The position numbers were made by a program, and so were the translations under genes. Source: Parcubacteria group bacterium (GTDB lineage Bacteria; Patescibacteriota; Patescibacteriia; UBA2169). From it: a DNA stretch of 64,000 bases. Shown here in pieces: positions 1-64,000 of this stretch (positions within the stretch are counted from its first letter, which is position 1; each line of letters opens with the position of its first letter). The notes beneath the pieces are model-generated. The model was not told the origin of the DNA, did no database searches, and was given only the letters and a program-made list of their open reading frames with translations. Location: the NCBI GenBank assembly GCA_016181765.1, contig JACOYR010000006.1, forward strand, positions 31,664-95,663, read 5' to 3'.

Positions 1-466
1 TGATCTGGACCTTGGTGACATTCACGCCCTGGGATGCCAAAAGACGCGCAAATGACATGCCAAGCACGTTGTTTCGCACGTGCCCCAAGTGCAGAGGCTT
101 ATTGGTGTTGGGGGATGAATACTCAAGCAGCAGCTTGTGCGCGCTCCCGCGTGATTCGCCGTAGCGCTTGTCTTGTTTGATAACCTCTGACACTGCCTCC
201 TGCGCGAGCACCTTGCCCGCAACCGTGATGTTCAAATATCCGGCCACTGCTTCCGCCTTGGTGATTGCCTGGTGTTTGATTGCGGCCGCGAGCTGGGCCG
301 CAACATCCTGCGGAGATTTCTTCAGTTCCTTTGCATACCCATGGCACGCAACGCTAAAATCCCCGAACCCTGGATCTGGGTTCGCCAAAATAATCTCATC
401 CGGCTCCCAGATGAAAACAGCCTTGAACGCTCTCCGAATTTCTTGAGTAATGGCGCCTGTAATCAT
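1..466 (-). CDS. argS: arginyl-tRNA synthetase, N-terminal part (gene continues beyond window start)
   Basis: Reverse-strand translation from ATG at 464-466 reads MITGAITQEIRRAFKAVFIWEPDEIILANPDPGFGDFSVACHGYAKELKK...PLHLGHVRNNVLG with no stops to position 1; ArgS N-domain pattern and class I HIGH-type motif (HLGH). Confidence 0.85.
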   Translation of the reverse strand, partial: MITGAITQEIRRAFKAVFIWEPDEIILANPDPGFGDFSVACHGYAKELKKSPQDVAAQLAAAIKHQAITKAEAVAGYLNITVAGKVLAQEAVSEVIKQDKRYGESRGSAHKLLLEYSSPNTNKPLHLGHVRNNVLGMSFARLLASQGVNVTKVQI

Positions 467-526
467 ACCGAAAAACTACCACAAAATCGGAAAAAACGCG
501 AGAGTATGGTATACTGGTACGCGGAT

Positions 527-1780
527 ATGGCCAAACCCAACACAACCTATGCAACAATCCTGGGAGCGGCGCTTCTTGCGGCGTGCCTGCCGCTTGCTGC
601 GCGCGCGCAATCCGAAACCATTCTCTCACAGTACGTGCCAAAGCAGGCGCTCGCGCAGGGCTTCGCCATGCAAACGCCTGCGGGCGATGCCCGCGCCGCA
701 GTTGCGCCCGACACCATCACGCACGGCGCGTTCGCGGAGCTCATCGCACCGGAGTACTACCCCGCCCTGCCGCTTGATAAATCCCTCGTCTCGCGGGTCT
801 ACCACTACGCGCTCCTTCCGGCAAGCGGAAACAAGCTCTCTGCCGGCATTACGCTTGAGTTCTCCTACCCGGAAACCGAGGCGCGGTTCAAAGAAATCTA
901 CCTCTACAACCAGGAGCTTGGAAAGTGGCGGCACCTCGCCGGCACGATTGACCCGTTGATGCGCACCGTGGCCGCATCCACGGACTGGGCAAGCGGATTT
1001 ATTGCGGTGTTCGCGGACCACCTGGACCAGGGCGAGTACCTCAAGGAAAAGCTGGGAGCGCCAAGCATACTGGTGGCGGACGCCAAAACCGGAGAAGTGC
1101 TCCTGGAGCGCGCAAGTGGCGTAAAGCGGCCCATCGCGAGCCTCACCAAGCTCATGACTGCGACTGAATTTTTGGAACACAATCCGGGCTGGGACTCCCG
1201 CGTGGCAATGGTTGCTTCGGACGACACCATCCCCGCAAAAATTTACGCTCGGGCCGGAGACGTGTTTACGGCGCGCGATTTGTTCTATGCCACGCTCCTT
1301 AAAAGCGCAAACAACGCGGCGCGGGCGCTCGCGCGCTCAACCGGGCTTTCAAGCGGCGAATTCGTGGCAGGCATGAACGAGAAAGCCAAAGCCTTGGACA
1401 TGCAGGATACGTCGTTTTCGGAGCCAACCGGGCTCTCTGCTGAAAACGTCTCTACGGCGCAGGACCTCTACGCGCTCTCGCGGCACGTTTTCTCGGACAT
1501 ACTGTTCCTCAAGGCAACCACCCCTAAAGCGCTCACCATCGCAGCAGTAAACTCCGGCAAGCGGCACGTGCTGGAAAACACCAATAAAGCCATTGACGTT
1601 CCATACGTGGTCATCGGCTCCAAAACCGGCTACACCGTGGAAGCCGGGCGCAACGTGATCATGAAAGCGAGGAACAAGGCCGGGCGCGAGGTGATTGCCA
1701 TCACCCTGGGCGGAGCATCGCCGGGCGGCCAGTGGGACGACATGCGATTACTCTTGGATGCCGCGCTCGGCAACTTGTGA
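527..1780 (+). CDS. serine-type D-Ala-D-Ala carboxypeptidase (peptidase S11, PBP5-like); alternative start 506
   Basis: Signal peptide MAKPNTTYATILGAALLAACLPLAARA; SxxK (ASLTKLMT), SxN (KSANNAA) and KTG (GSKTGYT) active-site motifs; TATACT box at 511-516. Confidence 0.8.
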   Translation: MAKPNTTYATILGAALLAACLPLAARAQSETILSQYVPKQALAQGFAMQTPAGDARAAVAPDTITHGAFAELIAPEYYPALPLDKSLVSRVYHYALLPASGNKLSAGITLEFSYPETEARFKEIYLYNQELGKWRHLAGTIDPLMRTVAASTDWASGFIAVFADHLDQGEYLKEKLGAPSILVADAKTGEVLLERASGVKRPIASLTKLMTATEFLEHNPGWDSRVAMVASDDTIPAKIYARAGDVFTARDLFYATLLKSANNAARALARSTGLSSGEFVAGMNEKAKALDMQDTSFSEPTGLSAENVSTAQDLYALSRHVFSDILFLKATTPKALTIAAVNSGKRHVLENTNKAIDVPYVVIGSKTGYTVEAGRNVIMKARNKAGREVIAITLGGASPGGQWDDMRLLLDAALGNL

Positions 1781-1801
1781 TATACTGACAAAAAAGGGGG
1801 T

Positions 1802-2875
1802 ATGCCGACAGATATAAAAATACAAACAACCAGCTCGTTGGATGCGCTGTTCAAAACAGCGGTGGAGCAAAAAGCTTCTGATTTGCATTTGGTGGTGGGT
1901 CGCCCGCCCATCATCCGCGTGGACGGCGCGCTCAAAACCATAGGAGGGCAGCCAACGCTCGCCCAAGAACGCATGCAGGCGCTCCTGTTCGCCATTGTGA
2001 GCGAGCCGCAAAAACAAAAACTCCTGACCCAGCGCGATTTGGACATGTCGTATGAGATAGAGGGCCTGGCGCGCTTCCGCGTGAACATGCATTGGGAAAA
2101 GGGGAACCTCGGGCTTGTTGCGCGCGTGGTCACGCGCAGGATTCCTACCATGGAGGAGATTACCATGCCCAAGGCAGCCTACCAGCTCGCACGATTGAAT
2201 GACGGATTGATCCTCGTGACCGGGCCGACCGGCTGCGGCAAGTCAACCACTTTGGCGGCAATGATCAACTTGATCAATGCGGAGCGCAACGCGCATATCG
2301 TGACCTTGGAGGACCCCATTGAGTTCATTTTTGAGCCGACCGACTCCATCATCAAGCAACGCGAGCTCGGCAGCGATGTGCTCACGTTCGCCTCGGGCCT
2401 CAAGCACACCCTGCGCCAGGACCCGGACGTTATCATGGTGGGCGAGATGCGGGATTTGGAAACCATTGCCGCCACCATGACATTGGCGGAAACCGGGCAT
2501 TTGGTGCTCGCCACCCTGCACACCATCAACGCGGCCCAGACCGTGGACCGCATCATAGACGTGTTCCCGCCGTACCAGCAGGACCAGATCCGGGTGCAGC
2601 TCTCCATGTCTTTGCGCGGGGTCATCTCCCAGCGGCTCCTCGCCAAGCAAGGCGGCGGCCGCACCGCGTCCCGCGAAATTCTCATTAATAATTCGGCCGT
2701 TGCAAACCTGATCCGCGAGAACAAAATCGCGCAGATCAAAACTGTCATCCAAACCTCCGCGGAGCTCGGCATGGTCACCATGGACCAGGACATCAAACGG
2801 CTCTATAAGGCAGGAGCTATCTCCAAAGAAACTGCAACGAGCAACATGCTTGACCCGCGGACTCTTTCTACGTAA
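1802..2875 (+). CDS. pilT: twitching motility ATPase PilT (type IV pilus retraction)
   Basis: 357 aa; Walker A GPTGCGKSTT; PilT/GspE-like ATPase core; good SD aaggggg before ATG. Confidence 0.85.
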   Translation: MPTDIKIQTTSSLDALFKTAVEQKASDLHLVVGRPPIIRVDGALKTIGGQPTLAQERMQALLFAIVSEPQKQKLLTQRDLDMSYEIEGLARFRVNMHWEKGNLGLVARVVTRRIPTMEEITMPKAAYQLARLNDGLILVTGPTGCGKSTTLAAMINLINAERNAHIVTLEDPIEFIFEPTDSIIKQRELGSDVLTFASGLKHTLRQDPDVIMVGEMRDLETIAATMTLAETGHLVLATLHTINAAQTVDRIIDVFPPYQQDQIRVQLSMSLRGVISQRLLAKQGGGRTASREILINNSAVANLIRENKIAQIKTVIQTSAELGMVTMDQDIKRLYKAGAISKETATSNMLDPRTLST

Positions 2876-3828
2876 TGGAAACCGCCGCCCTACAATCCAT
2901 CCCCCTGTTTGCTGGCGTCTCCCCCGAGGAACTCGCGGCCGTGCAGGCGCTGTGTGAGCGCCGAGAGTACTCCCTGGGCCAAAGCATGTACCGCGCCGGA
3001 GAACTGAGCGAGCGCCTGTATGTGGTGGCTTCGGGCAGCGTGGTGGTCACCCACCAGCTGGATGGAGGCATAGTAACCCTGGCGCGATTAGGCGAGGGGT
3101 ACTTTTTCGGGGAGGCCGGGCTCCTCAAGGCAAGCCAGACCCACCAGAGCGAGGCGCGGGCCGAAACCGACAACACGGAAATCCTTTCTTTGAGTAGAAA
3201 AAACTTTTTGGCGCTTGAACAAGAACACCCGAAAGCCGCGCTTGGCATTGTCCAAAAAATCGCATCCGTGCTCTCGGAGCGCCTCACCGAAGACACCACG
3301 CGCATTGCCATCATCTCGGCCATCAGTGATTTAATTACCGACCCCAAGCATCTCAATAACATCAAGCTGCTGGCGAGCGAAATACTTGCCATAACCATAC
3401 GCGCCATTCCCAGCCACACCGCATTCCTCGGGCTGTACAAGCGCGAGGACCGGGAGCTTGTGGACATCGTTGCCGGCATCAACGTCACCCCAAAGCATTT
3501 GCCCATGACCCTGCCCATTGACAGCGACGCGTACCTGCACAAACTGCACACCGAGGACGGGGAACTGGCGGTCCCCTCGGGCCGATACGAAAAACAGAAA
3601 AAAGTCTTTTACGCAAAAAAGAACCTGCTCGGCCGCTCCATCAGCATTGAGGGCGAAAACATCGGCCTGCTCGTGCTCGCGGATAAGGCCCGCGGCGAAT
3701 TTTCCAACCAGAACCGCTTGATGCTCGCCATCATTGCGGGCCAGATCGCGTTTGCGCTGGAAGAAGCGCGCACCCGGCAGGAGAAGCGGGCGCAGGAAGA
3801 GCTCAAGCGCGAGTACGTGGGCATGTAG
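2875..3828 (+). CDS. cyclic-nucleotide-binding domain protein with C-terminal GAF-like domain
   Basis: N-terminal cNMP-binding signature (IPLFAGVSPEELAAV...GEGYFFGEAGLL); start ATG overlaps pilT stop (TAATG), translational coupling. Confidence 0.6.
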   Translation: METAALQSIPLFAGVSPEELAAVQALCERREYSLGQSMYRAGELSERLYVVASGSVVVTHQLDGGIVTLARLGEGYFFGEAGLLKASQTHQSEARAETDNTEILSLSRKNFLALEQEHPKAALGIVQKIASVLSERLTEDTTRIAIISAISDLITDPKHLNNIKLLASEILAITIRAIPSHTAFLGLYKREDRELVDIVAGINVTPKHLPMTLPIDSDAYLHKLHTEDGELAVPSGRYEKQKKVFYAKKNLLGRSISIEGENIGLLVLADKARGEFSNQNRLMLAIIAGQIAFALEEARTRQEKRAQEELKREYVGM

Positions 3829-3900
3829 CGGTTGATTTTTCTATTATGGTATGATACGGTATGATGTACTTTTGATGCGCGTACCCCTCTCCCCCGGCAC

Positions 3901-3977
3901 GCACCCTTAGCTCAGCGGATTAGAGCGACTGGCTTCGGACCAGTAGGTCGGGGGTTCGAATCCCTCAGGGTGCACCA
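3901..3977 (+). tRNA. tRNA-Arg (anticodon TCG)
   Basis: Cloverleaf: acceptor gcaccct/agggtgc, anticodon stem actgg/ccagt, loop cttcgga, T-loop ttcgaat, 3' CCA encoded. Confidence 0.85.
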
Positions 3978-3978
3978 C

Positions 3979-4053
3979 GCCCCCATAACTTAGTTGGTAA
4001 AGTAGCCGGCTCTTAACCGGAAGTCCTAGGTTCGAGTCCTAGTGGGGGCACCA
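3979..4053 (+). tRNA. tRNA-Lys (anticodon CTT)
   Basis: Acceptor gccccca/tgggggc, D-stem actt/aagt, anticodon loop ctcttaa, T-arm ctagg-ttcgagt-cctag, CCA encoded; 27:43 is a G.A mismatch. Confidence 0.75.
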
Positions 4054-4055
4054 AA

Positions 4056-4087
4056 AAACACCCGCCTTACCGGCGGGTGTTTTTTGA
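4056..4087. terminator. bidirectional rho-independent terminator
   Basis: aaaaaacacccgcc-ttac-cggcgggtgttttttg; A-run and T-run flank a 10-bp GC stem; serves tRNA pair (+) and HU gene (-). Confidence 0.6.
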
Positions 4088-4094
4088 TTTCAAA

Positions 4095-4460
4095 TTATTG
4101 GGCCGCGGGCGGGTTCTGCGGCTGTGAGGATGGCGCAGCAACAAGCGGCGAGCTCGCGCGGGGCGCCCCTTTGAGCGCGTCTTTCAGCGTCTTGCCTGCC
4201 TTGAACTTAGGGACAATGACCGTAGGAATTTTAATGCGCTCGCTCGGCTTCTGCGGGTTCACGCCCATGCGGCTCCCGCGCGTGCGCGAAATAAACGAAC
4301 CAAAGCCCGTAAGCACGGCTTCCTTGCCCGCGCGCATGGCGTCTATGACCACATGCACAAAAGCATCCATCACGTCTTCGGCCTCTTTCCGCGAAACATT
4401 GGCGCGGGACGCGATTTTCTCCAGCAGCTGATCTTTGTTGATTTTGTTTGGGTTAGCCAT
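4095..4460 (-). CDS. hup: HU family nucleoid protein with Pro/Ala-rich C-terminal extension
   Basis: MANPNKINKDQLLEKIASRANVSRKEAEDVMDAFVHVV...GFGSF...KIPTVIVPKFKAGKTLKDAL; ggag SD before ATG at 4460. Confidence 0.8.
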   Translation of the reverse strand: MANPNKINKDQLLEKIASRANVSRKEAEDVMDAFVHVVIDAMRAGKEAVLTGFGSFISRTRGSRMGVNPQKPSERIKIPTVIVPKFKAGKTLKDALKGAPRASSPLVAAPSSQPQNPPAAQ

Positions 4461-4511
4461 AATTCTAACTCCATTGTATACCAACCGGCCGCGCCTGGCA
4501 ACACGGGCGGC

Positions 4512-5309
4512 CTAGACCTCAACCTCCGCGTCCAAACGGACGATGGAGGAGGCTGTGCCGGTCTTTGCGTCCACCTCAAGCACCACGGCATTCACTTGCC
4601 CAACGCCGTGCTCGTCTATCTCGTGCTTGGCGGGCATCTGGTCCAGAAACTGCCGCACGCGGCTCTCCCGAGAATCGCCGATTACCGAATCCCGCATGCC
4701 GCACATGCCTGCGTCCGTGACGTATGCAGTGCCCTGCAAAAGGAGCCGCGCGTCTGCGGTCGGCACGTGCGAGTGCGTGCCAATGACCGCGGAGACCCTG
4801 CCATCCGCGTGCCAGCCGAATGCCTGCTTTTCGCTCGTTGCCTCGGCGTGAAAGTCAACGACCACGACCTTTACCTTGGATCCGATCTCGCCAAGAATCC
4901 TGTCCAGCGCCTCAAACGGAGAATTGCTCTGCGTGCGCACGAACACCTGCCCGATGAGGTTTATGATTGCGACTTTGGTGGTTCCAACCTCAATGGTGCG
5001 CCACCCCTGGCCCGGGGTGCGGCCGAGCCAATTGGCGGGACGGATGACGGGGTGTGTTTTGCCGGAGAACAGAATCATTCCATCGTCTTGGTCGGGCCAG
5101 TGGTTGCCGCTCGTAAAAAAATCAACCCCGGCCTTTTGCATCTCCTCAAATCCGGACATGCTAAAGCCTTTGCCGTGCGCCATGTTCTCGCCGTTTGCTA
5201 TCACCAAATCAAAATCATGCGCTACTTTCCACGCGGGCAATACTCGGGCCACGGCCCTGCGGCCGGGCTTGCCGTCTATGTCGCCTAAAAACAGTATTTT
5301 CATGCGCAT
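4512..5309 (-). CDS. ymdB: YmdB-like metallophosphoesterase (2',3'-cyclic-nucleotide phosphodiesterase family)
   Basis: MKILFLGDIDGKPGRRAV...VIANGENMAHGKG...GNHWPDQ...VDFHAEATSEK...GTHSHVPTADARLL typical of YmdB/TIGR00282. Confidence 0.8.
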   Translation of the reverse strand: MRMKILFLGDIDGKPGRRAVARVLPAWKVAHDFDLVIANGENMAHGKGFSMSGFEEMQKAGVDFFTSGNHWPDQDDGMILFSGKTHPVIRPANWLGRTPGQGWRTIEVGTTKVAIINLIGQVFVRTQSNSPFEALDRILGEIGSKVKVVVVDFHAEATSEKQAFGWHADGRVSAVIGTHSHVPTADARLLLQGTAYVTDAGMCGMRDSVIGDSRESRVRQFLDQMPAKHEIDEHGVGQVNAVVLEVDAKTGTASSIVRLDAEVEV

Positions 5310-5334
5310 GGAGTATACCAGATGAGCCGCAATT

Positions 5335-6981
5335 ATGCTAGACTCACCCTATGAAACACGCGCCCGCGCTCGCACTCGCCGCATTCCTGCTGGCGCTCTA
5401 GAGGACAGCGGAGAGTTTGTGGCGGCGAGCCACACGCTCTCCATCCCGCACCCGTCCGGGTATCCGACCTATCTTCTGACCGCAAAACTCGCCTCACTGG
5501 TTCCGTTTTTGCCTACGGTTGTTGAACGCGTCAATTTCGTGTCCGCCATCTGGACCATCGCGGCCGCGGTGCTCTTGTACTATGCCCTGGCAGGGCTGTT
5601 TGCGAGCCGCCTCATCGCCTCTTCGCTTGCGCTCCTCTTCGCCACAAGCCCAATGGTCTGGCAACAGGCAACCTATGCGGAAGTGTATTCATTGAACACG
5701 TTTTTTTTCGTCTTGTTGCTCTGGTCAGGGCTCTGCTACGTTAAACGTAAGACCAACAAACGGCTGTGCCTGTTTTTCTTTGTGTACGGATTAAGCCTCA
5801 CCAACCACTTTTTGCCGCTTGTTCTCTCGCCGCTCATTATCATCTGGCTCCTCAAGGAGCGTCCTTTGACCAAAAGCATAGTACTCTACCTCAAAGCATT
5901 CAGCGCATGGCTTCTCGGGCTTGTCCCTTATCTCTACATTCCCATCCGGAACCAGATGGACCCCGCATTCTCCTGGTTCGGCGGCAACGCGGAAAAAATC
6001 CTCACTTACAATATCGCCTACGGCTGGCGCCTGAACGAACACACGCTCTCGTACCTCGCTGACGTTGCGCACCAGATGAACATAAGTTTCGGGATGCTCG
6101 GCATTGCCGCATTTGTTGCCGGGATCGGAGTGATGGTGCGCTACCGGCATCCGGCGCGCTTCTGGCTCCTCGCGGTACTCGCCCTGCTCTCCATTGGATT
6201 GGTGATTGTTTTGACAAACGGCAGGCCCTACGCCGAGTTTGAGAGCCAGTTCTACCAGACGCTCTATGTCCCCTTTCTCCTTATGTCGCTCCTGCCTATT
6301 GGATGGCTCCTGCAACAATTAGCACAGAGCACGTATAGGCTCATCATCTTCTACACTACTCTGCTTGCGATTATGGCGTGGCCCGCAATTGACCTCGGCA
6401 ATCGGTTCCTAAAAAATGACCGTTCGGACTACGTGCTCATGGAAAATTACACGCGGGGACTGCTTGAATCACTCCCCGCAGACGGGACGCTGTACAGCCA
6501 CCATGACCACATTCTAAATGACACGCTGGTGTTTGGCCTGGCGTACCAGCAGTATGTGGCCGGAGTGCGGGATGATGTTGCCATTTATTCTCTGACGCCG
6601 GTATTCCCTCCGCCGGACGATTTTCCGCTTGGTGAAAATCGGAAACAAAACTATGAGCCAATACTCAAGCAGTACCTTGATGAGCGCTACGCCCCAGAAG
6701 ACGTCAGCGCCACGTTTCCGCAACCACGGGACGGCATCCCTGCCACGGCCCCGGAAAACTATGCCGCAGACAACTTGTACTTGCCGAGCGTGAATGACAG
6801 CCTCTACCACCGCTCCCTTGTGGCCAAGTACTACTATGACCTCGCCGCGTATACGTACTCCCGAAACAACCTCCCGAGCGGCCAGCGCTTCTTGGTGCAG
6901 GCCATTGAATATGATCCGGACCAGTTCAGCGATTACTACTACCAAACCTTAGCCATGCGCAGCTACTATTTTGACAATTGA
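5335..6981 (+). CDS. polytopic membrane protein, DUF2723/TMEM260-like (putative GT-C type glycosyltransferase)
   Basis: SHTLSIPHPSGYPTYLL motif near N-terminus followed by multiple hydrophobic segments; N-terminus may be incomplete. Confidence 0.55.
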   Translation: MLDSPYETRARARTRRIPAGALEDSGEFVAASHTLSIPHPSGYPTYLLTAKLASLVPFLPTVVERVNFVSAIWTIAAAVLLYYALAGLFASRLIASSLALLFATSPMVWQQATYAEVYSLNTFFFVLLLWSGLCYVKRKTNKRLCLFFFVYGLSLTNHFLPLVLSPLIIIWLLKERPLTKSIVLYLKAFSAWLLGLVPYLYIPIRNQMDPAFSWFGGNAEKILTYNIAYGWRLNEHTLSYLADVAHQMNISFGMLGIAAFVAGIGVMVRYRHPARFWLLAVLALLSIGLVIVLTNGRPYAEFESQFYQTLYVPFLLMSLLPIGWLLQQLAQSTYRLIIFYTTLLAIMAWPAIDLGNRFLKNDRSDYVLMENYTRGLLESLPADGTLYSHHDHILNDTLVFGLAYQQYVAGVRDDVAIYSLTPVFPPPDDFPLGENRKQNYEPILKQYLDERYAPEDVSATFPQPRDGIPATAPENYAADNLYLPSVNDSLYHRSLVAKYYYDLAAYTYSRNNLPSGQRFLVQAIEYDPDQFSDYYYQTLAMRSYYFDN

Positions 6982-7020
6982 CGGGATGGTAAGATGATAC
7001 TAAAATGGTTTTGTCTTTGC

Positions 7021-7147
7021 GGTTTCTCGCTTGGGCCCGAGCGTAGCGAGGGTTAAGCGAGAAACCGAGAGGAGTAGGCGGATGAAGGGTGGAGCGGGCG
7101 AGCGCAAGCTCGCACGCGCAACCCGCAATCCGACTACGACGAGACGA
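7021..7147 (+). ncRNA. candidate structured RNA element (copy A) immediately 5' of tRNA-Gly; unassigned family
   Basis: 10-bp hairpin ggtttctcgc/gcgagaaacc enclosing conserved loop ttgggc...gttaa; conserved gagaggagtaggcg and ccgactacgacga motifs; internal GCAA-tetraloop hairpin; family of 4 with covarying stems. Confidence 0.45.
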
Positions 7148-7221
7148 GCGGGTATCGTATAGTGGCAATACCACAGCTTTCCAAGCTGTTGCCGGGGGTT
7201 CGATTCCCCCTACCCGCTCCA
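7148..7221 (+). tRNA. tRNA-Gly (anticodon TCC)
   Basis: Acceptor gcgggta/tacccgc, anticodon stem acagc/gctgt, loop tttccaa, T-arm ggggg-ttcgatt-ccccc, CCA encoded. Confidence 0.9.
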
Positions 7222-7267
7222 GGATTCCATTGATTTCATCACTGATCTGTGATACATTTACCGCGTT

Positions 7268-7534
7268 ATGCAAACTGCAGTGCAAACATCCCCAACAGTG
7301 GCGGTGCCAAAAAAAATCCGTGAAAAAGGATTTGTAGTGTTGGGTTTGGACGAGTACGAGGCGCTGAAGAGCGCGGCAATCCCCACCTACCATCTTACCG
7401 GAGCCGCTGCGGAAGAATTGGACCGCGAGGTGGAACAGGCCCTCAAGGAAGACCGGGAAGGCAAGACAATAGAGGCTTCTTCAATACGTGAAGCAATGTC
7501 AGTCTATGATGCACAAGGAGGTATCAAGGATTAA
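7268..7534 (+). CDS. Phd/YefM-type antitoxin (putative)
   Basis: GFVVLGLDEYEALKSAAIP pattern; directly upstream of and overlapping a RelE-like toxin gene; imperfect palindrome atcactgatctgtgata at 7237-7253 as possible operator. Confidence 0.5.
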   Translation: MQTAVQTSPTVAVPKKIREKGFVVLGLDEYEALKSAAIPTYHLTGAAAEELDREVEQALKEDREGKTIEASSIREAMSVYDAQGGIKD

Positions 7535-7781
7535 ATACAGTCCGCAATTTTTACGATCAGCCAAAAAACTCCCCCGCCATATTCAGACAAAGCTGGAGGC
7601 GCGGGAGTTGATTTTTAAGAATAACGCTTTTGACACCCGTCTTGAAACGCATAAATTGCACGGCAAAAACCGCGAGGCCTGGGCATACTCCATAGATCAT
7701 AGTTATCGGGTTAAATTTTTATTCAACGACAACGGAAGTGTGTTGTACATCAAGGCCGGCACGCACGATGAGGTGTATTAA
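7509..7781 (+). CDS. RelE/ParE family toxin
   Basis: ...KLPRHIQTKLEARELIF...HKLHGKNREAWAYSIDHSYRVKFLFNDNGSVLYIKAGTHDEVY matches RelE/ParE fold signature; low GC. Confidence 0.7.
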   Translation: MHKEVSRIKYSPQFLRSAKKLPRHIQTKLEARELIFKNNAFDTRLETHKLHGKNREAWAYSIDHSYRVKFLFNDNGSVLYIKAGTHDEVY

Positions 7782-7850
7782 TTAAACGCACCCGCTCCAC
7801 AATAAAACTTTTTTTAAATTTGCCGACCATTTCGGTGACGGCGCGCCAAA

Positions 7851-8627
7851 ATGAAAACATCTTTTAATGAAAAACAGTTAGAAATTTTGACAGAGCTTGG
7901 ACTTAGTAAAATCCAGGCGATTTTGTATTTAACCTCGCTAAAACACGGAATATTATCTGTTTTGGAATTATCTAAAATCACCAAGATAAATAGACAACAA
8001 ATTTACTCAGAAGCAGAAAAATTAGTTGATCTTGGAATTTACGAGCTGACGCGGAAGCAAGGAAGAAAATATATCCCCGCAAATCCAGCGAAATTAGTAA
8101 AAGTTGGAAAGAAAAAAATTGATGAGACCGAAAAAATTTTAACAAAGTTGTCGGTAATCTTGCCTGAATTTGAGGCTTTTTCAGAACCAAAGAAAAATAA
8201 AGTTGTTGTGAAATATTTTCAGGGTTTGCCAAAAATTAAAGAAACGTATGAAGAAGAATTGGCGGCTTCTAAAAATACAGAAGTTTTATCTCTTGCCGGT
8301 TCAATTGACAATATTTTTGAATTTTTCACTGAATCATACTGGGATAAGTGGAATAAAAAATTTATAAAACATGACTCAAGAAGTCGGATGCTAGTCCACA
8401 ATTCTGATATTGCTCGCAAGACCGCCGAGGATGACAAACGATACAAACGAGAAACTCGGTGGCTTCAGGATTTTCCTCTTAAAGTAAATATTGATGTTTT
8501 CAATAATACTGTTCTTATTGTCTCTTTTCACGACGAAATTGCTATTTGGATTGAAAGCCATATGTTGGCACAATCCTATCGCATAATGTTTAATACTCTT
8601 TGGGAAGTCGCAAAACCCTTCAAATAA
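7851..8627 (+). CDS. TrmB-like HTH transcriptional regulator (low-GC)
   Basis: N-terminal winged-helix pattern LTELGLSKIQAILYLTSLKHGILSVLELSKITKINRQQIYSEAEKLVDLGIYE; about 33% GC versus about 60% flanks. Confidence 0.5.
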   Translation: MKTSFNEKQLEILTELGLSKIQAILYLTSLKHGILSVLELSKITKINRQQIYSEAEKLVDLGIYELTRKQGRKYIPANPAKLVKVGKKKIDETEKILTKLSVILPEFEAFSEPKKNKVVVKYFQGLPKIKETYEEELAASKNTEVLSLAGSIDNIFEFFTESYWDKWNKKFIKHDSRSRMLVHNSDIARKTAEDDKRYKRETRWLQDFPLKVNIDVFNNTVLIVSFHDEIAIWIESHMLAQSYRIMFNTLWEVAKPFK

Positions 8628-8791
8628 TAAAAATGTTGTAAAGAAACTTACAACTTTTATACCTTAAATTTCCTTGTATTTACTGACTTATTTGGCGCCT
8701 TCATGGCGTTTTTTCTTTTTTTATTACGCGAATTGGCTAATCGTGAAAAAATCATAGTGAGCAGTACAAACCGCAAACAAAGGAGATTGTT

Positions 8792-8992
8792 ATGCCGCCA
8801 AGTGGATTCAGTGAGAAAGCCGTGAAGGGCGCCCTTGTCTTCGTGCAAAGTTGTTACGAAGACCTGCTGGAGGAAGTTCGCTCCGGAAAGCACGCAAGCT
8901 ACGAGGAGGGTATCGAGTTCGAGATCACACAGATCGAGAAAGCCCTCATAAAGCTCCACATCGACGCCGAGGGGAACCTCGTCGAGCGATAA
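8792..8992 (+). CDS. small hypothetical protein (66 aa)
   Basis: Strong SD aaaggagattgtt before ATG; terminator-like hairpin plus T-run at about 9010-9045. Confidence 0.4.
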   Translation: MPPSGFSEKAVKGALVFVQSCYEDLLEEVRSGKHASYEEGIEFEITQIEKALIKLHIDAEGNLVER

Positions 8993-9121
8993 ATTCAACA
9001 GACCCGAGCAAGTCTTAAAACTGCTCTTTTTTATTTGTCTAAATTTTCATACGGGTTGGCGAGGTTTTATTGATGGACATGTTTAAGGTATGCTACCATA
9101 CATGCATAATCACAAACTCCT

Positions 9122-9856
9122 ATGAAACAAAAAATGCTGTCAGCCATATTTATCCTGCTCTTCCCGCTCTTCGGCGTTGCGTACTACTACAAGCTGCTGG
9201 GAGAAAGCACGGACATTGATAAGACGTTCCTGACCCTCTCAACATTCCTATTCGCGCTCTTTACCGGATTTTTTATTTCACGCCAAGCCAGCCGGTATGG
9301 TGAGATACGCAGGCTGACCGCTGATTTTGACGGCAACATGTCCGGCATCTACCGCTTGTTCCAGCATCTGGGAAAAGACGCGCAACACGCGTCCGGAGGC
9401 ATCATCAAAGAGTACTACAAAAAAATAACCAAAAACGGCTGGGACTACTCATTCACCCATAAAACAACCACCATCACCGACCTGCATGCTCTGCTTGAAA
9501 AAACCACCGACAAAAACACGGGCGGCAGCATGGCAAGCATGGCCGCATCCCGGATTATAGTAGGCCTGCAGGAACAGCAAAAAACGAGAAAAAATCTGGT
9601 TACCCTGCGCGAAGAAAGGATTCCGGGATTCCAATGGATGCTCATCTGCATCCTTACCGCAATTCTCGTGCTCACGGTTTCCGCGATCCCGTCAGCGGCG
9701 ATTGTGCTCGGCTCCGCCGTAAAGGCCGCGTTCATCGTATCCATCCTGGTGGTGGTGGCCCTGCTGAAACAACTAGACAATCTTACGCTGTTTACGGGCG
9801 CTATCGGCGAACACTCGGCGCGGGATGTGGTTGAAATTATTGAGGGGAAAAAATAA
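9122..9856 (+). CDS. hypothetical membrane protein (DUF4239-like topology)
   Basis: Two N-terminal and two C-terminal hydrophobic helices flanking a soluble middle. Confidence 0.45.
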   Translation: MKQKMLSAIFILLFPLFGVAYYYKLLGESTDIDKTFLTLSTFLFALFTGFFISRQASRYGEIRRLTADFDGNMSGIYRLFQHLGKDAQHASGGIIKEYYKKITKNGWDYSFTHKTTTITDLHALLEKTTDKNTGGSMASMAASRIIVGLQEQQKTRKNLVTLREERIPGFQWMLICILTAILVLTVSAIPSAAIVLGSAVKAAFIVSILVVVALLKQLDNLTLFTGAIGEHSARDVVEIIEGKK

Positions 9857-9866
9857 TCGCAGTCTT

Positions 9867-10619
9867 ATGCTCGCCTACGCAATCATCGCAACACTCGCCG
9901 TAAGCCTCATCTCGCTCACCGGCATCCTGCTCCTCGCAAAGGAGGCGCACGCAAAAACATGGATCAAGAGGCTCATCGGGCTTGCCATCGGAACCCTGCT
10001 CGGAGCCGTGTTTTTTGACCTCCTGCCCGAAGCCATGGAATCGTTTGATGAGCCGCACACCGCATCTCTGATTATTCTTGCGGCAATCGTGGGGTTCTTT
10101 GCCATAGAAAAAGCAATCCACTACCACCACTGCATGTGCGATGACGAGGAAAAAGGGCACCGCAAGACCCACCTCATCATAAACAACCTCATCGGCGACG
10201 GACTGCACAATTTTGTTGACGGCACTATTATCGCGAGCGCGTTCCTGGTGGATGTACGGCTCGGCATCAGCGCCACGATCGCGGTTGCCTTGCATGAAAT
10301 TCCGCAGGAAGTTGCCGACTTCTCCATTCTGGTGTATGCCGGAATGTCGCGGCTCAAAGCAGTGCTCTACAATCTGCTCTTCGGCCTGACGAGCGTGCTC
10401 GGCGCAATCCTGGTGTTCGTCTTTTCCGACTCCGTTGAGAGCCTGGTGCCCATACTCCTTGCGGTTGCAACCGGAAACTTCCTGTACCTTGCCATGGCAG
10501 ATCTGGTTCCTGAACTGCACCACGAGCAGAACCCCCGTAAAGTCTGGATGCAGCTGGTGTGGGTTGGTTTGGGAATTCTGATCTTGTATGCCATCGGCCA
10601 AGTGGCGGGGAACGAGTAA
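9867..10619 (+). CDS. zupT: ZIP family zinc transporter (ZupT-like)
   Basis: HNFVDG and HEIPQE metal-binding motifs; 8 predicted TM segments. Confidence 0.8.
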   Translation: MLAYAIIATLAVSLISLTGILLLAKEAHAKTWIKRLIGLAIGTLLGAVFFDLLPEAMESFDEPHTASLIILAAIVGFFAIEKAIHYHHCMCDDEEKGHRKTHLIINNLIGDGLHNFVDGTIIASAFLVDVRLGISATIAVALHEIPQEVADFSILVYAGMSRLKAVLYNLLFGLTSVLGAILVFVFSDSVESLVPILLAVATGNFLYLAMADLVPELHHEQNPRKVWMQLVWVGLGILILYAIGQVAGNE

Positions 10620-10624
10620 AAAGG

Positions 10625-10632
10625 TGTATACT
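10625..10632 (+). promoter_or_regulatory. extended -10 like box TGTATACT 6 nt upstream of start codon (leaderless-type promoter)
   Basis: tgtatact then ATG at 10639; same TGnTATACT arrangement recurs at 12305, 20201, 24777, 34563, 41497, 53877. Confidence 0.4.
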
Positions 10633-10638
10633 GAATGC

Positions 10639-11714
10639 ATGCGCAAAAATATAGCACTGCTCACCTTGTCCATACTCGCGGCAGCCACGCTCGCGGCTGA
10701 TGCTGCGGCCGCGCAGGAAACCGTACCCGGATACGAAGACAAAATCTTCAAAGCCCGGGTGATTGAAATTCTTGACGAACAGACAATCACCGATGAGTAC
10801 ACGGGCACGAACGCAATGCAGCAGAACCTCCGCGTGAGAGGCCTTGAGGGCGAGTGGAAAGATGCGGAGTACGAGACTGAAGGCATCTCGGACGTGATTA
10901 TCTCCGAGAGCAAGACGCACGACGTTGGAGAAACCGTGTACGTCAACCAGAGCATACGGCCGAACCAGGAAGATCGGTTCTTTGTGATGGACCACGTGCG
11001 CACCAAGTCCTTGTGGTGGATGGCCGCGCTCTTTGCGGGAGCAGTGCTGGTTGTCGCGCGATGGAAGGGCCTGCGCGCGCTCGTGGTGCTCGCAGCCACG
11101 TTCGCCATTATCATCAAACTTATTATTCCCCAGATTATTGCGGGCCAAAGCCCGCTTGCGGTAAGCATCTTCGGATCAATCAGCATCCTCTTTCTCGCCA
11201 TCTTCGTCACCGAGGGCATCAGCAAAAAAAGCTGGGTCGCGTTCGGAGCTATTTTGATCGCGCTGCTCGCGGTCATCGGCCTCTCGGAGTGGTTTACCGC
11301 TCTTGCCAAACTCTCCGGCGTTGCGACCGAAGAGGCAATGTACCTCATGAGCGTCGGGGAGTACGCGTTCAACCTGCGCGGGCTTTTGCTTGCGGGCATG
11401 GTCATTGGAGCCCTGGGTGTTCTGGATGACACGGTGGTGAGCCAGGTCTCGCTCGTCAAGGAACTCGTCAAAGCAAAGCCGGACATGCGGCGCGCGGCTG
11501 TGTTTAAGACAGCCATGCGGGTGGGCACGGACCATATCAACGCCATCATCAATACCCTGTTCCTCGCGTACGCGGGCGTCTCGCTCCCGCTCCTGGTGCT
11601 CTTCGTGATTTACGACCAATGCGCACGCTCGCCGGCTCAATCGCGCTCGTGCTCTCCGTGCCCATTGCCACAGTACTCGCGGTTGCCGCGTTCTGCCGCG
11701 GCCGAGCATCTTAA
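10639..11714 (+). CDS. YibE/F family membrane protein, interrupted by -1 frameshift at about 11617
   Basis: MRKNIALLTLSILAAATLAADAAAAQE signal peptide then YibE/F-like TM region; after ...LFVIYDQ the family-consistent C-terminus (MRTLAGSIALVLSVPIATVLAVAAF) continues in another frame; gaccaatgcg would be restored by one extra A. Confidence 0.55.
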
Positions 11715-11734
11715 AAGTAGTGTAGAGCGAACCC

Positions 11735-12270
11735 ATGAACACGCGATCCATCGGAATCAAGTACTACCTGCTCAAGGAGATCAACCCCCTCATCCGGCTC
11801 ATCATTGTGTCGGACATTTTGATCGTTGGCGGCACGGCCATGCTCGCCCCGATTTTCGCGCTCTTCATTGAGGGGTACATCCGCGGGGGCAACGAGCAGG
11901 TGGCTGGCGTTGCAGTGGCCCTCTTCCTCATCACCAAGAGCCTGTTCCAGATCCCGGTTGCAACCATGATTGACCGCATCCGGGGGGAAAAAGACGATTT
12001 TGTGATCCTGGTGCTGTTCTCTCTGTTAATGTCCTTGACCCCGCTTCTGTACCTCGCGATCAGCGAACCCTGGCACCTCTACGTGGTGCAGGTGGTGCTC
12101 GGATTCTTTACGGCCATGACCTTCCCCTCGTTCATGGCAATCTTTACGCGGCACATTGACCGCGCCGTACACCATTGGATTCCACGCGCTCATCGTGGCT
12201 GTGGTGTCCATCTCAACGGTGGGCTCGCTCATGCTCGTCTCCATAAAGCCCTACCTGCAAAAGCGCTAAG
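11735..12270 (+). pseudogene. MFS transporter remnant (C-terminal half only, frameshift/deletion near 12160)
   Basis: Only about 6 TM helices with LFQIPVATMIDRIRGEKD loop motif; ORF breaks after TRHIDR and family-like end ...TIGFHALIVAVVSISTVGSLMLVSIKPYLQKR is in another frame. Confidence 0.5.
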
Positions 12271-12304
12271 CGCATCCGCGCAATTCACTACATCACGCCA
12301 TGTG

Positions 12305-12313
12305 TGGTATACT
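12305..12313 (+). promoter_or_regulatory. TGGTATACT box 10 nt upstream of ATG 12324
   Basis: seen in sequence; member of recurrent pattern. Confidence 0.35.
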
Positions 12314-12323
12314 ATATGGTACC

Positions 12324-13802
12324 ATGGCAATTTTTGACGCGGTGCTAACGTTTGTCCTTGATGTGTACCGAGAGCTCCAGCTCGCGGGCGACCCTTTTTA
12401 CGCTGCTCTGATTCTTGTAGTGAACGGGCTCTGGATTCCGATTGTGTTCATCATGTTCGCGAACGCGAAAATCGCGTGGCAGGAATGGCGAATGGGCGTA
12501 TACCACGATGCCAGGCGGCGCTTCATCCTGCTCGCCATTGACGTGCCCCGCCTGAACGAGCAATCCCCCAAAGCCGTGGAAAACATATTCACGCAGCTGC
12601 ACGGCGCGCTCCCGGGCCACAACACCAAGTACCAAGAGTGGTGGCTCGGAAAAACTCCGGATTACTTCAGCGTTGAGCTGGTGTCCATTGAGGGCTATGT
12701 CCAGTTTTTGGTGTACACGCAGGAAGAGTACCGCGACATGGTGGAGAGCGCGTTCTACTCCCAGTACCCGGACGCCGAAATCACGCAGGTGGAAGACTAC
12801 GTGTACGGCCAAAACGGGGAGTTCCGAAACATTGTCTTCCCGAGCAAGGAGTACGATCTGCTCGGCTGTGAATTCGTGTCTACCCGGCCAAGTGTGTACC
12901 CTATCCGCTTGCACATAGACTTTGAACATTCACTCTCCCAGGAATTCAAAGACCCCATGGCCGCACTGCTTGAGAGCATGAACAAGATCGGCCCCGGGGA
13001 GCAATTCTGGTTCCAGTGGGTCATTACCCCGGAGTACGACGAAAACTGGCAGGTCGCATCAAACCGGGAGGCTATGAAAATCGCCGGAAAAAAAATAGAG
13101 GCTTCGGAAAATGTGGTTGATAAAGCAGTGGGCGCCCTCGTCAGCCTCATTGACGCAATCGGCACTGCGGCGTTCCCGTTCTACAACCAGAGCGAGGAAT
13201 CGCGAGAGCTGGATCGGGAACTGCCGAGCTTAATGCTCCACCTGACCCCGGCCGAGCAGCGCCGGATTGAAGCAATCCAGATGAAAGCGGACAAGCACGG
13301 CTTCTGGACAAAATTCAGGTACATCTACATCGCAAAAAAGGGCATTGCCTCCAAGGCGCGGGGTTTGGCGCCTATTACCGGCGCCATGAAGCAATTCAGC
13401 GCGCTCAATCTGAACACGCTCAAGCCGCACAGGTATACCAAAACATGGGGGTTATATTATATGATGGTGGAAAAGCGCGTGGCGCGCCGACAGAACAACC
13501 TCATCCGCGCGTACCAGGAGCGGGCCCGCAGCGCCGGCTCAAACGGCATTGTGCTGAACACCGAGGAGCTGGCAACGCTTTACCACTTCCCGACCGAGGT
13601 GGTAAAGGCTCCGCTCGTTTCCCGCACCCTGTCCAAGCGCGGGTCAGCTCCTGTCTCCTTGCCCGTGGAAGGGGGGCCCCGGACATTGCGCACGTCCCTG
13701 GACGCACAGCCCGCGCAAGGCGCGCATTCCCGCCCCGCCACAGTCCAGGAGGCGCCAGCATCGCACCACGGGCAAGCCCCGAGCAACCTGCCGTTTGTAT
13801 AA
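12324..13802 (+). CDS. hypothetical membrane-anchored protein (2-3 N-terminal TM helices plus about 400-aa soluble domain)
   Basis: Long ORF with consistent codon usage; no recognisable catalytic motif, no Walker A. Confidence 0.5.
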   Translation: MAIFDAVLTFVLDVYRELQLAGDPFYAALILVVNGLWIPIVFIMFANAKIAWQEWRMGVYHDARRRFILLAIDVPRLNEQSPKAVENIFTQLHGALPGHNTKYQEWWLGKTPDYFSVELVSIEGYVQFLVYTQEEYRDMVESAFYSQYPDAEITQVEDYVYGQNGEFRNIVFPSKEYDLLGCEFVSTRPSVYPIRLHIDFEHSLSQEFKDPMAALLESMNKIGPGEQFWFQWVITPEYDENWQVASNREAMKIAGKKIEASENVVDKAVGALVSLIDAIGTAAFPFYNQSEESRELDRELPSLMLHLTPAEQRRIEAIQMKADKHGFWTKFRYIYIAKKGIASKARGLAPITGAMKQFSALNLNTLKPHRYTKTWGLYYMMVEKRVARRQNNLIRAYQERARSAGSNGIVLNTEELATLYHFPTEVVKAPLVSRTLSKRGSAPVSLPVEGGPRTLRTSLDAQPAQGAHSRPATVQEAPASHHGQAPSNLPFV

Positions 13803-13848
13803 ACAAAAAACATACGCTCCCCCTGCTGGGGAGCGTATGTTGGTATAC
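13803..13848. terminator. rho-independent terminator
   Basis: catacgctcccc-ctgc-tggggagcgtatg followed by ttggtatactcttctcttttt. Confidence 0.5.
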
Positions 13849-14211
13849 TCTTCTCTTTTTCTATGACGTATTATTTCGTAATAACATAGCATAAGGTCTA
13901 CGTGCTTGATGAGAGCAAGACTGCCTCGCATCTTTCTCCAGAGGCAGTCTTGTTTGTTTTCCGTTGGTTTTTGAAAGAACACAATTCTGTCCCGGCGCAG
14001 ATGCCGCCGGGCATTATAATCATCCTATTTGTTTTGATTTTTGGCCATAATTGGCGCGTAGATGATTGGCGTTTGCTACCTATGCTCATCTCTAGAATAT
14101 GAGCATACGAAAAGGCACTTCACGGGTTGCGAAGTGCCTGGTAGGAAACATACCTAAAGGAAGTATAGCACACCTTTAGACAAAAGTCAAGAATTTAGGT
14201 ATGGTGTAGCC

Positions 14212-15630
14212 ATGCTGACTGAACAGCGCATCGCAAAAAACACCCTGTACCTGGCCACAGGAAAGGTGCTCTCAACCGGCCTCGGCGTATTGACCGTGGC
14301 ATTGCTCTTGCGGTATCTGTCGGTTGATGACTACGGCAGGTACACCACAGTGCTTGCATTTATCCTGCTCTTCGGCACGTTTGTTGATTTTGGGCTGAAC
14401 CTTACCACCACCCAGGACATCTCACTGCCCGGCACTGATGTTGAGAGGACCATTTCCGCGATATTCACCTTGCGCCTCTTGGTGAACATTGTTTTGGCGC
14501 TCTTGCTGCCGGTTATTCTGCTTGCGTTCCCGTATGAACAAACCGTCAAGAACGCGATTTTGATTTCATCGGTGCTGTTTTTTACGTCTTCCTTGTTCCA
14601 GGTGCTTGCGAGTTATTTCCAGAAAGAACTGCAGGCAGGTAAAGTCGCGTTCGCGGAACTTGTGGGGCGGGTTGCGCTGCTTATGACAACTATGACAGCG
14701 ATTTACTTTGGGTTCTCATTTATTGAAATCATGCTCACCATTGTTGCCAGCTCTTTAACCCAATTCTGGGTGTTGGTGCGGTTTACGGCCCGCGCCATCA
14801 AACTGGAACTGGTTGTTGACCGAGCTATCTGGGCGCGCATCATATCAAAAACCTGGCCAATCGCTTTGTCTGTGATTTTCACGACCATTTACTTTAAGGG
14901 TGATGCTATCATCCTCTCGTTGACCAGGCCGTACCAGGATGTGGGCATCTACGGGGCAGCGTACAAAATCCTGGAAGTGCTGATAACCGTTCCCATCCTG
15001 TTCATGGGCTTGGTATTACCCCTGCTCTCGCGGCAGTTCAGCCAGAATGATACAAAAGGATTCAACAGCACCATCCAAAAGGCATGGGACGCGCTGGTGT
15101 TAGTGACCGTCCCCCTGGTGGTGGGAACCCTTATCCTTGCTGAACCCATAATGACACTCATCGCGGGCAGCGGATACGAGCCTTCAGCCGGCGTTCTTCG
15201 CATCCTTATTGTGGCTGCGGGGTTCATCTTTTTGGGCAGCCTGTTTGCTCACGCCGTGGTTGCCATTGGAAAACAGAAGCAGATGATTAAGTACTACGCG
15301 CTCGCGGCCGCTCTGGCTGTGATCTTGTACATCATCTACATTCCGGCCTACACCTACTATGCCGCGGCAGGCGTAACCGTGCTCTCGGAGTTTTTGATTG
15401 CCCTGGCAGCAGGAATCATGGTGTGGCGCGCATCCTGGTTCAAGCTTTCTCTAAGAGGATTGTTAGCATCACTCGGTGCGAGTACTGTGATGGGAGCAGT
15501 CCTGTACGCGCTCGCGGGCCAGAATGTGCTGGCGGCACTGCTCGCGGGTACTGCCGTGTACGGCCTTGGGGTGTGGGTAATGCGGTCGCAATTCTCATTT
15601 GTCGGGTATGAGCATGCGGACCATCGGTAA
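14212..15630 (+). CDS. polysaccharide/oligosaccharide flippase (Wzx-like, MOP superfamily)
   Basis: 472 aa, about 12-14 TM helices; N-terminal LYLATGKVLSTGLGVLTVALLLRYLSVDDYGRYTTV typical of polysaccharide biosynthesis (PST) proteins. Confidence 0.75.
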   Translation: MLTEQRIAKNTLYLATGKVLSTGLGVLTVALLLRYLSVDDYGRYTTVLAFILLFGTFVDFGLNLTTTQDISLPGTDVERTISAIFTLRLLVNIVLALLLPVILLAFPYEQTVKNAILISSVLFFTSSLFQVLASYFQKELQAGKVAFAELVGRVALLMTTMTAIYFGFSFIEIMLTIVASSLTQFWVLVRFTARAIKLELVVDRAIWARIISKTWPIALSVIFTTIYFKGDAIILSLTRPYQDVGIYGAAYKILEVLITVPILFMGLVLPLLSRQFSQNDTKGFNSTIQKAWDALVLVTVPLVVGTLILAEPIMTLIAGSGYEPSAGVLRILIVAAGFIFLGSLFAHAVVAIGKQKQMIKYYALAAALAVILYIIYIPAYTYYAAAGVTVLSEFLIALAAGIMVWRASWFKLSLRGLLASLGASTVMGAVLYALAGQNVLAALLAGTAVYGLGVWVMRSQFSFVGYEHADHR

Positions 15631-16570
15631 AACGCGCGACCCGTGGGCGCAGGCCGTACAGGCGAGTATTCCGGGCGCGGCCAAAACAAAAACGGTCCTG
15701 CTTGTCGGAAGCGCGGCGCAAATTTTTGCTACGCTGTTTTTCTGGATTGCCGGTTACCGGATTCTCTGGCTGGGGAGCCACAACGCACCTGCCGGCATAA
15801 AGGGTATTAAACCCTGTGTTAGCTCCTCGGCTCGGAAATGGAAAAGATTACTTTTCCATTTCACTCGCCCTACGTCGCTAATAACAAAACAGCTCATGCG
15901 CATTACAAGCCACGCAGCGCATGCAATCCTCGCCCCGAACCAGGCAATTGAAGCCCAGTATCTGAAAGCCGGGATTTCTGACAAAAAACTCTCACTCATC
16001 TATCCCCCGTGCGAAACTGAAACGCTTGATGCGCACAAGGACGGTAACGCATTTACCATTGTTTGCGACGGCGAAACCGGCATAGAGTATGGTTTGGGCA
16101 TGATTATGCGCGCTGTCCGGGACGCCCAAGACATCCTCGGAAATATACGGCTCGTCATCGGCGGCACCATCACTGACCGCGGCCGCATTGAGTGGCTTGC
16201 CAAGGAACTTGGGCTCTCGGACTCGCTCAAGCTCGTGCCCGCGCGGGGGTATGATTGGATTGCGCAGGGTGACGTATTTTTGTTCATGCGGAATGGCAGT
16301 GGCCAGATTCCGCTTTCCTTGGCGCACGCCCTGGCATATGGCAAGCCCATCATCACTAATGACGCGCTCAATCACCGCGAATTTGTGGTTCACCGCAAAA
16401 ACGGCATCCTGCTTAAGGATGCTAATAGCGATATGCTCTCCCAGGCCCTCATCAACTTTGGCCGCAAGCCGGAATGGTTGGCTGAATTGGGGCGCGAATC
16501 CGCGCAATTCGCTGCGGAGCGGTTTAGTCCGGATGCCGTGCGGAAAAAAATTGAGGCGCTGATCCCGTAG
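15599..16570 (+). CDS. GT4-family glycosyltransferase, N-domain largely deleted; hairpin repeat R1 lies in-frame inside the ORF
   Basis: C-terminal half has GT4 patterns (AILAPNQAIEAQYLKAGISDKKLSLIYPP...; E-x7-E region ...GKPIITNDALNHREFVVHRKNGILL); only about 75 aa precede R1 instead of the ~170-aa N-domain; ATG at 15896 right after R1. Confidence 0.55.
   Translation: MSGMSMRTIGKTRDPWAQAVQASIPGAAKTKTVLLVGSAAQIFATLFFWIAGYRILWLGSHNAPAGIKGIKPCVSSSARKWKRLLFHFTRPTSLITKQLMRITSHAAHAILAPNQAIEAQYLKAGISDKKLSLIYPPCETETLDAHKDGNAFTIVCDGETGIEYGLGMIMRAVRDAQDILGNIRLVIGGTITDRGRIEWLAKELGLSDSLKLVPARGYDWIAQGDVFLFMRNGSGQIPLSLAHALAYGKPIITNDALNHREFVVHRKNGILLKDANSDMLSQALINFGRKPEWLAELGRESAQFAAERFSPDAVRKKIEALIP
15821..15890. 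repeat. hairpin repeat R1 (agctcctcggctcgg + 12-bp stem-loop + cactcgccctacgtcgctaataacaaaaca)
   Basis: Second copy at 25737-25804 with 3 compensatory base changes keeping a perfect 12-bp stem (gaaatggaaaag/cttttccatttc vs gatatgaaaaag/ctttttcatatc). Confidence 0.7.
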
Positions 16571-16603
16571 GACCAGCGCCTGTTCTCCAAACGACAGTGC
16601 CGC

Positions 16604-17983
16604 TTACTCCGCGGCCACACCGAGCCGAGCGAGCGCCCGGTGCCCGATGTCGGGCCGATGATACTCGCCTGCAAACGAAACGCGGGCTACTCCCTCGTAC
16701 GCGCGCTGGACTGCGGAGGGAATGGAATCAGCCAGAGCCGTGATGCCGAGCACCCGGCCGCCATCCGTTACCCACGTCTCATCGCGTAAAGACGTGCCCG
16801 CGTGGAACGCCATGAGGTCGCCCCACGTGCCAAACTCCCCCAAACCGGAGATGGGCTTGCCTTTCTGGTACGCGCCCGGATACCCGCCGGATGCCATGAC
16901 CACGCACGCGGCCGCACGATCCAGATCCAGCTCAAGGGGACCAAACTCACACAGCCAGCCGCGTGCCGCTGCCAGGCACAGCCCCGCGAGATCAGACTCA
17001 AGCAGCGGGAGCACTACCTGGGCCTCGGGGTCTCCGAACCGGCAGTTGAACTCAACCACCTTGGGCCCGTCTTGCGTAATCATGAGCCCGACATACAGCA
17101 CCCCGCGGTACGGCGTGCCGCGCCGCCGCATTTCCGCCAGCACCGGATGAATGATCAGCTCCCCGACCTCGGCAACCAAGGCCGGAGTCATCACTGGAGC
17201 TGGCGCATATGCACCCATGCCCCCGGTGTTCAGGCCAGTATCGCCCTCGCCGACTGCCTTGTGGTCCTGTGCCGGTATGAGGGTCGCAAACTCCTCCCCG
17301 TCGCAGATGGCGAACAAGGATGCTTCCTCGCCGGACATGAACTTCTCCACGACGATTGAATGAACCGCCTCACCGCCGTGGACGCGCTCAAGCAGCAGTT
17401 TGGTGATGGCGTGCTCAAGCGCCTCATCGGTGGCCGCGGGAAAAACGCCTTTTCCGCCAGTCAAACCAGATGGCTTTACCACGGCCACCAAACCCGCGTC
17501 CCAGAACCGACGCACAACCCGGCGGACAGCTGCCGGGTTGGGATTCTCGACGAGCTCGTACGGAGCAGTGGGAACGCCAATCTCACGCATGAGGCCTTTG
17601 GCAAACCCCTTGTCAGTCTCAAGCCTGGCCGCAGCCATGGTGGGACCAAACACCAGAAGCCCGACCGCCTGGAACGAATCCACAATACCTGCGGCCAACG
17701 GATCTTCGGGCCCCACGATGACGAGGTCAATCTCCTGCCGAAGCGCCCAGTCCCGCAACTTGCCGATCTCAACCCAAAGTTCCGTGAGCCGGGAGAACGG
17801 GATGTCTAGCCTGAACTGCGGCAGCACTCTCGCCACTTGAGAAATGCCATCACTGCCCGGCGCGCAGTAGAGGTCGCACTCCGGGCGCTGCTTTTGAATC
17901 AGCCAGCAGATGGCGTGCTCTCGGGCGCCCTTGCCAATAACGAGAATCCTCAAAACCCTCTTGAGAGCCCCGCGAATGCTCAT
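16604..17983 (-). CDS. purD: phosphoribosylamine--glycine ligase
   Basis: RILVIGKGAREHAICWLI N-terminus, ATP-grasp core; ggagg SD before ATG at 17983 (ORF-track start 17995 is a TTG). Confidence 0.85.
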   Translation of the reverse strand: MSIRGALKRVLRILVIGKGAREHAICWLIQKQRPECDLYCAPGSDGISQVARVLPQFRLDIPFSRLTELWVEIGKLRDWALRQEIDLVIVGPEDPLAAGIVDSFQAVGLLVFGPTMAAARLETDKGFAKGLMREIGVPTAPYELVENPNPAAVRRVVRRFWDAGLVAVVKPSGLTGGKGVFPAATDEALEHAITKLLLERVHGGEAVHSIVVEKFMSGEEASLFAICDGEEFATLIPAQDHKAVGEGDTGLNTGGMGAYAPAPVMTPALVAEVGELIIHPVLAEMRRRGTPYRGVLYVGLMITQDGPKVVEFNCRFGDPEAQVVLPLLESDLAGLCLAAARGWLCEFGPLELDLDRAAACVVMASGGYPGAYQKGKPISGLGEFGTWGDLMAFHAGTSLRDETWVTDGGRVLGITALADSIPSAVQRAYEGVARVSFAGEYHRPDIGHRALARLGVAAE

Positions 17984-18006
17984 GTCGTCCTCCAAGAGAT
18001 GATGAG

Positions 18007-18723
18007 TCAGGGATTGATCTTGAGCGCGGGCGCGTTGGCCTGCCCTACGAGGCCCTCTTCGCCCGGGCGCACGAACGGCTCAGCGTAGTACCGCTCTGAT
18101 CTCCACAAGCGGCAGCGCAGGGAAAGAATCTGGAGCGTCTCAATTTGCACCTCCCACTCAATGGGCAGTGCGCGCGCTTGTAGCGTCTCGGGCGTGTCGC
18201 CGTCGTGGATGGGAACCATGCCGCACCTGATGACCTCGCCCCGGTCAAACTTCTCGTGCACGCGCTGGGATATCACCAGGGTGTGGTTAACCATCCTGCC
18301 CCCGCGCTCCGCGAGCAGCCGCCTGAACTCAAGGACTGCCGCGTGCGGCCGCTTGCCGTACATGCCCTTGCCGCCGAACCAGTGCGGAGCCGGGTGCTGG
18401 TTGTTGCCCGAATACAGGCGTACCACATCCGGCGGAGTCAATTGGAGCCAGCCGTACTGGCCATACCACGCAATGTCGCGCGCGTGGAAGGACTCGATGA
18501 TGGCCTCGCCGTACGCCCTGTGGCTCGGGTAGTCCTTGCGCCGGAGCATCACGATGTCCTGCGCCGCCATACCTAGTTCGCGCGCTTTGTCGCACGCTCC
18601 ACAAGGCCGGTCCACCAACAGCAGACGGGGCTCAATGTTGACAATCCTGCCGCTCGCGATCGCCTGCATGATAGCCTGAAACGTGGTTCCGCCGCCGGAA
18701 GCGCAAAACGCCATGGGTATCAT
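18007..18723 (-). CDS. purN: phosphoribosylglycinamide formyltransferase
   Basis: AFCASGGGTTFQAIMQAI N-terminal formyltransferase pattern; 24 nt upstream of purD. Confidence 0.75.
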   Translation of the reverse strand: MIPMAFCASGGGTTFQAIMQAIASGRIVNIEPRLLLVDRPCGACDKARELGMAAQDIVMLRRKDYPSHRAYGEAIIESFHARDIAWYGQYGWLQLTPPDVVRLYSGNNQHPAPHWFGGKGMYGKRPHAAVLEFRRLLAERGGRMVNHTLVISQRVHEKFDRGEVIRCGMVPIHDGDTPETLQARALPIEWEVQIETLQILSLRCRLWRSERYYAEPFVRPGEEGLVGQANAPALKINP

Positions 18724-18847
18724 CTGGGATTTCTCCCGCGTAAAAAGTGAATGAACTTTCCATGCCTATCGGACAATTACCATACCATATTTTTAAATTT
18801 CCGCAACCACAAAAAGCCCGAACGCACGGGTCTGTTATAGTATACGC

Positions 18848-19906
18848 TTACTCCGCGATAATCGGCTCTAACTCCAAGGTGATGCCGAACTTCTGGCGGA
18901 CCGCAGTGCGGATAACCCCGGCAAACTCCAGAAGCTCTTCTGTAGTGCCGTTGCGATTCACCAAAGCCAGGGTGTGGTTTTCGGAAATCCCGACCGCTCC
19001 GTGCGCATGCCCCCTCTGGAAGCCCGCATGCTCTATGAGCCAGGCAGCCGGAACCTTGATGCGGTGCTCGCTGGTTTCAAAAAACGGGATTTCTTCGGCA
19101 ACCTGCTTGCGGCTTGCGTGCCACCGCGCCGAGAGCGCGGCAAATTCTTTCTGCGAGAGTACAGGATTGGTGAAGAACGACCCGCAGGAACGCGAGTTCG
19201 GGTCGCGCGAATCCAGCACCATTGATTTTGACTTGCGCAGCGCCAACACCGCTTTGCGGATCTGTTTCAGGCTGACATCCAATGTGCCAAACAGGCCCGT
19301 GAGCTTGTCTGAAAGCTGGGCGTAGTGGACAACCGGCTTTGCCCCATTGAATAGGCGGTACGTGACTTCGGTGATGATGTACCTGTCCTTGCTGTACCCC
19401 TTGAACCGGCTCATCCGGTACCCGAACTCGCACTGCCCGTTGGTGAAGCTCGCCTCTTTGAGCGTCCTGCGGTCCAAGGCTTTGACGTGGAAAATGACGT
19501 CAGAAACTTCCTGGCCGTACGCACCCACGTTCTGGATGGGAGTTCCGCCTACCGAACCCGGAATGCCGGAAAGTGCCTCAATGCCCACAAGATTTTTGGC
19601 AATTGCCTTCTTCACGACATCATCCCAGATCTCGCCCGCTGCCGCGGCAACAAACGTGTACCCGTCACTGGCTTTGAATTTGACGCCTTTCAAATCAACT
19701 TTGACGACCAGGCCGTTAAACCCCTCGTCCTTGAAGACGGTGTTGCTGCCGCCGGAGAGGATCCACACCGGCATATTCTTCTTGTCCGCATACTGCAAAG
19801 CCTTCTTTAGTTCATCAATCGTTTCAACCGCAACAAATTCCTCGGCAATTCCGCCGAGTTTTATAGTGGTTAAATCAGCTAGCTTGATGTTCTTCTTTGG
19901 CTTCAT
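18848..19906 (-). CDS. murB: UDP-N-acetylenolpyruvoylglucosamine reductase
   Basis: LTTIKLGGIAEEFVAV...PVWILSGGSNTVF FAD-binding pattern; start placed at MKPKK to avoid overlapping tRNA-Ser. Confidence 0.85.
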   Translation of the reverse strand: MKPKKNIKLADLTTIKLGGIAEEFVAVETIDELKKALQYADKKNMPVWILSGGSNTVFKDEGFNGLVVKVDLKGVKFKASDGYTFVAAAAGEIWDDVVKKAIAKNLVGIEALSGIPGSVGGTPIQNVGAYGQEVSDVIFHVKALDRRTLKEASFTNGQCEFGYRMSRFKGYSKDRYIITEVTYRLFNGAKPVVHYAQLSDKLTGLFGTLDVSLKQIRKAVLALRKSKSMVLDSRDPNSRSCGSFFTNPVLSQKEFAALSARWHASRKQVAEEIPFFETSEHRIKVPAAWLIEHAGFQRGHAHGAVGISENHTLALVNRNGTTEELLEFAGVIRTAVRQKFGITLELEPIIAE

Positions 19907-19914
19907 GGATGTAG

Positions 19915-20004
19915 TGGCGGAGAGGGTGGGATTTGAACCCACGAGGACTTTGCAGCCCTACCGCTTTTCGAGAGCGGCGCTTTCAACCACTCAGCCACCT
20001 CTCC
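19915..20004 (-). tRNA. tRNA-Ser (anticodon CGA), class II with long variable arm
   Basis: Reverse complement ggagaggtggctgagtggttgaaagcg-ccgct-ctcgaaa-agcgg-tagggctgcaaagtcctc-gtggg-ttcaaat-cccac-cctctcc-g-cca. Confidence 0.85.
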
Positions 20005-20122
20005 TCGTCACAGTCGGACTCTAGCTTCCGTGTCCGAGTGAAACTCGGCCACTTCAGCTGTCGTCCGCCTTTTCCTCACAGTTTTGCGCTTAACCGACCT
20101 GCGGTCGGCCCAAGCGCAAAAC
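20005..20122 (-). ncRNA. candidate structured RNA element (copy D) immediately 5' of tRNA-Ser on minus strand
   Basis: Reverse complement reads ttttgcgc-ttgggccgaccgcaggtcggttaa-gcgcaaaa-ctgtgaggaaaaggcggacga...gctagagtccgactgtgacga then tRNA; same architecture as copies A-C. Confidence 0.45.
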
Positions 20123-20200
20123 TGAAAAAGACTACTGCAAGAATACTTAAAAAACCAAAAAAAAGCAACCCAAAACATGGACAAAAGAGCCGGATTATCA

Positions 20201-20206
20201 TATACT
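20201..20206 (+). promoter_or_regulatory. TATACT box 6 nt upstream of galU ATG (leaderless-type)
   Basis: catatactgcacttATG. Confidence 0.35.
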
Positions 20207-20212
20207 GCACTT

Positions 20213-21094
20213 ATGAAAAAACAGCAGACCATACGGAAAGCGATTATCCCGGTGGCAGGGTTTGGCACGCGATTTTTGCCCGCAACCAAGGCCCAGCCAA
20301 AGGAAATGCTCACATTGGTTGATAAGCCGGTCATCCAATACATTGTTGAGGAAGCGGTTGCCTCGGGCATCACGGACATCATCCTCGTCACCGGCCAGAA
20401 CAAACGCGCCATTGAGGACCACTTTGACCGCAACTTTGAACTGGAGTACCGCTTAAAGCAGAAAGGGAAGTTTGAAGCCCTGGATGAGCTGGAGGCAATC
20501 ACCAACCTCGCGAACTTCTACTACGTGCGCCAAAAGACCCCGCTCGGAGACGGGCACGCCGTTCTGCAGGCAAAAGACCTGGTTGCCCCGGATGAGCCGG
20601 TTGCCGTGCTCTTCGGAGACGACATCGTGGTGGGAAAAACTCCTGCCTTAAAACAACTCATTGATGTATACGAAAGATACCAAGACGTGGTCCTGGCCGT
20701 TGACCGCGTGCCAAAGAGCGAGGTGGAAAGCTATGGCATTATTGATGTTGCGTCAAGCAACGGAAAAACGCATGAGATACAAGGCTTTGTGGAAAAACCG
20801 AGCCCCAAAAACGCCCCCTCCAACCTCGCGTGGATCGGAAAGTGCATCATCACGCACGAAATCTTTGGCATCCTCTCCAACATGAAGCGCGGCAAGAGCG
20901 GGGAAATCAGGCTTGCGGACGCGTTCGCTCTCCTGCTCAAAAAACGCACGCTCTACGCCTGCGAACTGGAAGGCCAACGTTTTGACTGCGGCTCTAAACT
21001 CGGATTCCTCAAAGCAACGGTCGCGTTCGGCCTCGCGCACCCGGAGCTCAAGCGTGACTTCGCAAAATACCTAAAAAGTATTAGAATAAAGTAG
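20213..21094 (+). CDS. galU: UTP--glucose-1-phosphate uridylyltransferase
   Basis: AIIPVAGFGTRFLPATKAQPKEML...VDKP nucleotidyltransferase signature. Confidence 0.85.
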   Translation: MKKQQTIRKAIIPVAGFGTRFLPATKAQPKEMLTLVDKPVIQYIVEEAVASGITDIILVTGQNKRAIEDHFDRNFELEYRLKQKGKFEALDELEAITNLANFYYVRQKTPLGDGHAVLQAKDLVAPDEPVAVLFGDDIVVGKTPALKQLIDVYERYQDVVLAVDRVPKSEVESYGIIDVASSNGKTHEIQGFVEKPSPKNAPSNLAWIGKCIITHEIFGILSNMKRGKSGEIRLADAFALLLKKRTLYACELEGQRFDCGSKLGFLKATVAFGLAHPELKRDFAKYLKSIRIK

Positions 21095-21097
21095 AGC

Positions 21098-22456
21098 ATG
21101 GCAAAAATAAAAACAACCAAACTCCTCGCCTTTCTCCTGGTGCTCCCGCTCTTGGGCCTCGGGTGCAAAGGGTCGGGAACCGTATCCAAAGACGCGCTTG
21201 CGCCCGTAACGTTAAAGTACTGGCGCGTGTTTGATGAACCGAGCGACTTTACGGACGTGATCGCCGCGTTCAAACAGACCTACCCCCACATCAACGTAAG
21301 CGTGCGCAAACTGCGGATTGAGGAGTACGAAGATGCCATCATCCGCGCCCTGGCAGAGGGCAACGGGCCGGACATCATCTCTGTGCACGCGGCCCAGCTC
21401 AAGCAGTACCAGAATCTGCTCTCCCCTATGCCGCAAAGCGCCACCCTGCCCGCAACCATCATTGAGAACAACAACAAGAGGTCTGTAATGCTCCAAACCG
21501 TCAAACTGCCGAGCAGCCAAGACCTGCGGACCGCATTCATTGATACCGTCGCAACCGACGTCATGTTGGGCGGGCAAATCTACGGCCTGCCGCTCTCGGT
21601 TGACACTATGGTGCTCTACTACAACCGCCAGCTCTTAAACCAGGCAAACGTCCCCGCAGCTCCCCGCACATGGGAGGAGTTTAAGGAAGCGGTCAAGGTT
21701 CTCACCACCCAGGACCAGAACGGCAACATCATCCAGTCAGGCGCAGCCCTGGGAGGGGCGCGCAACATCAACCGCAGCCCGGACATCCTCGCGGCGCTTA
21801 TGATGCAGAACGGCACGGAGATGACCCGGTCGGGCCGCGTCGCCTTTAACGAAGTTCCGGCGAGCCTCTCAAGTTCGTCCGTGGCGCCCGGGCGGGACGC
21901 GCTGCGCTTTTACACGGACTTCGCGTCCCCAGCCAAGGAAGTGTACGCCTGGAACGAGAACCTGCCCGAGTCTTTGGACGCATTCGCAAACAGCCAGCTC
22001 GCGCTCTTCTTTGGGTATGCCTACCACTTGCCGCTCATCCGTTCCCTGGCTCCGGGCATTGACCTTGGCATCACCAAACTCCCCCAGATAGCAGCCGCCG
22101 GCCGCCAGGTGAACATTGCCAATTACTGGTTTGAGGGCGTCACCAAGCAGTCCGAACATAAGGACGAGGCATGGGGCTTTATCCAGTTCGCCGCATCAGA
22201 ACAAGGCGCGGCTCTGTTCCTCGCAAAATCCGGCAAGCCGACCGCCCTGCGCAGCCTCATTGCCAGCCAGCGGGCCAATCCGGAACTGGCCCCGTTTGCG
22301 GACCAGCTCTTAACGGCCCAAAACTGGTACCACGGCGGAAACGCCGCTGCCATGGAAGAAGCGCTCCGCACCGCCATTAGCCAGGTGGTCGCGGGGAGCC
22401 TGGAGCCTGACGCCGCCATTGACCAGGCCGCCCAAAATGTCGGCTTAACGTACTGA
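21098..22456 (+). CDS. extracellular solute-binding lipoprotein (ABC transporter SBP family 1, sugar-type); no permease or ATPase nearby
   Basis: Lipobox LLGLGC; 452 aa; stop overlaps start region of next gene. Confidence 0.7.
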   Translation: MAKIKTTKLLAFLLVLPLLGLGCKGSGTVSKDALAPVTLKYWRVFDEPSDFTDVIAAFKQTYPHINVSVRKLRIEEYEDAIIRALAEGNGPDIISVHAAQLKQYQNLLSPMPQSATLPATIIENNNKRSVMLQTVKLPSSQDLRTAFIDTVATDVMLGGQIYGLPLSVDTMVLYYNRQLLNQANVPAAPRTWEEFKEAVKVLTTQDQNGNIIQSGAALGGARNINRSPDILAALMMQNGTEMTRSGRVAFNEVPASLSSSSVAPGRDALRFYTDFASPAKEVYAWNENLPESLDAFANSQLALFFGYAYHLPLIRSLAPGIDLGITKLPQIAAAGRQVNIANYWFEGVTKQSEHKDEAWGFIQFAASEQGAALFLAKSGKPTALRSLIASQRANPELAPFADQLLTAQNWYHGGNAAAMEEALRTAISQVVAGSLEPDAAIDQAAQNVGLTY

Positions 22457-22457
22457 C

Positions 22458-23720
22458 ATGCCGTACCTCCTGCCCATCGTAGCGCTGCTCGCACTGCTGG
22501 TTCCCGAACCCGCAGCAGCAGACTCCCTGCTCCGAATCTGCACCGCAACCGGCAACTGCGGGGTGTGCGATGTGGTGGCAACCGCAGTCACGCTCGGCAA
22601 GTGGCTCATTACCGGATCAGCCGGACTAGCCTTGGTGGTGATTGTGTGGGCATCAGTCGGGCTCGCAACGAGCGCCGGAAACCCGGAAAAAATAGGGGAA
22701 GCCAAAAAACAGGTCGTGTGGTCCGTGCTCGGAGTGGGATTGGTGTTCGCGGCGTTCTATTTGGTGATGTGGATTGTCATTGCGTTCGCAAACCCCTCCA
22801 ACCAGTTCAAGTACGCAAAAAATCCGTCCGATGCCGCGGTTGCCGAAACCGGAGGCTTGGCCGGTTTTCTGGGCGGGACCGCATGGTGGAACCTGTGCAG
22901 CGAGGCTGATTTGCGCGCAAACGGCGACCGAGCAAGGTCCGCGGACAATATAACCGCGGACTGCAAGTACTGGGGAGACGGCACGCCCTGCAAGACAAAC
23001 CGCAAGAGCATCTGCTTGAGCGGAACGTGCACGCCAGTCGGAGACAGCAAAGTTCAGGCGAGCATAACCGCGCTCGGCGGATACCCCCTTCCAACAGACC
23101 CGTCCGCGTGCGACTATGTGGCCGCGGTTGACCGCGTGTTTGAAAACTACTCGTGCCAGCCGAATGCCGCATGCAATCCGGAAAAAATAGAAAAGGGGTT
23201 CTGCCCTCCCGGAGGCACAGTGTGCTGCGAGCCGTCCACCTTCACCCCGCGGGTGCGGCCAACCGCGGCCCCAGAGGTTTTGGTTCCAACGGCGCCCGGA
23301 GTACCCGGAGCTGGAGGTGATGAAATGGCAATCCGCACGACACTCGGAAATGCGGGCATAGAAGTCAATAAAGCCCCTTGTCCGGACATCCTTACCTCAA
23401 CCGACTGCACGTCAGTCGCCGGACTGTCGCAGAGCACGGTTAATAAACTGATTGAAGCCCACACCACATACAACGGGCGCATCTACATTACCGGAGGGAC
23501 CGAGCGAGGCCCCCATGCCCAAAACACCACGCACGGCAATCAGAACGTGGTTGATATCCGCAACAAGCAAGAGGCGCGAGATGCCCTGGATCAGATGGGG
23601 CTCGTGCGCATGACCTCGTTTTCAAACGGCTATGCGAGGGGCTCCAACTGGTACATCTGCGACACCAACGGCCAGGCTGTAAGCTGTGGTACTGCAAGCC
23701 ACTTACACGTAGAATTTTAA
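22458..23720 (+). CDS. pilin-like (TrbC/VirB2-type) N-terminal domain fused to Cys-rich linker and C-terminal M15/VanY-like zinc peptidase-like domain
   Basis: N-terminus ...VTLGKWLITGSAGLALVVIVWASVGLATSAGNPEKIGEAKKQVVWSVLGVGLVFAAFYLV resembles the downstream pilin paralogs; C-terminus has ...ITGGTERGPHAQNTTHGNQNVVDI and terminal ASHLHVEF (SxHxxGxAxD-like and HxH motifs). Confidence 0.5.
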   Translation: MPYLLPIVALLALLVPEPAAADSLLRICTATGNCGVCDVVATAVTLGKWLITGSAGLALVVIVWASVGLATSAGNPEKIGEAKKQVVWSVLGVGLVFAAFYLVMWIVIAFANPSNQFKYAKNPSDAAVAETGGLAGFLGGTAWWNLCSEADLRANGDRARSADNITADCKYWGDGTPCKTNRKSICLSGTCTPVGDSKVQASITALGGYPLPTDPSACDYVAAVDRVFENYSCQPNAACNPEKIEKGFCPPGGTVCCEPSTFTPRVRPTAAPEVLVPTAPGVPGAGGDEMAIRTTLGNAGIEVNKAPCPDILTSTDCTSVAGLSQSTVNKLIEAHTTYNGRIYITGGTERGPHAQNTTHGNQNVVDIRNKQEARDALDQMGLVRMTSFSNGYARGSNWYICDTNGQAVSCGTASHLHVEF

Positions 23721-23737
23721 CCAACCCTAGAGAGCCT

Positions 23738-24088
23738 ATGATCACAAAACTATTCTTCACCAGCCTCGCTATCCTGCTCCCCGCGGCACAAGCCCTGGCA
23801 CAGAACAGCTACGGCAGTGCCGATCTCAATCCGCTCGGAAGAATTGAGGGCCCGCAGGAGCTCTATGGCCGCTTTTTGCAATTTTTCCTCGGGTTCGTTG
23901 GGGTCGGCGCGCTCGGGTACTTCATCATCGGCGGCATTATACTCTTGATGTCCCAAGGGAACCCTGAAAAGGTAAAAATGGGCAAGGACACGCTGGTCTG
24001 GGCAATCATCGGCATGTTCGTGGCGTTCGCAAGCTACATCATCCTGCGGTTCGTGCTGGAGATCATCATCACCCCGACCGGCGCGTAG
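23738..24088 (+). CDS. pilin-like small membrane protein P1 (TrbC/VirB2-type architecture)
   Basis: Signal peptide, short variable region, then two-TM core ...GGIILLMSQGNPEKVKMGKDTLVWAIIGMFVAFASYII. Confidence 0.6.
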   Translation: MITKLFFTSLAILLPAAQALAQNSYGSADLNPLGRIEGPQELYGRFLQFFLGFVGVGALGYFIIGGIILLMSQGNPEKVKMGKDTLVWAIIGMFVAFASYIILRFVLEIIITPTGA

Positions 24089-24174
24089 TTATCAACAGAG
24101 TGATTTTGCAAAAAATGCCGCAGTGTTGTATAATTCATGCATCATAAACCAATTATTTATTAAACTTTGATACT

Positions 24175-24696
24175 ATGATTACGCGAACAACAAAACTGGC
24201 ATGGAAAATGATTTTGAGCGGGTTGTTTTCCGCAAGCTTCCTGGCGCTCGCGCTTGTTCCGGCTACAACGTCTGCCGCCGTAGGTGACGACTGCACGGAC
24301 ACCAAATCGTGCCCCACCGGGGGAGAAGTGTGCATCCGCAACGCTAATGACGGAACTCCCGGAGATGCAACTGATGCCTTTTCTTTCGTCTGCACCACCC
24401 CGCAGGCCACCCAGTATGGTTTAGGCGAGTTTACTGATGTCGGTCTCGGCCAGACCCAGGACCTCAAGGGCTCTATCGCGAACATCATCAACATCATCCT
24501 CGGATTCCTCGGGATTGTGGCGGTCATCATCATCCTGGCCGGCGGATTCAAGTGGATGACAGCCGGAGGCAACGAGGACAAGGTCGGCGAATCGCGGCAG
24601 ATGATCATCCAGGGCATCATCGGATTGGTGGTGGTGTTTGCGGCCTGGGCAATCGCGAGCTTCGTGGTTTCCAACCTCCAATCAGCAACCACCTAG
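24175..24696 (+). CDS. pilin-like protein P2 with Cys-rich N-terminal ectodomain
   Basis: Conserved core IINIILGFLGIVAVIIILAGGFKWMTAGGNEDKVGESRQMIIQGIIGLVVVFAAWAIASFVV. Confidence 0.65.
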   Translation: MITRTTKLAWKMILSGLFSASFLALALVPATTSAAVGDDCTDTKSCPTGGEVCIRNANDGTPGDATDAFSFVCTTPQATQYGLGEFTDVGLGQTQDLKGSIANIINIILGFLGIVAVIIILAGGFKWMTAGGNEDKVGESRQMIIQGIIGLVVVFAAWAIASFVVSNLQSATT

Positions 24697-24727
24697 CCGC
24701 CTCCCCCCTCTCTCCTGCCTATGCACA

Positions 24728-24763
24728 ACCCCCGCCAAATCAGCGGGGGTTGTTTGTTGCGTC
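24728..24763 (+). terminator. rho-independent terminator after P2
   Basis: caacccccgc-caaatca-gcgggggttg + tttgttg; followed by TGGTATACT box at 24777-24785 before P3. Confidence 0.5.
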
Positions 24764-24814
24764 CAAATCCTGTTTTTGGTATACTATACACACTGTTATT
24801 ATCCACAAAGGTCT

Positions 24815-25528
24815 ATGATGAAAACTATAAGCATTTTGGCGTCTGGGGCCGCATTTTCAATCCTGCTCCTCCTTGCGCCATCGGCAACAAATGCCGCTCC
24901 TGTTGATGAAGATGGGGTCTGTCAGCTTTTTCCGGTTACCGCAGACGAAGCATGCGGGCCGGGTTTGGTATGCGAACAAACGCCGACAAGCGCCGCGGGC
25001 CAAGGAGTGTGTTGTGCGCCGGGGTCAGACAACTGCCGTTTCGGGTTGGGAGAACAATCCACGTTCACAACCCTGGGTTTGGGCAAAAATGATGACCTTA
25101 AGGGGACTCTGGCGACCATTATCAATATAGCGCTCGGGTTCCTTGGCATTATTGCCGTGATTATCGTGATGTTCGGGGGGTTCAAGTGGATGACTGCGGC
25201 TGGAAACGAGGAGCAGGTGGGAGAGGCGCGGAAGCTGATCGTGGGGGGCGTGGTCGGACTGCTGGTGATATTCATGGCATGGGCAATCGCGAGCTTTGTG
25301 GTATTATTACGCCTCGCTATACAACCATATGCACCACACCATGACGCCACGCGCCGTTCAAGCCGCAAAATGCATGCTTGCCACGAGCATGCTGGTTCTG
25401 CTCGCTGTTGCAATCGCGGCACCTTCGTCAACTGGCGCGCAAGTTGCGGATCCCCGGGCTGCGGACCAGCAGTATGGCCTGGGAAGCGCCAGCAGCTTCA
25501 CAAATGTCGGCCTGGGCAAAGAGGATGA
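24815..25528 (+). CDS. pilin-like protein P3; conserved end is at about 25303 but no stop codon follows, so the ORF reads into the next gene in +1 frame
   Basis: Core ...IINIALGFLGIIAVIIVMFGGFKWMTAAGNEEQVGEARKLIVGGVVGLLVIFMAWAIASFVV then non-pilin-like tail; 3' 210 nt nearly identical to P4. Confidence 0.55.
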   Translation: MMKTISILASGAAFSILLLLAPSATNAAPVDEDGVCQLFPVTADEACGPGLVCEQTPTSAAGQGVCCAPGSDNCRFGLGEQSTFTTLGLGKNDDLKGTLATIINIALGFLGIIAVIIVMFGGFKWMTAAGNEEQVGEARKLIVGGVVGLLVIFMAWAIASFVVLLRLAIQPYAPHHDATRRSSRKMHACHEHAGSARCCNRGTFVNWRASCGSPGCGPAVWPGKRQQLHKCRPGQRG

Positions 25529-25757
25529 CCTTAAGGGGACTCTAGCGACCGTCATCAACATAGCGCTCGGGTTCCTTGGCATCATTGCCGTGATTATCGT
25601 GATGTTCGGAGGGTTCAAGTGGATGACTGCGGCAGGCAACGAGGAGCAGGTGGGAGAGGCGCGGAAGCTGATCGTGGGGGGCGTGGTCGGACTGCTGGTG
25701 ATATTCATGGCATGGGCAATCGCGAGCTTTGTGGTAAGCTCCTCGGCTCGGATATGA
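25341..25757 (+). CDS. pilin-like protein P4
   Basis: Signal peptide MTPRAVQAAKCMLATSMLVLLAVAIAAPSSTGA; same core as P3; stop codon TGA lies inside repeat R2. Confidence 0.65.
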   Translation: MTPRAVQAAKCMLATSMLVLLAVAIAAPSSTGAQVADPRAADQQYGLGSASSFTNVGLGKEDDLKGTLATVINIALGFLGIIAVIIVMFGGFKWMTAAGNEEQVGEARKLIVGGVVGLLVIFMAWAIASFVVSSSARI

Positions 25758-25804
25758 AAAAGAATACTTTTTCATATCACTCGCTCTACGTCGCTAATAA
25801 AACA
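25737..25804. repeat. hairpin repeat R2 (copy of R1) between P4 and P5
   Basis: agctcctcggctcgg-gatatgaaaaag-aata-ctttttcatatc-actcgctctacgtcgctaataaaaca; supplies P4 stop and ends 5 nt before P5 ATG. Confidence 0.7.
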
Positions 25805-25809
25805 ATGCT

Positions 25810-26208
25810 ATGCCGATAGTTAAATCGTTTTCCTTAAGAATCAACCTGATCGTCGCGGCGGGCATGCTCGCATTCGCGATTCTCGCGCCGGTTCCGGCGC
25901 TCGCCCAAACCGACCCGTTCGGCGTGGAAGATGCGGCCAGGATCAACGTGGGCGAAGAGCGGGACCTTAAATTTGCCATTGCGAACATCGTGAACGTAGT
26001 ACTCGGATTTTTGGGAATCCTTGCGGTCATCATCATCATGTATGCGGGATTCAAATGGATGACCGCGTCCGGAAACGAAGAGCAGGTGGGCGAAGCCCGA
26101 AAAATGCTCTTGCAGGCGGTCATCGGCTTAATCATCATCATGGGAGCCTGGGTCATTATAAACTTCGTCACCGGAGAATTCGGCAGAGCGGTCCAGCTTG
26201 AAAACTAA
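25810..26208 (+). CDS. pilin-like protein P5
   Basis: Core NIVNVVLGFLGILAVIIIMYAGFKWMTASGNEEQVGEARKMLLQAVIGLIIIMGAWVIINFV. Confidence 0.65.
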   Translation: MPIVKSFSLRINLIVAAGMLAFAILAPVPALAQTDPFGVEDAARINVGEERDLKFAIANIVNVVLGFLGILAVIIIMYAGFKWMTASGNEEQVGEARKMLLQAVIGLIIIMGAWVIINFVTGEFGRAVQLEN

Positions 26209-26236
26209 CCGGCCCCGGGCCGCTTACGCAACACGT

Positions 26237-26905
26237 ATGACCGCACGCCGCACTCTCATCGTAGCACTCCTCGTTTCCGGATTGGCGGGATTCGCGGCAA
26301 GCCCGCACCCGGCATTTGCCCAGCGCAGCGCCGCCGGGGAAAACGCGCTCAATTTTTTGGATGCGACCGCGGAAAAGGGCGGGCTCTCAAGCGGCATCAA
26401 AAACGCGGGATTCAGCAGTGAGGACGCGGTGCTCGGCATTGTGGGCAACATCATCAACGTCATCCTTGGATTCGTGGGAATCATCTTCTTTGTCCAGATG
26501 TTCTACGCGGGCTTCAGGTGGATGTCGTCCGGCGGCAACGAGGAGGTCGTAACCGAAGCCAGGCAGACCATCAAGAGCGCAGTCATCGGCATTGCGGTGG
26601 TGTTTGCCGCGTTCGTGGTTACGAACTTTACCTTGAATCAAATCGCAAGCATCACTGGGCCCACGCGGCCATCCGGGTTGCCCCCTGAAGATGAGAGCTA
26701 TGACCCAAGTTTAGATGCCCCGGGCGGAGACTTAAATTTCGGCGAACTACCTCCGCCGCTTGGGACATGCATCTATCCAAAAAGCGGCGAATGTGATGCC
26801 GGAAACACCGGGTGGACTGACCTGCAAAGTGATGTATCTGAAAATGCTTGCATGACTCTCGCTGCTTCGGCTTGTGGCGACCCTGATTTGCACGACTGGT
26901 ATTAA
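26237..26905 (+). CDS. pilin-like protein P6 with C-terminal Cys-rich tail (alternative start 26198)
   Basis: Signal peptide MTARRTLIVALLVSGLAGFAASPHPAFA; core GFVGIIFFVQMFYAGFRWMSSGGNEEVVTEARQTIKSAVIGIAVVFAAFVV; tail with 5 Cys. Confidence 0.6.
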   Translation: MTARRTLIVALLVSGLAGFAASPHPAFAQRSAAGENALNFLDATAEKGGLSSGIKNAGFSSEDAVLGIVGNIINVILGFVGIIFFVQMFYAGFRWMSSGGNEEVVTEARQTIKSAVIGIAVVFAAFVVTNFTLNQIASITGPTRPSGLPPEDESYDPSLDAPGGDLNFGELPPPLGTCIYPKSGECDAGNTGWTDLQSDVSENACMTLAASACGDPDLHDWY

Positions 26906-26911
26906 TATACT

Positions 26912-27340
26912 ATGAAATACGCCGCTCTAATATCACTATTCTTGGCAACCCTGTCTATAACTCTGTTTTCTTTTCAAGTCGTGGCTCATGCCCAAAATAC
27001 TGATACCAAACTCGCGAGCGCGGTTGGCGATGCCCGTGGAAAACTCAATGCCATTGGCTCAATCACAGGCTTGGGACGGGTTGACGTTTCAACTGACGCT
27101 GGTCTGTACGAAAAAATCGCGGCAGTCATCAATATCCTGCTCGGGTTTGCGGGCGTAATTGCGACCATCTATATAATTGTTGCGGGAATCCAGTGGATTA
27201 CGGCAAGCGGCAATGAGGAACAGGTTACCGAAGCGCGCGGAAACATAAGGAACGCGGTCATCGGCTTGGTGGTTATATTCCTCGCGTTTGTCATCACCAA
27301 TTTCGTCACCAAATCACTCATTGACGTAATCGGCGGCTGA
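26912..27340 (+). CDS. pilin-like protein P7
   Basis: Core INILLGFAGVIATIYIIVAGIQWITASGNEEQVTEARGNIRNAVIGLVVIFLAFVITNFV. Confidence 0.65.
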   Translation: MKYAALISLFLATLSITLFSFQVVAHAQNTDTKLASAVGDARGKLNAIGSITGLGRVDVSTDAGLYEKIAAVINILLGFAGVIATIYIIVAGIQWITASGNEEQVTEARGNIRNAVIGLVVIFLAFVITNFVTKSLIDVIGG

Positions 27341-27356
27341 CGCTAAAAACTTCCCT

Positions 27357-27989
27357 ATGAAAATCTTTCTCACAGCCATTGCCTTAACAGGCCTCCTCGC
27401 AGCCGCGGCTCCGGCGCACGCGGTATCCGGCGTCAACCAGCTCAAGAACAACCTCGGCATCATCGGAACCGAAACCGGGCTCGGCACCCAAGGGGACTCA
27501 AGTCTTCCGGAAAAAATCGCGGCAATTGTGAACATAGCGCTCGGGTTTGTAGCGCTCATCGGGGTGATCATGATCATCTACGCGGGCTTTAAGTGGATGA
27601 CAGCCGGCGGCAACGAGGAGCAAATAAAAGAAGCCAAAGGCCATATCCGCAATGCGGTCATCGGCATTGTCATTATTATGCTCGCGTTCGTAATTGTCAA
27701 TTTTACCGTGAACAAGCTCTCGGAAACCGTGGGTGTGGGCGAGGGCGGAGGAGGAGGGGGAAACGTCATCAGCGGACTTTGTGAATTTGATGTTGGCGGC
27801 GGGCTTATGTTCTGCGTACCTCGGTCAGAATCAGAGTGCCAAACCCTTGGGGGAACCTATAACGCGCAGTGCGAAAAGCAGACTTACTGCAGGTGCGCAA
27901 GCGGATGCGGGGCAAACAACTGCCTTATTATGACCGAAAATGCATGCGAAAGGAAGAGTGGAGCGCTTAGCGACGCGCCCTGTAATTGA
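27357..27989 (+). CDS. pilin-like protein P8 with Gly-rich linker and 10-Cys C-terminal module
   Basis: Core IVNIALGFVALIGVIMIIYAGFKWMTAGGNEEQIKEAKGHIRNAVIGIVIIMLAFVIVNF; GEGGGGGGN linker; CEFDVGGGLMFCVPRSESECQTLGGTYNAQCEKQTYCRCASGCGANNCLIMTENACE. Confidence 0.65.
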   Translation: MKIFLTAIALTGLLAAAAPAHAVSGVNQLKNNLGIIGTETGLGTQGDSSLPEKIAAIVNIALGFVALIGVIMIIYAGFKWMTAGGNEEQIKEAKGHIRNAVIGIVIIMLAFVIVNFTVNKLSETVGVGEGGGGGGNVISGLCEFDVGGGLMFCVPRSESECQTLGGTYNAQCEKQTYCRCASGCGANNCLIMTENACERKSGALSDAPCN

Positions 27990-27994
27990 GTAGC

Positions 27995-28043
27995 AATGCG
28001 TCAAAAACAGCCCGCCCCCAAGGTGGGCTGTTTTTGAGCGTTT
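27995..28043. terminator. bidirectional rho-independent terminator closing the pilin operon
   Basis: aaaaacagcccgcc-cccaa-ggtgggctgtttttgagcg. Confidence 0.5.
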
Positions 28044-28098
28044 TGACTTTTGTATACACATTGTGTATACTGACCGCATCATCAATCACATCAATCCC

Positions 28099-28431
28099 AT
28101 GATTAAAGACACCACCATCAACATCAGGACAAACGCCAAAATCAAAAAACGAGTAGCCCAAAAAGCGCGCGAGCGAGGCCTTACGCTTTCGGGACTCACG
28201 AATCTGTTCTTCCAGAATTTTGTGCAGAACGAACAAACGCTCATAGACAAGCTTGAGGAGCGCATGTTTGATAACGCCCTGCAGTCAGCGCCCATTAGAG
28301 AGAAGCTTACCCGATCGGATAGCGCGCTGGAAAAAAGACTCGCTGAAGACGCAAAAGATTTGGCGCGGATGCATTTTGATGATCTGCCGTCTGAAGACGA
28401 ATGGGTTGCCATACAGCCATCCATCAATTAA
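28099..28431 (+). CDS. ribbon-helix-helix antitoxin (RelB/DinJ/ParD-like)
   Basis: INIRTNAKIKKRVAQKARERGLTLSGLTNLFFQNFV RHH pattern; upstream of MazF-like gene; ORF-track start 28063 is actually the TGTATACT box. Confidence 0.5.
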   Translation: MIKDTTINIRTNAKIKKRVAQKARERGLTLSGLTNLFFQNFVQNEQTLIDKLEERMFDNALQSAPIREKLTRSDSALEKRLAEDAKDLARMHFDDLPSEDEWVAIQPSIN

Positions 28432-28434
28432 CCT

Positions 28435-28773
28435 ATGGATTTCCACCAAGGCGACATAGCGCTCGCAAACCTCAATCCGACCAGAGGGCACGAGCAAGCG
28501 GGCTTTAGGCCTGTGTTGATCATGCAAGCCAACATCCTCAACAAGCACCTAAGCACGGTCATCATAGCGCCAATCACCACAAATCTTGGTGCCCGAGGAA
28601 AGCTTACCACCTATCTCCTAGCTAAGGATGTATCAGGGCTTGACTATGATTCGGTCGTGCTCGTCCATCAAATACGCGCGCTTGACAAACAGCGATTAGA
28701 GAAAAAAATAACGAGCATATCTCACGATGAATTCCAAAAGATAAGAGAGAAACTGCTGTTTGTGTTCGGTTGA
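28435..28773 (+). CDS. MazF/PemK family endoribonuclease toxin
   Basis: GDIALANLNPTRGHEQAGFRPVLIMQANILNKHLSTVIIAPITTN...VVLVHQIRALDKQRL. Confidence 0.75.
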   Translation: MDFHQGDIALANLNPTRGHEQAGFRPVLIMQANILNKHLSTVIIAPITTNLGARGKLTTYLLAKDVSGLDYDSVVLVHQIRALDKQRLEKKITSISHDEFQKIREKLLFVFG

Positions 28774-28804
28774 TTTTTTTGCGCTTTTCTGATACCATAA
28801 CCCT

Positions 28805-29341
28805 ATGTCAGGCCACTCAAAATGGCACTCAATCAAGCACCAAAAAGCGGCGGCTGACGCCAAAAAGGGCGCTGCTTTTACGCGCGTCTCCCGCAATATC
28901 ACCATTGCGGCGCGCGAGCGCGGAGGAGACCCGGAAACCAACGCCAAGCTGCGGCTGGCCATAGACCAGGCCCGCAACGTGAACATGCCCAAAGACAACA
29001 TCCAGCGCGCCATTGACCGCGGAACCGGCACGGGCAGCGAGTCACAGCTCACCGAAACTCTGTACGAGGGCTATGGCCCTGCCGGGGTCGCGCTCATCGT
29101 CAAGGTGGTTACGGACAACACCAACCGCGCGGTATCTGATTTGCGGCACATTTTGAACAAGCACGGCGGGACGCTTGGAAAATCGGGATCAGTGATGTGG
29201 AACTTTGAGTTCAAAAACGGCGAGTACGTTCCCAGGAGCACGATTGCGCTTGATGCGGAAGCCAAGGAAAAATTTGAGGCGTTCGCTGGCGCGCTCGGAG
29301 AGCTGGAAGACATAAACGACTTCTACGACAATGCGGTATGA
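28805..29341 (+). CDS. yebC: YebC/PmpR family probable transcriptional regulator (short form, 178 aa)
   Basis: MSGHSKWHSIKHQKAAADAKKGAAFTRVSRNITIAARERGGDPETNAKLRLAIDQAR; conserved synteny with ruvC. Confidence 0.75.
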   Translation: MSGHSKWHSIKHQKAAADAKKGAAFTRVSRNITIAARERGGDPETNAKLRLAIDQARNVNMPKDNIQRAIDRGTGTGSESQLTETLYEGYGPAGVALIVKVVTDNTNRAVSDLRHILNKHGGTLGKSGSVMWNFEFKNGEYVPRSTIALDAEAKEKFEAFAGALGELEDINDFYDNAV

Positions 29342-29826
29342 TTATCCTTGGCATAGACCCAGGAATAGCTGACACCGGATTTGGAGTAATCAAAAAAACG
29401 AACGACTCGTTTCGCGCCCAAGCTTTTGGGACTATTGCCACGCGGAAAACAGACGCATTGACGGACCGGCTGAAGGAACTCTTTGATGGGATACAGGGGC
29501 TCATCAAAAAATACAAGCCAGAGCGCATTGCCGTGGAACAGCTTTTTTTTGCCAAGAACGCCAAAACCGCGATTACCGTGGCGCACGGCCGAGGAGTCAT
29601 CCTGCTCGCGGCAAAGAGCGCGGGATGCGAAGTCCGGGAGTACACCCCCCTGCAGGTAAAACAGGCCATCACCGGCTATGGCGCGGCGAGCAAATCGCAA
29701 ATCCAGCGCATGGTAAAAACCATTCTCGCGCTCAAAACAATTCCCCGGCCCGATGATGCGGCAGATGCGCTCGCTATTGCCATTTGCGCGGGGCAAACAA
29801 ACCATTCGTTGTCATTGCGAGCATAA
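29338..29826 (+). CDS. ruvC: crossover junction endodeoxyribonuclease RuvC
   Basis: MIILGIDPGIADTGFGVI...; ATGA overlap with yebC. Confidence 0.85.
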   Translation: MIILGIDPGIADTGFGVIKKTNDSFRAQAFGTIATRKTDALTDRLKELFDGIQGLIKKYKPERIAVEQLFFAKNAKTAITVAHGRGVILLAAKSAGCEVREYTPLQVKQAITGYGAASKSQIQRMVKTILALKTIPRPDDAADALAIAICAGQTNHSLSLRA

Positions 29827-29886
29827 GCGAAGCAATCCCGTGAACGACGAAATTGCCGCGGGAGCTATCGCTCCCTCGCAATGACA

Positions 29887-31074
29887 TTATGAAATTTCCG
29901 CGAACCTGCGCTTGCCCACTTGGATGATGGCGCCCTTGTTGACGTCAATTTTCGCCTTCCAGTCGCTTACCAGCGCATCGTCCACCCGCACGCCGCCCTG
30001 CTCAATGAGGCGCTTTGCTTCTGACCGGGATTGCGCAAGCCCCAGTGCAACAAGCAATTCGTCCGCTTGTTTTTGTTTGCCGGAAACCTTCTTTTTTGGG
30101 ATGTCCGAGGGCAAGGCGCCGGACCGAAACACTGCATTGAATTCTTTCTCCGCAGCCTGTGCCGCTTTGGCGCCATGGTACATCCCAACGATTTCAAGCG
30201 CGAGGCGCGCTTTTGCGTCGCGCGGATTTTCGCCTTTCTTGAGTTCGCGCTCAATCTGCCGAATAGCATCCAAAGGCACATCCGTGCATAATTCAAAATA
30301 GGTGACGATAAGCCCGTCCGAAAGCGACATGATTTTTCCGTACATGTCAGCGGGCTCGTCATCCAAGTAGACGCAGTTATCATACGTCTTGCTCATCAAT
30401 CTTCCGTCTGTGCCTTCGATGAGAGGTGTGGTCAAGACGCATTTGTCGCGCTTGCCGAATGCTTTCTGCATCGTCCGGCCCGCAAGCATGTTAAATTCCT
30501 GATCCGTCCCGCCGATTTCGAAATCGACATCCAATACGACGGAGTCGTAGCCCACCATCATCGGATACAAAAACTCATGGATGCCGAGCGGATTGCCTTT
30601 TTTTATTCTACACTCGAATGCGTCCCGTTGTTCCATCTGCTGCACGGTGAAGAGGCTCGCATGTTTCATGATGTCTTCGTACGTGAGCTTCTCCAGCCAT
30701 TCATGATTATAGCGCACGTCGATTTTTGAAAAATCGAGAACTTTCGCCGCTTGCTTCTTGTATGTCTCAAAGTTCGATTGCACTTGCTCTCTGGTGAGTG
30801 GTTTGCGCATGGCGTCTTTGTCCGACGGGTCCCCGAGCATGGCTGTGAAGCTTCCGATGATCAGAATGGCTTCGTGGCCCGCGTCCGCAAACTGCATCAA
30901 TTTCCGCATTGGAATCGTATGGCCGAGGTGCATGCGCGTTCCCGTGGGATCGATACCCCAATACACGCGAAGCTTCCTGCCGGATGCGAGCTTTTCCTCG
31001 GCAAGATTCTGCGGGATCGCTTTCGCGACGCCTCGGGTGAGGAGTTCGTAAGTTTTTGCTTGCTTTTTTGCCAT
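29887..31074 (-). CDS. tyrS: tyrosyl-tRNA synthetase
   Basis: HIGH-type motif (HLGH in GIDPTGTRMHLGHT), KMSKS-type (RLMSKT), C-terminal S4-like domain. Confidence 0.85.
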   Translation of the reverse strand: MAKKQAKTYELLTRGVAKAIPQNLAEEKLASGRKLRVYWGIDPTGTRMHLGHTIPMRKLMQFADAGHEAILIIGSFTAMLGDPSDKDAMRKPLTREQVQSNFETYKKQAAKVLDFSKIDVRYNHEWLEKLTYEDIMKHASLFTVQQMEQRDAFECRIKKGNPLGIHEFLYPMMVGYDSVVLDVDFEIGGTDQEFNMLAGRTMQKAFGKRDKCVLTTPLIEGTDGRLMSKTYDNCVYLDDEPADMYGKIMSLSDGLIVTYFELCTDVPLDAIRQIERELKKGENPRDAKARLALEIVGMYHGAKAAQAAEKEFNAVFRSGALPSDIPKKKVSGKQKQADELLVALGLAQSRSEAKRLIEQGGVRVDDALVSDWKAKIDVNKGAIIQVGKRRFAEIS

Positions 31075-31137
31075 AAAATAAGTATGGTATAGGTACCACT
31101 GATGGATTCATTTTAGCAAAATAATTGGAATAACACT

Positions 31138-31617
31138 ATGGTCAGAGAGTCAATGCCGCACCATAATCCAGAGACAGAACCAGAGAGCGCTGTGCGGTCT
31201 GAAGTGCTGGAGAGCGTCAAACAAACCCTGCTCAAACAGCTTCCATCCGAACTTCAAGAACACTGGAAAGATGCATCTATCAAACAAATCAGTGAAGTGC
31301 TTGATGCGCGGAAAGAAGAAGGCTACGAGGCATTTCGCGGCTACCATACTTCGGATATTGACCTGAATGTGGGCGACTTTTTACGGCCCGGAAGCGACGG
31401 CACAATCCACTATACCGCCTCGCCGGATACATTATACGGAAAAAAAGCAAAGTACCTATACACCGTTGAAGGGTCAAACACCGACCAAGTCAACGACGAA
31501 GCGCTTGGATGGCATCAATCACACGCCCCTCTCAAAATTATTGCTAAAATAGATTTAACACAGGACACTCCCGAGACAATAGGAGCGTCTTTCGCAGACG
31601 TTGAGTACTCCGGATAA
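31138..31617 (+). CDS. hypothetical protein
   Basis: 159-aa ORF with local codon usage; no recognisable motifs. Confidence 0.4.
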   Translation: MVRESMPHHNPETEPESAVRSEVLESVKQTLLKQLPSELQEHWKDASIKQISEVLDARKEEGYEAFRGYHTSDIDLNVGDFLRPGSDGTIHYTASPDTLYGKKAKYLYTVEGSNTDQVNDEALGWHQSHAPLKIIAKIDLTQDTPETIGASFADVEYSG

Positions 31618-31622
31618 ACCTC

Positions 31623-34550
31623 ATGCCCATTCCGCATTTCAAACACAGCCGCTCCTGGGGCGACCAGAACAGCCGCCCCCGGTATTCCCAGCGACGCATC
31701 CAACAGAACAAGCTCGGAGGTACACCGGCTAGAAGAATGCCCAGCTTTAAGCGCGGCAACGTAAAAGCAATCATCGCATTCCTCATCCCCTATGCCCTCA
31801 TTGCCGCGGCCCTGGGCATCCTTTTTGTGCTGGCACTGTTTGCGTGGTACTCGCGAAACCTGCCCACCCCGGACAAAATTATTGACAGATCAGTCGCCCA
31901 AAGTACTAAAATTTACGATTCTACAGGGGAGCACGTCCTGTTTGAAGCGTTTGACACCCAGCGCCGCACCATCATCCCCCTTGAGCAGATCCCGGAGCAC
32001 GTACGGAAAGGGACTATCCTGATTGAAGACAAAAACTTCTACCTCCACAAAGGGTTTGACACCAAGGGCATCCTGCGCGCGGTCGTTAAAAACCTCGCAT
32101 GCTTGTGCAAGGCAGAGGGCGGCTCAACGCTCACCCAGCAACTCATCAAGAACGCCATCCTGACGAACGAAAAAGCGTTCTCCCGCAAGATCAAGGAGTT
32201 CGTGCTCGCGTACCAGATTGAGCGCAAGTTTGACAAAGACCAGATCCTCCAGCTCTACTTCAACGAAATCCCCTACGGCTCAAGCGCGTACGGCATTGAG
32301 TCCGCGAGCCAGTTCTACCTGGGCAAGAGCGCCAAAGATCTCACAGTCGCGGAAGGCGCGTACCTGGCGGCGCTGCCGCGGGCGCCCACGTACTACTCCC
32401 CGTACGGCTCGCATTTGGAGGATTTGAAAAACCGGAAAAACCACATCATCAGCCTGCTCTTGGATGCCGGGGACCTCGCCGAGGAAGAGGCCCAGGCCGC
32501 GCAAAATGAGGAGGTCGTGTTCGCCGAAAAATCAAACCTCTTAAACCGCGCCCCGCACTTCGTGATCGGGGTGCGCGAAGAGTTGGCCTCCAAGTACGGG
32601 GAGCGGGAGGTTGAGCAGGGAGGCCTCAAGGTGACTACTACCCTTGATTGGGACATGCAGCAGCAAGCCGAAGCCGCGGTCGCGGAATTTGCCGAACGGA
32701 ACGCGGAACAATACAACGCCACGAACGCGTCCCTGGTTGCGCTTGACCCAAAAACCGGGCACATCCTTGCCATGGTCGGCTCCCGCGACTACTTTAACGA
32801 AGAGATTGACGGCAACTTCAACGTGGCAACCCAGGGGGCGCGCCAGCCCGGCTCCTCCTTTAAGCCGTTCGTGTATGCGGCTGGGTTTGAGAAAGGCTAC
32901 ACCGATAAAACCACGCTCTGGGACGTGGTGACCGAATTCGGCAGAGGCGCGGACGGGAGGGAATACGTGCCCCACAACTATGACCTCAAAGAGCACGGCC
33001 CGCTATCCGTAAGAGCCGCGCTCCAGGGCTCCATCAACATTCCGGCAGTCAAAATGCTCTATTTGGTCGGGCCCGGAAACGTGATTAAAAAAGCCGAAGA
33101 AATCGGGTACACCACGTTTGAAGACCCGGATCGCTATGGGCTCTCGTTGGTCTTGGGAGGCGCCGAGGTAAGGCTCATTGAGCACACGCAGGCGTATGCC
33201 ATGCTCGCGAACGGCGGGATCGCAAAACCCGCGGTCTCCATACTCAAAGTGGAAGACGCACGCGGCAAAGTGCTCCAGGAGCACGAGGAAGAAGAGGGAA
33301 CGCGCGTTATGGGCGAACAGGTGGTGCGGCTCTTATCTGACGTGCTCTCGGACAATGATGCGCGCGCGTACGTGTTCGGCGCGAGCAACTACCTCACCCT
33401 CGGAGGGCGCCCGGTTGCCGCAAAAACCGGGACCACCAATGACTACCGGGACGCGTGGACCTTGGGCTACACGCCGAGCCTTGCGGCAGGGGTCTGGGTC
33501 GGCAACAGCGACTTCTCCGAAATGAAGCGCGGGGCGGACGGGTCCGTGGTTGCGGCCCCCATCTGGAACCGGTTCATGCGCGCAGCGCTTGAGGGCAGGC
33601 CCATTGAATACTTCCCCAAGCCGGAGATTGAGTACCCAAACAAGCCGGTGTTGCGTGGGGACCTTGAGGGCGGCACCCCGGTCCGCATTGACCGCGCAAG
33701 CGGCTTGCTCGCAACCGAGATGACTCCTGAATCCTTTATTGAAGAAAAAATATTCCGCACCGGCCACTCCATCCTGTACTACGTTGACCCGGAGGACCCG
33801 CTTGGGCCAACTCCCTCCGAGGGCGACCGGGACCCTGCCTACCCCAAGTGGGAAGTCGCGGTGGAGCGCTGGATGGCGGAGAATGATTGGAAAGCTGATG
33901 AAGGTTCTATTCCGACCGAATATGACAACCTGCACGTGTTTGAAAATAAGCCCTCAATTTCAATTATTGAGCCAAGCGACGGCCAGACCGTAAGCGGGGA
34001 CATCATCTTTTTCCGCGTTGAGGCTTCGGCTCCGCGCGGCATCTCGCGCGTGGAGTTCTATGTTGATAATGAGCTGGTTGCCGAAAGCCGGAGCGCGCCG
34101 TACACCGGGCGCTACATCCCGAACCCTTCAGTTGCGAACGGCTTCCACGCGTTGCGGGCCGTCGCGTATGATGACATTGACAACAGCGAAAGCGTGTCCG
34201 CAAACTTCAACCTGCTCCTGCAAAAGACTGCCTTGTCCGCGAGCTGGACCGCGCCAAAGAGCAATGCCGTATTCAGCGAGTTTGATTTCCCGGTTGCCAT
34301 TGAGCTCACTCTTCCGGGCGCTGACATTGCCCAAGTGGAGCTCTTTGCCGCGCCCAAAGCAAAACCGAGCCAGTACGCGCTCATCAGCACACTCTCCCCG
34401 AACAGCACAACCGTTAAAACCACCTGGGACGCCATACCGCCGCTCGGCGGGGACTACGAAATCTATGCCGTGCTCTGGGACAGCCAAAACACCCCGCACC
34501 GCGTGGCCGGGGTGGATGTTGTGGTTGACGTGCCGGAGGGCGTTGAATAA
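31623..34550 (+). CDS. class A penicillin-binding protein (transglycosylase + transpeptidase) with about 300-aa C-terminal extension; alternative start 31737
   Basis: GT51 motifs (EDKNFYLHKGFD, GGSTLTQQL); TP motifs SSFK, SIN, KTGTT. Confidence 0.85.
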   Translation: MPIPHFKHSRSWGDQNSRPRYSQRRIQQNKLGGTPARRMPSFKRGNVKAIIAFLIPYALIAAALGILFVLALFAWYSRNLPTPDKIIDRSVAQSTKIYDSTGEHVLFEAFDTQRRTIIPLEQIPEHVRKGTILIEDKNFYLHKGFDTKGILRAVVKNLACLCKAEGGSTLTQQLIKNAILTNEKAFSRKIKEFVLAYQIERKFDKDQILQLYFNEIPYGSSAYGIESASQFYLGKSAKDLTVAEGAYLAALPRAPTYYSPYGSHLEDLKNRKNHIISLLLDAGDLAEEEAQAAQNEEVVFAEKSNLLNRAPHFVIGVREELASKYGEREVEQGGLKVTTTLDWDMQQQAEAAVAEFAERNAEQYNATNASLVALDPKTGHILAMVGSRDYFNEEIDGNFNVATQGARQPGSSFKPFVYAAGFEKGYTDKTTLWDVVTEFGRGADGREYVPHNYDLKEHGPLSVRAALQGSINIPAVKMLYLVGPGNVIKKAEEIGYTTFEDPDRYGLSLVLGGAEVRLIEHTQAYAMLANGGIAKPAVSILKVEDARGKVLQEHEEEEGTRVMGEQVVRLLSDVLSDNDARAYVFGASNYLTLGGRPVAAKTGTTNDYRDAWTLGYTPSLAAGVWVGNSDFSEMKRGADGSVVAAPIWNRFMRAALEGRPIEYFPKPEIEYPNKPVLRGDLEGGTPVRIDRASGLLATEMTPESFIEEKIFRTGHSILYYVDPEDPLGPTPSEGDRDPAYPKWEVAVERWMAENDWKADEGSIPTEYDNLHVFENKPSISIIEPSDGQTVSGDIIFFRVEASAPRGISRVEFYVDNELVAESRSAPYTGRYIPNPSVANGFHALRAVAYDDIDNSESVSANFNLLLQKTALSASWTAPKSNAVFSEFDFPVAIELTLPGADIAQVELFAAPKAKPSQYALISTLSPNSTTVKTTWDAIPPLGGDYEIYAVLWDSQNTPHRVAGVDVVVDVPEGVE

Positions 34551-34562
34551 CAATGCCAAACG

Positions 34563-34571
34563 TGATATACT
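34563..34571 (+). promoter_or_regulatory. TGATATACT box 9 nt upstream of ATG 34581
   Basis: seen in sequence. Confidence 0.35.
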
Positions 34572-34580
34572 CTTCTTACT

Positions 34581-34835
34581 ATGCCTCCGGTCACCACAAG
34601 AGCAACCTATAAAGAAAAAGAGGGAATTATCGTGCCCGACACAAAGCCGGACTTTGAGCTCGGAAATGTTACTGTCACCTACTTTCCGAAAAGAGGGGCC
34701 AACAGAGGATTAGCCGAAGCCGCGAAAAGGACATTCGGGGCGTGGGGAAACGAAAAAGAAACCGGCATTGAATACGAAAACAAAATAAGAGAAGAAGCCG
34801 AACAGCATTTCAAAGATGCATGGGGGAATACCTAG
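34581..34835 (+). CDS. putative antitoxin partner of VapC (84 aa)
   Basis: Small ORF overlapping VapC start by 16 nt. Confidence 0.45.
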   Translation: MPPVTTRATYKEKEGIIVPDTKPDFELGNVTVTYFPKRGANRGLAEAAKRTFGAWGNEKETGIEYENKIREEAEQHFKDAWGNT

Positions 34836-35203
34836 CAGACTCAAACATATTCATCGATCACTTGAGGCGCCACGCCTCAATGGAGCCGTTTATGGCGCGG
34901 GCGGAGCAGGAGGGCTATGGTTTGCATATCTCAACCTTAACACTGGCTGAAATTGAATCCGGGCAATCAATGAACAGCCTCACTAACCGGCAAGAGGCGA
35001 ACTTTTTGCTTTCAAAGTTTGAAACTATAGCCGTTAATGATGGCATCGCGCAACGCGCGGGAGAGATGCGCCGAATATACGGAATTGAAATTATTGATGC
35101 TCTCATAGCGGCAACCGCACTCTCGGTCAACGCAACGCTCGTAACAAGAAACATCAAGCACTTTGAGGGAATTCCGGAGCTTGAAATCAAAACCCTCGCC
35201 TGA
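34820..35203 (+). CDS. vapC: PIN-domain toxin VapC
   Basis: LADSNIFIDHL ... IIDALIAATALSVNATLVTRNIKHF. Confidence 0.8.
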   Translation: MGEYLADSNIFIDHLRRHASMEPFMARAEQEGYGLHISTLTLAEIESGQSMNSLTNRQEANFLLSKFETIAVNDGIAQRAGEMRRIYGIEIIDALIAATALSVNATLVTRNIKHFEGIPELEIKTLA

Positions 35204-35325
35204 CGAGACAAAAAGAAGACCCCAGGCTCATGCAGAACCCGGGGTTGTGTTGCAAGTTGAGCCCGTAGCGCTCAACTTGATGAAAGAACTCTTGCGTGGC
35301 TGCGGCACGCAGGCGATGCGGCTGG

Positions 35326-35607
35326 CTAGGCCGCGACGCCGCGAGCGGCCCGGCGGGCGCGATCGGAAGCGCAAATGAGCACACTTCCGAATTCACTGAC
35401 GGTCATGTCCTTGGACACGACCGTCCCCGCGGTGCGCGGGCCGCTCGCATTGTAGACGAGGGCCTCGTCGTACTTGCCCCCGAGGTTTTGTGGGATCTCG
35501 AGGAGAGCTTCTCCCTCGGACGAGCACTCTTCACAGAACTCCCACCCGTCCGACGTATTTGCCGTGTCTGGACCACGGCATACCATGATCCATGTGGCTG
35601 CGGCCAT
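35326..35607 (-). CDS. small Cys-containing hypothetical protein (93 aa)
   Basis: Perfect SD aggagg 5 nt before ATG; inverted repeat caagttgagc/gctcaacttg downstream at 35249-35278. Confidence 0.4.
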   Translation of the reverse strand: MAAATWIMVCRGPDTANTSDGWEFCEECSSEGEALLEIPQNLGGKYDEALVYNASGPRTAGTVVSKDMTVSEFGSVLICASDRARRAARGVAA

Positions 35608-35873
35608 TGCGGCCTCCTGTAGGTTATCTCCGTGGAATTACTGAGACATGCTTTACGCCCTCAAGCGGGCAGAACTGCGGTTGGCCGGAGTTTCCAGCCA
35701 TCATCCTGCAAGCCAGTATTAGACTAGCAAAATGATAGCTGGAATGTAAAGGTAAGGTACTTTTTTGGTGTTTACTATAATATCATTATACCACATCTAA
35801 AAAATCTTGTCAATAGCACAAAAACGCCCTATTTCATAGAGTTGCCATATTTTAACTAATATTAGCAAAACTA

Positions 35874-36164
35874 TCAAACCATAAACCGCAATTCGCTGAC
35901 ACGGCCGCTCCCAAAGCGCTCTTTGAGCGCGGCGATAATATCCTGCTCGCACATTTTGAGCTCGTTTGAGACGGAATTGGAAAGAACCGCAACCCACAGG
36001 CAGCGGTCTTTTACGTAGACAGCACGGCACTTGCTCGCCGCCTCGCCCAGAACGTGCTTGGCAATTGCGTCAAACTCCTCGCACACGAGCGCATCGGAAA
36101 CCGCGCGGGAAATGCCCGCCTTGCGCAATGATTTTGGGACAAGATTGCCGACAGGTTCCCACAT
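35874..36164 (-). CDS. DUF721/DciA-like small protein downstream of dnaN
   Basis: 96 aa; 4 nt after dnaN stop; size and position match DciA-type proteins. Confidence 0.45.
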   Translation of the reverse strand: MWEPVGNLVPKSLRKAGISRAVSDALVCEEFDAIAKHVLGEAASKCRAVYVKDRCLWVAVLSNSVSNELKMCEQDIIAALKERFGSGRVSELRFMV

Positions 36165-36167
36165 GGA

Positions 36168-37265
36168 TTACTGCTTGATGGGCATCACCAGGTACAAATA
36201 CCCCTCGTCATTGTTGGGCGTAAACACTCCCGGGCTTGCGGAGCCCGAAAGCTGGATTGCGACTTCGCTGGTATGGATGGCCGAAAGCCCGTCCAGCACG
36301 TACCGATAATCAAATACAATGTCAACGTCCCCGCCCTCAATCTTGGCGGGCAGCTCAACCGTGTTCTCGCCGAGCGCCGAGGCGGATGCGGACACCATGA
36401 TGCGGTCCGAAGAAAACTGGAAGCTGACGTGGTTTAAGCCCTGCCGGCAGAAGAGGGACGCGGACTTGATGGCCCGCACCAGCGGCTCCTTGTCAATCAC
36501 CACCTTTGTGGTGCTGGCCTTGGGAATGATTTCCCGGTAGTTCGGGAACGTGCCCGAAATCAGGCGGCTCAAGAGCTCCACGTCGCCAATAGAGAACAGC
36601 ACCTGGTTCTCGCTTGCGCTTAAGGTGAGCTCACCTTCCTCGCGGGAGAGGATGCGGCCGAGCTCGCTTGCGGCGCGCGCCGGCACAATAATGCTCTGGG
36701 TCTTCTGGGAAGGAGCCTTGAGCGCTACCGAGCGTTCCGCGAGGCGGTAGGAATCCGTGCCCACTAGAGTCACTTTGTTCCCCTCAAACGAGAGCAGGAC
36801 CCCCGAAAGCTCGGGCCGCGCATCGCTTGCCGAAACCGAGAACAGCACCTGCGAGAGTGCTCCGAAAAAATCGCTCCCGGGCATCACGGCAGTCGGCGTT
36901 CCGTCCAAAACAGGGATCACGGGAAACTCTTCCGCGGGGAGACCGTGAATCTTGGTGCGGGCGTTGCCGGAGCGGATTTCAAGGTGCTCCCCGGAAAGCT
37001 CAAGCGACACCGCAGAGCTCTCAAGCAATCCGACGTAGTCGTTGAACAGCCGCCCTGCCACCGTAAACGTCCCTTCCTGCTCAATTTTGCCGCGGATGGT
37101 TGCGGTGATGCCTATCTCAAGGTTTGTGGCCGAAAGCTTGAGCGCTCCCTCGCGGGCTTCAAGCAGCACGTTTGAGAGTATGGGCAAGGTCCCGCCTTTG
37201 GCCGCAATCGGCGCAACTTTGGCCAAAGCGTGCGCTAAGTTTTCCTGGGTGCATGAGAGCTTCAT
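36168..37265 (-). CDS. dnaN: DNA polymerase III beta sliding clamp
   Basis: MKLSCTQENLAHALAKVAPIAAKGGTLPILSNVLLEAREGALKLSATNLEIGI typical DnaN N-terminus; about 366 aa. Confidence 0.85.
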   Translation of the reverse strand: MKLSCTQENLAHALAKVAPIAAKGGTLPILSNVLLEAREGALKLSATNLEIGITATIRGKIEQEGTFTVAGRLFNDYVGLLESSAVSLELSGEHLEIRSGNARTKIHGLPAEEFPVIPVLDGTPTAVMPGSDFFGALSQVLFSVSASDARPELSGVLLSFEGNKVTLVGTDSYRLAERSVALKAPSQKTQSIIVPARAASELGRILSREEGELTLSASENQVLFSIGDVELLSRLISGTFPNYREIIPKASTTKVVIDKEPLVRAIKSASLFCRQGLNHVSFQFSSDRIMVSASASALGENTVELPAKIEGGDVDIVFDYRYVLDGLSAIHTSEVAIQLSGSASPGVFTPNNDEGYLYLVMPIKQ

Positions 37266-37340
37266 GCAGTAATAGTATCGCATCCATGCCAAAAACGGAA
37301 CGCACATGCGTTCCACAGGCTATCCCCAAGACGTTACCCG

Positions 37341-38315
37341 CTACCGGTACTTTGCGTGCCAGCCCATAATGATGCGCACGATTTTGCTGGTGTGCCGTTC
37401 GCGGCTGATGCGCAAAAACAACTCGGTCCAGGACGCATACTGGAACGTGGCCAGAATGCTCCCCATAACCACCAGGAGCAAAAATCCGACCGCCTGGCCG
37501 AGCGCCAAAAACACACTGCTCCCCACCCCCGCGGCAATGGTGTTGGCAATCATCAAAAATGGAGCAACGAGCGCGAGGATCAGAAAAATGGCGGCCCCGC
37601 CGACTATAATATTGACCGCAAACAGCGTCACCACGAGCTCTGCCGACACCAGCCAGTGGTCAAAAAACAGCGAGAGGGAGCGCACCACCGAGTTTCCAAG
37701 CGTGCGGCGTTCCAGCATGCGGTACGCGATTGCGTACTTGCTGATGATGGACGCTACCATGAGGAGCGGAATACCGAGCGCAAAACTGATGAGCGTGAGG
37801 GACTTAAGGGGGTCCACAAAATACAGAAGGAGCGCCGTGAGCGGCATGCCCACCACTCCGAGCACGAAAAACGCCCCGAGCCGGGTAACAACGAGAATCC
37901 CGAGAATCTGCCAGAATGATTTTCTGCCCGCAGCAAAGTGGGACCCGAGCGTGCCGCTTCCGGGATTTGCCGCGGCGCGGATGAGCGCGCCCTGCGCCGA
38001 AACCACGAGCCAAAACACGAGCACCACCACAAACGAAACTCCGCCCAGAACCGTGGCATTCTCTGCGGCCCGCGCCAGCAAGGAAGCGACCATATTGAGT
38101 ACCGTGCTCCCGCCGGTGCCAAACATGGCGAGGAGGCTCTCCCCGAAGAACACGTCTCCGGTTGAAAACCGGTTGAACTGGGTGATGACAAACTCAAATT
38201 CCCCGCCATTGCCCAAAAGCGCGGCCAAAAACCCGAGCGCCCACACGTGCGGATGCGTGCGCGTGGTGCGCCACGCGCGGCTCAAGGTTTTACGGTACAG
38301 AGAAGTTGGTTCCAT
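37341..38315 (-). CDS. hypothetical polytopic membrane protein
   Basis: ggagg SD before ATG at 38315; about 8 hydrophobic segments. Confidence 0.5.
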   Translation of the reverse strand: MEPTSLYRKTLSRAWRTTRTHPHVWALGFLAALLGNGGEFEFVITQFNRFSTGDVFFGESLLAMFGTGGSTVLNMVASLLARAAENATVLGGVSFVVVLVFWLVVSAQGALIRAAANPGSGTLGSHFAAGRKSFWQILGILVVTRLGAFFVLGVVGMPLTALLLYFVDPLKSLTLISFALGIPLLMVASIISKYAIAYRMLERRTLGNSVVRSLSLFFDHWLVSAELVVTLFAVNIIVGGAAIFLILALVAPFLMIANTIAAGVGSSVFLALGQAVGFLLLVVMGSILATFQYASWTELFLRISRERHTSKIVRIIMGWHAKYR

Positions 38316-38379
38316 AGGTAATTTTGTTTTCCTCCGCTCTATGCTTCCAGTATACCACACCCGAGCTGCGGGTGCACGC

Positions 38380-40203
38380 CTATGCCATAAGCCGCTCAAA
38401 CGCCTCGCGCTCCAGCGTCTCATGCTCAAGCAGGGCGGCCACCACGCGCTCAATGCGGCCCATGTGCTCAACAATAAGCTTTGCGGCGCGCTCATACGCC
38501 TCGCGCAAGAGCCCGGAGACTTCTTCGTCTATGAGCCCCGCATAGGCTTCGCCGTAGTCGCGCTGCTCTCCGAATTCTTTGCCTAAAAATATGAGCTCTT
38601 CTTTGTCCCCGAACGTCCGCGCGCCCAGTTTCTCGCTCATGCCGTACTCCGTAACCATGGCGCGGGCAAGCCCGGTCGCGCGCTTGAGGTCGCTCGCCGC
38701 TCCGGTTGTGACGTCCCCGAACACCTTTGCCTCAATGGCGTGCCCGGCAAGCAGCACCGAGAGGTCCGCGACAAACTCGCTGCGGGAGTGGAACCGCCGG
38801 TCCTCGCTCGGAACCTTCAGGGTGTACCCGCCGGCGCGGCCGCGCGACACAATGGAAACCTTGTGCACGGGATCAGCATCAGGCAGCACGTGCGCAACCA
38901 CGGCATGCCCCGCCTCGTGGTATGCGGTGATCTTCTTTTCTTTTTCCGAAAGCACGTGGGACCTGCGCTCCGGGCCGAGCAGCACCTTTTCTATGCTGAT
39001 AAGGATGTCGTCCTGCGCAAGCTGGGTCCGGTTCTTGCGCGCCGTGAGAATGGCGGCCTCGTTCAGGAGGTTGTACAAATCAGCGCCAGAGAAGCCGGGC
39101 GTGCGCTCGGCGACTGCCCGCAGGTTGGCGTCGCGGGCCAGGGGCTTGTCCTGGGCGTGCAGTTTCAAAATCGCCTCCCGCTCTTTGATGTCCGGCAAAT
39201 CAATGGTTACCCTGCGGTCAAACCTGCCTGGCCGCAAGAGTGCCGGATCCAGCACGTCCGGCCTGTTGGTCGCGGCCATCACAATCACATTGGTGCCGGT
39301 TTCAAAGCCGTCCATTTCAACCAGAATCTGGTTTAAGGTCTGCTCGCGCTCGTCGTGCGAACCGCCAAGCCCGGCACCGCGCTGGCGCCCCACAGCATCC
39401 ATCTCGTCTATGAACACGATTGCCGGGGCGCTCTTCTTTGCTTTGCGGAATAGGTCCCGCACGCGCGAGGCGCCCACTCCAACGAACATCTCAACGAATT
39501 CAGAACCAGACATGTGGAAGAACGGCACCCCGGCTTCTCCGGAAACCGCCTTGGCCAAGAGCGTCTTGCCCGTGCCCGGCGGCCCCACCAAGAGCACGCC
39601 CCGCGGAATGCGGGCCCCAAGCTTCGCAAACTTCTGGGGTTGGCGCAAAAATTCAACCACCTCTTCCAGCTCCTGTTTCGCTTCGGTTGAGCCGGCCACG
39701 TCAGCGAACGTGGTTTTCTTGCCCTGCTGTTTCTTGCGGGCCTCCTGATCCTCGCGCGCCGTGCTGCTCCCGAACATCATGGCGCGGTTGTTCGCGCCCT
39801 GGACCTGGCGCATCATGAACCAAATAAAAAACCCGATGAACAAGAGCGGGATCAAAAACGGGGCAAGCGCCGAAGCCCAGAGCGCTAAGCCGCCCGGCTC
39901 TTTGCTCTCAATGGAAACGCGCGCCATCTCCGCATCGGAGACGCCGTAGATGCCGAGGAGCCCGGCCAGCGTTTCTCCGGTCTCCTTGCGCGACTTCTTC
40001 TCGCTTCCATCCGCGTACGACACATACAGCGTGTCGCCCTCAACCAAAATTTTCTCAACCTCGCCGGCTTTGACGGACCCAACCACAGACGCGAATCCGG
40101 CTTCCTCGTCCGCGCTGAACGGGGACGAGAATGCGCTCAAAAATCCGGCAATCACCAGGAATGCGAGAAAAAAGATCACAAAGTTTTTGAGGAGTGAGCG
40201 CAT
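38380..40203 (-). CDS. ftsH: ATP-dependent zinc metalloprotease FtsH
   Basis: Walker [24 protein letters not shown], zinc motif HEAGHA, N-terminal TM pair. Confidence 0.9.
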
Positions 40204-40205
40204 GG

Positions 40206-41369
40206 TTACCCAAGCCCGAGGCCCAAACGGTGGGCCGCAGGCTCAATGGAAAGGATTTTGAAGTCCCGCTTTTCTCCGACCGAGAGCAGTTTGCTCAAAT
40301 CCTGCTCTCCGCCCTTGGTGAGTTCAGAGACGTGCGCAAGGCCGTGGATGTCCGGATCAAGCTCCACAAATGCGCCGTACGGGTTCAGCTTGAGCACGGT
40401 GCCCGAAACCGTATCTCCGACCTTGTACTTGTCCGCGGCCTGCTTCCAGGGGTCAGGAATGAGTTTTTTGACGGACAAGGAAATTTTTCCGTTATCAATG
40501 GCAATGATTTTCGCGCGGATGGAGTCCCCCACCTTTACCAGATCAGCGGGGTTGTCAATGCGCTGCCACGCGAGCTCGGAAATGTGCACCAACCCCTCCA
40601 GGCCTTCGCCGAATTCAACGAATACCCCGAAATCAACCACCCCGGTAACGCGCCCGGTAACCTCATCCCCGACCTTGAACTTTTCAAGCTGGGCGTGCTG
40701 CTCGCGCTCCCAGGCCGCTTTCTCGGAGACAATCAGCTTTTCCTCACGCTCGCGCACCGTAATCACCTTCACGCGGAATATCTGGTTTACGTATGCGCGC
40801 AAACGGTCAAGAATCCGGTTCTTGTCCCCGCCCTCAACGCGCGGGTAGTGTTCAACCGTAAGCTGGGACACGGGCAAAAACCCTTCCACGTTGCCCACCT
40901 TCACCATGAGTCCCCCTTTGTTCGCATCAATGATTTTCGCGTCAACCACTTCCCCGCTTGAAGCGAGGGCCGCAAGCAAGTCCCATGCCTTGCGGTGCCC
41001 AGCCTGCCGAAACGAAAGCTCAAGCATGCCCTGCTCGTTCTCAATGTCAAGCACTGTAGCCTCCACGGAATCTCCAACAGAAAGTTTTGAGTACACGCCG
41101 GATTCGTCATCCAGTTCTTTCCCACGCACCAGTCCGGTCAGGACGCCGCCAATAGTCACCACAATGCCGTTCTTTGAAATATCAAGCACCTCCCCGGATA
41201 TGAGTTCTCCCACTTTGGGAATGGCAAAATGCGCGCTTTCCGAAAGCACCTGCTTGGTCTCTTCGGACGCGTGCGGAAAGCTCATGATCGCGTTGTGGCT
41301 TTTGGTGTTGGTGTTCGCTTGTTTCGGTGATGCAACGGCACTATCAGCGCCCGCTTGAACGTCAATCAT
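40206..41369 (-). CDS. rpsA: 30S ribosomal protein S1 (4 S1 domains)
   Basis: Repeated S1-domain pattern (VGDEVTGRVTGVVDFGVFVEF..., VGDTVSGTVLKLNPYGAFVEL...). Confidence 0.85.
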   Translation of the reverse strand: MIDVQAGADSAVASPKQANTNTKSHNAIMSFPHASEETKQVLSESAHFAIPKVGELISGEVLDISKNGIVVTIGGVLTGLVRGKELDDESGVYSKLSVGDSVEATVLDIENEQGMLELSFRQAGHRKAWDLLAALASSGEVVDAKIIDANKGGLMVKVGNVEGFLPVSQLTVEHYPRVEGGDKNRILDRLRAYVNQIFRVKVITVREREEKLIVSEKAAWEREQHAQLEKFKVGDEVTGRVTGVVDFGVFVEFGEGLEGLVHISELAWQRIDNPADLVKVGDSIRAKIIAIDNGKISLSVKKLIPDPWKQAADKYKVGDTVSGTVLKLNPYGAFVELDPDIHGLAHVSELTKGGEQDLSKLLSVGEKRDFKILSIEPAAHRLGLGLG

Positions 41370-41496
41370 AGTATGGGTTTAAGTTCCCTGCGTTCCCGGG
41401 GCGCAAGGGTTACTGTTAAAAATTACTAATAAAACCGGGGAAAATTAGAACAGAGCTAATTATATACAAAATCGGCGTTTTTTGCAAGTGTGGCTG

Positions 41497-41505
41497 GTGG
41501 TGGTA
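41497..41505 (+). promoter_or_regulatory. TGGTATACT box 12 nt upstream of ATG 41518
   Basis: seen in sequence. Confidence 0.35.
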
Positions 41506-41517
41506 TACTTAAAGCCT

Positions 41518-41946
41518 ATGCAGCACGACACAACACCAGGGGACCTGCTTCGCGCAGCCCAAGGCGTTCGCACTGGCGGAGCGTCAAAAGATGATGTATA
41601 CAGCCTCTTCCAGGAAGCCGGAGCCGCCTCAAAGCTCAAAAAACAGCTCAACCAAAAACAGCAGAAAAAACTCCTTGATGCGGTGATACAGAAAGCCGGG
41701 CAAGAAGGAATGCAGTTCAAGGGGTACAGTAGGGGCGCCTACGGCCAGCGCCAGGCCATCCTCAAGCGCACGGAAGCCCCAAATAAGAAGCCGGCACCTG
41801 GAATAAAAGGCGAAAACAAAAAAGCCCCGGCTAAAACGCGCCTGGATTTATACAGCCCGGCTACGGAAAGCGGATCAATCAGCATGGCCCAAACCCAGAA
41901 CGCGCGCATAAGCCTCAACATCCCGGAGAGCGGAAATAGAGGCTAA
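41518..41946 (+). CDS. hypothetical Lys-rich protein
   Basis: ORF with local codon usage. Confidence 0.4.
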   Translation: MQHDTTPGDLLRAAQGVRTGGASKDDVYSLFQEAGAASKLKKQLNQKQQKKLLDAVIQKAGQEGMQFKGYSRGAYGQRQAILKRTEAPNKKPAPGIKGENKKAPAKTRLDLYSPATESGSISMAQTQNARISLNIPESGNRG

Positions 41947-42029
41947 AAATCAGCCTTTACTTTTGCCCCTTTTTTGTGTAGTATTACCGTGCCTTGAGGG
42001 CACTTTTTTACTTGCATTATTGATGATGT

Positions 42030-42641
42030 ATGATTATTGAATTGCTCGGTTTGTCGGGCGCAAAAATCCAGGCCGGAGAGAACGTTGTCTTGTTTGCCCC
42101 GCCCTCTGCAAAAAGCGAGCTGCGTGCAAGCCGCATGAAGGCTGACGTAGTGGTGTTCGGCAACCCGTCGGACGAAATCAACGTGGAGCCCCGGGCCGAA
42201 AAGCTCCTGGCCATACAGGCTCCCGGCGAATTTGAGGCAGGGGGAATTTTTGTATATTGTCTCGCCAATCCGCCAAAAGGCGGGCCGCAATCCCTGCTTT
42301 CCCGCGCAACCATTGAGGGCATGGCTGTGGTGCACTTAGGCGGGCTTGGCCGCGATCTCTCGGAGAGTGAGCTTGAATTGTTTGAAGGCGCCGACATCCT
42401 CATGCTCCCGGTTGGCGGCAACGGCGTGCTGAGTGCGGCGGCCGCAAAAACAATCGTTGAAAAGATAGAGCCCCGAATCGTCATTCCCATGCACGCAAAG
42501 CACAAAGCCGTAAAAACGCCGTATGATGACGCATCCAAGTTCTTCAAAGAAATGGGCGCATCCCCCCAACCCCAAGAGCGCGTAAAAATCGCCAAAAAAG
42601 ACCTCCCTATAGATACCCTGGAAGTGCTCTATATCATATGA
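42030..42641 (+). CDS. MBL-fold metallo-hydrolase-like protein
   Basis: Beta-lactamase-fold like sheet-rich pattern; ...VVHLGGLG...ADILMLPVGG...IPMHAKH. Confidence 0.55.
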   Translation: MIIELLGLSGAKIQAGENVVLFAPPSAKSELRASRMKADVVVFGNPSDEINVEPRAEKLLAIQAPGEFEAGGIFVYCLANPPKGGPQSLLSRATIEGMAVVHLGGLGRDLSESELELFEGADILMLPVGGNGVLSAAAAKTIVEKIEPRIVIPMHAKHKAVKTPYDDASKFFKEMGASPQPQERVKIAKKDLPIDTLEVLYII

Positions 42642-42907
42642 AAACAAGCAAACGCACAAAGCACTCCCGTTACATGCTGCTCGTCATCGTCCTTGCCATG
42701 GCAGTCATTGTATCTGCCTGGAGCATCTGGTTTTTTCCGCGCCAAAGTGCCTCGGCTCCGGACGGGGCGTCGTTTAAAAATTTTACGCGCGATATCTTGA
42801 AATCATTTTCCGTATTCGCGCCCGAACCGCAAAAAACCGAAAACAAGGTGAACATTGACGATCTGCGCAGCCGGGTGTTCGGAGACGCCATAGAACGCGC
42901 CGAGTGA
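42638..42907 (+). CDS. small membrane protein, hypothetical
   Basis: Single TM helix; ATGA overlap with upstream gene. Confidence 0.35.
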
Positions 42908-42908
42908 T

Positions 42909-45386
42909 ATGCCTAAAAAGGAAGAACAAGCAAAACCCCAAAACCCCATCGGCACCATAGAGCCGCAACCCATTGTGGACGAAATGCAGCGCGCCTATTT
43001 GGACTACGCCATGAGCGTGATCGTGTCGCGCGCTTTGCCGGACGTGCGGGACGGCTTAAAGCCGGTCCACCGCCGCATCCTCTACGCCATGTGGACGCTC
43101 GGGCTTAAGTCCTCCGCCAAGTTCCGCAAGAGCGCAACCGTCGTGGGAGAAGTATTGGGCAAGTACCACCCGCACGGGGACGTTGCGGTGTACGACGCCT
43201 TGGTGCGCATGGCCCAGGACTTTTCCATGCGCGAGGTTCTGGTGCACGGCCAGGGCAACTTCGGGTCCATGGACGGAGACGGGGCAGCTGCCATGCGCTA
43301 CACCGAAGTAAAACTTTCTAAAATCGCGGAAGAGCTTTTGGCGGATATAGAAAAAGAAACCGTCAGCTTCACGGACAACTACGACGGCACCCAAAAAGAA
43401 CCGCGCGTTTTGCCGGCAAAACTGCCGAACCTGCTCTTAAACGGCACCCTGGGCATTGCCGTGGGCATGGCAACCAACATTCCCCCGCACAACCTTTCCG
43501 AGCTCGCTCTCGGCATTTCCGCGGTGCTGGATGACGCTGACATTGACATCAATGAACTCGCCAAAATCGTAAAAGGTCCGGACTTCCCGACCGGCGGCAT
43601 CATCTACAACAGAGACGACATCAAGCAGGCCTACGCAACTGGAAAGGGCGGCATTGTCATGCGCGGAGTCACGGACATTGTGGAGTCCAAAGGCGGTACG
43701 CACGACATCATCATCACCGAGGTTCCGTTCCAGGTGAACAAGGCTGATTTGATCGCCAAAATCGCGGAACTCGTAAAGGAGAAAAAAATTGAGGGCATCC
43801 GCGACCTGCGGGATGAGTCCGATAAGGACGGAGTGCGCGTGGTGATTGAACTAAAGAAAGACACGTACCCGCAAAAAATCTTAAACCGCCTCTTTAAGCT
43901 CACTGCCCTGCAGGCAACCTTCCACGTAAACATGCTCGCCTTGGTGGACGGCATCCAGCCGCGCGTGCTCACGTTGAAGAGCATCTTTGAAGAGTTCATC
44001 AAGCACCGCAAAACCGTCATCAAGGCTAGGACCGAATTTGATTTGGCGCGCGCCAAAGCGCGGGCCCACATCTTGGAAGGCTTGGTTAAGGCAATCGGCA
44101 TTATTGATAAAGTGATTGCCCTGATCAAAAAATCCAAGGACCGGGACGAGGCGCGGGCGGGATTGATGAAGGCGTTCAAATTCACGGAACTGCAGGCCAA
44201 TGCCATCCTTGACATGCGCCTGTCCCAGCTTGCAAACCTGGAGCGCGCAAAACTGGAAGACGAACTCAAGGAAAAGCGCGCCTGGATTGCGGAGCTTGAG
44301 GCAATCCTCGCAAGCCCCAAGAAAGTTGTTTCCATCATCAAGGGCGAGCTCAAAGAGCTCAAGGAAGCGTACGGCGAAGAGCGTCGCACTAAGATTGTTG
44401 CCGGTGCAGTTGATACGTTTTCGCAGGAAGATTTGATTCCGAATGAGGAAATGGTGGTCATGATCACGCGGGACGGCTACATCAAGCGCATGGCACCGGA
44501 CACCTTTAAGACCCAAGGCCGCGGCGGCAAGGGCGTGGTGGGCCTGACCACCAAGGAGGAGGACGAAGTGTCCATCTTCTTTACGGGCTTAACGCACTCA
44601 GACATCCTCTTCTTTACCACGCGCGGAAGAGTATTTCAGCTCAAGGGCTACGACATTCCGGTAGCAAGCCGCACGGCTAAGGGCTCGTCGCTCGTCAACT
44701 TCCTGCAGATTGCGGGCGAAGAAAAGGTGAATGTGGTGCTGTCGCTGGATGACATGAAAGACGCTAAGTTCCTGGTGATGGTCACGCGCGGGGGCACCAT
44801 CAAGAAAGTTGACGTCAATGACTTTGGCCACGTGCGCCGCAGCGGCCTCATTGCCATCAAGCTCAAAGAGGGCGACTCTCTGCGCTGGGTCAAGCCCTCG
44901 GGCGGGGATGACGAAATCATGCTCGTGTCCCAGGCTGGCCAGGCAATCCGGTTTGAAGAAGCGGACGTGCGCCCCATGGGCCGCGCCGCGGCCGGGGTGC
45001 GCGGCATCCGCCTCAAGAAAGGCGACCACGTGGTTGGCATGGACATTTTTAATCCCAAGGCCCAGAAAGACACCACCCTCCTCGTGGTCATGGCTCAAGG
45101 CTATGGCAAGCAATCCCCGGTTTTGGAATACAAGGTCCAGTCCCGCGGCGGATCCGGCATTAAAACCGCGAACGTCACCGCCAAAACCGGCGAGGTTGTG
45201 GGCGCGCGCTTGCTTGATCCCGCGACCGTGGATGAAAAGACGGATGTGCTCGCCATTTCCGCCAAGGGCCAAACCATCCGGTTGCCCCTAAAGTCCATCA
45301 ACAAGCTCGGACGGGCCACGCAGGGGGTGCGCATCATGCGCTTCAAGCAGCCCGGAGACCGCGTGGCAAATGTGACGCTGGTGTAA
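42909..45386 (+). CDS. gyrA: DNA gyrase subunit A
   Basis: [28 protein letters not shown] active-site region with catalytic Tyr context; 825 aa with C-terminal beta-pinwheel repeats. Confidence 0.9.
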
Positions 45387-45433
45387 AATTATGGAAAAGA
45401 GTGTGCTACAATATATTTAAAATTATAAAATAG

Positions 45434-45853
45434 ATGACACTAAAAGGAAATATCACCGATTACTCAAGTCAAAGAAAACGCAATATGGCAAAAATTGATA
45501 TAAATTGGTCAAAGCTTATCTCTCTTAATACGGGAGAGATAGAAAAGTTAGGAAGTGTTGGGGGAGTTTACCGTATTTCCAAAAAAGCAGATGATGGAAA
45601 ATATTATGTTTTTTTTGTTGGAAGTGCTGAAAACATAAAAAATAAGTTGTTACACCATCAATCCAGTGAAGAAAAAAATATTCGCCTACAAAAATATTTA
45701 TCACAAGGAGGAGATATTGTTTTCAGATATGCCCTAGTGCCGGACAGAAGTATACAACAAGCTATTGAGAAACAGATGTACAGACACTATATTCCAGAAT
45801 ACAACCCCGAAGAGCCAAAAAGTCCTTTGGATGTAGAAGCAAACCTAAATTAA
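45434..45853 (+). CDS. GIY-YIG nuclease-domain protein (low GC)
   Basis: GVYRISKKADDGKYYVFFVGSAENIKNKLLHH matches GIY...YIG...N spacing; about 36% GC. Confidence 0.55.
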   Translation: MTLKGNITDYSSQRKRNMAKIDINWSKLISLNTGEIEKLGSVGGVYRISKKADDGKYYVFFVGSAENIKNKLLHHQSSEEKNIRLQKYLSQGGDIVFRYALVPDRSIQQAIEKQMYRHYIPEYNPEEPKSPLDVEANLN

Positions 45854-45859
45854 TCAAAA

Positions 45860-46561
45860 ATGACTTTAGTAATGGGGTTAAAATCAAAAAACGGGATTGT
45901 TGTTGCCTCTGACAGTAAAGCTAGTTCTGAAATAACTAGCAATAGTACCGTACAAAAAATTTTCAAATTAGGTAACCATAGCGCTGTTGGTATTGCAGGA
46001 GACGGTGGTCTTGCAATGTATTTTCTCGACCAAATAAAAAGTGGGTTAAATCACGGCACAGGAATTTTAGATTTAGCAGAACAAATACGGATCAAGGGAA
46101 AGGAAAAATTCAACGATTTTTTTGAGGGCTCGCCGCTAGAAAAACGTCCTCATCTCGAACTACTTCTAGCTGGGTATACAAATGATCCTACACCAAAAGC
46201 AGAAATTTATAAATTGAATAGTACAGACAACTTTGTACCCAGGAAAGCTGTTACGGGTTTCGAGTGTATAGGCATACCGTATATTGCGGACTACTTGTTA
46301 AACCGCCTTTACGAGCCTGAAATAAAAGTAGACGCAGGGGAAGAGCTGTGTATATTGTGTATTCAAGAAACTGAAGACCAAGATGCGCGCGTAGGAGGCG
46401 CCACCAGAGTTTATACTTTCTCATCAACTCAAACATTTCAAGAAATTTCAGCCACAGATATAGAAAAACTAAAAGAAAAAAACAAACAGTTTCAAATTAG
46501 ACAAAAAAGTAGGTTCTATCCCGAAGACCCAGATTCGGGCACAGACAATCCCACTTCTTAG
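45860..46561 (+). CDS. proteasome beta-subunit/HslV-like Ntn hydrolase (low GC)
   Basis: N-terminus MTLVMGLKSKNGIVVASDSKASSEITSNSTVQKIFKLGNHSAVGIAGDGGLAMYF: Thr right after Met, GxxxD and GAGDG-like pattern of T1 peptidases. Confidence 0.55.
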   Translation: MTLVMGLKSKNGIVVASDSKASSEITSNSTVQKIFKLGNHSAVGIAGDGGLAMYFLDQIKSGLNHGTGILDLAEQIRIKGKEKFNDFFEGSPLEKRPHLELLLAGYTNDPTPKAEIYKLNSTDNFVPRKAVTGFECIGIPYIADYLLNRLYEPEIKVDAGEELCILCIQETEDQDARVGGATRVYTFSSTQTFQEISATDIEKLKEKNKQFQIRQKSRFYPEDPDSGTDNPTS

Positions 46562-46707
46562 CACTTTATAAACACAAATCCTAAGCCAACAATCCACCAA
46601 TCCGATGGGTTGTTTTTGTATAAAAAAGCACCCTCCCCCGCAGACGATGTTGCCATCTGCGAAAGAAGGGTGCGGTCGGCGGAGCCAGAAGGTTATGCCG
46701 ACTTGGG

Positions 46708-47136
46708 CTAGTTGGTCTCAACCCAGATGGCGTCGGACTCCAGCACGTTGCTGTACTGGCCCGAGCCGGGCTTGGTCTCGACGTCGCCGTCCAGCACGAT
46801 GACCACAAAGAGCTGGACGCGCCCGGCCGTGAGGTTCTCGGTGATGGTTCGCGCAGCGAGATCCTTGAGCGTCTTCAGAGCGTCGTGGAACTGCTTTGCT
46901 GTGCGTCCGTTCCGGGAAACGCCAGTGAGCCGCAGCTCCACGCCGAGGTACCCGCCGACCGCGACCATGGGGTCGGGTTCCTGGACGTAGTACTCGGCCG
47001 GACGTTCGGCTGGGTCCTTCACACCGAGACAGCCGCTCACAACGTTCTGGAGGAAGGTCCTGGCAAATGCCGCGCTGCTGAACGCTGCGAACAGCGTCAT
47101 AGGGGCTTCTCTGGAAATCACTGCCTTCACCTTCAT
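46708..47136 (-). CDS. hypothetical protein
   Basis: ORF with high-GC codon usage. Confidence 0.4.
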   Translation of the reverse strand: MKVKAVISREAPMTLFAAFSSAAFARTFLQNVVSGCLGVKDPAERPAEYYVQEPDPMVAVGGYLGVELRLTGVSRNGRTAKQFHDALKTLKDLAARTITENLTAGRVQLFVVIVLDGDVETKPGSGQYSNVLESDAIWVETN

Positions 47137-47311
47137 GGTTTCTAGCCTTTCGCTAGGGGTTGTTGGGAACACTTCGCAATTTTACGCGAAGACTGCATCT
47201 TATCACAAAACTATGCGTCTTGTCAAGCATCTGTATTTCATGATATAGTTCGTGCTTGTATCAACGGTGTTCGCGTGTTACTCTGTATCTGTCACTCATT
47301 TCACAAACACT

Positions 47312-47452
47312 ATGTCAACAAAACGAACCTACCAGCCGAAAAAAAAGAAGCGCGCGCGGGTGCACGGATTCCGGAAGCGCTCCGCCAAACCAGGAGGCCG
47401 CAACGTGCTCCAAAGGCGCAGGGCAAAAGGAAGAAAGCGGCTGACGGTTTAA
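47312..47452 (+). CDS. rpmH: 50S ribosomal protein L34
   Basis: [46 protein letters not shown]. Confidence 0.85.
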
Positions 47453-47456
47453 ACCC

Positions 47457-47798
47457 ATGCTCGCAGCCAGCAACCGCCTTGCCAAACGGTCCGACATTCT
47501 CGCCGTGCACAAACGCGGCAGGTCTTTTTTTGTCGGGAACCTCGGTGTGCGGCTCGCAAAGAACAGCCTCAAGGTTTCGCGCTTCACCATCATCACGTCC
47601 TTAAAAATTTCCAAGCGGTCCACGGAGCGCAACAAGCTCAAGCGCCGCTTGAGGGAAATCCTCCGCAGGGAAATCATGCCCAGGGTTGCCCCGGGTTTTG
47701 ACGGTATTATCCTCACTAGAAAACCGCTCCTGGAAATGGCATTCGCTGAACTGCGGACGCTCACCATCAGCCTGTTCAAAAAAACACGCCTCATATGA
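47457..47798 (+). CDS. rnpA: RNase P protein component
   Basis: LAKRSDILAVHKRGRSFFVGNLGV...KLKRRLREILRRE; conserved rpmH-rnpA order. Confidence 0.8.
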   Translation: MLAASNRLAKRSDILAVHKRGRSFFVGNLGVRLAKNSLKVSRFTIITSLKISKRSTERNKLKRRLREILRREIMPRVAPGFDGIILTRKPLLEMAFAELRTLTISLFKKTRLI

Positions 47799-48028
47799 AA
47801 CGCCTGGCGCTCGCGCTCATCAAGCTCTACCAAAAGACGCTCTCCCCGGACCACGGGCTCGTACAGGGATTTTTCCCGCATGGCGCGTGCAAGTACCGCC
47901 CCACGTGTTCAGAATACGCATATGACGCAATCCAATCATTTGGTATACTGAAGGGGTCTGCTGTGGGGGCAAAACGAATTGTGCGCTGCCACCCCTGGGC
48001 GCAAGGCGGCTATGATCCAGTACAATAA
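47795..48028 (+). CDS. yidD: membrane protein insertion efficiency factor YidD
   Basis: LIKLYQKTLSP...CKYRPTCSEYAYDAIQSFG...GAKRIVRCHPW. Confidence 0.8.
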   Translation: MKRLALALIKLYQKTLSPDHGLVQGFFPHGACKYRPTCSEYAYDAIQSFGILKGSAVGAKRIVRCHPWAQGGYDPVQ

Positions 48029-48031
48029 CCT

Positions 48032-48763
48032 ATGAATCCGTTTGTCATCCTGTTCTACCAACCGATTTTGAACCTCCTGGTCTGGCTGCACAACATTATT
48101 CCGGGCGATGATTTCGGGTGGGCAATCATCGGCCTCACGGTGCTCATAAAAATCATCTTGTTGCCGCTGTCCGCAAAATCCCTGCGCTCGCAAAAATCCC
48201 TGCAGGAGCTCCAGCCCAAAGTTGATGAGCTGCGAAAAAAATACAAAGACGACCGGGAACGCCAGGGCCGGGAGCTCATGGAGCTCTACCGGAAGGAAAA
48301 AGTGAGCCCATTCTCCTCGTGCCTGCCGCTCCTGGTCCAACTGCCGTTCTTGCTCGCCATCTTCCAGGTCCTGCGGGATGAGGTTGCAACCGGCAACCTT
48401 GACCTGCTCTACTCCTTTGTCGCTATTCCCGAAACAATCAACACCGTGTTCCTGGGAATCGTAAACCTAGAATCGCCGAGCATCATAATCGCGCTCGCGG
48501 CCGGCGCACTGCAGTTCTGGCAGACCCGGATGCTCGTGCACAAGCGCCAGCCCTTGGTTCCGGGGGCAGCGGACGAAAGTATGACCAGCATGATGAACAA
48601 GCAGATGATGTACATTGCCCCGGTCATCACAGTCGTCTTCGGCGCAACCCTGCCCGGAGGCTTGACGCTGTACTGGGCCGTTAACACGCTCACCACGCTC
48701 ATCCAGCAGATTGCGGTCTTCCGCAAGCACGCGGGCGCTGTACCCGCGGCACGCGCGGCATAA
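48032..48763 (+). CDS. yidC: membrane protein insertase YidC (short form)
   Basis: YidC/Oxa1 core helices; position after rnpA-yidD. Confidence 0.85.
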   Translation: MNPFVILFYQPILNLLVWLHNIIPGDDFGWAIIGLTVLIKIILLPLSAKSLRSQKSLQELQPKVDELRKKYKDDRERQGRELMELYRKEKVSPFSSCLPLLVQLPFLLAIFQVLRDEVATGNLDLLYSFVAIPETINTVFLGIVNLESPSIIIALAAGALQFWQTRMLVHKRQPLVPGAADESMTSMMNKQMMYIAPVITVVFGATLPGGLTLYWAVNTLTTLIQQIAVFRKHAGAVPAARAA

Positions 48764-48767
48764 CCAT

Positions 48768-49097
48768 ATGCTTATTGATATCAAAGGCATTTTAGGCCTT
48801 CCGGTTGAAACACAAAGTGGCACGCACCTCGGCAAAGTGGAGGCAGTGGTTGTTGAAATTGAAACACAGGCCCTCTACCAGTACCAAGTTAAGCCTGCGG
48901 GCATATCGCACTTATTTGATACGGCGGGACTCCTCATCCACCGCGACCAAGTGATCTCTATCACCAAGGAAAAAATGGTGGTGGAAGACAGCGTCAGAGC
49001 GGCCGTGCAAGCCAGCGAAGCGCTTGCAAAAAATAAGCCACAGCTTGGGGCTGTGGAAGCCATCACGCGACACAGAGCGGAGGGTAGCGTGCGCTAG
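48768..49097 (+). CDS. PRC-barrel-like small protein
   Basis: IKGILGLPVETQSGTHLGKVEAVVVEIET pattern. Confidence 0.4.
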   Translation: MLIDIKGILGLPVETQSGTHLGKVEAVVVEIETQALYQYQVKPAGISHLFDTAGLLIHRDQVISITKEKMVVEDSVRAAVQASEALAKNKPQLGAVEAITRHRAEGSVR

Positions 49098-49873
49098 GAA
49101 TGCACGATCGCGGTGAGTCCGCGGGCTTTGACCTCCACCTCAATGGGGCTCGTGAGCTGTTTTTCGGTGTCCGCGAAAATAGATACGGTCTTGGATGTTC
49201 CTCTTATGGTAATTTTTTTTATGGGGAAAAAACTTTCAGGCACATACTTGGTGTTGGGCTCCCTCCCCCGGATCCGGTCCCAAAACGAGTACCGCGGACG
49301 GTACGCGATCACCGCCTCCAGCACCCCGTCATCTGGGGTGATTTTTTTTGGGCCGGCCGCGCTGCGGTAAATATCCGCATTGCACACGCTGATGTGGTGA
49401 TCCTGGTGCAGGGAGCTCACAGAGTATGATTTGAACCGCAGCGCGCTCTGCTTGGGGAACACGGCGGCAGTTACAAAGTAGTGGCGCTGGTTCAAAACAC
49501 CCAAGTCAAACGCGTGCGTCCGGTGCCCGGCGAGCGCATCCACTGCCTCTGGTATGCTGTTAATGCCAAAAAGGCGGGCGATTTCATTGGATCCGGCAAG
49601 CGGCACTGCGCAAAACTCAAAAGAAAAGGGTTCTTTGGACTGCAGGATGAGCGCGTGGTTTAAAATTCTGCTCGCGGTCGCATCATCCCCCACTGCCACA
49701 AACGTCTTAATGCCGCTCCCCAGACACTCCCTAATGTCCGAGGTTATGTTTGAGAGGCGCGAAAGCCGGACCTTGCGGCCCGAAATGCCCTGCTGGGTGG
49801 AGAGTAAATCAAGCCTGTCTAAGAGCCTGTGGTGCGAATTACTTGCCCAGTCATCAATAAAATACGCATACAT
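49094..49873 (-). CDS. diacylglycerol/lipid kinase catalytic-domain protein (YegS/DagK-like)
   Basis: KTFVAVGDDATASRILNHAL DAGK_cat-like motif. Confidence 0.55.
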   Translation of the reverse strand: MYAYFIDDWASNSHHRLLDRLDLLSTQQGISGRKVRLSRLSNITSDIRECLGSGIKTFVAVGDDATASRILNHALILQSKEPFSFEFCAVPLAGSNEIARLFGINSIPEAVDALAGHRTHAFDLGVLNQRHYFVTAAVFPKQSALRFKSYSVSSLHQDHHISVCNADIYRSAAGPKKITPDDGVLEAVIAYRPRYSFWDRIRGREPNTKYVPESFFPIKKITIRGTSKTVSIFADTEKQLTSPIEVEVKARGLTAIVHS

Positions 49874-49879
49874 AACACG

Positions 49880-50317
49880 TTATGTTTCTTTTTTTGGTTT
49901 TTGGACCGGGGCAGGTTCATTCTCCCCTGCCTCAACCTCGGTCGCGGACACCGAACAATGGCCGTGCAGCACTGCGCCGGGCTCAATGGAGAGTATTTTG
50001 GTAATGATGTCTCCGGTAATTTTTGCGGATCCGCCGAGCTCAAGGCTGTCTTTGACGGTCACATTTCCGGCAATTTCTCCGCGCACAATTGCGCTCGCAG
50101 ACTCCACATTTGCTTTAATCTTAGCCCCTTCTTCCACTTTTAGGTTGCCTTTGGTCTTGAGGCTCCCATTCACAATCCCCTGCACCAGCACATCCCCGTC
50201 GCTCTTAAAATCTCCCTCAACTTTAACGCTCGGCCCAATAATGGTCTCCACCTCCCCCTCTTTCATTTCAAAGCTTTTTTGTTTTTCTCCCTTGTCGCGT
50301 CCGTTAAACATTGCCAT
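49880..50317 (-). CDS. bactofilin
   Basis: Beta-helical repeat pattern ...IIGPSVKVEGDFKSDGDVLVQGIVNGSLKTKGNLKVEEGAKIKANVESASAIVRGEIAGNVTV. Confidence 0.75.
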   Translation of the reverse strand: MAMFNGRDKGEKQKSFEMKEGEVETIIGPSVKVEGDFKSDGDVLVQGIVNGSLKTKGNLKVEEGAKIKANVESASAIVRGEIAGNVTVKDSLELGGSAKITGDIITKILSIEPGAVLHGHCSVSATEVEAGENEPAPVQKPKKET

Positions 50318-50451
50318 AATAGTGCCCCTTTTAATGATTATAGGTTCCTATAGTATACTAAAATGGGCATGCATTGTAAAAATAACGCTATTACGGTATA
50401 ATTCGCCTATATTTTGCTCGGATGCGGAACCCCAAACCCCAACTCTGACGC

Positions 50452-50528
50452 GGGCCCTTAGCTCAGCTGGCTAGAGCGCTTCCATGGCATGGAAGAGGCC
50501 ACCGGTTCAAATCCGGTAGGGTCCACCA
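50452..50528 (+). tRNA. tRNA-Ala (anticodon GGC)
   Basis: G3:U70 pair present; anticodon stem cttcc/ggaag, loop atggcat; CCA encoded; preceded by aactctgacgc. Confidence 0.85.
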
Positions 50529-50609
50529 TAATTTGTCAAAATTGTCAACTTTTTCATGATGGGTTGAACAAAATTTACATGGGTTGAACAAAAATTATGA
50601 ATCTGACGC

Positions 50610-50685
50610 GTCCTTATAGCTCAATTGGATAGAGCAGTGGCGTCCTAAGCCATTGATCCAGGTTCAAGTCCTGGTAAGGACACCA
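50610..50685 (+). tRNA. tRNA-Arg (anticodon CCT)
   Basis: Acceptor gtcctta/taaggac, anticodon loop gtcctaa, T-arm ccagg-ttcaagt-cctgg; preceded by aatctgacgc. Confidence 0.8.
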
Positions 50686-50731
50686 GACAAATTGTTCAGT
50701 GTTAAACTTTAAAAATACCTCTTTCTTACAA

Positions 50732-50847
50732 ATTTTCTCTTGGGCTCACCGCAGGCGAGTTAAGAGAAAATTTGAGAGGAGTAGGCGTGCGGAGGGTGTA
50801 GTCAGTGCTGTAAGGCACAGAAGAAACCCGCAGCGCGACTACGACGA
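50732..50847 (+). ncRNA. candidate structured RNA element (copy B) immediately 5' of tRNA-Ala(CGC)
   Basis: attttctc-ttgggctcaccgcaggcgagttaa-gagaaaat-ttgagaggagtaggcg...gcgactacgacga then tRNA. Confidence 0.45.
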
Positions 50848-50923
50848 GGGCCTGTAGCTCAGTTGGTAGAGCGCCACATTCGCATTGTGGAGGCCAGGAG
50901 TTCAAATCTCCTCAGGTCCACCA
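50848..50923 (+). tRNA. tRNA-Ala (anticodon CGC)
   Basis: G3:U70 pair; anticodon stem ccaca/tgtgg, loop ttcgcat; CCA encoded. Confidence 0.85.
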
Positions 50924-51318
50924 GACAAGTATTGTTTAAAAAATCCTGACAACATTTGTTGTTAATAGTATGTATTTGAGTTATTCACATGTCCTGTGGA
51001 TTTCCTGTGAGAAAGGCTAATATTAGCCAAATTAAATCTATGTGAATAACTTATCACTTATTTGTTTATTTATTGTGCATATACGCTTATCATCACTTGT
51101 CAGGAAAAATCCTGACAATTTTTATACACACATACTCAATAAGATGCGAATAAATAAATAAGAGTTATTAGTGTTATATTTTTATAAATAAACACTAGTG
51201 TTAGCCTTAAATTTTACTTATTCACCTATTCCACAGTATTATAGTTATTAATATTAGACAGTATTCTAAAATGAACATATAATAAATCATGCTTTGTCTT
51301 TAAATAAACACTTAAAAT
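50924..51318. promoter_or_regulatory. about 400-bp AT-rich (about 28% GC) non-coding region with multiple direct and inverted repeats upstream of trxA
   Basis: aaaatcctgacaa twice; palindrome ggctaatattagcc at about 51013 and again at about 51640 between trxA and trxB; inverted gagttattcaca/tgtgaataactt. Confidence 0.4.
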
Positions 51319-51642
51319 ATGCCAGCGCTAGAACTTACGGACCAAAATTTTAATCAAGAGGTTGAGCAAGTTAAGGGAGTGGTCCTTGTAGATTTTTGGG
51401 CGCCGTGGTGCGGGCCGTGCAAAATCCAGGGCCCCATAATTGATGAAATTGCGGATCAGGCCAAAGATGTAAAAATAACAAAACTCAATGTAGATGAAAA
51501 CCAGGAGTCCGGGTCAAAATATGGAGTTATGAGTATTCCAACAATCATTATATTCAAAGACGGCAAACCAATAGAAATATTAGTTGGGTTACATAAAAAA
51601 GACGATATACAGGCAAAGATTGATATAGTAAAAAATAGCTAA
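51319..51642 (+). CDS. trxA: thioredoxin
   Basis: WCGPCK active site. Confidence 0.85.
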   Translation: MPALELTDQNFNQEVEQVKGVVLVDFWAPWCGPCKIQGPIIDEIADQAKDVKITKLNVDENQESGSKYGVMSIPTIIIFKDGKPIEILVGLHKKDDIQAKIDIVKNS

Positions 51643-51660
51643 TATTAGCCAAAATGTAGT

Positions 51661-52587
51661 ATGGCTAATATATCAAAACTCATTATTATTGGTTCGGGAA
51701 ACGCGGGATATACTGCAGCGATTTATGCTTCACGCGCCCAGCTTAAGCCGATTTTGTTTACCGGGTTTGAGCCGGGCGGCCAGCTCTCACTCACCACTGA
51801 TGTGGAAAACTTCCCCGGGTTCCCAGAAGGCATTCAGGGGCCGGAACTAGTTCAAAGGATGCGCAAACAAGCAGAGCGGTTTAGCACTAACATTATTGAT
51901 AAGGCGGTTGATGGGGTTGATTTTAAGAGCCGCCCGTTTTCGGCGTGGGCTGGGGAAGACCAGTACCAATCAGACGCAGTGATTATTGCAACCGGAGCCT
52001 CGGCCAAGTGGCTCGGCCTTCCTTCGGAGCAGCGTTTGCGCGGCAAGGGCGTATCAAGCTGCGCCACGTGCGATGGGTTTTTCTTTAGGGGCAAGGACGT
52101 GGTGGTGGTCGGCGGCGGCGATGTATCTTTGCAGGATAGTATATTTCTCACTAAGTTTGTTGCGGGCATCACAGTGCTGGTGCGCAAAGACTCATTCCGC
52201 GCGAGCACGTACATGAAGGAAAAAGCAGAGAAAAATCCGAAGATAAAATTTTTAATGAATACCGAAGTTGTTGAGGTGCTTGGAGAAAATTCCGTGTCCG
52301 GCGTGAAAGTTAAAAATAACAAGACCAACGAGGAGTCGGAGATCCTATGCCAGGGCGTGTTTGTGGCAATCGGCCACGCGCCGAACACTGATATTTTTAA
52401 GGGCCAGCTTGAGCTTGATATAAAAGGCTATGTGGTGCTCAAAAACGGCATGATGACGAGCGTCCCGGGCGTGTTTGCGGCAGGAGACGTGCATGACCAC
52501 GAATACCGCCAGGCAATAACCGCGGCAGGGGCGGGCTGCGCCGCTGAAATAGACGCAGAGCGCTGGTTGGAAAAACAAGAACCATAA
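51661..52587 (+). CDS. trxB: thioredoxin-disulfide reductase
   Basis: CATCDG redox-active disulfide, FAD/NAD Rossmann motifs GSGNAGYTAAIYA and VVGGGD. Confidence 0.85.
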   Translation: MANISKLIIIGSGNAGYTAAIYASRAQLKPILFTGFEPGGQLSLTTDVENFPGFPEGIQGPELVQRMRKQAERFSTNIIDKAVDGVDFKSRPFSAWAGEDQYQSDAVIIATGASAKWLGLPSEQRLRGKGVSSCATCDGFFFRGKDVVVVGGGDVSLQDSIFLTKFVAGITVLVRKDSFRASTYMKEKAEKNPKIKFLMNTEVVEVLGENSVSGVKVKNNKTNEESEILCQGVFVAIGHAPNTDIFKGQLELDIKGYVVLKNGMMTSVPGVFAAGDVHDHEYRQAITAAGAGCAAEIDAERWLEKQEP

Positions 52588-52602
52588 TAAGAAAACCGCC
52601 CT

Positions 52603-53823
52603 ATGTCCGCATTTGAGAACGCAATGCAGCAGCTGGATGCTGCCGCACAAAAACTTAACCTTGGCCCGGGCGCGGTTGCAAAGCTCAAAGAGCCGAACCA
52701 CATCCACGAGTTTGACATTCCCGTGATGCTGGACAGCGGTTCAGAGAAAAAATTCAAAGGCTATCGCGTGCAGTTCAATAACAGCCGCGGCCCGTACAAG
52801 GGCGGCATCCGTTTCCATCCGCAGGTTGATGTTGACGAGGTGAAGGCCCTGGCGTTCTGGATGGCAATCAAAACCGCGGTCGTAAACATTCCCATGGGAG
52901 GCGGCAAGGGAGGGGTTTCGGTCAACCCCAAAGAGCTATCAAGCGCCGAACTGGAGCGGCTTTCGCGCGCGTGGGTTGCGCACATGGCTCCGCACATTGG
53001 CCCGCACCAGGACGTGCCCGCCCCGGACGTAAACACCAATCCGCAGATTATGGATTGGATGGCAGATGAGTACGAAAAAATTACCGGCGAGAAAACACGC
53101 GCGACATTTACCGGAAAATCACTTGAGGCTGGCGGAAGCGAGGGCCGGGGCACCGCAACCGGCCAGGGTGCTTTTTACGTGCTGGGGGAGCTTATGGCTG
53201 CCCTGGGCATGGAGCTAGCCGGAAAGCGGGTTGTGGTTCAGGGGTTTGGGAATGCGGGCTACCACTTTAGCCAGCTCGCCTCTGCCGCGGGCTGCCGCAT
53301 TGTCGGGGTTTCTGATTCCAAGGGCGGCATCTATAATCCGGATGGCTTGCACATTGAAGCAATCATGAAAACAAAAGAAGAGCGGGGTTCGGTGGTTGCG
53401 AGCGATGCCGGAACCAGCGTTTCAAACCGCGAGCTTTTGGAGCTTGCGTGCGACATCCTGGTGCCTGCTGCCCTTGAAAACCAGATCACCAAAGAGAACG
53501 CAGGCAGGATCCAGGCTAAGGTGGTTCTTGAAATCGCGAACGGCCCCACCACTCCGGAAGCGGACGCGATCCTGTGGGCAAAAAAAACCTACGTGGTCCC
53601 GGACGTGCTTGCAAACGCGGGCGGAGTCACGGTGAGCTACTTTGAGTGGGACCAAAACCTCAAGGGCGAACACTGGAGCGAGAAGGAAGTGTTCGCCAAA
53701 CTTGAGTCAGTGATGAAAGATGCATTCAGGGCAGTGTGGGACGCGCACAAGGAACACAATGTTGATCTGCGCACAGCCGCGTTCATGGTTGCGGTCCGCC
53801 GGATCATTGAGGCGATGCAATAG
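52603..53823 (+). CDS. gdhA: glutamate dehydrogenase (Glu/Leu/Phe/Val dehydrogenase family)
   Basis: KGGIRFHP and GGGKGG motifs; NAD-binding GFGNAG. Confidence 0.85.
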   Translation: MSAFENAMQQLDAAAQKLNLGPGAVAKLKEPNHIHEFDIPVMLDSGSEKKFKGYRVQFNNSRGPYKGGIRFHPQVDVDEVKALAFWMAIKTAVVNIPMGGGKGGVSVNPKELSSAELERLSRAWVAHMAPHIGPHQDVPAPDVNTNPQIMDWMADEYEKITGEKTRATFTGKSLEAGGSEGRGTATGQGAFYVLGELMAALGMELAGKRVVVQGFGNAGYHFSQLASAAGCRIVGVSDSKGGIYNPDGLHIEAIMKTKEERGSVVASDAGTSVSNRELLELACDILVPAALENQITKENAGRIQAKVVLEIANGPTTPEADAILWAKKTYVVPDVLANAGGVTVSYFEWDQNLKGEHWSEKEVFAKLESVMKDAFRAVWDAHKEHNVDLRTAAFMVAVRRIIEAMQ

Positions 53824-53892
53824 CGCCGGTATGCGCGGGATGATTCGTTGTTCTCTGTTTTTTGGCGTTCATTTGTTGTATACTAAATGCGT

Positions 53893-54438
53893 ATGCCAAA
53901 CCAGGATGCGTCATTCTTGAATCCAGACAGCATAGTGAGCCAGCTCAAGCTTGCTCCCGGCTCCCAGGTCGGCGATTTGGGCTGCGGAACCGGCTACATG
54001 TCATTTGCCGCGTCCCGCGCCGTGGGTGCAAAGGGCAGGGTGTATGCGGTTGACGTGCAAAAGGCGGTTCTTGAACAAGTAAAGAAAGAGGTGCGGGTTG
54101 AGGGCATTTCCAATATCACCGCCATTTGGTCAGACCTGGAAGTGCCCGGGGCAACCCAGATTGCGGCCGCATCCCTTGACGCGGTGCTCCTGGTGAATAT
54201 ACTGTTTTTAGTGAAAGACAAGGCCGCGGTGTTTAAGGAAGCGAAACGCCTGCTTAAAAAAGAAGGCACTCTGCTCGTGGTTGACTGGCTGCCTGGCGCA
54301 ACCGGCATTGGCCCTGCCCCGGATGCGCGCGTGGGCGCGGATCAGGCGCTGCAGCTTGCCCAAAGCGCGGGGTTTGAAAAACAGGCGGATATAGACGCAG
54401 GAAAATTTCACTACGGAATAGTATGTAAACAACAATGA
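53893..54438 (+). CDS. class I SAM-dependent methyltransferase
   Basis: Motif I VGDLGCGTGYMSF; TGTTGTATACT box at 53877-53886 implies leaderless start. Confidence 0.7.
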   Translation: MPNQDASFLNPDSIVSQLKLAPGSQVGDLGCGTGYMSFAASRAVGAKGRVYAVDVQKAVLEQVKKEVRVEGISNITAIWSDLEVPGATQIAAASLDAVLLVNILFLVKDKAAVFKEAKRLLKKEGTLLVVDWLPGATGIGPAPDARVGADQALQLAQSAGFEKQADIDAGKFHYGIVCKQQ

Positions 54439-54839
54439 GCATAGACATTCTACTTCATCTCCTTTCCCCGGCATATTTGTTCAACAAGAATCACGGGCCA
54501 TTCACTTCAAACCTCGCGGACGTGTTTTTGTGGTTCAATATCGGGCTCTTGGCGCTTGCCGTCCTGGTTAAAATTTTATCTAAAAAAGGTGATATTTTCG
54601 CCAAAAAAGCAGCATCAAAGTTCAATTCCCTTGCCTGGACCATGGGGCTTATCGGCATTATTTTGTACGGATTCAGACAGATAAATGTGCTGTATCTGTC
54701 TGCCCCTGTTTTTATCCTGATCTGGGGGATTATAGCGGTAATTTGGCTAACCTTGGCGCTTAATTATAGGTTCAATACTGTTCCTATGCGGAGAAAACAG
54801 GTTAGCCGTGAATCAAACAAGCGGGACTATTTTGAGTAA
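54435..54839 (+). CDS. hypothetical membrane protein
   Basis: 3-4 hydrophobic helices. Confidence 0.4.
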   Translation: MSIDILLHLLSPAYLFNKNHGPFTSNLADVFLWFNIGLLALAVLVKILSKKGDIFAKKAASKFNSLAWTMGLIGIILYGFRQINVLYLSAPVFILIWGIIAVIWLTLALNYRFNTVPMRRKQVSRESNKRDYFE

Positions 54840-55210
54840 TGGGCTCCCCAACTCAAAACCTCGGATCGCGCGGGGAAGACATTGCTGCTTGGTATTTGGT
54901 CAAGGCAGGATTTCGGATACTCGCGAGGCGCTTCCAGAACAGGTTCGGCGAGATTGATCTTATTGCCGAGGAAGCTGGGCAGACCGTGTTCGTGGAAGTG
55001 AGGGTGCGTTTAAAAAGTATGCGCGGCTTGCCGGAGCAGACTATTAACTCCGAAAAACAAAAAAAACTCCAAAAGATTATTTCCGCTTACATTAGCCTAA
55101 AAGAAATTGAAGATTTCAGGGTTGATGTGGTGACAATCAGCCCCGGATCAACGCCAAAGACCTTGAATATCAGGCACCACAGGGCGCAGTGCGAGGCGCT
55201 GGATTTTTAA
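54839..55210 (+). CDS. yraN: YraN family endonuclease (UPF0102)
   Basis: GEDIAAWYLVKAGFRILARRFQNRFGEIDLIAEE...VFVEVRVR. Confidence 0.7.
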   Translation: MGSPTQNLGSRGEDIAAWYLVKAGFRILARRFQNRFGEIDLIAEEAGQTVFVEVRVRLKSMRGLPEQTINSEKQKKLQKIISAYISLKEIEDFRVDVVTISPGSTPKTLNIRHHRAQCEALDF

Positions 55211-55417
55211 GGGGACTTTTCCATAGGCTATACACAGAATTACCCACACCCCTTGTTTTAGGATATTTTTTTGATGTTTTGTTTTTTGGTTTTTTGCGCT
55301 ACAATATACTTAAGTTCATTCAATCGGCCATAGCTTGTACGCAGGAGGCAAGCAGCCTAGACCTCATTTCTCTTCATCAATCAGAAACAGGAAGAGGCAT
55401 GAGCATTCGGCCACACT

Positions 55418-57085
55418 ATGGCCACGCCACAACAGCACACACGGTTTTGGGGCTCTACCAACAGGAGCGCAAAACATACTCTAATTGCAGCAGGACTCGC
55501 CATAATCGCAAGCGCGGTTTTTGCGCTGTCCGGATCCCAGGGAGTAGAGGCAGCTTCTGCACCGATTCTGGCAAGCCCGGAGCAGGGGCAGAGCTTCACC
55601 GCCCCGGCGCCGGTTTTGGCGGGAACCGCGCAGGGAGCGAGCGAGGTATTGGTGTTCATAGATAGTGTACTCAATGGCGCCGCAACAGTCACCGACAGCC
55701 GGTTTTTGTATGTCCCGTTTTTGCCGCTTGGGTCAGGCGGGCATGCTATCCAGCTGCAGGCGCGCGATGCGGCAAGCGGAGAGCTTTCAGAGTTGAGCCT
55801 GGTAACACTCATTACAGTTATCCCGAATCCATCTCCCGCGCTTTTGGTCCCTTCAGAAGGAGCCAAGCTCGGAGCTGACCGCGCATGGGTCGGCGGGGTT
55901 GCGGCTAACGGCTCCTTGGTCCGGATTTTGGTTGACGGGGTTGAGCGCGCCCGCACCCAGGCCAAAGACCACGCATCCGGTACCGCAAGCTTCGGGACAG
56001 AGCTCAAGGGCTTAGGGCTCGGGGAGCACGCCATCACTGCCGTTGCCCGCGATTCCCGCGGAAAAGAGAGCTTCGCGTCACATGCGCTCACCATCAACAT
56101 CCTTCCCCCCACCCCGGCGCCGGTCCTGTTCAGGCCCGTTGTAAACGCTGATTCAGGCATTGAGCGGCCGTTTATCACGGGGATCGCAAAGAACGGATTT
56201 GTGGTCTCAATCGTGGTTGACGGAAAAATTTTGCAGCAGATCCCGCTCGGCCAGGATCCATCCGGGGTTATCAGCTTTGCGTACCAGCCGCGGCTTGCTC
56301 TCGGTTTGGGCAGACACACCATTGAAACGTTCGCGTCTGACCGCGGCAAACTCTCCAATAATTCATTGCCGATTTACTGGCAGGTTGGCGATGCGGTGCC
56401 GAGCGCAGGCATAATTGATGATGAGGAGCCTGTGCCAGCCGAGGAGCCTGCGGCAACAGAGAACCAGGGCGAGGAGCCAAAGTCCCCGATTGCGGTTTCC
56501 GAACCCGAGAAACCAACCCCTTTGACGGTGACTGATCTGCTGGCTGAACCCGGAGAGCCCGAACAGCCGGTTGTTCCGGATGCACTGCCCGAGGCGCCAT
56601 TGGTCCCGCAAACGCCCGCGGGCCGCATTATTGCTGATGACGAGGGCTCACTCGGCGCTGCGGATGGGCCTAAAGAGCTTGCGCAGGCGGACGAAGAGGC
56701 TGGGGCCGAAGACGATGAAGTTACGGAGATTGCGCCAGGGGCCGTGGTGCGGCAGACTGACGGCGCGGCAAGTGAATTTACACTCAACACATCCCTGGTT
56801 ATCGGCATTGTGATCCTTGTATTCCTCTTGCTCTCTATTTTGGTGTGGTACATCCAGGAAAAGCGCTCCCAGCTCGGGGAGCGCGTGGTGAGCATTTTTA
56901 AGGAGGATGATGAGTCCGTAAACGTTAATGTGACCCGTTTGCCCGGGGACAAAGAGGAAAAGAAAGAAGGCGAAAAGAGAAAACCGGATAATACCCCGCC
57001 TCCCCCGGAGTTGCCGCGCTATGACATGCCCCCGCGGTTTGACGGGCCCGATGACCTGCCTCCCCCGCCTCCGCCGATGTTTTGA
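55418..57085 (+). CDS. cell-surface protein with 3-4 Ig-like repeats, Pro/Glu-rich stalk and C-terminal TM anchor
   Basis: Signal peptide TLIAAGLAIIASAVFALSGSQGVEAA; repeats of about 90 aa sharing ...VxGxAxNGSxVxIxVDG...GLGxHxI; C-terminal LVIGIVILVFLLLSILVWYI. Confidence 0.6.
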   Translation: MATPQQHTRFWGSTNRSAKHTLIAAGLAIIASAVFALSGSQGVEAASAPILASPEQGQSFTAPAPVLAGTAQGASEVLVFIDSVLNGAATVTDSRFLYVPFLPLGSGGHAIQLQARDAASGELSELSLVTLITVIPNPSPALLVPSEGAKLGADRAWVGGVAANGSLVRILVDGVERARTQAKDHASGTASFGTELKGLGLGEHAITAVARDSRGKESFASHALTINILPPTPAPVLFRPVVNADSGIERPFITGIAKNGFVVSIVVDGKILQQIPLGQDPSGVISFAYQPRLALGLGRHTIETFASDRGKLSNNSLPIYWQVGDAVPSAGIIDDEEPVPAEEPAATENQGEEPKSPIAVSEPEKPTPLTVTDLLAEPGEPEQPVVPDALPEAPLVPQTPAGRIIADDEGSLGAADGPKELAQADEEAGAEDDEVTEIAPGAVVRQTDGAASEFTLNTSLVIGIVILVFLLLSILVWYIQEKRSQLGERVVSIFKEDDESVNVNVTRLPGDKEEKKEGEKRKPDNTPPPPELPRYDMPPRFDGPDDLPPPPPPMF

Positions 57086-57213
57086 TGAATACACGCCCCG
57101 CTCTTGGAGCGGGGCGTGTTGTTGCGCTTGCCATTTCCCAAAAACGTGCTACCATACCAGTAGGCTAGTTATACGAAAGGTAGACTAGCTATTTTTTCTA
57201 CCTACAAAAGCCT

Positions 57214-58539
57214 ATGTCAAAAGAAGTGCTACAAGCCATCAAAGCCATTTGCGACGAAAAGCACATCTCCGTGGAGAGCGTGCTTTCCACTATTGAGCAG
57301 GCGCTGGCCGCCGCTTTCCGCAAAGACTTCGGGAATCGCATGCAGAACCTGAAGGTTGATTTTAATCCGGAAACCATGGCCATCAAGGTCTATGACGTAA
57401 AAACCGTGGTAGAGGATCAGGAACTGGACGAAGAGGGGAACGTGATCGGCGCAGAAGGCGAGACCATTGAAAAGACGGAAGAGAAGCCCGAAGAGAAAAA
57501 AGAGGGCCAAGCTTCTGCGGCAATTGAGGGCGAAGAGGAAGAAGAGCGGTTCAACCCAAAGACGCAGATTATGATTTCGCAAGCCCGCGAGATTAAGCCG
57601 GGCGCTGAACTCGGCGAGGAGCTGGTGCAGGAGCTTGAGGTTCCGGGCGAGTTCGGCCGCATGGCCGCGCAGACCGCGAAGCAGGTCATTATCCAGCGCC
57701 TGCGCGAGGCAGAGCGCGAGGTCGTGTTCAACGAGTACAAGGACAAAGAGGGAACGCTCATCAACGGCACGATCCAGCGCATTGAGGCGGGCAACGTGTT
57801 GGTTGACATTGGCCAGGCAACGGCCATCATGCCGCCTTCCGAGCAGGTGCGGAGCGAACACTACTCTTCCGGATCGCAGCTGCGCTTTTTCATCAAATCA
57901 GTCGCAACCTCAAGCCGCGGGCCCGAGGTGATTGTTTCGCGCAGCGCGCGCGAGCTGGTGCGCCGATTGTTTGAAATGGAAGTTCCGGAAATCGCGGATG
58001 GTGCCGTGCTCATCAAGTCAATCGCCCGCGAGCCGGGGAGCCGCTCAAAGATAGCGGTTACTACCTCCGCAGATAATGTGGATCCGGTGGGTTCGTGCGT
58101 GGGCCAGCGCGGCACGCGCGTGCAGTTCATCATCAACGAGCTGGGCGGAGAAAAAATTGATATTATTGAGTGGGACGCGGACGACATCCAGTTCATTAAG
58201 AACGCGCTTTCCCCTGCAAAGGTGGCTGATGTTGCTCTGCACGAGGAAGCCCGGACCGCGGAAGCGTTCGTGGCCGCTGACCAGTTTTCTTTGGCCATCG
58301 GCAAGCAGGGACAGAACGTCCGGCTCGCGTCCAGCTTGACCGGATGGAGGATTGATATTAAGCCAGCCCAAGGCGTTGCCGCCCCCGAAGCTCCGGCAAA
58401 GGGGCCCCAAGAGCCCGGAGCGCCGGAAGAGGCTGGAAAAAAAGAAGAGGCCGCACGCTCAAACGGGGAAGCCGAACACGTGGAAGTGCCCAAGCCGGAA
58501 GTGCCCAAGCCAAAGGAGGAACCAACGTCAGATACATAA
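57214..58539 (+). CDS. nusA: transcription termination/antitermination factor NusA
   Basis: N-terminal NusA domain, S1 and two KH domains; acidic insertion. Confidence 0.85.
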
Positions 58540-58555
58540 TTAAGGGATACCTACT

Positions 58556-60550
58556 ATGTCTACGTATCTTCTTTTTTCACTCGCGTCCTCGGTGCTCGCC
58601 ATTTTTGCGGGTACCGTGCTTGCGGCATGGGTGCTCGGGCGCAAAGCAGGGGACCAAAAAATGCAGGAGATTGCCGTTGCGATCCAGAAAGGATCAAAGG
58701 CGTACCTCAACCGGCAGTACCGGACCATTGCGGTTGTGGCGTTTCTGGCATTTTTCGCGATTGGCTTTGGGCTGTCCTGGAACATGGCGTGGGGCTTTTT
58801 GGTCGGCTCGGTGTTCAGCGCGGTTGCGGGGTATGCGGGCATGAACGTGGCCGTGCGCGCGAACGTGCGGGTTGCGCACGCGGCAAGCCGCGGGCTTTCC
58901 AAGGCAATGGCAGTCGCGGTGCGCGGCGGGGCAGTAACCGGATTTTTGGTTGCGGGCTTGGCCTTGCTCGGCGTTGCCGGGTTCTACTCTTTGAATAAGG
59001 ATGTGAACGCGCTCATCGGCCTCGGGTTCGGCGGGAGCCTTATTTCCATTTTCGCGCGCCTCGGAGGGGGCATCTACACCAAGGCGGCTGACGTGGGCGC
59101 GGATCTTGTAGGCAAGGTGGAAAAGAACATTCCCGAAGACGACCCCCGCAACCCGGCCGTGATCGCGGACAATGTCGGCGACAATGTCGGCGACACCGCG
59201 GGCATGGCCGCTGATTTGTTTGAAACCTATGCCGTAACCATGGTTGCGGCCATGCTCCTTGGCACGCTCCTGTTTCCTGATTTTGAGAATGCGGTCCTGT
59301 ACCCGCTCGTTTTGGGCGGCATATCCCTTATCGCGTCAATTATCGGGCTCTTGTTCGTGCGCCTCGGAAGCCGCGAAAACATCATGGCAGCCCTGTACAA
59401 GGGGCTGGTTGCGACCGGCGTGCTTGCCTCGGCCGGATTTTACTATGCAACGCTCCGGCTCATGGAGGGAAACGGGCACTTTGTGCCGCTGAACGTGTTC
59501 TACGCGGCTTTGGTCGGGCTTGGGGTGACTGCCGGCTTGGTTGCCATTACTGACTACTACACCTCGGACAAGTACGGCCCGGTCAAAGGGATCGCGGACG
59601 CTTCAACCAAAGGGCACGGCCCCAACATCATTGCGGGCTTGGCGGTGTCCATGCGCGCAACCGCCCTGCCGGTGATTGTGATTGCCCTCGGCATCTGGGG
59701 CTCGTACGCGTTCGCGGAGCTCTACGGCATTGCGGTTGCGGCGGTTTCCATGCTCTCGCTTGCCGGCATGATTGTTGCGGTTGACGCGTTCGGGCCCATC
59801 ACGGACAATGCGGGTGGCATTGCGGAGATGGCGGGCCTTCCCGCTGATGTCCGTGACGTTACAGACAAACTGGATTCGGTTGGCAACACCACCAAGGCAG
59901 TCACCAAAGGGTATGCCATCGGCTCTGCGGGCTTGGCCGCGCTTGTCCTGTTCGCCTCATACTCCCAGGAATTTGTCCTGCACGGCAGAGAGCTCCTGTT
60001 CAGGCTCTCTGACCCGCTCGTCATCATCGGCTTGTTCATCGGCGGCCTCTTGCCCTACTACTTTGGCGCCCTGGTGATGGAAGCGGTGTCAAAGACCGCG
60101 GGCAAAGTGGTGGAAGAGGTGCGCCGGCAGTTTAAGGAAATCAAAGGCATCATGGAAGGCCGCGCCAAGCCTGACTACGGCACGTGCGTTGACATTGTCA
60201 CCAAGGACGCCTTGCGGCAGATGTTTGTGCCGGCGCTCATTCCCGTGCTTTCTCCTGTTATCGTTGCCTGGCTCTTGGGGCCGGTTGCCCTGGGCGGCAT
60301 GCTTGTCGGCTCCATTGTTACGGGCTTGTTCGTGGCCATTTCCATGACCACGGGCGGCGGCGCGTGGGACAACGCCAAGAAGCTCATTGAGGCGGGCGCG
60401 CACGGCGGCAAAGGCTCGGAAGCGCATGCGGCCGCGGTCACCGGGGACACGGTTGGGGACCCGTACAAGGATACGGCAGGCCCAGCCATCAACCCCATGA
60501 TCAAAGTGATCAATATTGTCGCGCTTTTGATTGTTGGATTTTTGGTATAG
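58556..60550 (+). CDS. hppA: membrane-bound proton/sodium-translocating pyrophosphatase
   Basis: 664 aa, about 16 TM; [19 protein letters not shown] and DNVGDNVGD motifs. Confidence 0.9.
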
Positions 60551-60551
60551 T

Positions 60552-61173
60552 ATGGAAAAAACAATCTACCCGTACGTAGCGTGGACATTCCCGGCCACGA
60601 ATGCTTTTTTCCTCAAGTCTGCGCACGGGCTGGATAACATTCCCGCTTGAGTGGGTCTTGGCTGCTCTGGTGTATCGCAAGATCCGCAAGCCCGTGTGGT
60701 ATGTTGCGCGGGATGACTACTGGTGGGGCACATGGTGGACAAAACCTATTAAGAACGCGCTCGCAACGCTCTTGGTTGATTGGCGCAATCCGAGCGCCGT
60801 GCTCAAAGAGGCCGAACGGGTGCTTGAGCAGGGGGGCGTGGTCGGCATGTACCCGGAAGGGACGCGCAACACGGACGCGCGCGCTTTGGCATTGGGCAAG
60901 ACCGGCGTGGCGCGTTTGGCGCTCGCTTCCTCCGCGCCCGTGATACCGGTCGGGTACGCCGGGCCCTCCATTGCAACGGTCTGGGACGTTATCCGGGAGT
61001 TTGCGTTCAAGCGGAATGCCGCCACTCTGTCGTTCGGGCGCGCGGTTGACCTCTCCGCGTGCTACGGCAAGCAGGTCACGCGCGAACTTTTGTACCGCGC
61101 CACGGACGATATCATGGCCGCCATTGGAGCATTGTGCGGAAAGCGGCCCCGCTTGCACGAATACAGCGGGTAG
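60552..61173 (+). pseudogene. PlsC-like lysophospholipid acyltransferase, disrupted (HX4D motif region missing, frame changes at about 60640)
   Basis: ATG at 60552 gives ...LKSAHGLDNIPA then stop at about 60648; downstream frame carries ...KIRKPVWYVARDD... and motif III YPEGTR; no HxxxxD in either frame. Confidence 0.5.
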
Positions 61174-61189
61174 AGTATGCTAGCCATTC

Positions 61190-62473
61190 ATGCAGATTAG
61201 CGAGAACAAACTATCAGCATCGGTTCTTGAATTGGTTTTTGACCTTGAGCGGGGCGACATTGAGCAGGATTTGCAGTGCGCGGCAAAACATATCGCCGAG
61301 CACATTGAGATTCCGGGTTTCCGCAAAGGCACAGCTCCCTATGATGTGCTTGCGCGCCACATCGGCGGGGAAGCAAAGATTTACGAAGAGGCATTGCAGT
61401 CCATTGTAGGCCGCACCCTGGGGGCGGCTGTTCGCGAGCGGAATATGGACGCATCAGGCGAGCCCGACATCAGCATCACCAAGATGGTGCCGCCTTTTGG
61501 TGTTGCCTACAAAGCAGCCATTGTCCTACTGCCGAGCGTTACCTTGGGGGATATTTCAAGCATTACGCTTGAGAAAAAAGAAGTAAAAGCAAGCGATGCC
61601 GAGGTTGAGAAAGTCATCAGTAATTTGCGCGAACTGCACGCCGCAGAAGCCGCAGCGGACCGGCCGGCACAGCACGGCGACCGCGTGGTTTTGGATTTGG
61701 AAGTGAAGCGCGCTAACGCGGCCATTGAGCATGGGGCGTCAAAAGATTTTCCGCTGGTCCTGGGCGAGGGAAGATTCATCCCGGGATTTGAAGAGCAGAT
61801 CATGGGCTTGAAAGCCGGGGACAAGAAAGAATTTGAATTAATGTTTCCGGACGGGTACTACGAGAAGTCTTTGGCAGGCAAGCCTGCGCAGTTTGCGGTT
61901 TCCATCAAACAAGTATTTGAGCGCACTGTACCCGAAATGGATGATGCATTCGCACAAGAGCTTGGCCACAGCCAGACTGCGGATGATTTGCGCACGCAGA
62001 TCCGCGAGAGCCTGCAGTACGAAAAAGAGCGTGAAGAGCGGGAGCGCTTTGAAATGGCGGCCATGGACGAGCTGGTCAGGCGGTCGGAGTTTGGCGAGAT
62101 TCCGGATCAGCTCATTGCACGCGAGGCACGGAAGATGCTCGCCGAGCTTGAGCAGAATGTTGCCCGCCAGGGCATGAAGTTTGAGGATTATCTTGAGAGC
62201 ATCAAAAAGCCAAAAGATGATTTGGCCCGCGAGTTCCGGCCCCAGGCAGAGCATCGGGTCAAAGTCAGCCTGGTGGGCCGCGAGCTCGGCAAGCGGGAAC
62301 AAATCAAGATCAGCGATGATGATGTCGCGCGGGAGCTTGCCATCGCCAAAAAGGCGTATGCATCCCAGCCCGAACTGGCGGCAGAGCTTGAGAGTCCGCG
62401 CTACCGCGACTATGTGCGCAACATGCTGGTGAGCCGGAAAATTTTTAAGGCACTGGCGGAAAAGGTTTCTTAA
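61190..62473 (+). CDS. tig: trigger factor
   Basis: N-terminal ribosome-binding domain, central FKBP-like PPIase segment (...GFEEQIMGLKAGDKKEF...). Confidence 0.85.
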   Translation: MQISENKLSASVLELVFDLERGDIEQDLQCAAKHIAEHIEIPGFRKGTAPYDVLARHIGGEAKIYEEALQSIVGRTLGAAVRERNMDASGEPDISITKMVPPFGVAYKAAIVLLPSVTLGDISSITLEKKEVKASDAEVEKVISNLRELHAAEAAADRPAQHGDRVVLDLEVKRANAAIEHGASKDFPLVLGEGRFIPGFEEQIMGLKAGDKKEFELMFPDGYYEKSLAGKPAQFAVSIKQVFERTVPEMDDAFAQELGHSQTADDLRTQIRESLQYEKEREERERFEMAAMDELVRRSEFGEIPDQLIAREARKMLAELEQNVARQGMKFEDYLESIKKPKDDLAREFRPQAEHRVKVSLVGRELGKREQIKISDDDVARELAIAKKAYASQPELAAELESPRYRDYVRNMLVSRKIFKALAEKVS

Positions 62474-62515
62474 TTATTCCCCCTCCTGTATTGAGGAGGG
62501 GGTTAGGGGGTGGTT

Positions 62516-62770
62516 ATGCCGCAACGCATCACGGTAAAAGTTACGCCACGCTCAAAAGAGAACAAAATTATCGGGCTTAAAGACGGCATCTTGCGCGTGC
62601 GCATTACCGCGCCCCCGGTTGAGGGCAAGGCCAACAGGGCCCTGGTTGAGTTTTTGGCGGACGCGTGGGGAGTTTCCAGGCAAAGCATCCGCATTGTCCG
62701 GGGCGAAACATCGCGTGAGAAAGTTTTGGAAGTTCCGGACAGCATACCTTTACAAAAAGGCATGATTTGA
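62516..62770 (+). CDS. yggU: DUF167/YggU family protein
   Basis: ITVKVTPRSKENKIIGLKDGILRVRITAPPVEGKANRALVEFLAD. Confidence 0.7.
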   Translation: MPQRITVKVTPRSKENKIIGLKDGILRVRITAPPVEGKANRALVEFLADAWGVSRQSIRIVRGETSREKVLEVPDSIPLQKGMI

Positions 62771-62798
62771 TATACTTTTTTTGTCTTAAATATACAAA

Positions 62799-62914
62799 AT
62801 TTCCGTTGGGCTGAGCGAAGCGAAGTTAACGGAAATTTTGAGAGGAAGAGGCGGACGAAAGCCGAAGCAGGCTCGCGCAGTGAGCATGCGGAGGCTGTAG
62901 TCCGACTCTGACGA
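62799..62914 (+). ncRNA. candidate structured RNA element (copy C) 5' of a truncated tRNA-Gly-like sequence
   Basis: atttccg-ttgggctgagcgaagcgaagttaa-cggaaat-tttgagaggaagaggcggacgaaag...ggctgtagtccgactctgacga. Confidence 0.45.
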
Positions 62915-62985
62915 GCGGGTATCGTATAATGGCTATTATGCCACCTTGCCAAGGTGGAGATACGGGTTCAATTCCCGGCTACAGT
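62915..62985 (+). pseudogene. tRNA-Gly(GCC)-like sequence lacking the 3' acceptor strand and CCA (truncated or pseudo-tRNA)
   Basis: First 13 nt identical to tRNA-Gly(TCC) at 7148; anticodon arm ccacc-ttgccaa-ggtgg and T-arm acggg-ttcaatt-cccgg intact; after cccgg comes ctacagtgatgg instead of tacccgc-t-cca. Confidence 0.5.
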
Positions 62986-62995
62986 GATGGTGCGT

Positions 62996-63080
62996 GCCGG
63001 GATGGTGGAATGGTATACACGCGACACTTAAAATGTCGTGCGCTATGCGCATGTGGGTTCGAGTCCCGCTCCCGGCACCA
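62996..63080 (+). tRNA. tRNA-Leu (anticodon TAA), class II
   Basis: Acceptor gccggga/tcccggc, 3-bp D-stem, anticodon stem cgaca/tgtcg loop cttaaaa, variable arm tgcgc-tat-gcgca, T-arm gtggg-ttcgagt-cccgc, CCA encoded. Confidence 0.85.
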
Positions 63081-63087
63081 CATAAAA

Positions 63088-63122
63088 AAAGCAGCCTCGC
63101 ACGGAGCATCGTGCGAGGCTGT
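63088..63122. terminator. bidirectional rho-independent terminator
   Basis: aaaaaaagcagcctcgcac-ggagcatc-gtgcgaggctg. Confidence 0.5.
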
Positions 63123-63144
63123 TCGGCGTACCCGGATACGGGCA

Positions 63145-63915
63145 CTACCATTCGGATGAGCTGAATTCCGTGTGGTGGCCAACACGGAAAAACATGATGA
63201 TGCCGTTGTCGCCCTGTTTCCAGAAGAACCGGTACTCCCTGTTTGAGCGGCTTTCAAAACTTCCTCCCGGAATGCCGGTTATGTCCAGGCCTTGCCGCCG
63301 CTTGGTCTTGAACGAGGAGTATTGCTCCCCATGTGCGGCAAACCGATGTAGCGCTTCAACCACTTCCAGGCGTTCGCGCTCCTGGAGGCCTTGCAGGTCG
63401 CGCAGAAATCGGTCTTCATACTGCATAGCCCTGCCGTCATGTACGGCCTTGGGAAGCCGCGCGCGCAGTTCTTCGCGCTCCTGCGCGCCAGTATCGGTGA
63501 GTTCCAGCTTTTGCGCCAACTCATAGATTCGGCGTCCATCCTCGCCTTGTGTGGCTGTTTGCTCCAGAAGCTCCCAGAGCTTTTTGCCCTCTACCGTGCG
63601 CAGCCTTTCCTTCAGGGTGCGCACTTTTTGTTGGAGGAGCGCTATTTGTTCCTGCGCTTTTTGGAGCGCCCCTGATGCTTGCGCAAGTGTTGCTTCAAGA
63701 GCTCTTTTTTCCCTTTCCACTATCTTTATCCGGCGCATCTGTGCCTCATGGTCGTTTGTTTGTCGGTTGGTTGTTGGATTCAATGTGCGGTACCCATTGG
63801 TATACCAGAATGAATTGGTTGCGTCAACCAATTTGCGCTTTTTGCGTTTTTTAGGTAGGGTTTGATGAGGATTTGCAAAACAACATTCACGCAGTTCATT
63901 GTTAACCGAGGCCAA
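63145..63915 (-). CDS. hypothetical protein: coiled-coil N-part and RelE/ParE-like C-terminal about 90 aa
   Basis: C-terminus ...SFKTKRRQGLDITGIPGGSFESRSNREYRFFWKQGDNGIIMFFRVGHHTEF resembles RelE/ParE core; internal Met (MQYED...) would give a stand-alone toxin-sized product. Confidence 0.35.
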   Translation of the reverse strand: MASVNNELRECCFANPHQTLPKKRKKRKLVDATNSFWYTNGYRTLNPTTNRQTNDHEAQMRRIKIVEREKRALEATLAQASGALQKAQEQIALLQQKVRTLKERLRTVEGKKLWELLEQTATQGEDGRRIYELAQKLELTDTGAQEREELRARLPKAVHDGRAMQYEDRFLRDLQGLQERERLEVVEALHRFAAHGEQYSSFKTKRRQGLDITGIPGGSFESRSNREYRFFWKQGDNGIIMFFRVGHHTEFSSSEW

Positions 63916-63945
63916 GATTTGGCCGGAAAACCGGAGGATTGTGGA

Positions 63946-64000
63946 ATGAACCGAGTAGAGCGGGCGCTCATCAGCGTTTCGGACAAGACCGGCCTCGTGG
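63946..64000 (+). CDS. purH: bifunctional AICAR transformylase/IMP cyclohydrolase, first 18 codons (continues beyond window)
   Basis: MNRVERALISVSDKTGLV matches PurH N-terminus; ggagg SD. Confidence 0.65.
   Translation, partial: MNRVERALISVSDKTGLV

Follow-up and report, generated by a model that had tools for sequence, protein, structure and literature searches.

A mobile operon pairing a predicted GIY-YIG-fold protein with a proteasome-family protease in a Parcubacteria genome

A short island of low GC content follows gyrA in a Parcubacteria genome, and its two genes appear to encode a GIY-YIG-fold protein and a relative of the proteasome subunits. The locus raises the question of why such proteins should sit side by side, and whether they form a unit. 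An earlier note on this DNA had described a low-GC two-gene cassette after gyrA and suggested that it could be a defence or regulatory cassette acquired from elsewhere, or the remnant of a selfish element. The analysis reported here covers the surrounding 64 kb of contig (referred to as the window) together with related loci from other genomes. The reading that we favour, with a probability of roughly 85%, is that the two genes form a mobile and obligate operon of a GIY-YIG-fold protein and an active T1 protease.

The island measures 1.2 kb and has a GC content of about 37% within a genome of 55% GC. In 300-nt windows the GC fraction is 0.30–0.41 across 45400–46599, compared with 0.59 for 45100–45399 and 0.60 for 46600–46899, and just three islands of comparably low GC occur across the 64 kb. 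The combined value for the two ORFs (0.37) is close to the 36% given in the earlier note; the local context is, however, about 55% GC rather than the 60% stated there, as the 3 kb flanks have values of 0.56 and 0.55. The boundaries of the island are fixed independently of composition, since homology to a syntenic sister MAG (L097) stops after 45385 and resumes at 46622. At the same position downstream of gyrA this sister MAG carries a different insert of 566 bp. The GC break and the different insert together show that the island was acquired horizontally, and the cassette with its two tightly spaced genes stands as first described. On the right the edge of the host DNA is marked by a terminator hairpin that is common to the sister MAG. 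The gene encoded downstream of the island specifies a protein of 154 amino acids, and it was the homolog search with this protein that led to the sister MAG. The features of the locus are collected in Table 1.

Table 1. Features of the island and its flanks (positions in the 64 kb window)
Feature	Position	Strand	Evidence
Foreign low-GC island (cassette with its own leader and terminator)	45387..46621	+	GC profile; break in homology to L097
Placement of the island, with the stop codon of gyrA on its left and the terminator of the convergent gene on its right	45387..46621	+	
Extended -10 promoter-like element TGCTACAAT, in the AT-rich leader 45387-45484	45404..45412	+	Read from sequence
Gene 1, predicted GIY-YIG-fold protein, 122 aa	45485..45853	+	Pfam, family profile, AF2, Foldseek
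Gene 2, proteasome-family (T1, Ntn-hydrolase) protein, 233 aa	45860..46561	+	Pfam PF00227, AF2, Foldseek
Terminator-like hairpin CAATCCGATGGGTTG followed by a T-run, cassette end	46598..46622	+	Terminator scan
Left flank: gyrA, a host gene outside the cassette, its stop codon abutting the island	42909..45386	+	ORF translation, Pfam DNA_topoisoIV, L097 synteny
Right flank: convergent host gene (46708-47172) and terminator hairpin (46631-46669)	46631..47172	-	

A consensus scan of the leader returned no complete -35/-10 pair, and the extended -10 element is therefore best regarded as a putative promoter. A longer start for gene 1 at 45434 (139 aa) was rejected because the similarity to other cassettes at the DNA level sets in at 45471. 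The relatives of the gene 1 protein are 116–126 residues in length, most commonly 122, in agreement with the start at 45485.

The gene 1 protein taken alone scores 1.5 bits short of the cutoff of the Pfam GIY-YIG family (PF01541; E = 4e-4, 21.1 bits against a cutoff of 22.6), and precomputed matches to this family are listed for three of 25 relatives. The family profile matches the GIY-YIG domain of UvrC (PDB entry 1yd6) with E = 0.0098. The AF2 model (pLDDT 80.5) matches the same domain in Foldseek (E = 5.6e-4, probability 1.0, target-normalised TM score 0.69), along with multiple phage GIY-YIG endonucleases (probability 0.96–1.0). On the basis of profile and predicted structure the assignment made in the earlier note holds at the level of the fold, and the product is predicted to have a GIY-YIG α/β fold, although the Pfam score of the window protein by itself stays below threshold. 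The protein is a single domain with a short N-terminal extension containing invariant W8 and L11, and with a conserved C-terminal tail that ends A-N-L-N in the window protein. No DNA-binding or further domain was found in the 122 residues by Pfam or in the AF2 model. The median pI of the GIY partners is near neutral (6.8) and strong DNA binding consequently gains no support.

The catalytic positions of the nuclease fold are variable. In the window protein they read Y29, F44, K54, H58, E95 and N107, with two of the six substituted: Phe replaces the second Tyr (F44) and Lys replaces the catalytic Arg (K54). Among 42 distinct cassettes the first Tyr position is Tyr in 33 and Phe in nine, the second is Tyr in 27 and Phe in 15, and the Arg position is Arg in 20, Lys in ten and Glu in nine; the catalytic His is kept in 30, and the Glu and Asn in all 42. 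All six canonical residues (signature YYRHEN) occur together in 20 of these proteins, and about nine have lost four catalytic positions (FFELEN and similar). Overall, the nuclease residues are degenerate in about a quarter to half of the cassettes. In all 42 paired GIY proteins, by comparison, the C-terminal tail carries a motif ΦNΦX ([V/A/I/G]-N-[L/F/I]-X) whose distance from the C-terminus is constant, and this motif is missing from three stand-alone relatives that are phage- or AbiV-linked (L089, L095 and L100). The tail is conserved, acidic and disordered, and is poorly predicted in the AF2 model.

Gene 2 matches the Pfam Proteasome family (PF00227) well above threshold over residues 4–185 of 233 (E = 4.1e-16, 59.6 bits, cutoff 22.4). 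Its AF2 model (pLDDT 85.6, pTM 0.81) returns 20S subunits for all of the top 50 PDB matches in Foldseek (E of about 1e-12), and the best structural matches are 20S β subunits with query-normalised TM scores of 0.72–0.78. The model thus points to the αββα fold of an Ntn-hydrolase proteasome subunit, followed by a long C-terminal helix (198–219) and a tail with a conserved FYPED motif. The N-terminus reads M-T-L-V with no propeptide, and GIAGDGG occupies residues 44–50; the T1 peptidase assignment, which had been made from the Thr that follows the initiator Met and from a GAGDG-like pattern, is therefore well founded.

The active site of the protease is conserved throughout the family. M1, T2, L3, D18, K33 and G47 (Met counted) are invariant in 42 of 42 distinct protease relatives, and T2, D18, K33 and G47 are the equivalents of Thr1, Asp17, Lys33 and the oxyanion Gly47; residues of gene 2 align to T1, E17 and K33 of the Thermoplasma β subunit. 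The equivalent of Asp166 (D175) is retained in 38 of 42. The equivalent of Ser169 is Val in 41 of 42, and the GSG motif of Ser129 reads G-I/V-P in the family (GIP in the window, the equivalence being judged by eye). Protease activity is thus likely rather than guaranteed, as Ser169 is replaced and Ser129 apparently is too; judged from its intact active-site residues, the protein is probably catalytically competent. Going by the known specificity of MetAP, removal of the initiator Met would expose the catalytic Thr. The GenBank model for this gene (MBI2051108.1) begins at Met5 and hence lacks the catalytic Thr; this model needs correction.

The two genes are found together in both directions of search. 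A protease search gave 21 GTDB species-representative loci, all 21 with a GIY gene directly upstream, and the same arrangement is present in each of 14 further protease loci obtained from contig look-ups. The GIY search gave 55 metagenome loci, in which the protease is present wherever there is room downstream, with the exception of two distant tail-less relatives. The pairing, which the earlier note had called unusual, is accordingly a strictly conserved two-gene unit. Counting as distinct those that share less than 95% identity gives 51 cassettes; -4 to +13 nt separate the two genes. The GIY family as a whole comprises roughly 130 or more clusters at 50% identity. Median dN/dS is 0.13 for the GIY gene and 0.054 for the protease, and across 861 pairs the pairwise distances of the two proteins correlate with r = 0.79. 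Purifying selection acts on both genes, which are also co-diverging. Two loci contain a frameshift, in the protease gene of L032 and in the GIY gene of L091, and sequence identical to the window cassette is present in two independent read sets (L098 and L099). The pair is rare, with 21 of about 185 579 species representatives matched by the search patterns used. No match at cutoff was obtained for the cassette proteins in NCBIfam, PHROGs or PADLOC, and no description of the pair was found in the curated families, defence databases or literature searched (including that on proteasome homologs, Ntn hydrolases, defence and Patescibacteria). Since it recurs together in dozens of unrelated contexts, the pair appears to represent a hitherto undescribed partner system of an orphan proteasome homolog.

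The DNA homology between cassettes is confined to 45471–46563 of the window. The unit therefore moves between genomes with its conserved DNA limited to the two ORFs. A neighbouring gene is held in common by just four of 528 locus pairs. The cassette has a lower GC content than its flanks in 30 of 34 loci (Wilcoxon p = 2e-7), and the deviation is largest for the window cassette among the loci examined. Housekeeping genes flank many of the cassettes (gyrA; rpoC/ftsK; rpsI/grpE; tig/clpP), and the tig/clpP locus hosts two unrelated cassettes. No direct or inverted terminal repeats enclose the island, and neither an adjacent tRNA nor an Rfam family was found there; the island thus bears no insertion signature of the integrase or transposon type. 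Neither the pair nor either of its proteins turned up in the GenBank phages or the PLSDB plasmids, and the pair is also absent from IMG/VR, so a phage- or plasmid-borne origin is unsupported; the sole match on an IMG/VR viral contig is a tail-less GIY relative (L100).

The neighbourhoods were assessed from 117 proteins encoded within two genes of the cassette in 33 loci, using the 25 most frequent Pfam families. No AAA+ family and no ATP-grasp or transglutaminase family is among these 25. Type IIG restriction-modification enzymes lie no more than two genes away in four loci (L003, L012, L027 and L078), N6_N4 methylases in three and AbiEii in two; L035 is flanked by hsdR and a dGTPase-like HD protein, and L023 adjoins an MTase-Mrr fusion. 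A serine recombinase and a small terminase subunit are encoded near cassettes in other loci, and one stand-alone GIY relative has a HEPN AbiV protein 45 nt downstream (E = 2e-20). By raw hand count, restriction-modification or Abi genes lie within two genes of the cassette in at least seven of the 33 loci, or about one fifth and up to about one third. The guilt-by-association criterion reportedly asks for known defence genes in the vicinity of most members of a family. The best matches in PADLOC-DB 2.0.0 were to HEase for gene 1 (E = 2.3e-4) and PycC for gene 2 (E = 0.024), neither of which is convincing. The association with neighbouring genes makes the defence cassette of the earlier note plausible, and it is at that level that the suggestion stands.

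Taken together, these results would be explained by a self-contained two-gene operon, acquired horizontally, whose products work as an obligate pair. The pair would consist of a competent, propeptide-less threonine protease of the proteasome type and a small GIY-YIG-fold partner, acting independently of ATP. By analogy with the HbYX/GQYL activators, the GIY partner may bind to the protease oligomer through its C-terminal tail, a mode of docking suggested by the conservation and position of the tail and by this likeness. If the tail does bind the oligomer in this way, then the protease would supply the constant catalytic activity, with the GIY-YIG-fold protein as an adaptor, cap or co-effector directed at nucleic acid. 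The partner would be nuclease-active in the canonical clades and a pseudo-nuclease in others, and its activity is possibly weakened in the clade of the window protein (F44, K54). What the module does is less certain. That it serves conflict between genomes, as an abortive-infection, anti-phage or addiction-type cassette, has a chance somewhat short of even. The more specific proposal of an immune or abortive-infection system, in which a GIY-YIG sensor or nuclease caps a ring of Thr proteases through the ΦNΦX motif and gates or targets proteolysis upon encountering foreign nucleic acid, is tentative and on balance doubtful; the island would then be a minimal two-gene cassette circulating among ultra-small CPR bacteria.

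Several other explanations were weighed against this one. The cassette could be a selfish element of the homing type, spread by a GIY-YIG homing endonuclease with the protease as cargo or helper. The mobile unit indeed comprises only the two ORFs and lacks a recombinase, terminal repeats and a tRNA target, and some insertions abut highly conserved genes (gyrA, rpoC, rpsI and tig/clpP). The fold of gene 1 matches phage GIY-YIG homing endonucleases, its best (weak) PADLOC match is annotated as 'homing endonuclease', and the nearest stand-alone GIY relatives lie in phage genomes beside the small terminase subunit, which is a classic location of free-standing homing endonuclease genes. A protein of about 122 residues with no DNA-binding domain is nevertheless difficult to reconcile with homing, and so are insertion sites that are nearly all different, which imply no site specificity. 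The cassettes with a degenerate nuclease (about a quarter to half) stay intact under purifying selection, and mere cargo would not persist in 51 of 51 cassettes with an invariant active site. Homing is therefore rated as improbable, and the cassette, which the earlier note had likened to homing endonucleases, does not behave like a site-specific gene of that kind, as almost every copy has a different neighbourhood. The same note's idea of a selfish-element remnant fails because neither gene is broken and purifying selection acts on each (omega of about 0.13 and 0.05). Decaying foreign DNA more generally, with two non-functional ORFs that retain recognisable folds, could draw on the GC deviation of the window cassette, the strongest of the loci examined, and on the frameshifts in two loci. 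It is effectively refuted: neither window ORF is truncated or lacks a residue that is invariant in the family, dN/dS values fall well under 1, 42 distinct pairs are intact and the sequence recurs unchanged in independent read sets.

An addiction module resembling a toxin–antitoxin system would make the GIY-YIG nuclease a toxin that is neutralised by the protease through the disordered tail, and that is set free once the cassette is lost or the protease inhibited. The tight operon with overlapping or adjacent ORFs, the mobile and sporadic distribution, and the other toxin–antitoxin or Abi genes adjoining some loci are in keeping with this, and the conserved, disordered and acidic tail is an element that a gated protease could thread. 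The clades that have lost four catalytic positions (about nine of 42) would lack a toxin to neutralise, but both genes persist in them under purifying selection; the 'antitoxin' would moreover be larger and better conserved than the 'toxin', and it contains no DNA-binding domain for autoregulation. This explanation appears no more probable than homing. Somewhat easier to entertain, while still unlikely, is an accessory housekeeping role in proteostasis or DNA maintenance, for example in the removal of DNA-bound or crosslinked proteins, with the GIY-YIG fold targeting the protease to nucleic acid; the patchy distribution would then reflect the streamlining of CPR genomes. An invariant protease site against a variable nuclease site suggests that the protease is the essential activity, two unrelated cassettes occupy tig/clpP and others lie beside grpE, gyrA and rpoC, and ATPase-free action on unstructured substrates has been argued for (Fuchs et al., 2021; PMC8665760). 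Against this role, recent lateral gain rather than vertical inheritance is shown by the drop in GC and by the different insert of the sister MAG, the pair is rare by the search patterns used, and it recurs beside restriction-modification systems.

The mobile, obligate operon remains the preferred description, and it has consequences for both partners. One family among the many orphan proteasome homologs of bacteria and archaea now has a strict, co-evolving and translationally coupled partner with a nuclease fold, and the conserved C-terminal tail of that partner suggests a possible mode of binding between the two. The operon adds a candidate to the poorly charted pool of accessory and defence genes in Patescibacteria. 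If the immune reading were true, it would provide a first assigned function and a first dedicated partner for an orphan bacterial proteasome homolog.

Gene 1 shares its fold with the N-terminal domain of UvrC and with phage GIY-YIG endonucleases (I-TevI and Seg type), and its order of motifs, GVY ... (Y/F)VG ... (R/K) ... H ... E ... N, aligns with the UvrC residues. It differs from these nucleases in being a single domain of about 122 residues that in some clades lacks four catalytic positions, in its family-specific N-terminal extension, invariant Arg after GVY and ΦNΦX tail, and in being always coupled to a protease gene. An I-TevI- or Seg-type homing endonuclease was considered and set aside on the small single-domain size and the scarcity of shared neighbours (four of 528 locus pairs). 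ATP-independent activators of the proteasome dock by C-terminal motifs, HbYX or the GQYL of Bpa/PafE (PDB entry 5lzp). Gene 1 likewise has a short motif at a set distance from the C-terminus, a likeness that is by analogy, and the β subunit of 5lzp is among the structural neighbours of the gene 2 model. In contrast to these activators, the motif is ΦNΦX, the fold is that of a nuclease rather than a ring-former and there is no α ring for docking.

The closest structural relatives of gene 2 are the 20S β subunits of archaea and actinobacteria (MEROPS T1), with those of Rhodococcus, Mycobacterium, Archaeoglobus and Thermoplasma matched by the model. The predicted Ntn-hydrolase fold is the same, the equivalents of Thr1, Asp17, Lys33 and Gly47 are invariant and that of Asp166 is mostly retained. 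Unlike the 20S proteasome, gene 2 has no α subunit, propeptide, nearby ATPase or Pup system; Ser169 is replaced by Val and Ser129 apparently also differs (by eye), and the gene rides a mobile cassette with a GIY-YIG partner. Scores against the NCBIfam equivalogs of the 20S α and β subunits are far under the cutoffs (TIGR03634, 41 bits against 224; TIGR03690, 29 against 192; TIGR03633, 31 against 287), and identity with either was rejected. HslV is similar in being bacterial and propeptide-less, with a Thr that can be exposed by removal of Met and a single gene rather than an α/β pair. Gene 2 is, however, about 55 residues longer, with the C-terminal helix and tail, and no NCBIfam HslV model matches it at E < 0.1. 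The PHROG 'HslV family' gives a weak, partial match (E = 7e-5 over 54 residues), and the family profile scores 16 bits against a sequence taken as that of Escherichia coli HslV versus 30 bits against the Thermoplasma β subunit. The adjacent genes are gyrA and one of unknown function rather than hslU, and HslV identity was likewise rejected. Operons of Anbu are said to contain genes for ATP-grasp, transglutaminase-like and alpha-E proteins; these are neither among the frequent neighbours nor in the annotated loci, and Anbu was discarded as well. The earlier note had described a lone protease gene with no ATPase partner, no HslU and no operon of the Anbu type, and all of these comparisons agree with it.

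A further parallel is with the orphan proteasome homologs, comprising WPH, PHI, PMI-1 to PMI-6, Anbu, BPH and others (Fuchs, Alva and Lupas, 2021; PMC8665760). Like them, gene 2 is prokaryotic, keeps the catalytic triad intact and lacks both a propeptide and an AAA+ partner, and the orphan homologs may work without ATPases on unstructured substrates (PMC8665760). Gene 2 resembles WPH (WP_040339656.1) in being both α- and β-like and in its long H5-like C-terminal helix, a likeness by description only. The representative of PMI-3 (OGZ26396.1) carries an accession of the CPR type; the large insertions of the PMI type are not present in the gene 2 model. No informative gene context was reported for the orphan families (Fuchs et al., 2021; PMC8665760); the gene 2 family, in contrast, has a strict GIY-YIG partner gene.

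Downstream of gyrA, the GC content in 300-nt windows falls from 0.59 just before position 45400 to 0.30-0.41 over 45400-46599 and then returns to 0.60. The GC content of the two ORFs within this island is 0.37, and that of the 3-kb sequences on either side is 0.56 and 0.55; only two other dips in the window are comparable. The GC profile and the two co-directional ORFs therefore establish as real the low-GC two-gene cassette described in the earlier note, but the 60% GC context given there was slightly overstated, as the whole window has a GC content of about 0.55. The island is flanked by neither terminal repeats nor a tRNA or an Rfam element. A longer start for gene 1 at 45434 was rejected: the relatives are 116-126 residues long (mostly 122) and the DNA homology between cassettes begins at 45471.

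Features of the cassette locus in the window
Feature	Position	Remarks
gyrA	42909-45386	Stop codon directly precedes the island
Island	45387-46621	Limits fixed by comparison with L097, the syntenic contig of a sister MAG
Extended -10-like element TGCTACAAT	45404-45412	In the cassette leader; read from the sequence
Gene 1	45485-45853	Co-directional with gene 2; 122 residues; GIY-YIG fold
Gene 2	45860-46561	Co-directional with gene 1; 233 residues; starts M-T-L-V; GIAGDGG at residues 44-50
Terminator-like hairpin	46598-46612	3' of the cassette

The product of gene 2 matches the Pfam Proteasome family PF00227 well over the cutoff (E = 4e-16). Its AF2 model is confident (pLDDT 85.6), and each of the best 50 PDB neighbours is a 20S proteasome subunit; query-normalized TM scores to the beta subunits of Rhodococcus, Mycobacterium, Archaeoglobus and Thermoplasma are 0.72-0.78. 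The family profile matches the alpha and beta subunits of archaea to a similar degree, and scores 30 bits against the Thermoplasma beta subunit versus 16 against Escherichia coli HslV. Because no NCBIfam equivalog cutoff was reached, gene 2 is classed from its sequence as a proteasome-family protein that is neither a 20S subunit nor HslV. Residues M1, T2, L3, D18, K33 and G47, which include the equivalents of Thr1, Asp17, Lys33 and Gly47, are invariant in all 42 full-length relatives (mutually <95% identical). The Asp166 equivalent is mostly retained, the Ser169 equivalent is replaced by Val and the GSG motif at Ser129 reads GIP (an equivalence judged by eye). As the protein has no propeptide, Thr1 would be exposed by ordinary Met removal, given the specificity of methionine aminopeptidase. 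The start at 45860 is backed by the conservation of M-T-L in 42/42 relatives (region 45860-45874); the GenBank model (MBI2051108.1, 229 residues) begins at Met5 and lacks Met-Thr-Leu-Val, and with it the catalytic Thr.

Gene 1 falls 1.5 bits under the cutoff for Pfam GIY-YIG (PF01541; E = 4e-4), although its AF2 model (pLDDT 80.5) matches the GIY-YIG domain of UvrC (PDB entry 1yd6) with a probability of 1.0. The earlier note had read the pair as a GIY-YIG protein and a T1 proteasome-type peptidase with Thr after the initiator Met; this observation was real and is correct at the level of the folds. In the profile alignment to UvrC, the catalytic positions of the window protein fall on Y29, F44, K54, H58, E95 and N107, so that Phe replaces the second Tyr and Lys the catalytic Arg. 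The canonical signature at these six positions, YYRHEN, is found in 20 of the 42 family members and the window type, YFKHEN, in seven, while about nine have jointly lost four positions (for example FFELEN). The catalytic Glu and Asn are invariant.

In all 42 paired GIY-YIG proteins the last four residues read [V/A/I/G]-N-[L/F/I]-X, and ahead of them lie a conserved Pro and a linker that is acidic and poorly predicted. Docking via a motif fixed relative to the free C-terminus is the mode of several ATP-independent proteasome activators, as in HbYX proteins and the GQYL motif of Bpa. Since the tail is fixed in the same manner, we infer by analogy that it may bind the protease; PDB entry 5lzp, the comparison case for GQYL docking, is among the structural neighbours of gene 2. 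The three stand-alone relatives that were read end right behind the catalytic Asn and have no such tail. Behind one of them (L089:1297-3226), after 45 nt, comes a gene for a HEPN AbiV protein (E = 2.4e-20), with an NYN-domain protein next in line; this locus may represent a different conflict module sharing the same small GIY-YIG component. The other two (L095 and L100) lie in phage-like contexts beside a small-terminase-like gene, with an HNH-AP2 gene also present in L095. A full-library profile search returned 391 clusters (50% identity) of such small proteins at E <= 1e-3; similar tails occur in many and a minority are tail-less.

The two genes behave as a unit. A protease search of species-representative genomes gave 21 loci, to which contig look-ups added 14, and the GIY-YIG gene lies immediately upstream in all of them. 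The reciprocal search of metagenome contigs gave 55 loci, with the protease present wherever there was room downstream, save in two distant relatives. In total, 51 distinct cassettes were obtained. The spacing ranges from a 4-nt overlap to 13 nt, and the pairwise distances of the two proteins are correlated (r = 0.79, 861 pairs). Frameshifts split the protease gene in a complete Berkelbacteria chromosome (OY969116.1; L032:6001-6691) and the GIY-YIG gene in L091:375-729, reflecting either occasional decay or sequencing errors.

At the DNA level the window cassette resembles other cassettes only over 45471-46563, the two ORFs. Flanks were available for 33 loci, and a homologous gene within two genes is common to only 4 of their 528 pairs. 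The cassette has a lower GC content than its flanks in 30 of 34 loci (Wilcoxon p = 2e-7), with the largest gap in the window (0.37 versus 0.55). L097 is syntenic on both sides of the site (80% and 89% nucleotide identity), yet between the gyrA stop codon and the terminator of the convergent gene it carries a different 566-bp low-GC insert (L097:6481-7046, JACOVK010000061.1). The comparison fixes the island limits and identifies the site as a hotspot of insertion. The L097 insert contains a 134-residue ORF that weakly matches LPD3 (E = 5e-4), and at ~6490-6640 a near-consensus promoter (TTGACA-17-TATAAT), a ~60-nt hairpin and a rho-independent terminator together look like a small RNA gene, to which no Rfam family matched. 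The cassette is thus mobile and was recently gained in the window genome; the earlier note had named horizontal acquisition as one possibility. The pair was absent from IMG/VR, GenBank phages and PLSDB plasmids.

Eight cassette contigs (L015, L016, L024, L028, L029, L031, L033 and L035) come from MAGs with the labels Gammaproteobacteria, archaeon, Bacteroidia, Planctomycetota, Bacteroidota or Ignavibacteria; some of them are probably CPR contigs placed in the wrong bin. A distinct and more divergent clade (49-51% identity) occurs in two independent Ignavibacteria MAGs, suggesting that the cassette has spread beyond Patescibacteria. Elsewhere in the window, a second low-GC island (7148-8627, ~0.38) directly follows a tRNA (7148-7218) and holds a 97-residue ORF without a Pfam match and a 258-residue TrmB-type HTH protein; in L097 a TrmB-family gene is inserted beside rpmH, where the window has none. 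In the region 50452-51650, the tRNA genes Ala-GGC, Arg-CCT and Ala-CGC precede a very AT-rich stretch (GC 0.27 at 50950-51250) and a low-GC thioredoxin gene (51319-51642). The minimum of the cumulative GC skew also falls in this region, which may contain an origin of replication or be a further hotspot of insertion.

The 117 proteins within two genes of the 33 loci were compared with Pfam and PADLOC. Restriction-modification families are the commonest neighbours. Type IIG enzymes of the Eco57I/MmeI type directly adjoin the cassette in four loci (L003:4117-7353, L027:2501-5539, L078:2180-4945 and L012:6203-9421), immediately upstream and co-directional in three; they are divergent, those of L027 and L078 being only ~27% identical. 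N6_N4 methylases occur in three loci and AbiEii, NYN and HTH_3 in two each. One cassette has hsdR on one side and a dGTPase-like HD protein on the other (L035), another adjoins an MTase-Mrr fusion (L023), and large serine recombinases occur in L003 and L036. Other cassettes sit between housekeeping genes: gyrA (window), rpoC/ftsK, rpsI/grpE and, twice, tig/clpP. Defence-type genes adjoin at least seven of the 33 loci, roughly one fifth and at most roughly one third in a count without background control, an adjacency that is suggestive.

Taken together, the data firmly support a horizontally mobile, obligate two-gene operon of a likely active proteasome-family Thr protease and a GIY-YIG-fold partner. 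Because the protease site is invariant and some clades can do without the nuclease site, the protease would be the constant engine of the pair, and the GIY-YIG protein may act as its adaptor, cap or co-effector, attached via the C-terminal tail. The sporadic distribution, lateral transfer, restriction-modification and Abi neighbours and AbiV-linked relative argue for a role in conflict or defence, to which we assign a probability of 0.45.

An accessory proteostasis or DNA-maintenance device is unlikely; two unrelated cassettes lie at the tig/clpP locus (L006:7632-10663 upstream of tig and L064:3614-6796 between tig and clpP), a pattern that may be due to chance or may reflect a connection with proteostasis genes. 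The model of gene 1 also resembles many phage GIY-YIG homing and intron endonucleases, but a homing-type selfish element is improbable given that there is no DNA-binding domain and no site specificity, and that clades with a degenerate nuclease exist. These same clades make a nuclease toxin with a protease antitoxin just as improbable. Median NG86 dN/dS values of 0.13 (GIY-YIG) and 0.054 (protease) indicate purifying selection on both genes, with dS often saturated, and decaying DNA can be given almost no weight.

No model in PADLOC-DB 2.0, NCBIfam or PHROGs matched either protein at cutoff, and a full-text literature search returned no paper connecting GIY-YIG proteins with proteasome homologues. 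Fuchs, Alva and Lupas (2021; PMC8665760) catalogued 22 new proteasome homologues, for which neither genomic context nor co-occurrence hinted at function. The gene 2 family resembles WPH as described there, in that it is similar to alpha as well as beta subunits and has a long C-terminal helix; the representative of PMI-3 in that catalogue has a CPR-type accession. The folds are already known, since GenBank labels gene 1 'GIY-YIG nuclease family protein' (gene 2 is a 'hypothetical protein'); what is new is that the genes are strictly paired, that gene 1 carries the tail and that the unit is mobile. Judged by its sequences, the cassette would represent a proteasome-homologue system whose nuclease-fold partner is without precedent and whose vehicle is a mobile cassette of minimal size.

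Follow-up and report, generated by a model that had tools for sequence, protein, structure and literature searches.

Organization of the tRNA-Gly and tRNA-Leu locus

The DNA analyzed here, referred to as the window, is a 64-kb stretch of a 106,147-bp contig in an NCBI MAG record deposited as 'Parcubacteria group bacterium' (locus tags HYT31_*, proteins MBI2051061-128). Close to its end, the plus strand carries a promoter-like site, TTTACA-16-TATACT (positions 62749..62776; 10/12, with a TG before the -10 box), that would serve a leader/tRNA-Gly transcript. It is followed by a structured 5'-leader RNA that we call element copy C (62795..62914) and by positions 1-64 of a tRNA-Gly(GCC) (62915..62977), comprising the 5' acceptor strand, the D arm, the anticodon arm and the T arm minus its last base. 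A remnant of the spacer between the two tRNA genes (62978..62995) contains a -10-like TACAGT (62980-62985) and a short tRNA-Leu leader, and leads into an intact tRNA-Leu(UAA) (62996..63080; Rfam 58.5 bits). Between this gene and a convergent gene on the minus strand (63145-63915) lies a GC-rich hairpin of 12 bp (63092..63121), which is called as a terminator on the minus strand only; the A7 upstream of it is the U-tract for that strand. An equivalent GC-rich hairpin is present in one of the related genomes described below (L033).

ARAGORN called eight tRNAs in the window, including the tRNA-Leu(TAA) at 62996-63080, and all eight have an encoded CCA at the 3' end. No tRNA was called by ARAGORN at 62915.

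Two other regions of the window show repeats. Tandem small membrane-protein genes with repeat families D1-D5 occupy 24430-27700, and a 420-aa gene near them is annotated as a TrbC/VirB2 family member (MBI2051081.1). A direct repeat of 72 nt with 88% identity, intergenic-looking and with a hairpin (GGAAATGGAAAAG...CTTTTCCATTTC), is found at 15818-15889 and 25734-25805, approximately 10 kb apart.

The deposited tRNA-Gly(GCC) lacks its 3' acceptor strand

A sequence-only reading of the window had described a match to a glycine tRNA from 62915, with anticodon GCC and without the 3' acceptor strand, running straight into a perfect tRNA-Leu(TAA) at 62996. Rfam alignment, ARAGORN and folding bear out the first part of this description, and ARAGORN and the Rfam score given above bear out the second. 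The likeness of its first nucleotides to the tRNA-Gly gene at 7148, likewise pointed out there, was recovered as well: the first 14 nt match this tRNA-Gly(TCC) and are part of a 27-nt repeat of 93% identity that includes 5 nt of the leader. The letters CTAC after the T-stem resemble the start of a 3' acceptor strand; they are in fact spacer from just upstream of tRNA-Leu, the retained tRNA ends at 62977, and the tRNA-Leu gene begins after another 18 nt.

With the Rfam tRNA model, 62915-62986 reaches 32.0 bits, which is just over the gathering score of 29 but far below the 61.3 bits of an intact tRNA-Gly(GCC) copy; the alignment marks four pairs of the acceptor stem and the first pair of the T-stem as non-standard. 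In the true register, pairing is possible only for A7-U, U6-A and G5-C, in place of an acceptor stem of seven base pairs. Where the discriminator and CCA should stand, the window has GCTACAGTGATGG. When 62915-62995 was folded alone, no cloverleaf was obtained and the MFE structure had no acceptor stem (z = -0.30), whereas the intact homologue folds as a cloverleaf (z = -2.6). As written, the gene is predicted to be non-functional, as it cannot work without an acceptor stem, the discriminator U73 or CCA. In tRNA-Gly, the pairs of C2 and G3 with G71 and C70 are identity pairs for GlyRS; G71 and C70 are also lost, so the partners of C2 and G3 are gone.

The same region could instead be read as a functional non-canonical tRNA, or as a tRNA-like processing handle fused to tRNA-Leu in an unusual precursor. 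In favor of this, it exceeds the Rfam threshold and its D arm, anticodon arm (GCC) and T arm are perfect. However, these arms are perfect because they are identical to those of an intact gene (on contig L001, see below), no acceptor stem forms, and ARAGORN rejects it. We also considered upstream leader strands as an alternative acceptor. CUGUAG at 62894-62899 can pair with CUACAG at 62979-62984, but this 6-bp pairing is a coincidence and was rejected because CUGUAG belongs to helix P3 and a linker of the leader element.

An intact allele is present in the same population

A look-up of the protein encoded upstream, a DUF167 (YggU) protein, returned five short contigs from independent Logan assemblies of runs SRR12113420-431. 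Two of these cross the tRNA region, L001 (SRR12113424) and L005 (SRR12113429), and both carry an intact tRNA-Gly(GCC) (ARAGORN; Rfam 61.3 bits, cloverleaf). In BLAST comparisons of the window with either contig, the identity was 100% on both sides of one single gap of 69 nt, at 62977|62978. Relative to L001, the 69 nt at 2693-2761 are absent at the junction 62977..62978. The preceding 62915..62977 is identical to L001 2630-2692, to L005 and to two further contigs (L006 and L011), in all of which ARAGORN finds a complete tRNA-Gly(GCC) of 75 nt; the following 62978..62995 is identical to L001 2762-2779 and near-identical to L006 165-182. Element copy C is 100% identical in L001.

The missing segment has three parts. 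The first, TTACTCGCTCCA, consists of the last T-stem base, the acceptor 3' strand, the discriminator U and CCA (tRNA positions 65-76). The second, AAAAATATTTCACCGCGGCGTGGGATATTTTTTT, is a hairpin of 13-15 bp followed by T7 (-10.6 kcal/mol), which by folding is kept in L006 with a different loop. The third, AGGTTGATTGCTGGTTGCTTTTGC, holds a TTGATT -35-like box located 17 nt before TACAGT. The half tRNA is thus, judged by these alignments, a normal tRNA-Gly(GCC) gene from which a single MAG record lacks 69 bases.

In its complete form the locus would be ordered as promoter, structured leader of approximately 120 nt, tRNA-Gly(GCC), hairpin/T7, weak promoter, tRNA-Leu(UAA) and GC-rich hairpin. The promoter at 62749-62776 would drive a transcript of leader and tRNA-Gly(GCC), which probably ends at the hairpin/T7, a terminator read by eye and from folding that lies below the tool's terminator threshold. 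The TTGATT-17-TACAGT promoter (8/12, also read by eye and below the threshold of the scanning tool) would serve tRNA-Leu. With the deletion, tRNA positions 65-76 are lost together with the terminator-like hairpin and the -35 box, so the first 63 nt of tRNA-Gly abut the final 18 nt of the spacer, which lead directly into tRNA-Leu; in this deposited form the Gly gene would be dead and tRNA-Leu would need read-through from the Gly promoter. The sequence-only reading had offered a decayed tRNA gene as one explanation. The loss of the 3' end stands, but decay is feasible solely as a very recent deletion, given that the flanks contain zero substitutions.

The ends of three independent Logan contigs, L002, L003 and L004, fall within 5 nt of one another (window 62773-62777), where the promoter-like site has its 3' edge and approximately 20 nt ahead of element copy C. 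The stretch is AT-rich, and assembly seems to break there recurrently.

The locus in related Parcubacteria

Orthologous loci were collected in two ways. Scans with a tRNA-Gly pattern, over GTDB species representatives and metagenome contigs, yielded L006 and L011. L006 (Parcubacteria, JACOVK010000055), a contig that begins inside the leader, contains an identical tRNA-Gly(GCC). Behind it come the hairpin, which differs in its loop, the same spacer and a tRNA-Leu(TAA) that has diverged. L011, a JGI metagenome contig with 77% DNA identity in the tig/DUF167 region, also has an identical, intact tRNA-Gly(GCC), placed downstream of these two genes. Trigger-factor homologues with 69-74% identity led to L030, L031 (GCA_964606465) and L033-35 (bacterium CG10_46_32), where an intact tRNA-Gly(GCC) lies downstream of tig and, L031 apart, also of the DUF167 gene. 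The L030 contig stops at the intact tRNA-Gly; wherever the relatives' contigs continue, a tRNA-Leu(TAA) follows 50-700 nt after it. The promoter-like site TTTACA-16-TATACT is kept in L011, L031 and L033, with or without the leader element.

The canonical 75-nt gene is therefore found in L001, L005, L006, L011, L030, L031 and L033-35, and the truncated form is conserved in none of them. By this comparison the canonical gene is the conserved state, and the window is the sole sequence with the truncated form among those compared. The possibility that related genomes share the odd sequence as a conserved gene, which had been named as a test of the sequence-only reading, is answered by the canonical tRNA-Gly(GCC) at the locus in five related Parcubacteria. 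A canonical gene is present in every related genome and in each of the independent assemblies of this population, which makes a functional non-canonical tRNA or a fused precursor hardly credible.

The distance between the two tRNA genes is only 50-75 nt in the species of the window, L006 and L031. In L033 (11908-12300, minus strand), and likewise in L011, a small membrane-protein gene with a weak DUF308 match lies between tRNA-Gly and tRNA-Leu. The spacer is thus evolutionarily fluid, with both tRNAs retained.

These comparisons also bear on the proposal that the site is a scar of integration or recombination, formed when a mobile element entered or left the 3' end of tRNA-Gly. The 3' ends of tRNA genes are classic integration targets, and the next gene (63145-63915) is without an assigned function. 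However, the intact allele is the longer of the two, by 69 nt, and nothing has been inserted in the window. A search of the window for a second copy of the tRNA 3' end (TTCCCGTTACTCGCTCCA, up to 3 mismatches) had a single match, at 7204, where the unrelated tRNA-Gly(TCC) has its own 3' end. Looking for a direct repeat of the tRNA-Gly 3' end farther downstream had also been suggested; the window ends 920 nt on, and in the approximately 635 nt by which L001 extends beyond it only the tRNA's own copy is present. The neighboring gene, previously called toxin-like, has no toxin or integrase domain and has a syntenic orthologue in L033 (51% identity, same position, convergent with tRNA-Leu). At the edge of the pur genes, which had been taken as a further hint of integration, purH comes next in the window and in relatives alike. 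The site does resemble tRNA pseudogenes and the partial tRNA copies at att sites of genomic islands, in that a recognizable part of a tRNA stands without the rest. Such remnants are normally 3' fragments, duplicated as direct repeats on either side of integrase-bearing foreign DNA, whereas here the 5' two-thirds are kept, with nothing inserted and no repeat or integrase. We consider an origin by integration or excision of a mobile element very improbable.

Two further deletions in the same record

The comparison with Logan contigs revealed a second deletion, of 44 nt, at 60648..60649 (plus strand), inside a gene for a PlsC-like acyltransferase. The loss takes out the NHxxxxD (HX4D) motif and puts the rest of the gene out of frame. 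L001-L004, from four independent runs, have the complete gene. The NCBI record has a truncated acyltransferase of 190 aa (MBI2051126.1), a product that is not on record in the contig index, and the 221-aa form is present on nine Logan contigs. Coverage of the Pfam profile is 30-131 for the truncated and 5-131 for the intact protein.

A third deletion, of approximately 31 nt, was found by an exact-sequence survey of 25 window proteins. It is located at 5399..5400 (+/-2 nt; plus strand), near the 5' end of a DUF2723 gene (5351-6981). In the window DNA the true start, ATG at 5351, meets a TAG after 16 codons. The NCBI protein of 548 aa (MBI2051065.1) begins at an out-of-frame upstream start; the Logan version of 553 aa has a normal hydrophobic N-terminus, and the two differ in their N-termini but are identical from LEDSGEF on. 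As the deleted forms of both protein genes are present in NCBI as MBI2051126.1 and MBI2051065.1, they belong to the deposit and did not arise when the window was extracted.

In other respects the record and the Logan assemblies agree: no fewer than 16 further window proteins are identical in both, as is another 7.4 kb of DNA that includes element copies B and D, and there are no substitutions over the more than 11 kb compared. Look-ups of five window proteins found nothing on record in the contig index, which probably results from the shortness of the Logan contigs, from start codons called differently or, for two of the proteins, from the deletions.

The three deletions (31, 44 and 69 nt) have a junction homology of 0-2 nt, and each disables a conserved gene. 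We looked for a shared mechanism and rejected it, as a local alignment of the two sequenced deletion regions was not significant (101/500 shuffles). The pentamer ATTCC is present 0-12 nt before all three left junctions; given the non-significant alignment, we treat it as a coincidence recognized post hoc, although it could hint at a sequence-specific process.

Assembly error or genuine allele

The deletion in tRNA-Gly and its exact content, the intact state of the locus in the population and in relatives, and the two further deletions are direct observations; what has to be weighed is their cause. The presence of two more gene-breaking deletions in the same record makes local assembly error the better reading. 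We infer, with a probability of approximately 0.7, that the deletions represent at least three local assembly errors in this contig, artifacts of assembly or curation rather than a living variant. The record disagrees with independent assemblies of the same population, in which the tRNA allele is intact in two runs and the acyltransferase in four, and the disagreement recurs at other sites of the contig where conserved genes are broken (the 44-nt and 31-nt deletions). Look-ups of DUF167 and tig in the protein-indexed assemblies returned no contig with the deletion allele of either the tRNA or the acyltransferase gene.

Errors of this kind are documented in short-read CPR genomes, with 13 in one genome of 1.13 Mb, and it is suspected that they are prominent where IDBA-UD was the assembler (Chen et al., 2020, Genome Res 30:315, PMC7111523). 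As in that study, a short stretch of the consensus is at odds with independent assemblies of the same population, several sites are affected per contig, and faulty or incomplete gene sequences have entered public databases. At 3 per 64 kb, the rate here differs from that of the CPR genome by a factor of no more than about four. One distinction is that the published errors were defined by the lack of perfect read support at the junction and ours were recognized by comparing assemblies.

One feature speaks against assembly error. The three junctions show no visible shared k-mer, and it is at shared k-mers that de Bruijn assemblers usually mis-join.

The main alternative is a real and very recent deletion of 69 bp, with the genome assembly having captured a sub-population that lacks tRNA-Gly(GCC). 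In such cells transcription from the Gly promoter would run through the leader and a dead stub into tRNA-Leu, and GGC and GGU codons would be decoded by a second copy of tRNA-Gly(GCC) elsewhere or by tRNA-Gly(UCC). Consistent with this, the sequence was deposited publicly, and PGAP predicted proteins across the other two junctions; both tRNA-Leu and the promoter upstream are intact, so that the fused unit could still express tRNA-Leu; and with 64 kb of the genome in view, a second Gly(GCC) copy is possible outside it. Were the source run absent from Logan, a genuine variant could be dominant there. Set against these points are three loss-of-function deletions within 64 kb in a sequence that shows no substitution over more than 11 kb, the lack of the deletion alleles in any independent contig found, microhomology of 0-2 nt that is atypical of slippage deletions, and a locus that is intact in all five related lineages sampled. 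Codon usage argues in the same direction: in ten window genes GGC and GGT together make up 61% of the glycine codons, and GGC by itself 58%, so that tRNA-Gly(GCC) is needed and its loss would be costly. On balance we regard a genuine deletion allele as unlikely, and assembly error as the preferred explanation of all three sites.

A structured RNA element precedes several tRNA genes

Element copy C, which scores 132.4 bits with our covariance model R1 and ends at tRNA +1, belongs to a family with further copies in the window upstream of tRNA-Gly(UCC) (7020-7147, plus strand), tRNA-Ala(CGC) (50729-50847, plus strand) and tRNA-Ser(CGA) (20005-20124, minus strand), as identified by R1 and repeat comparison. 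Two copies in L033 (11656-11780 and 12435-12552) are also located directly 5' of a tRNA gene. The model was built on five copies and found an untrained one in L033, directly upstream of tRNA-Leu(UAA), at 110.6 bits. Each of the six distinct copies is directly followed by a tRNA gene (Gly-UCC, Ala-CGC, Gly-GCC, Ser-CGA or Leu-UAA), and they end at tRNA +1, or 5 nt earlier where the GACGA tail is duplicated.

The long P1 helix of the element carries an apical hairpin and an internal loop, UUGGG/GUUAA, that does not vary. A conserved linker, GAGAGGA, comes next, then the nested helices P2-P3-P4, and finally a tail with the sequence GACGA. Over the six distinct copies, 98.4% of the cells are paired and 26 of the 41 pairs show double-sided compensatory changes. 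Slid controls gave 27-37% paired cells and 2-4 pairs with double changes, and none of 500 shuffles reached the observed values. A conserved secondary structure of the element is thus very well supported by covariation.

Promoter-like sites end 10-18 nt upstream of four of the copies. At the orthologous Gly locus of L011, L030 and L031 the element is absent though the promoter is retained, which implies that species have gained or lost it at this locus. A search of copies C and A against Rfam 15 identified no family, with chance-level matches far under the gathering score (E 1.6 or worse), and our literature search on tRNA-leader RNA in Parcubacteria/CPR found nothing relevant.

Several other interpretations of the element were rejected. 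A hammerhead-like reading (CUGACGA...GAAA) fails because CUGANGA is not kept in copies A, B and D and no Rfam ribozyme matches. A small ORF behind the SD-like GAGGAG has neither a conserved start codon nor a conserved frame, and the variation is compensatory in helices. A pattern scan of IMG/VR viral contigs gave 10 matches; none of them adjoins a tRNA, so they were judged to be chance matches.

The terminal part of the element also occurs by itself. An end of approximately 10 nt, ACUNNGACGM, stands before tRNAs without the element (Ala-GGC and Arg-CCU). A short tail, (A)CUNNGACG(A/C), ends at -1 before six of nine tRNA genes (counting the truncated one), with or without the element, at 50437-50451, 50599-50609, 7130-7147, 20005-20020 (minus strand), 50833-50847 and 62900-62914. 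From its distribution, the shared tail may be a processing determinant.

Because the leader begins a few bases past the promoter and ends exactly at tRNA +1, RNase P would free it as a discrete RNA. The most economical reading of this arrangement is a 5' leader released by RNase P that would either influence the maturation of its tRNA in cis or function as a small RNA. We lean slightly towards the more specific proposal that the element is an undescribed structured RNA of approximately 120 nt, forming the 5' leader of selected Parcubacteria tRNA precursors and released by RNase P as a discrete RNA; it could serve as a cis-acting regulator of tRNA processing or as a tRNA-linked small RNA. Non-tRNA RNAs that are carried on tRNA precursors and released by tRNA-processing enzymes include the E. 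coli 3'ETS-leuZ and MALAT1/mascRNA. By analogy, the leader element would be a structured non-tRNA RNA joined to a tRNA, and its end would for that reason be set by RNase P cleavage at +1. It differs from these examples in being a four-helix 5' leader of approximately 120 nt, located before different tRNAs (Gly, Ala, Ser and Leu) and without an Rfam family.

Implications

Databases have probably propagated three errors that are not biology: the odd tRNA, the shortened acyltransferase MBI2051126.1 and the N-terminal change in the DUF2723 protein MBI2051065.1. Inferences on integration or tRNA evolution should not rest on these three sites. If the deletion were real, it would be a natural knockout of the main glycine tRNA in a reduced genome in which 58% of the glycine codons are GGC. 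The leader element matters more than the broken tRNA: it is a well-supported structured RNA linked to tRNA genes in an uncultivated lineage, belonging to no described family, and could bear on tRNA processing or the control of expression in CPR bacteria.
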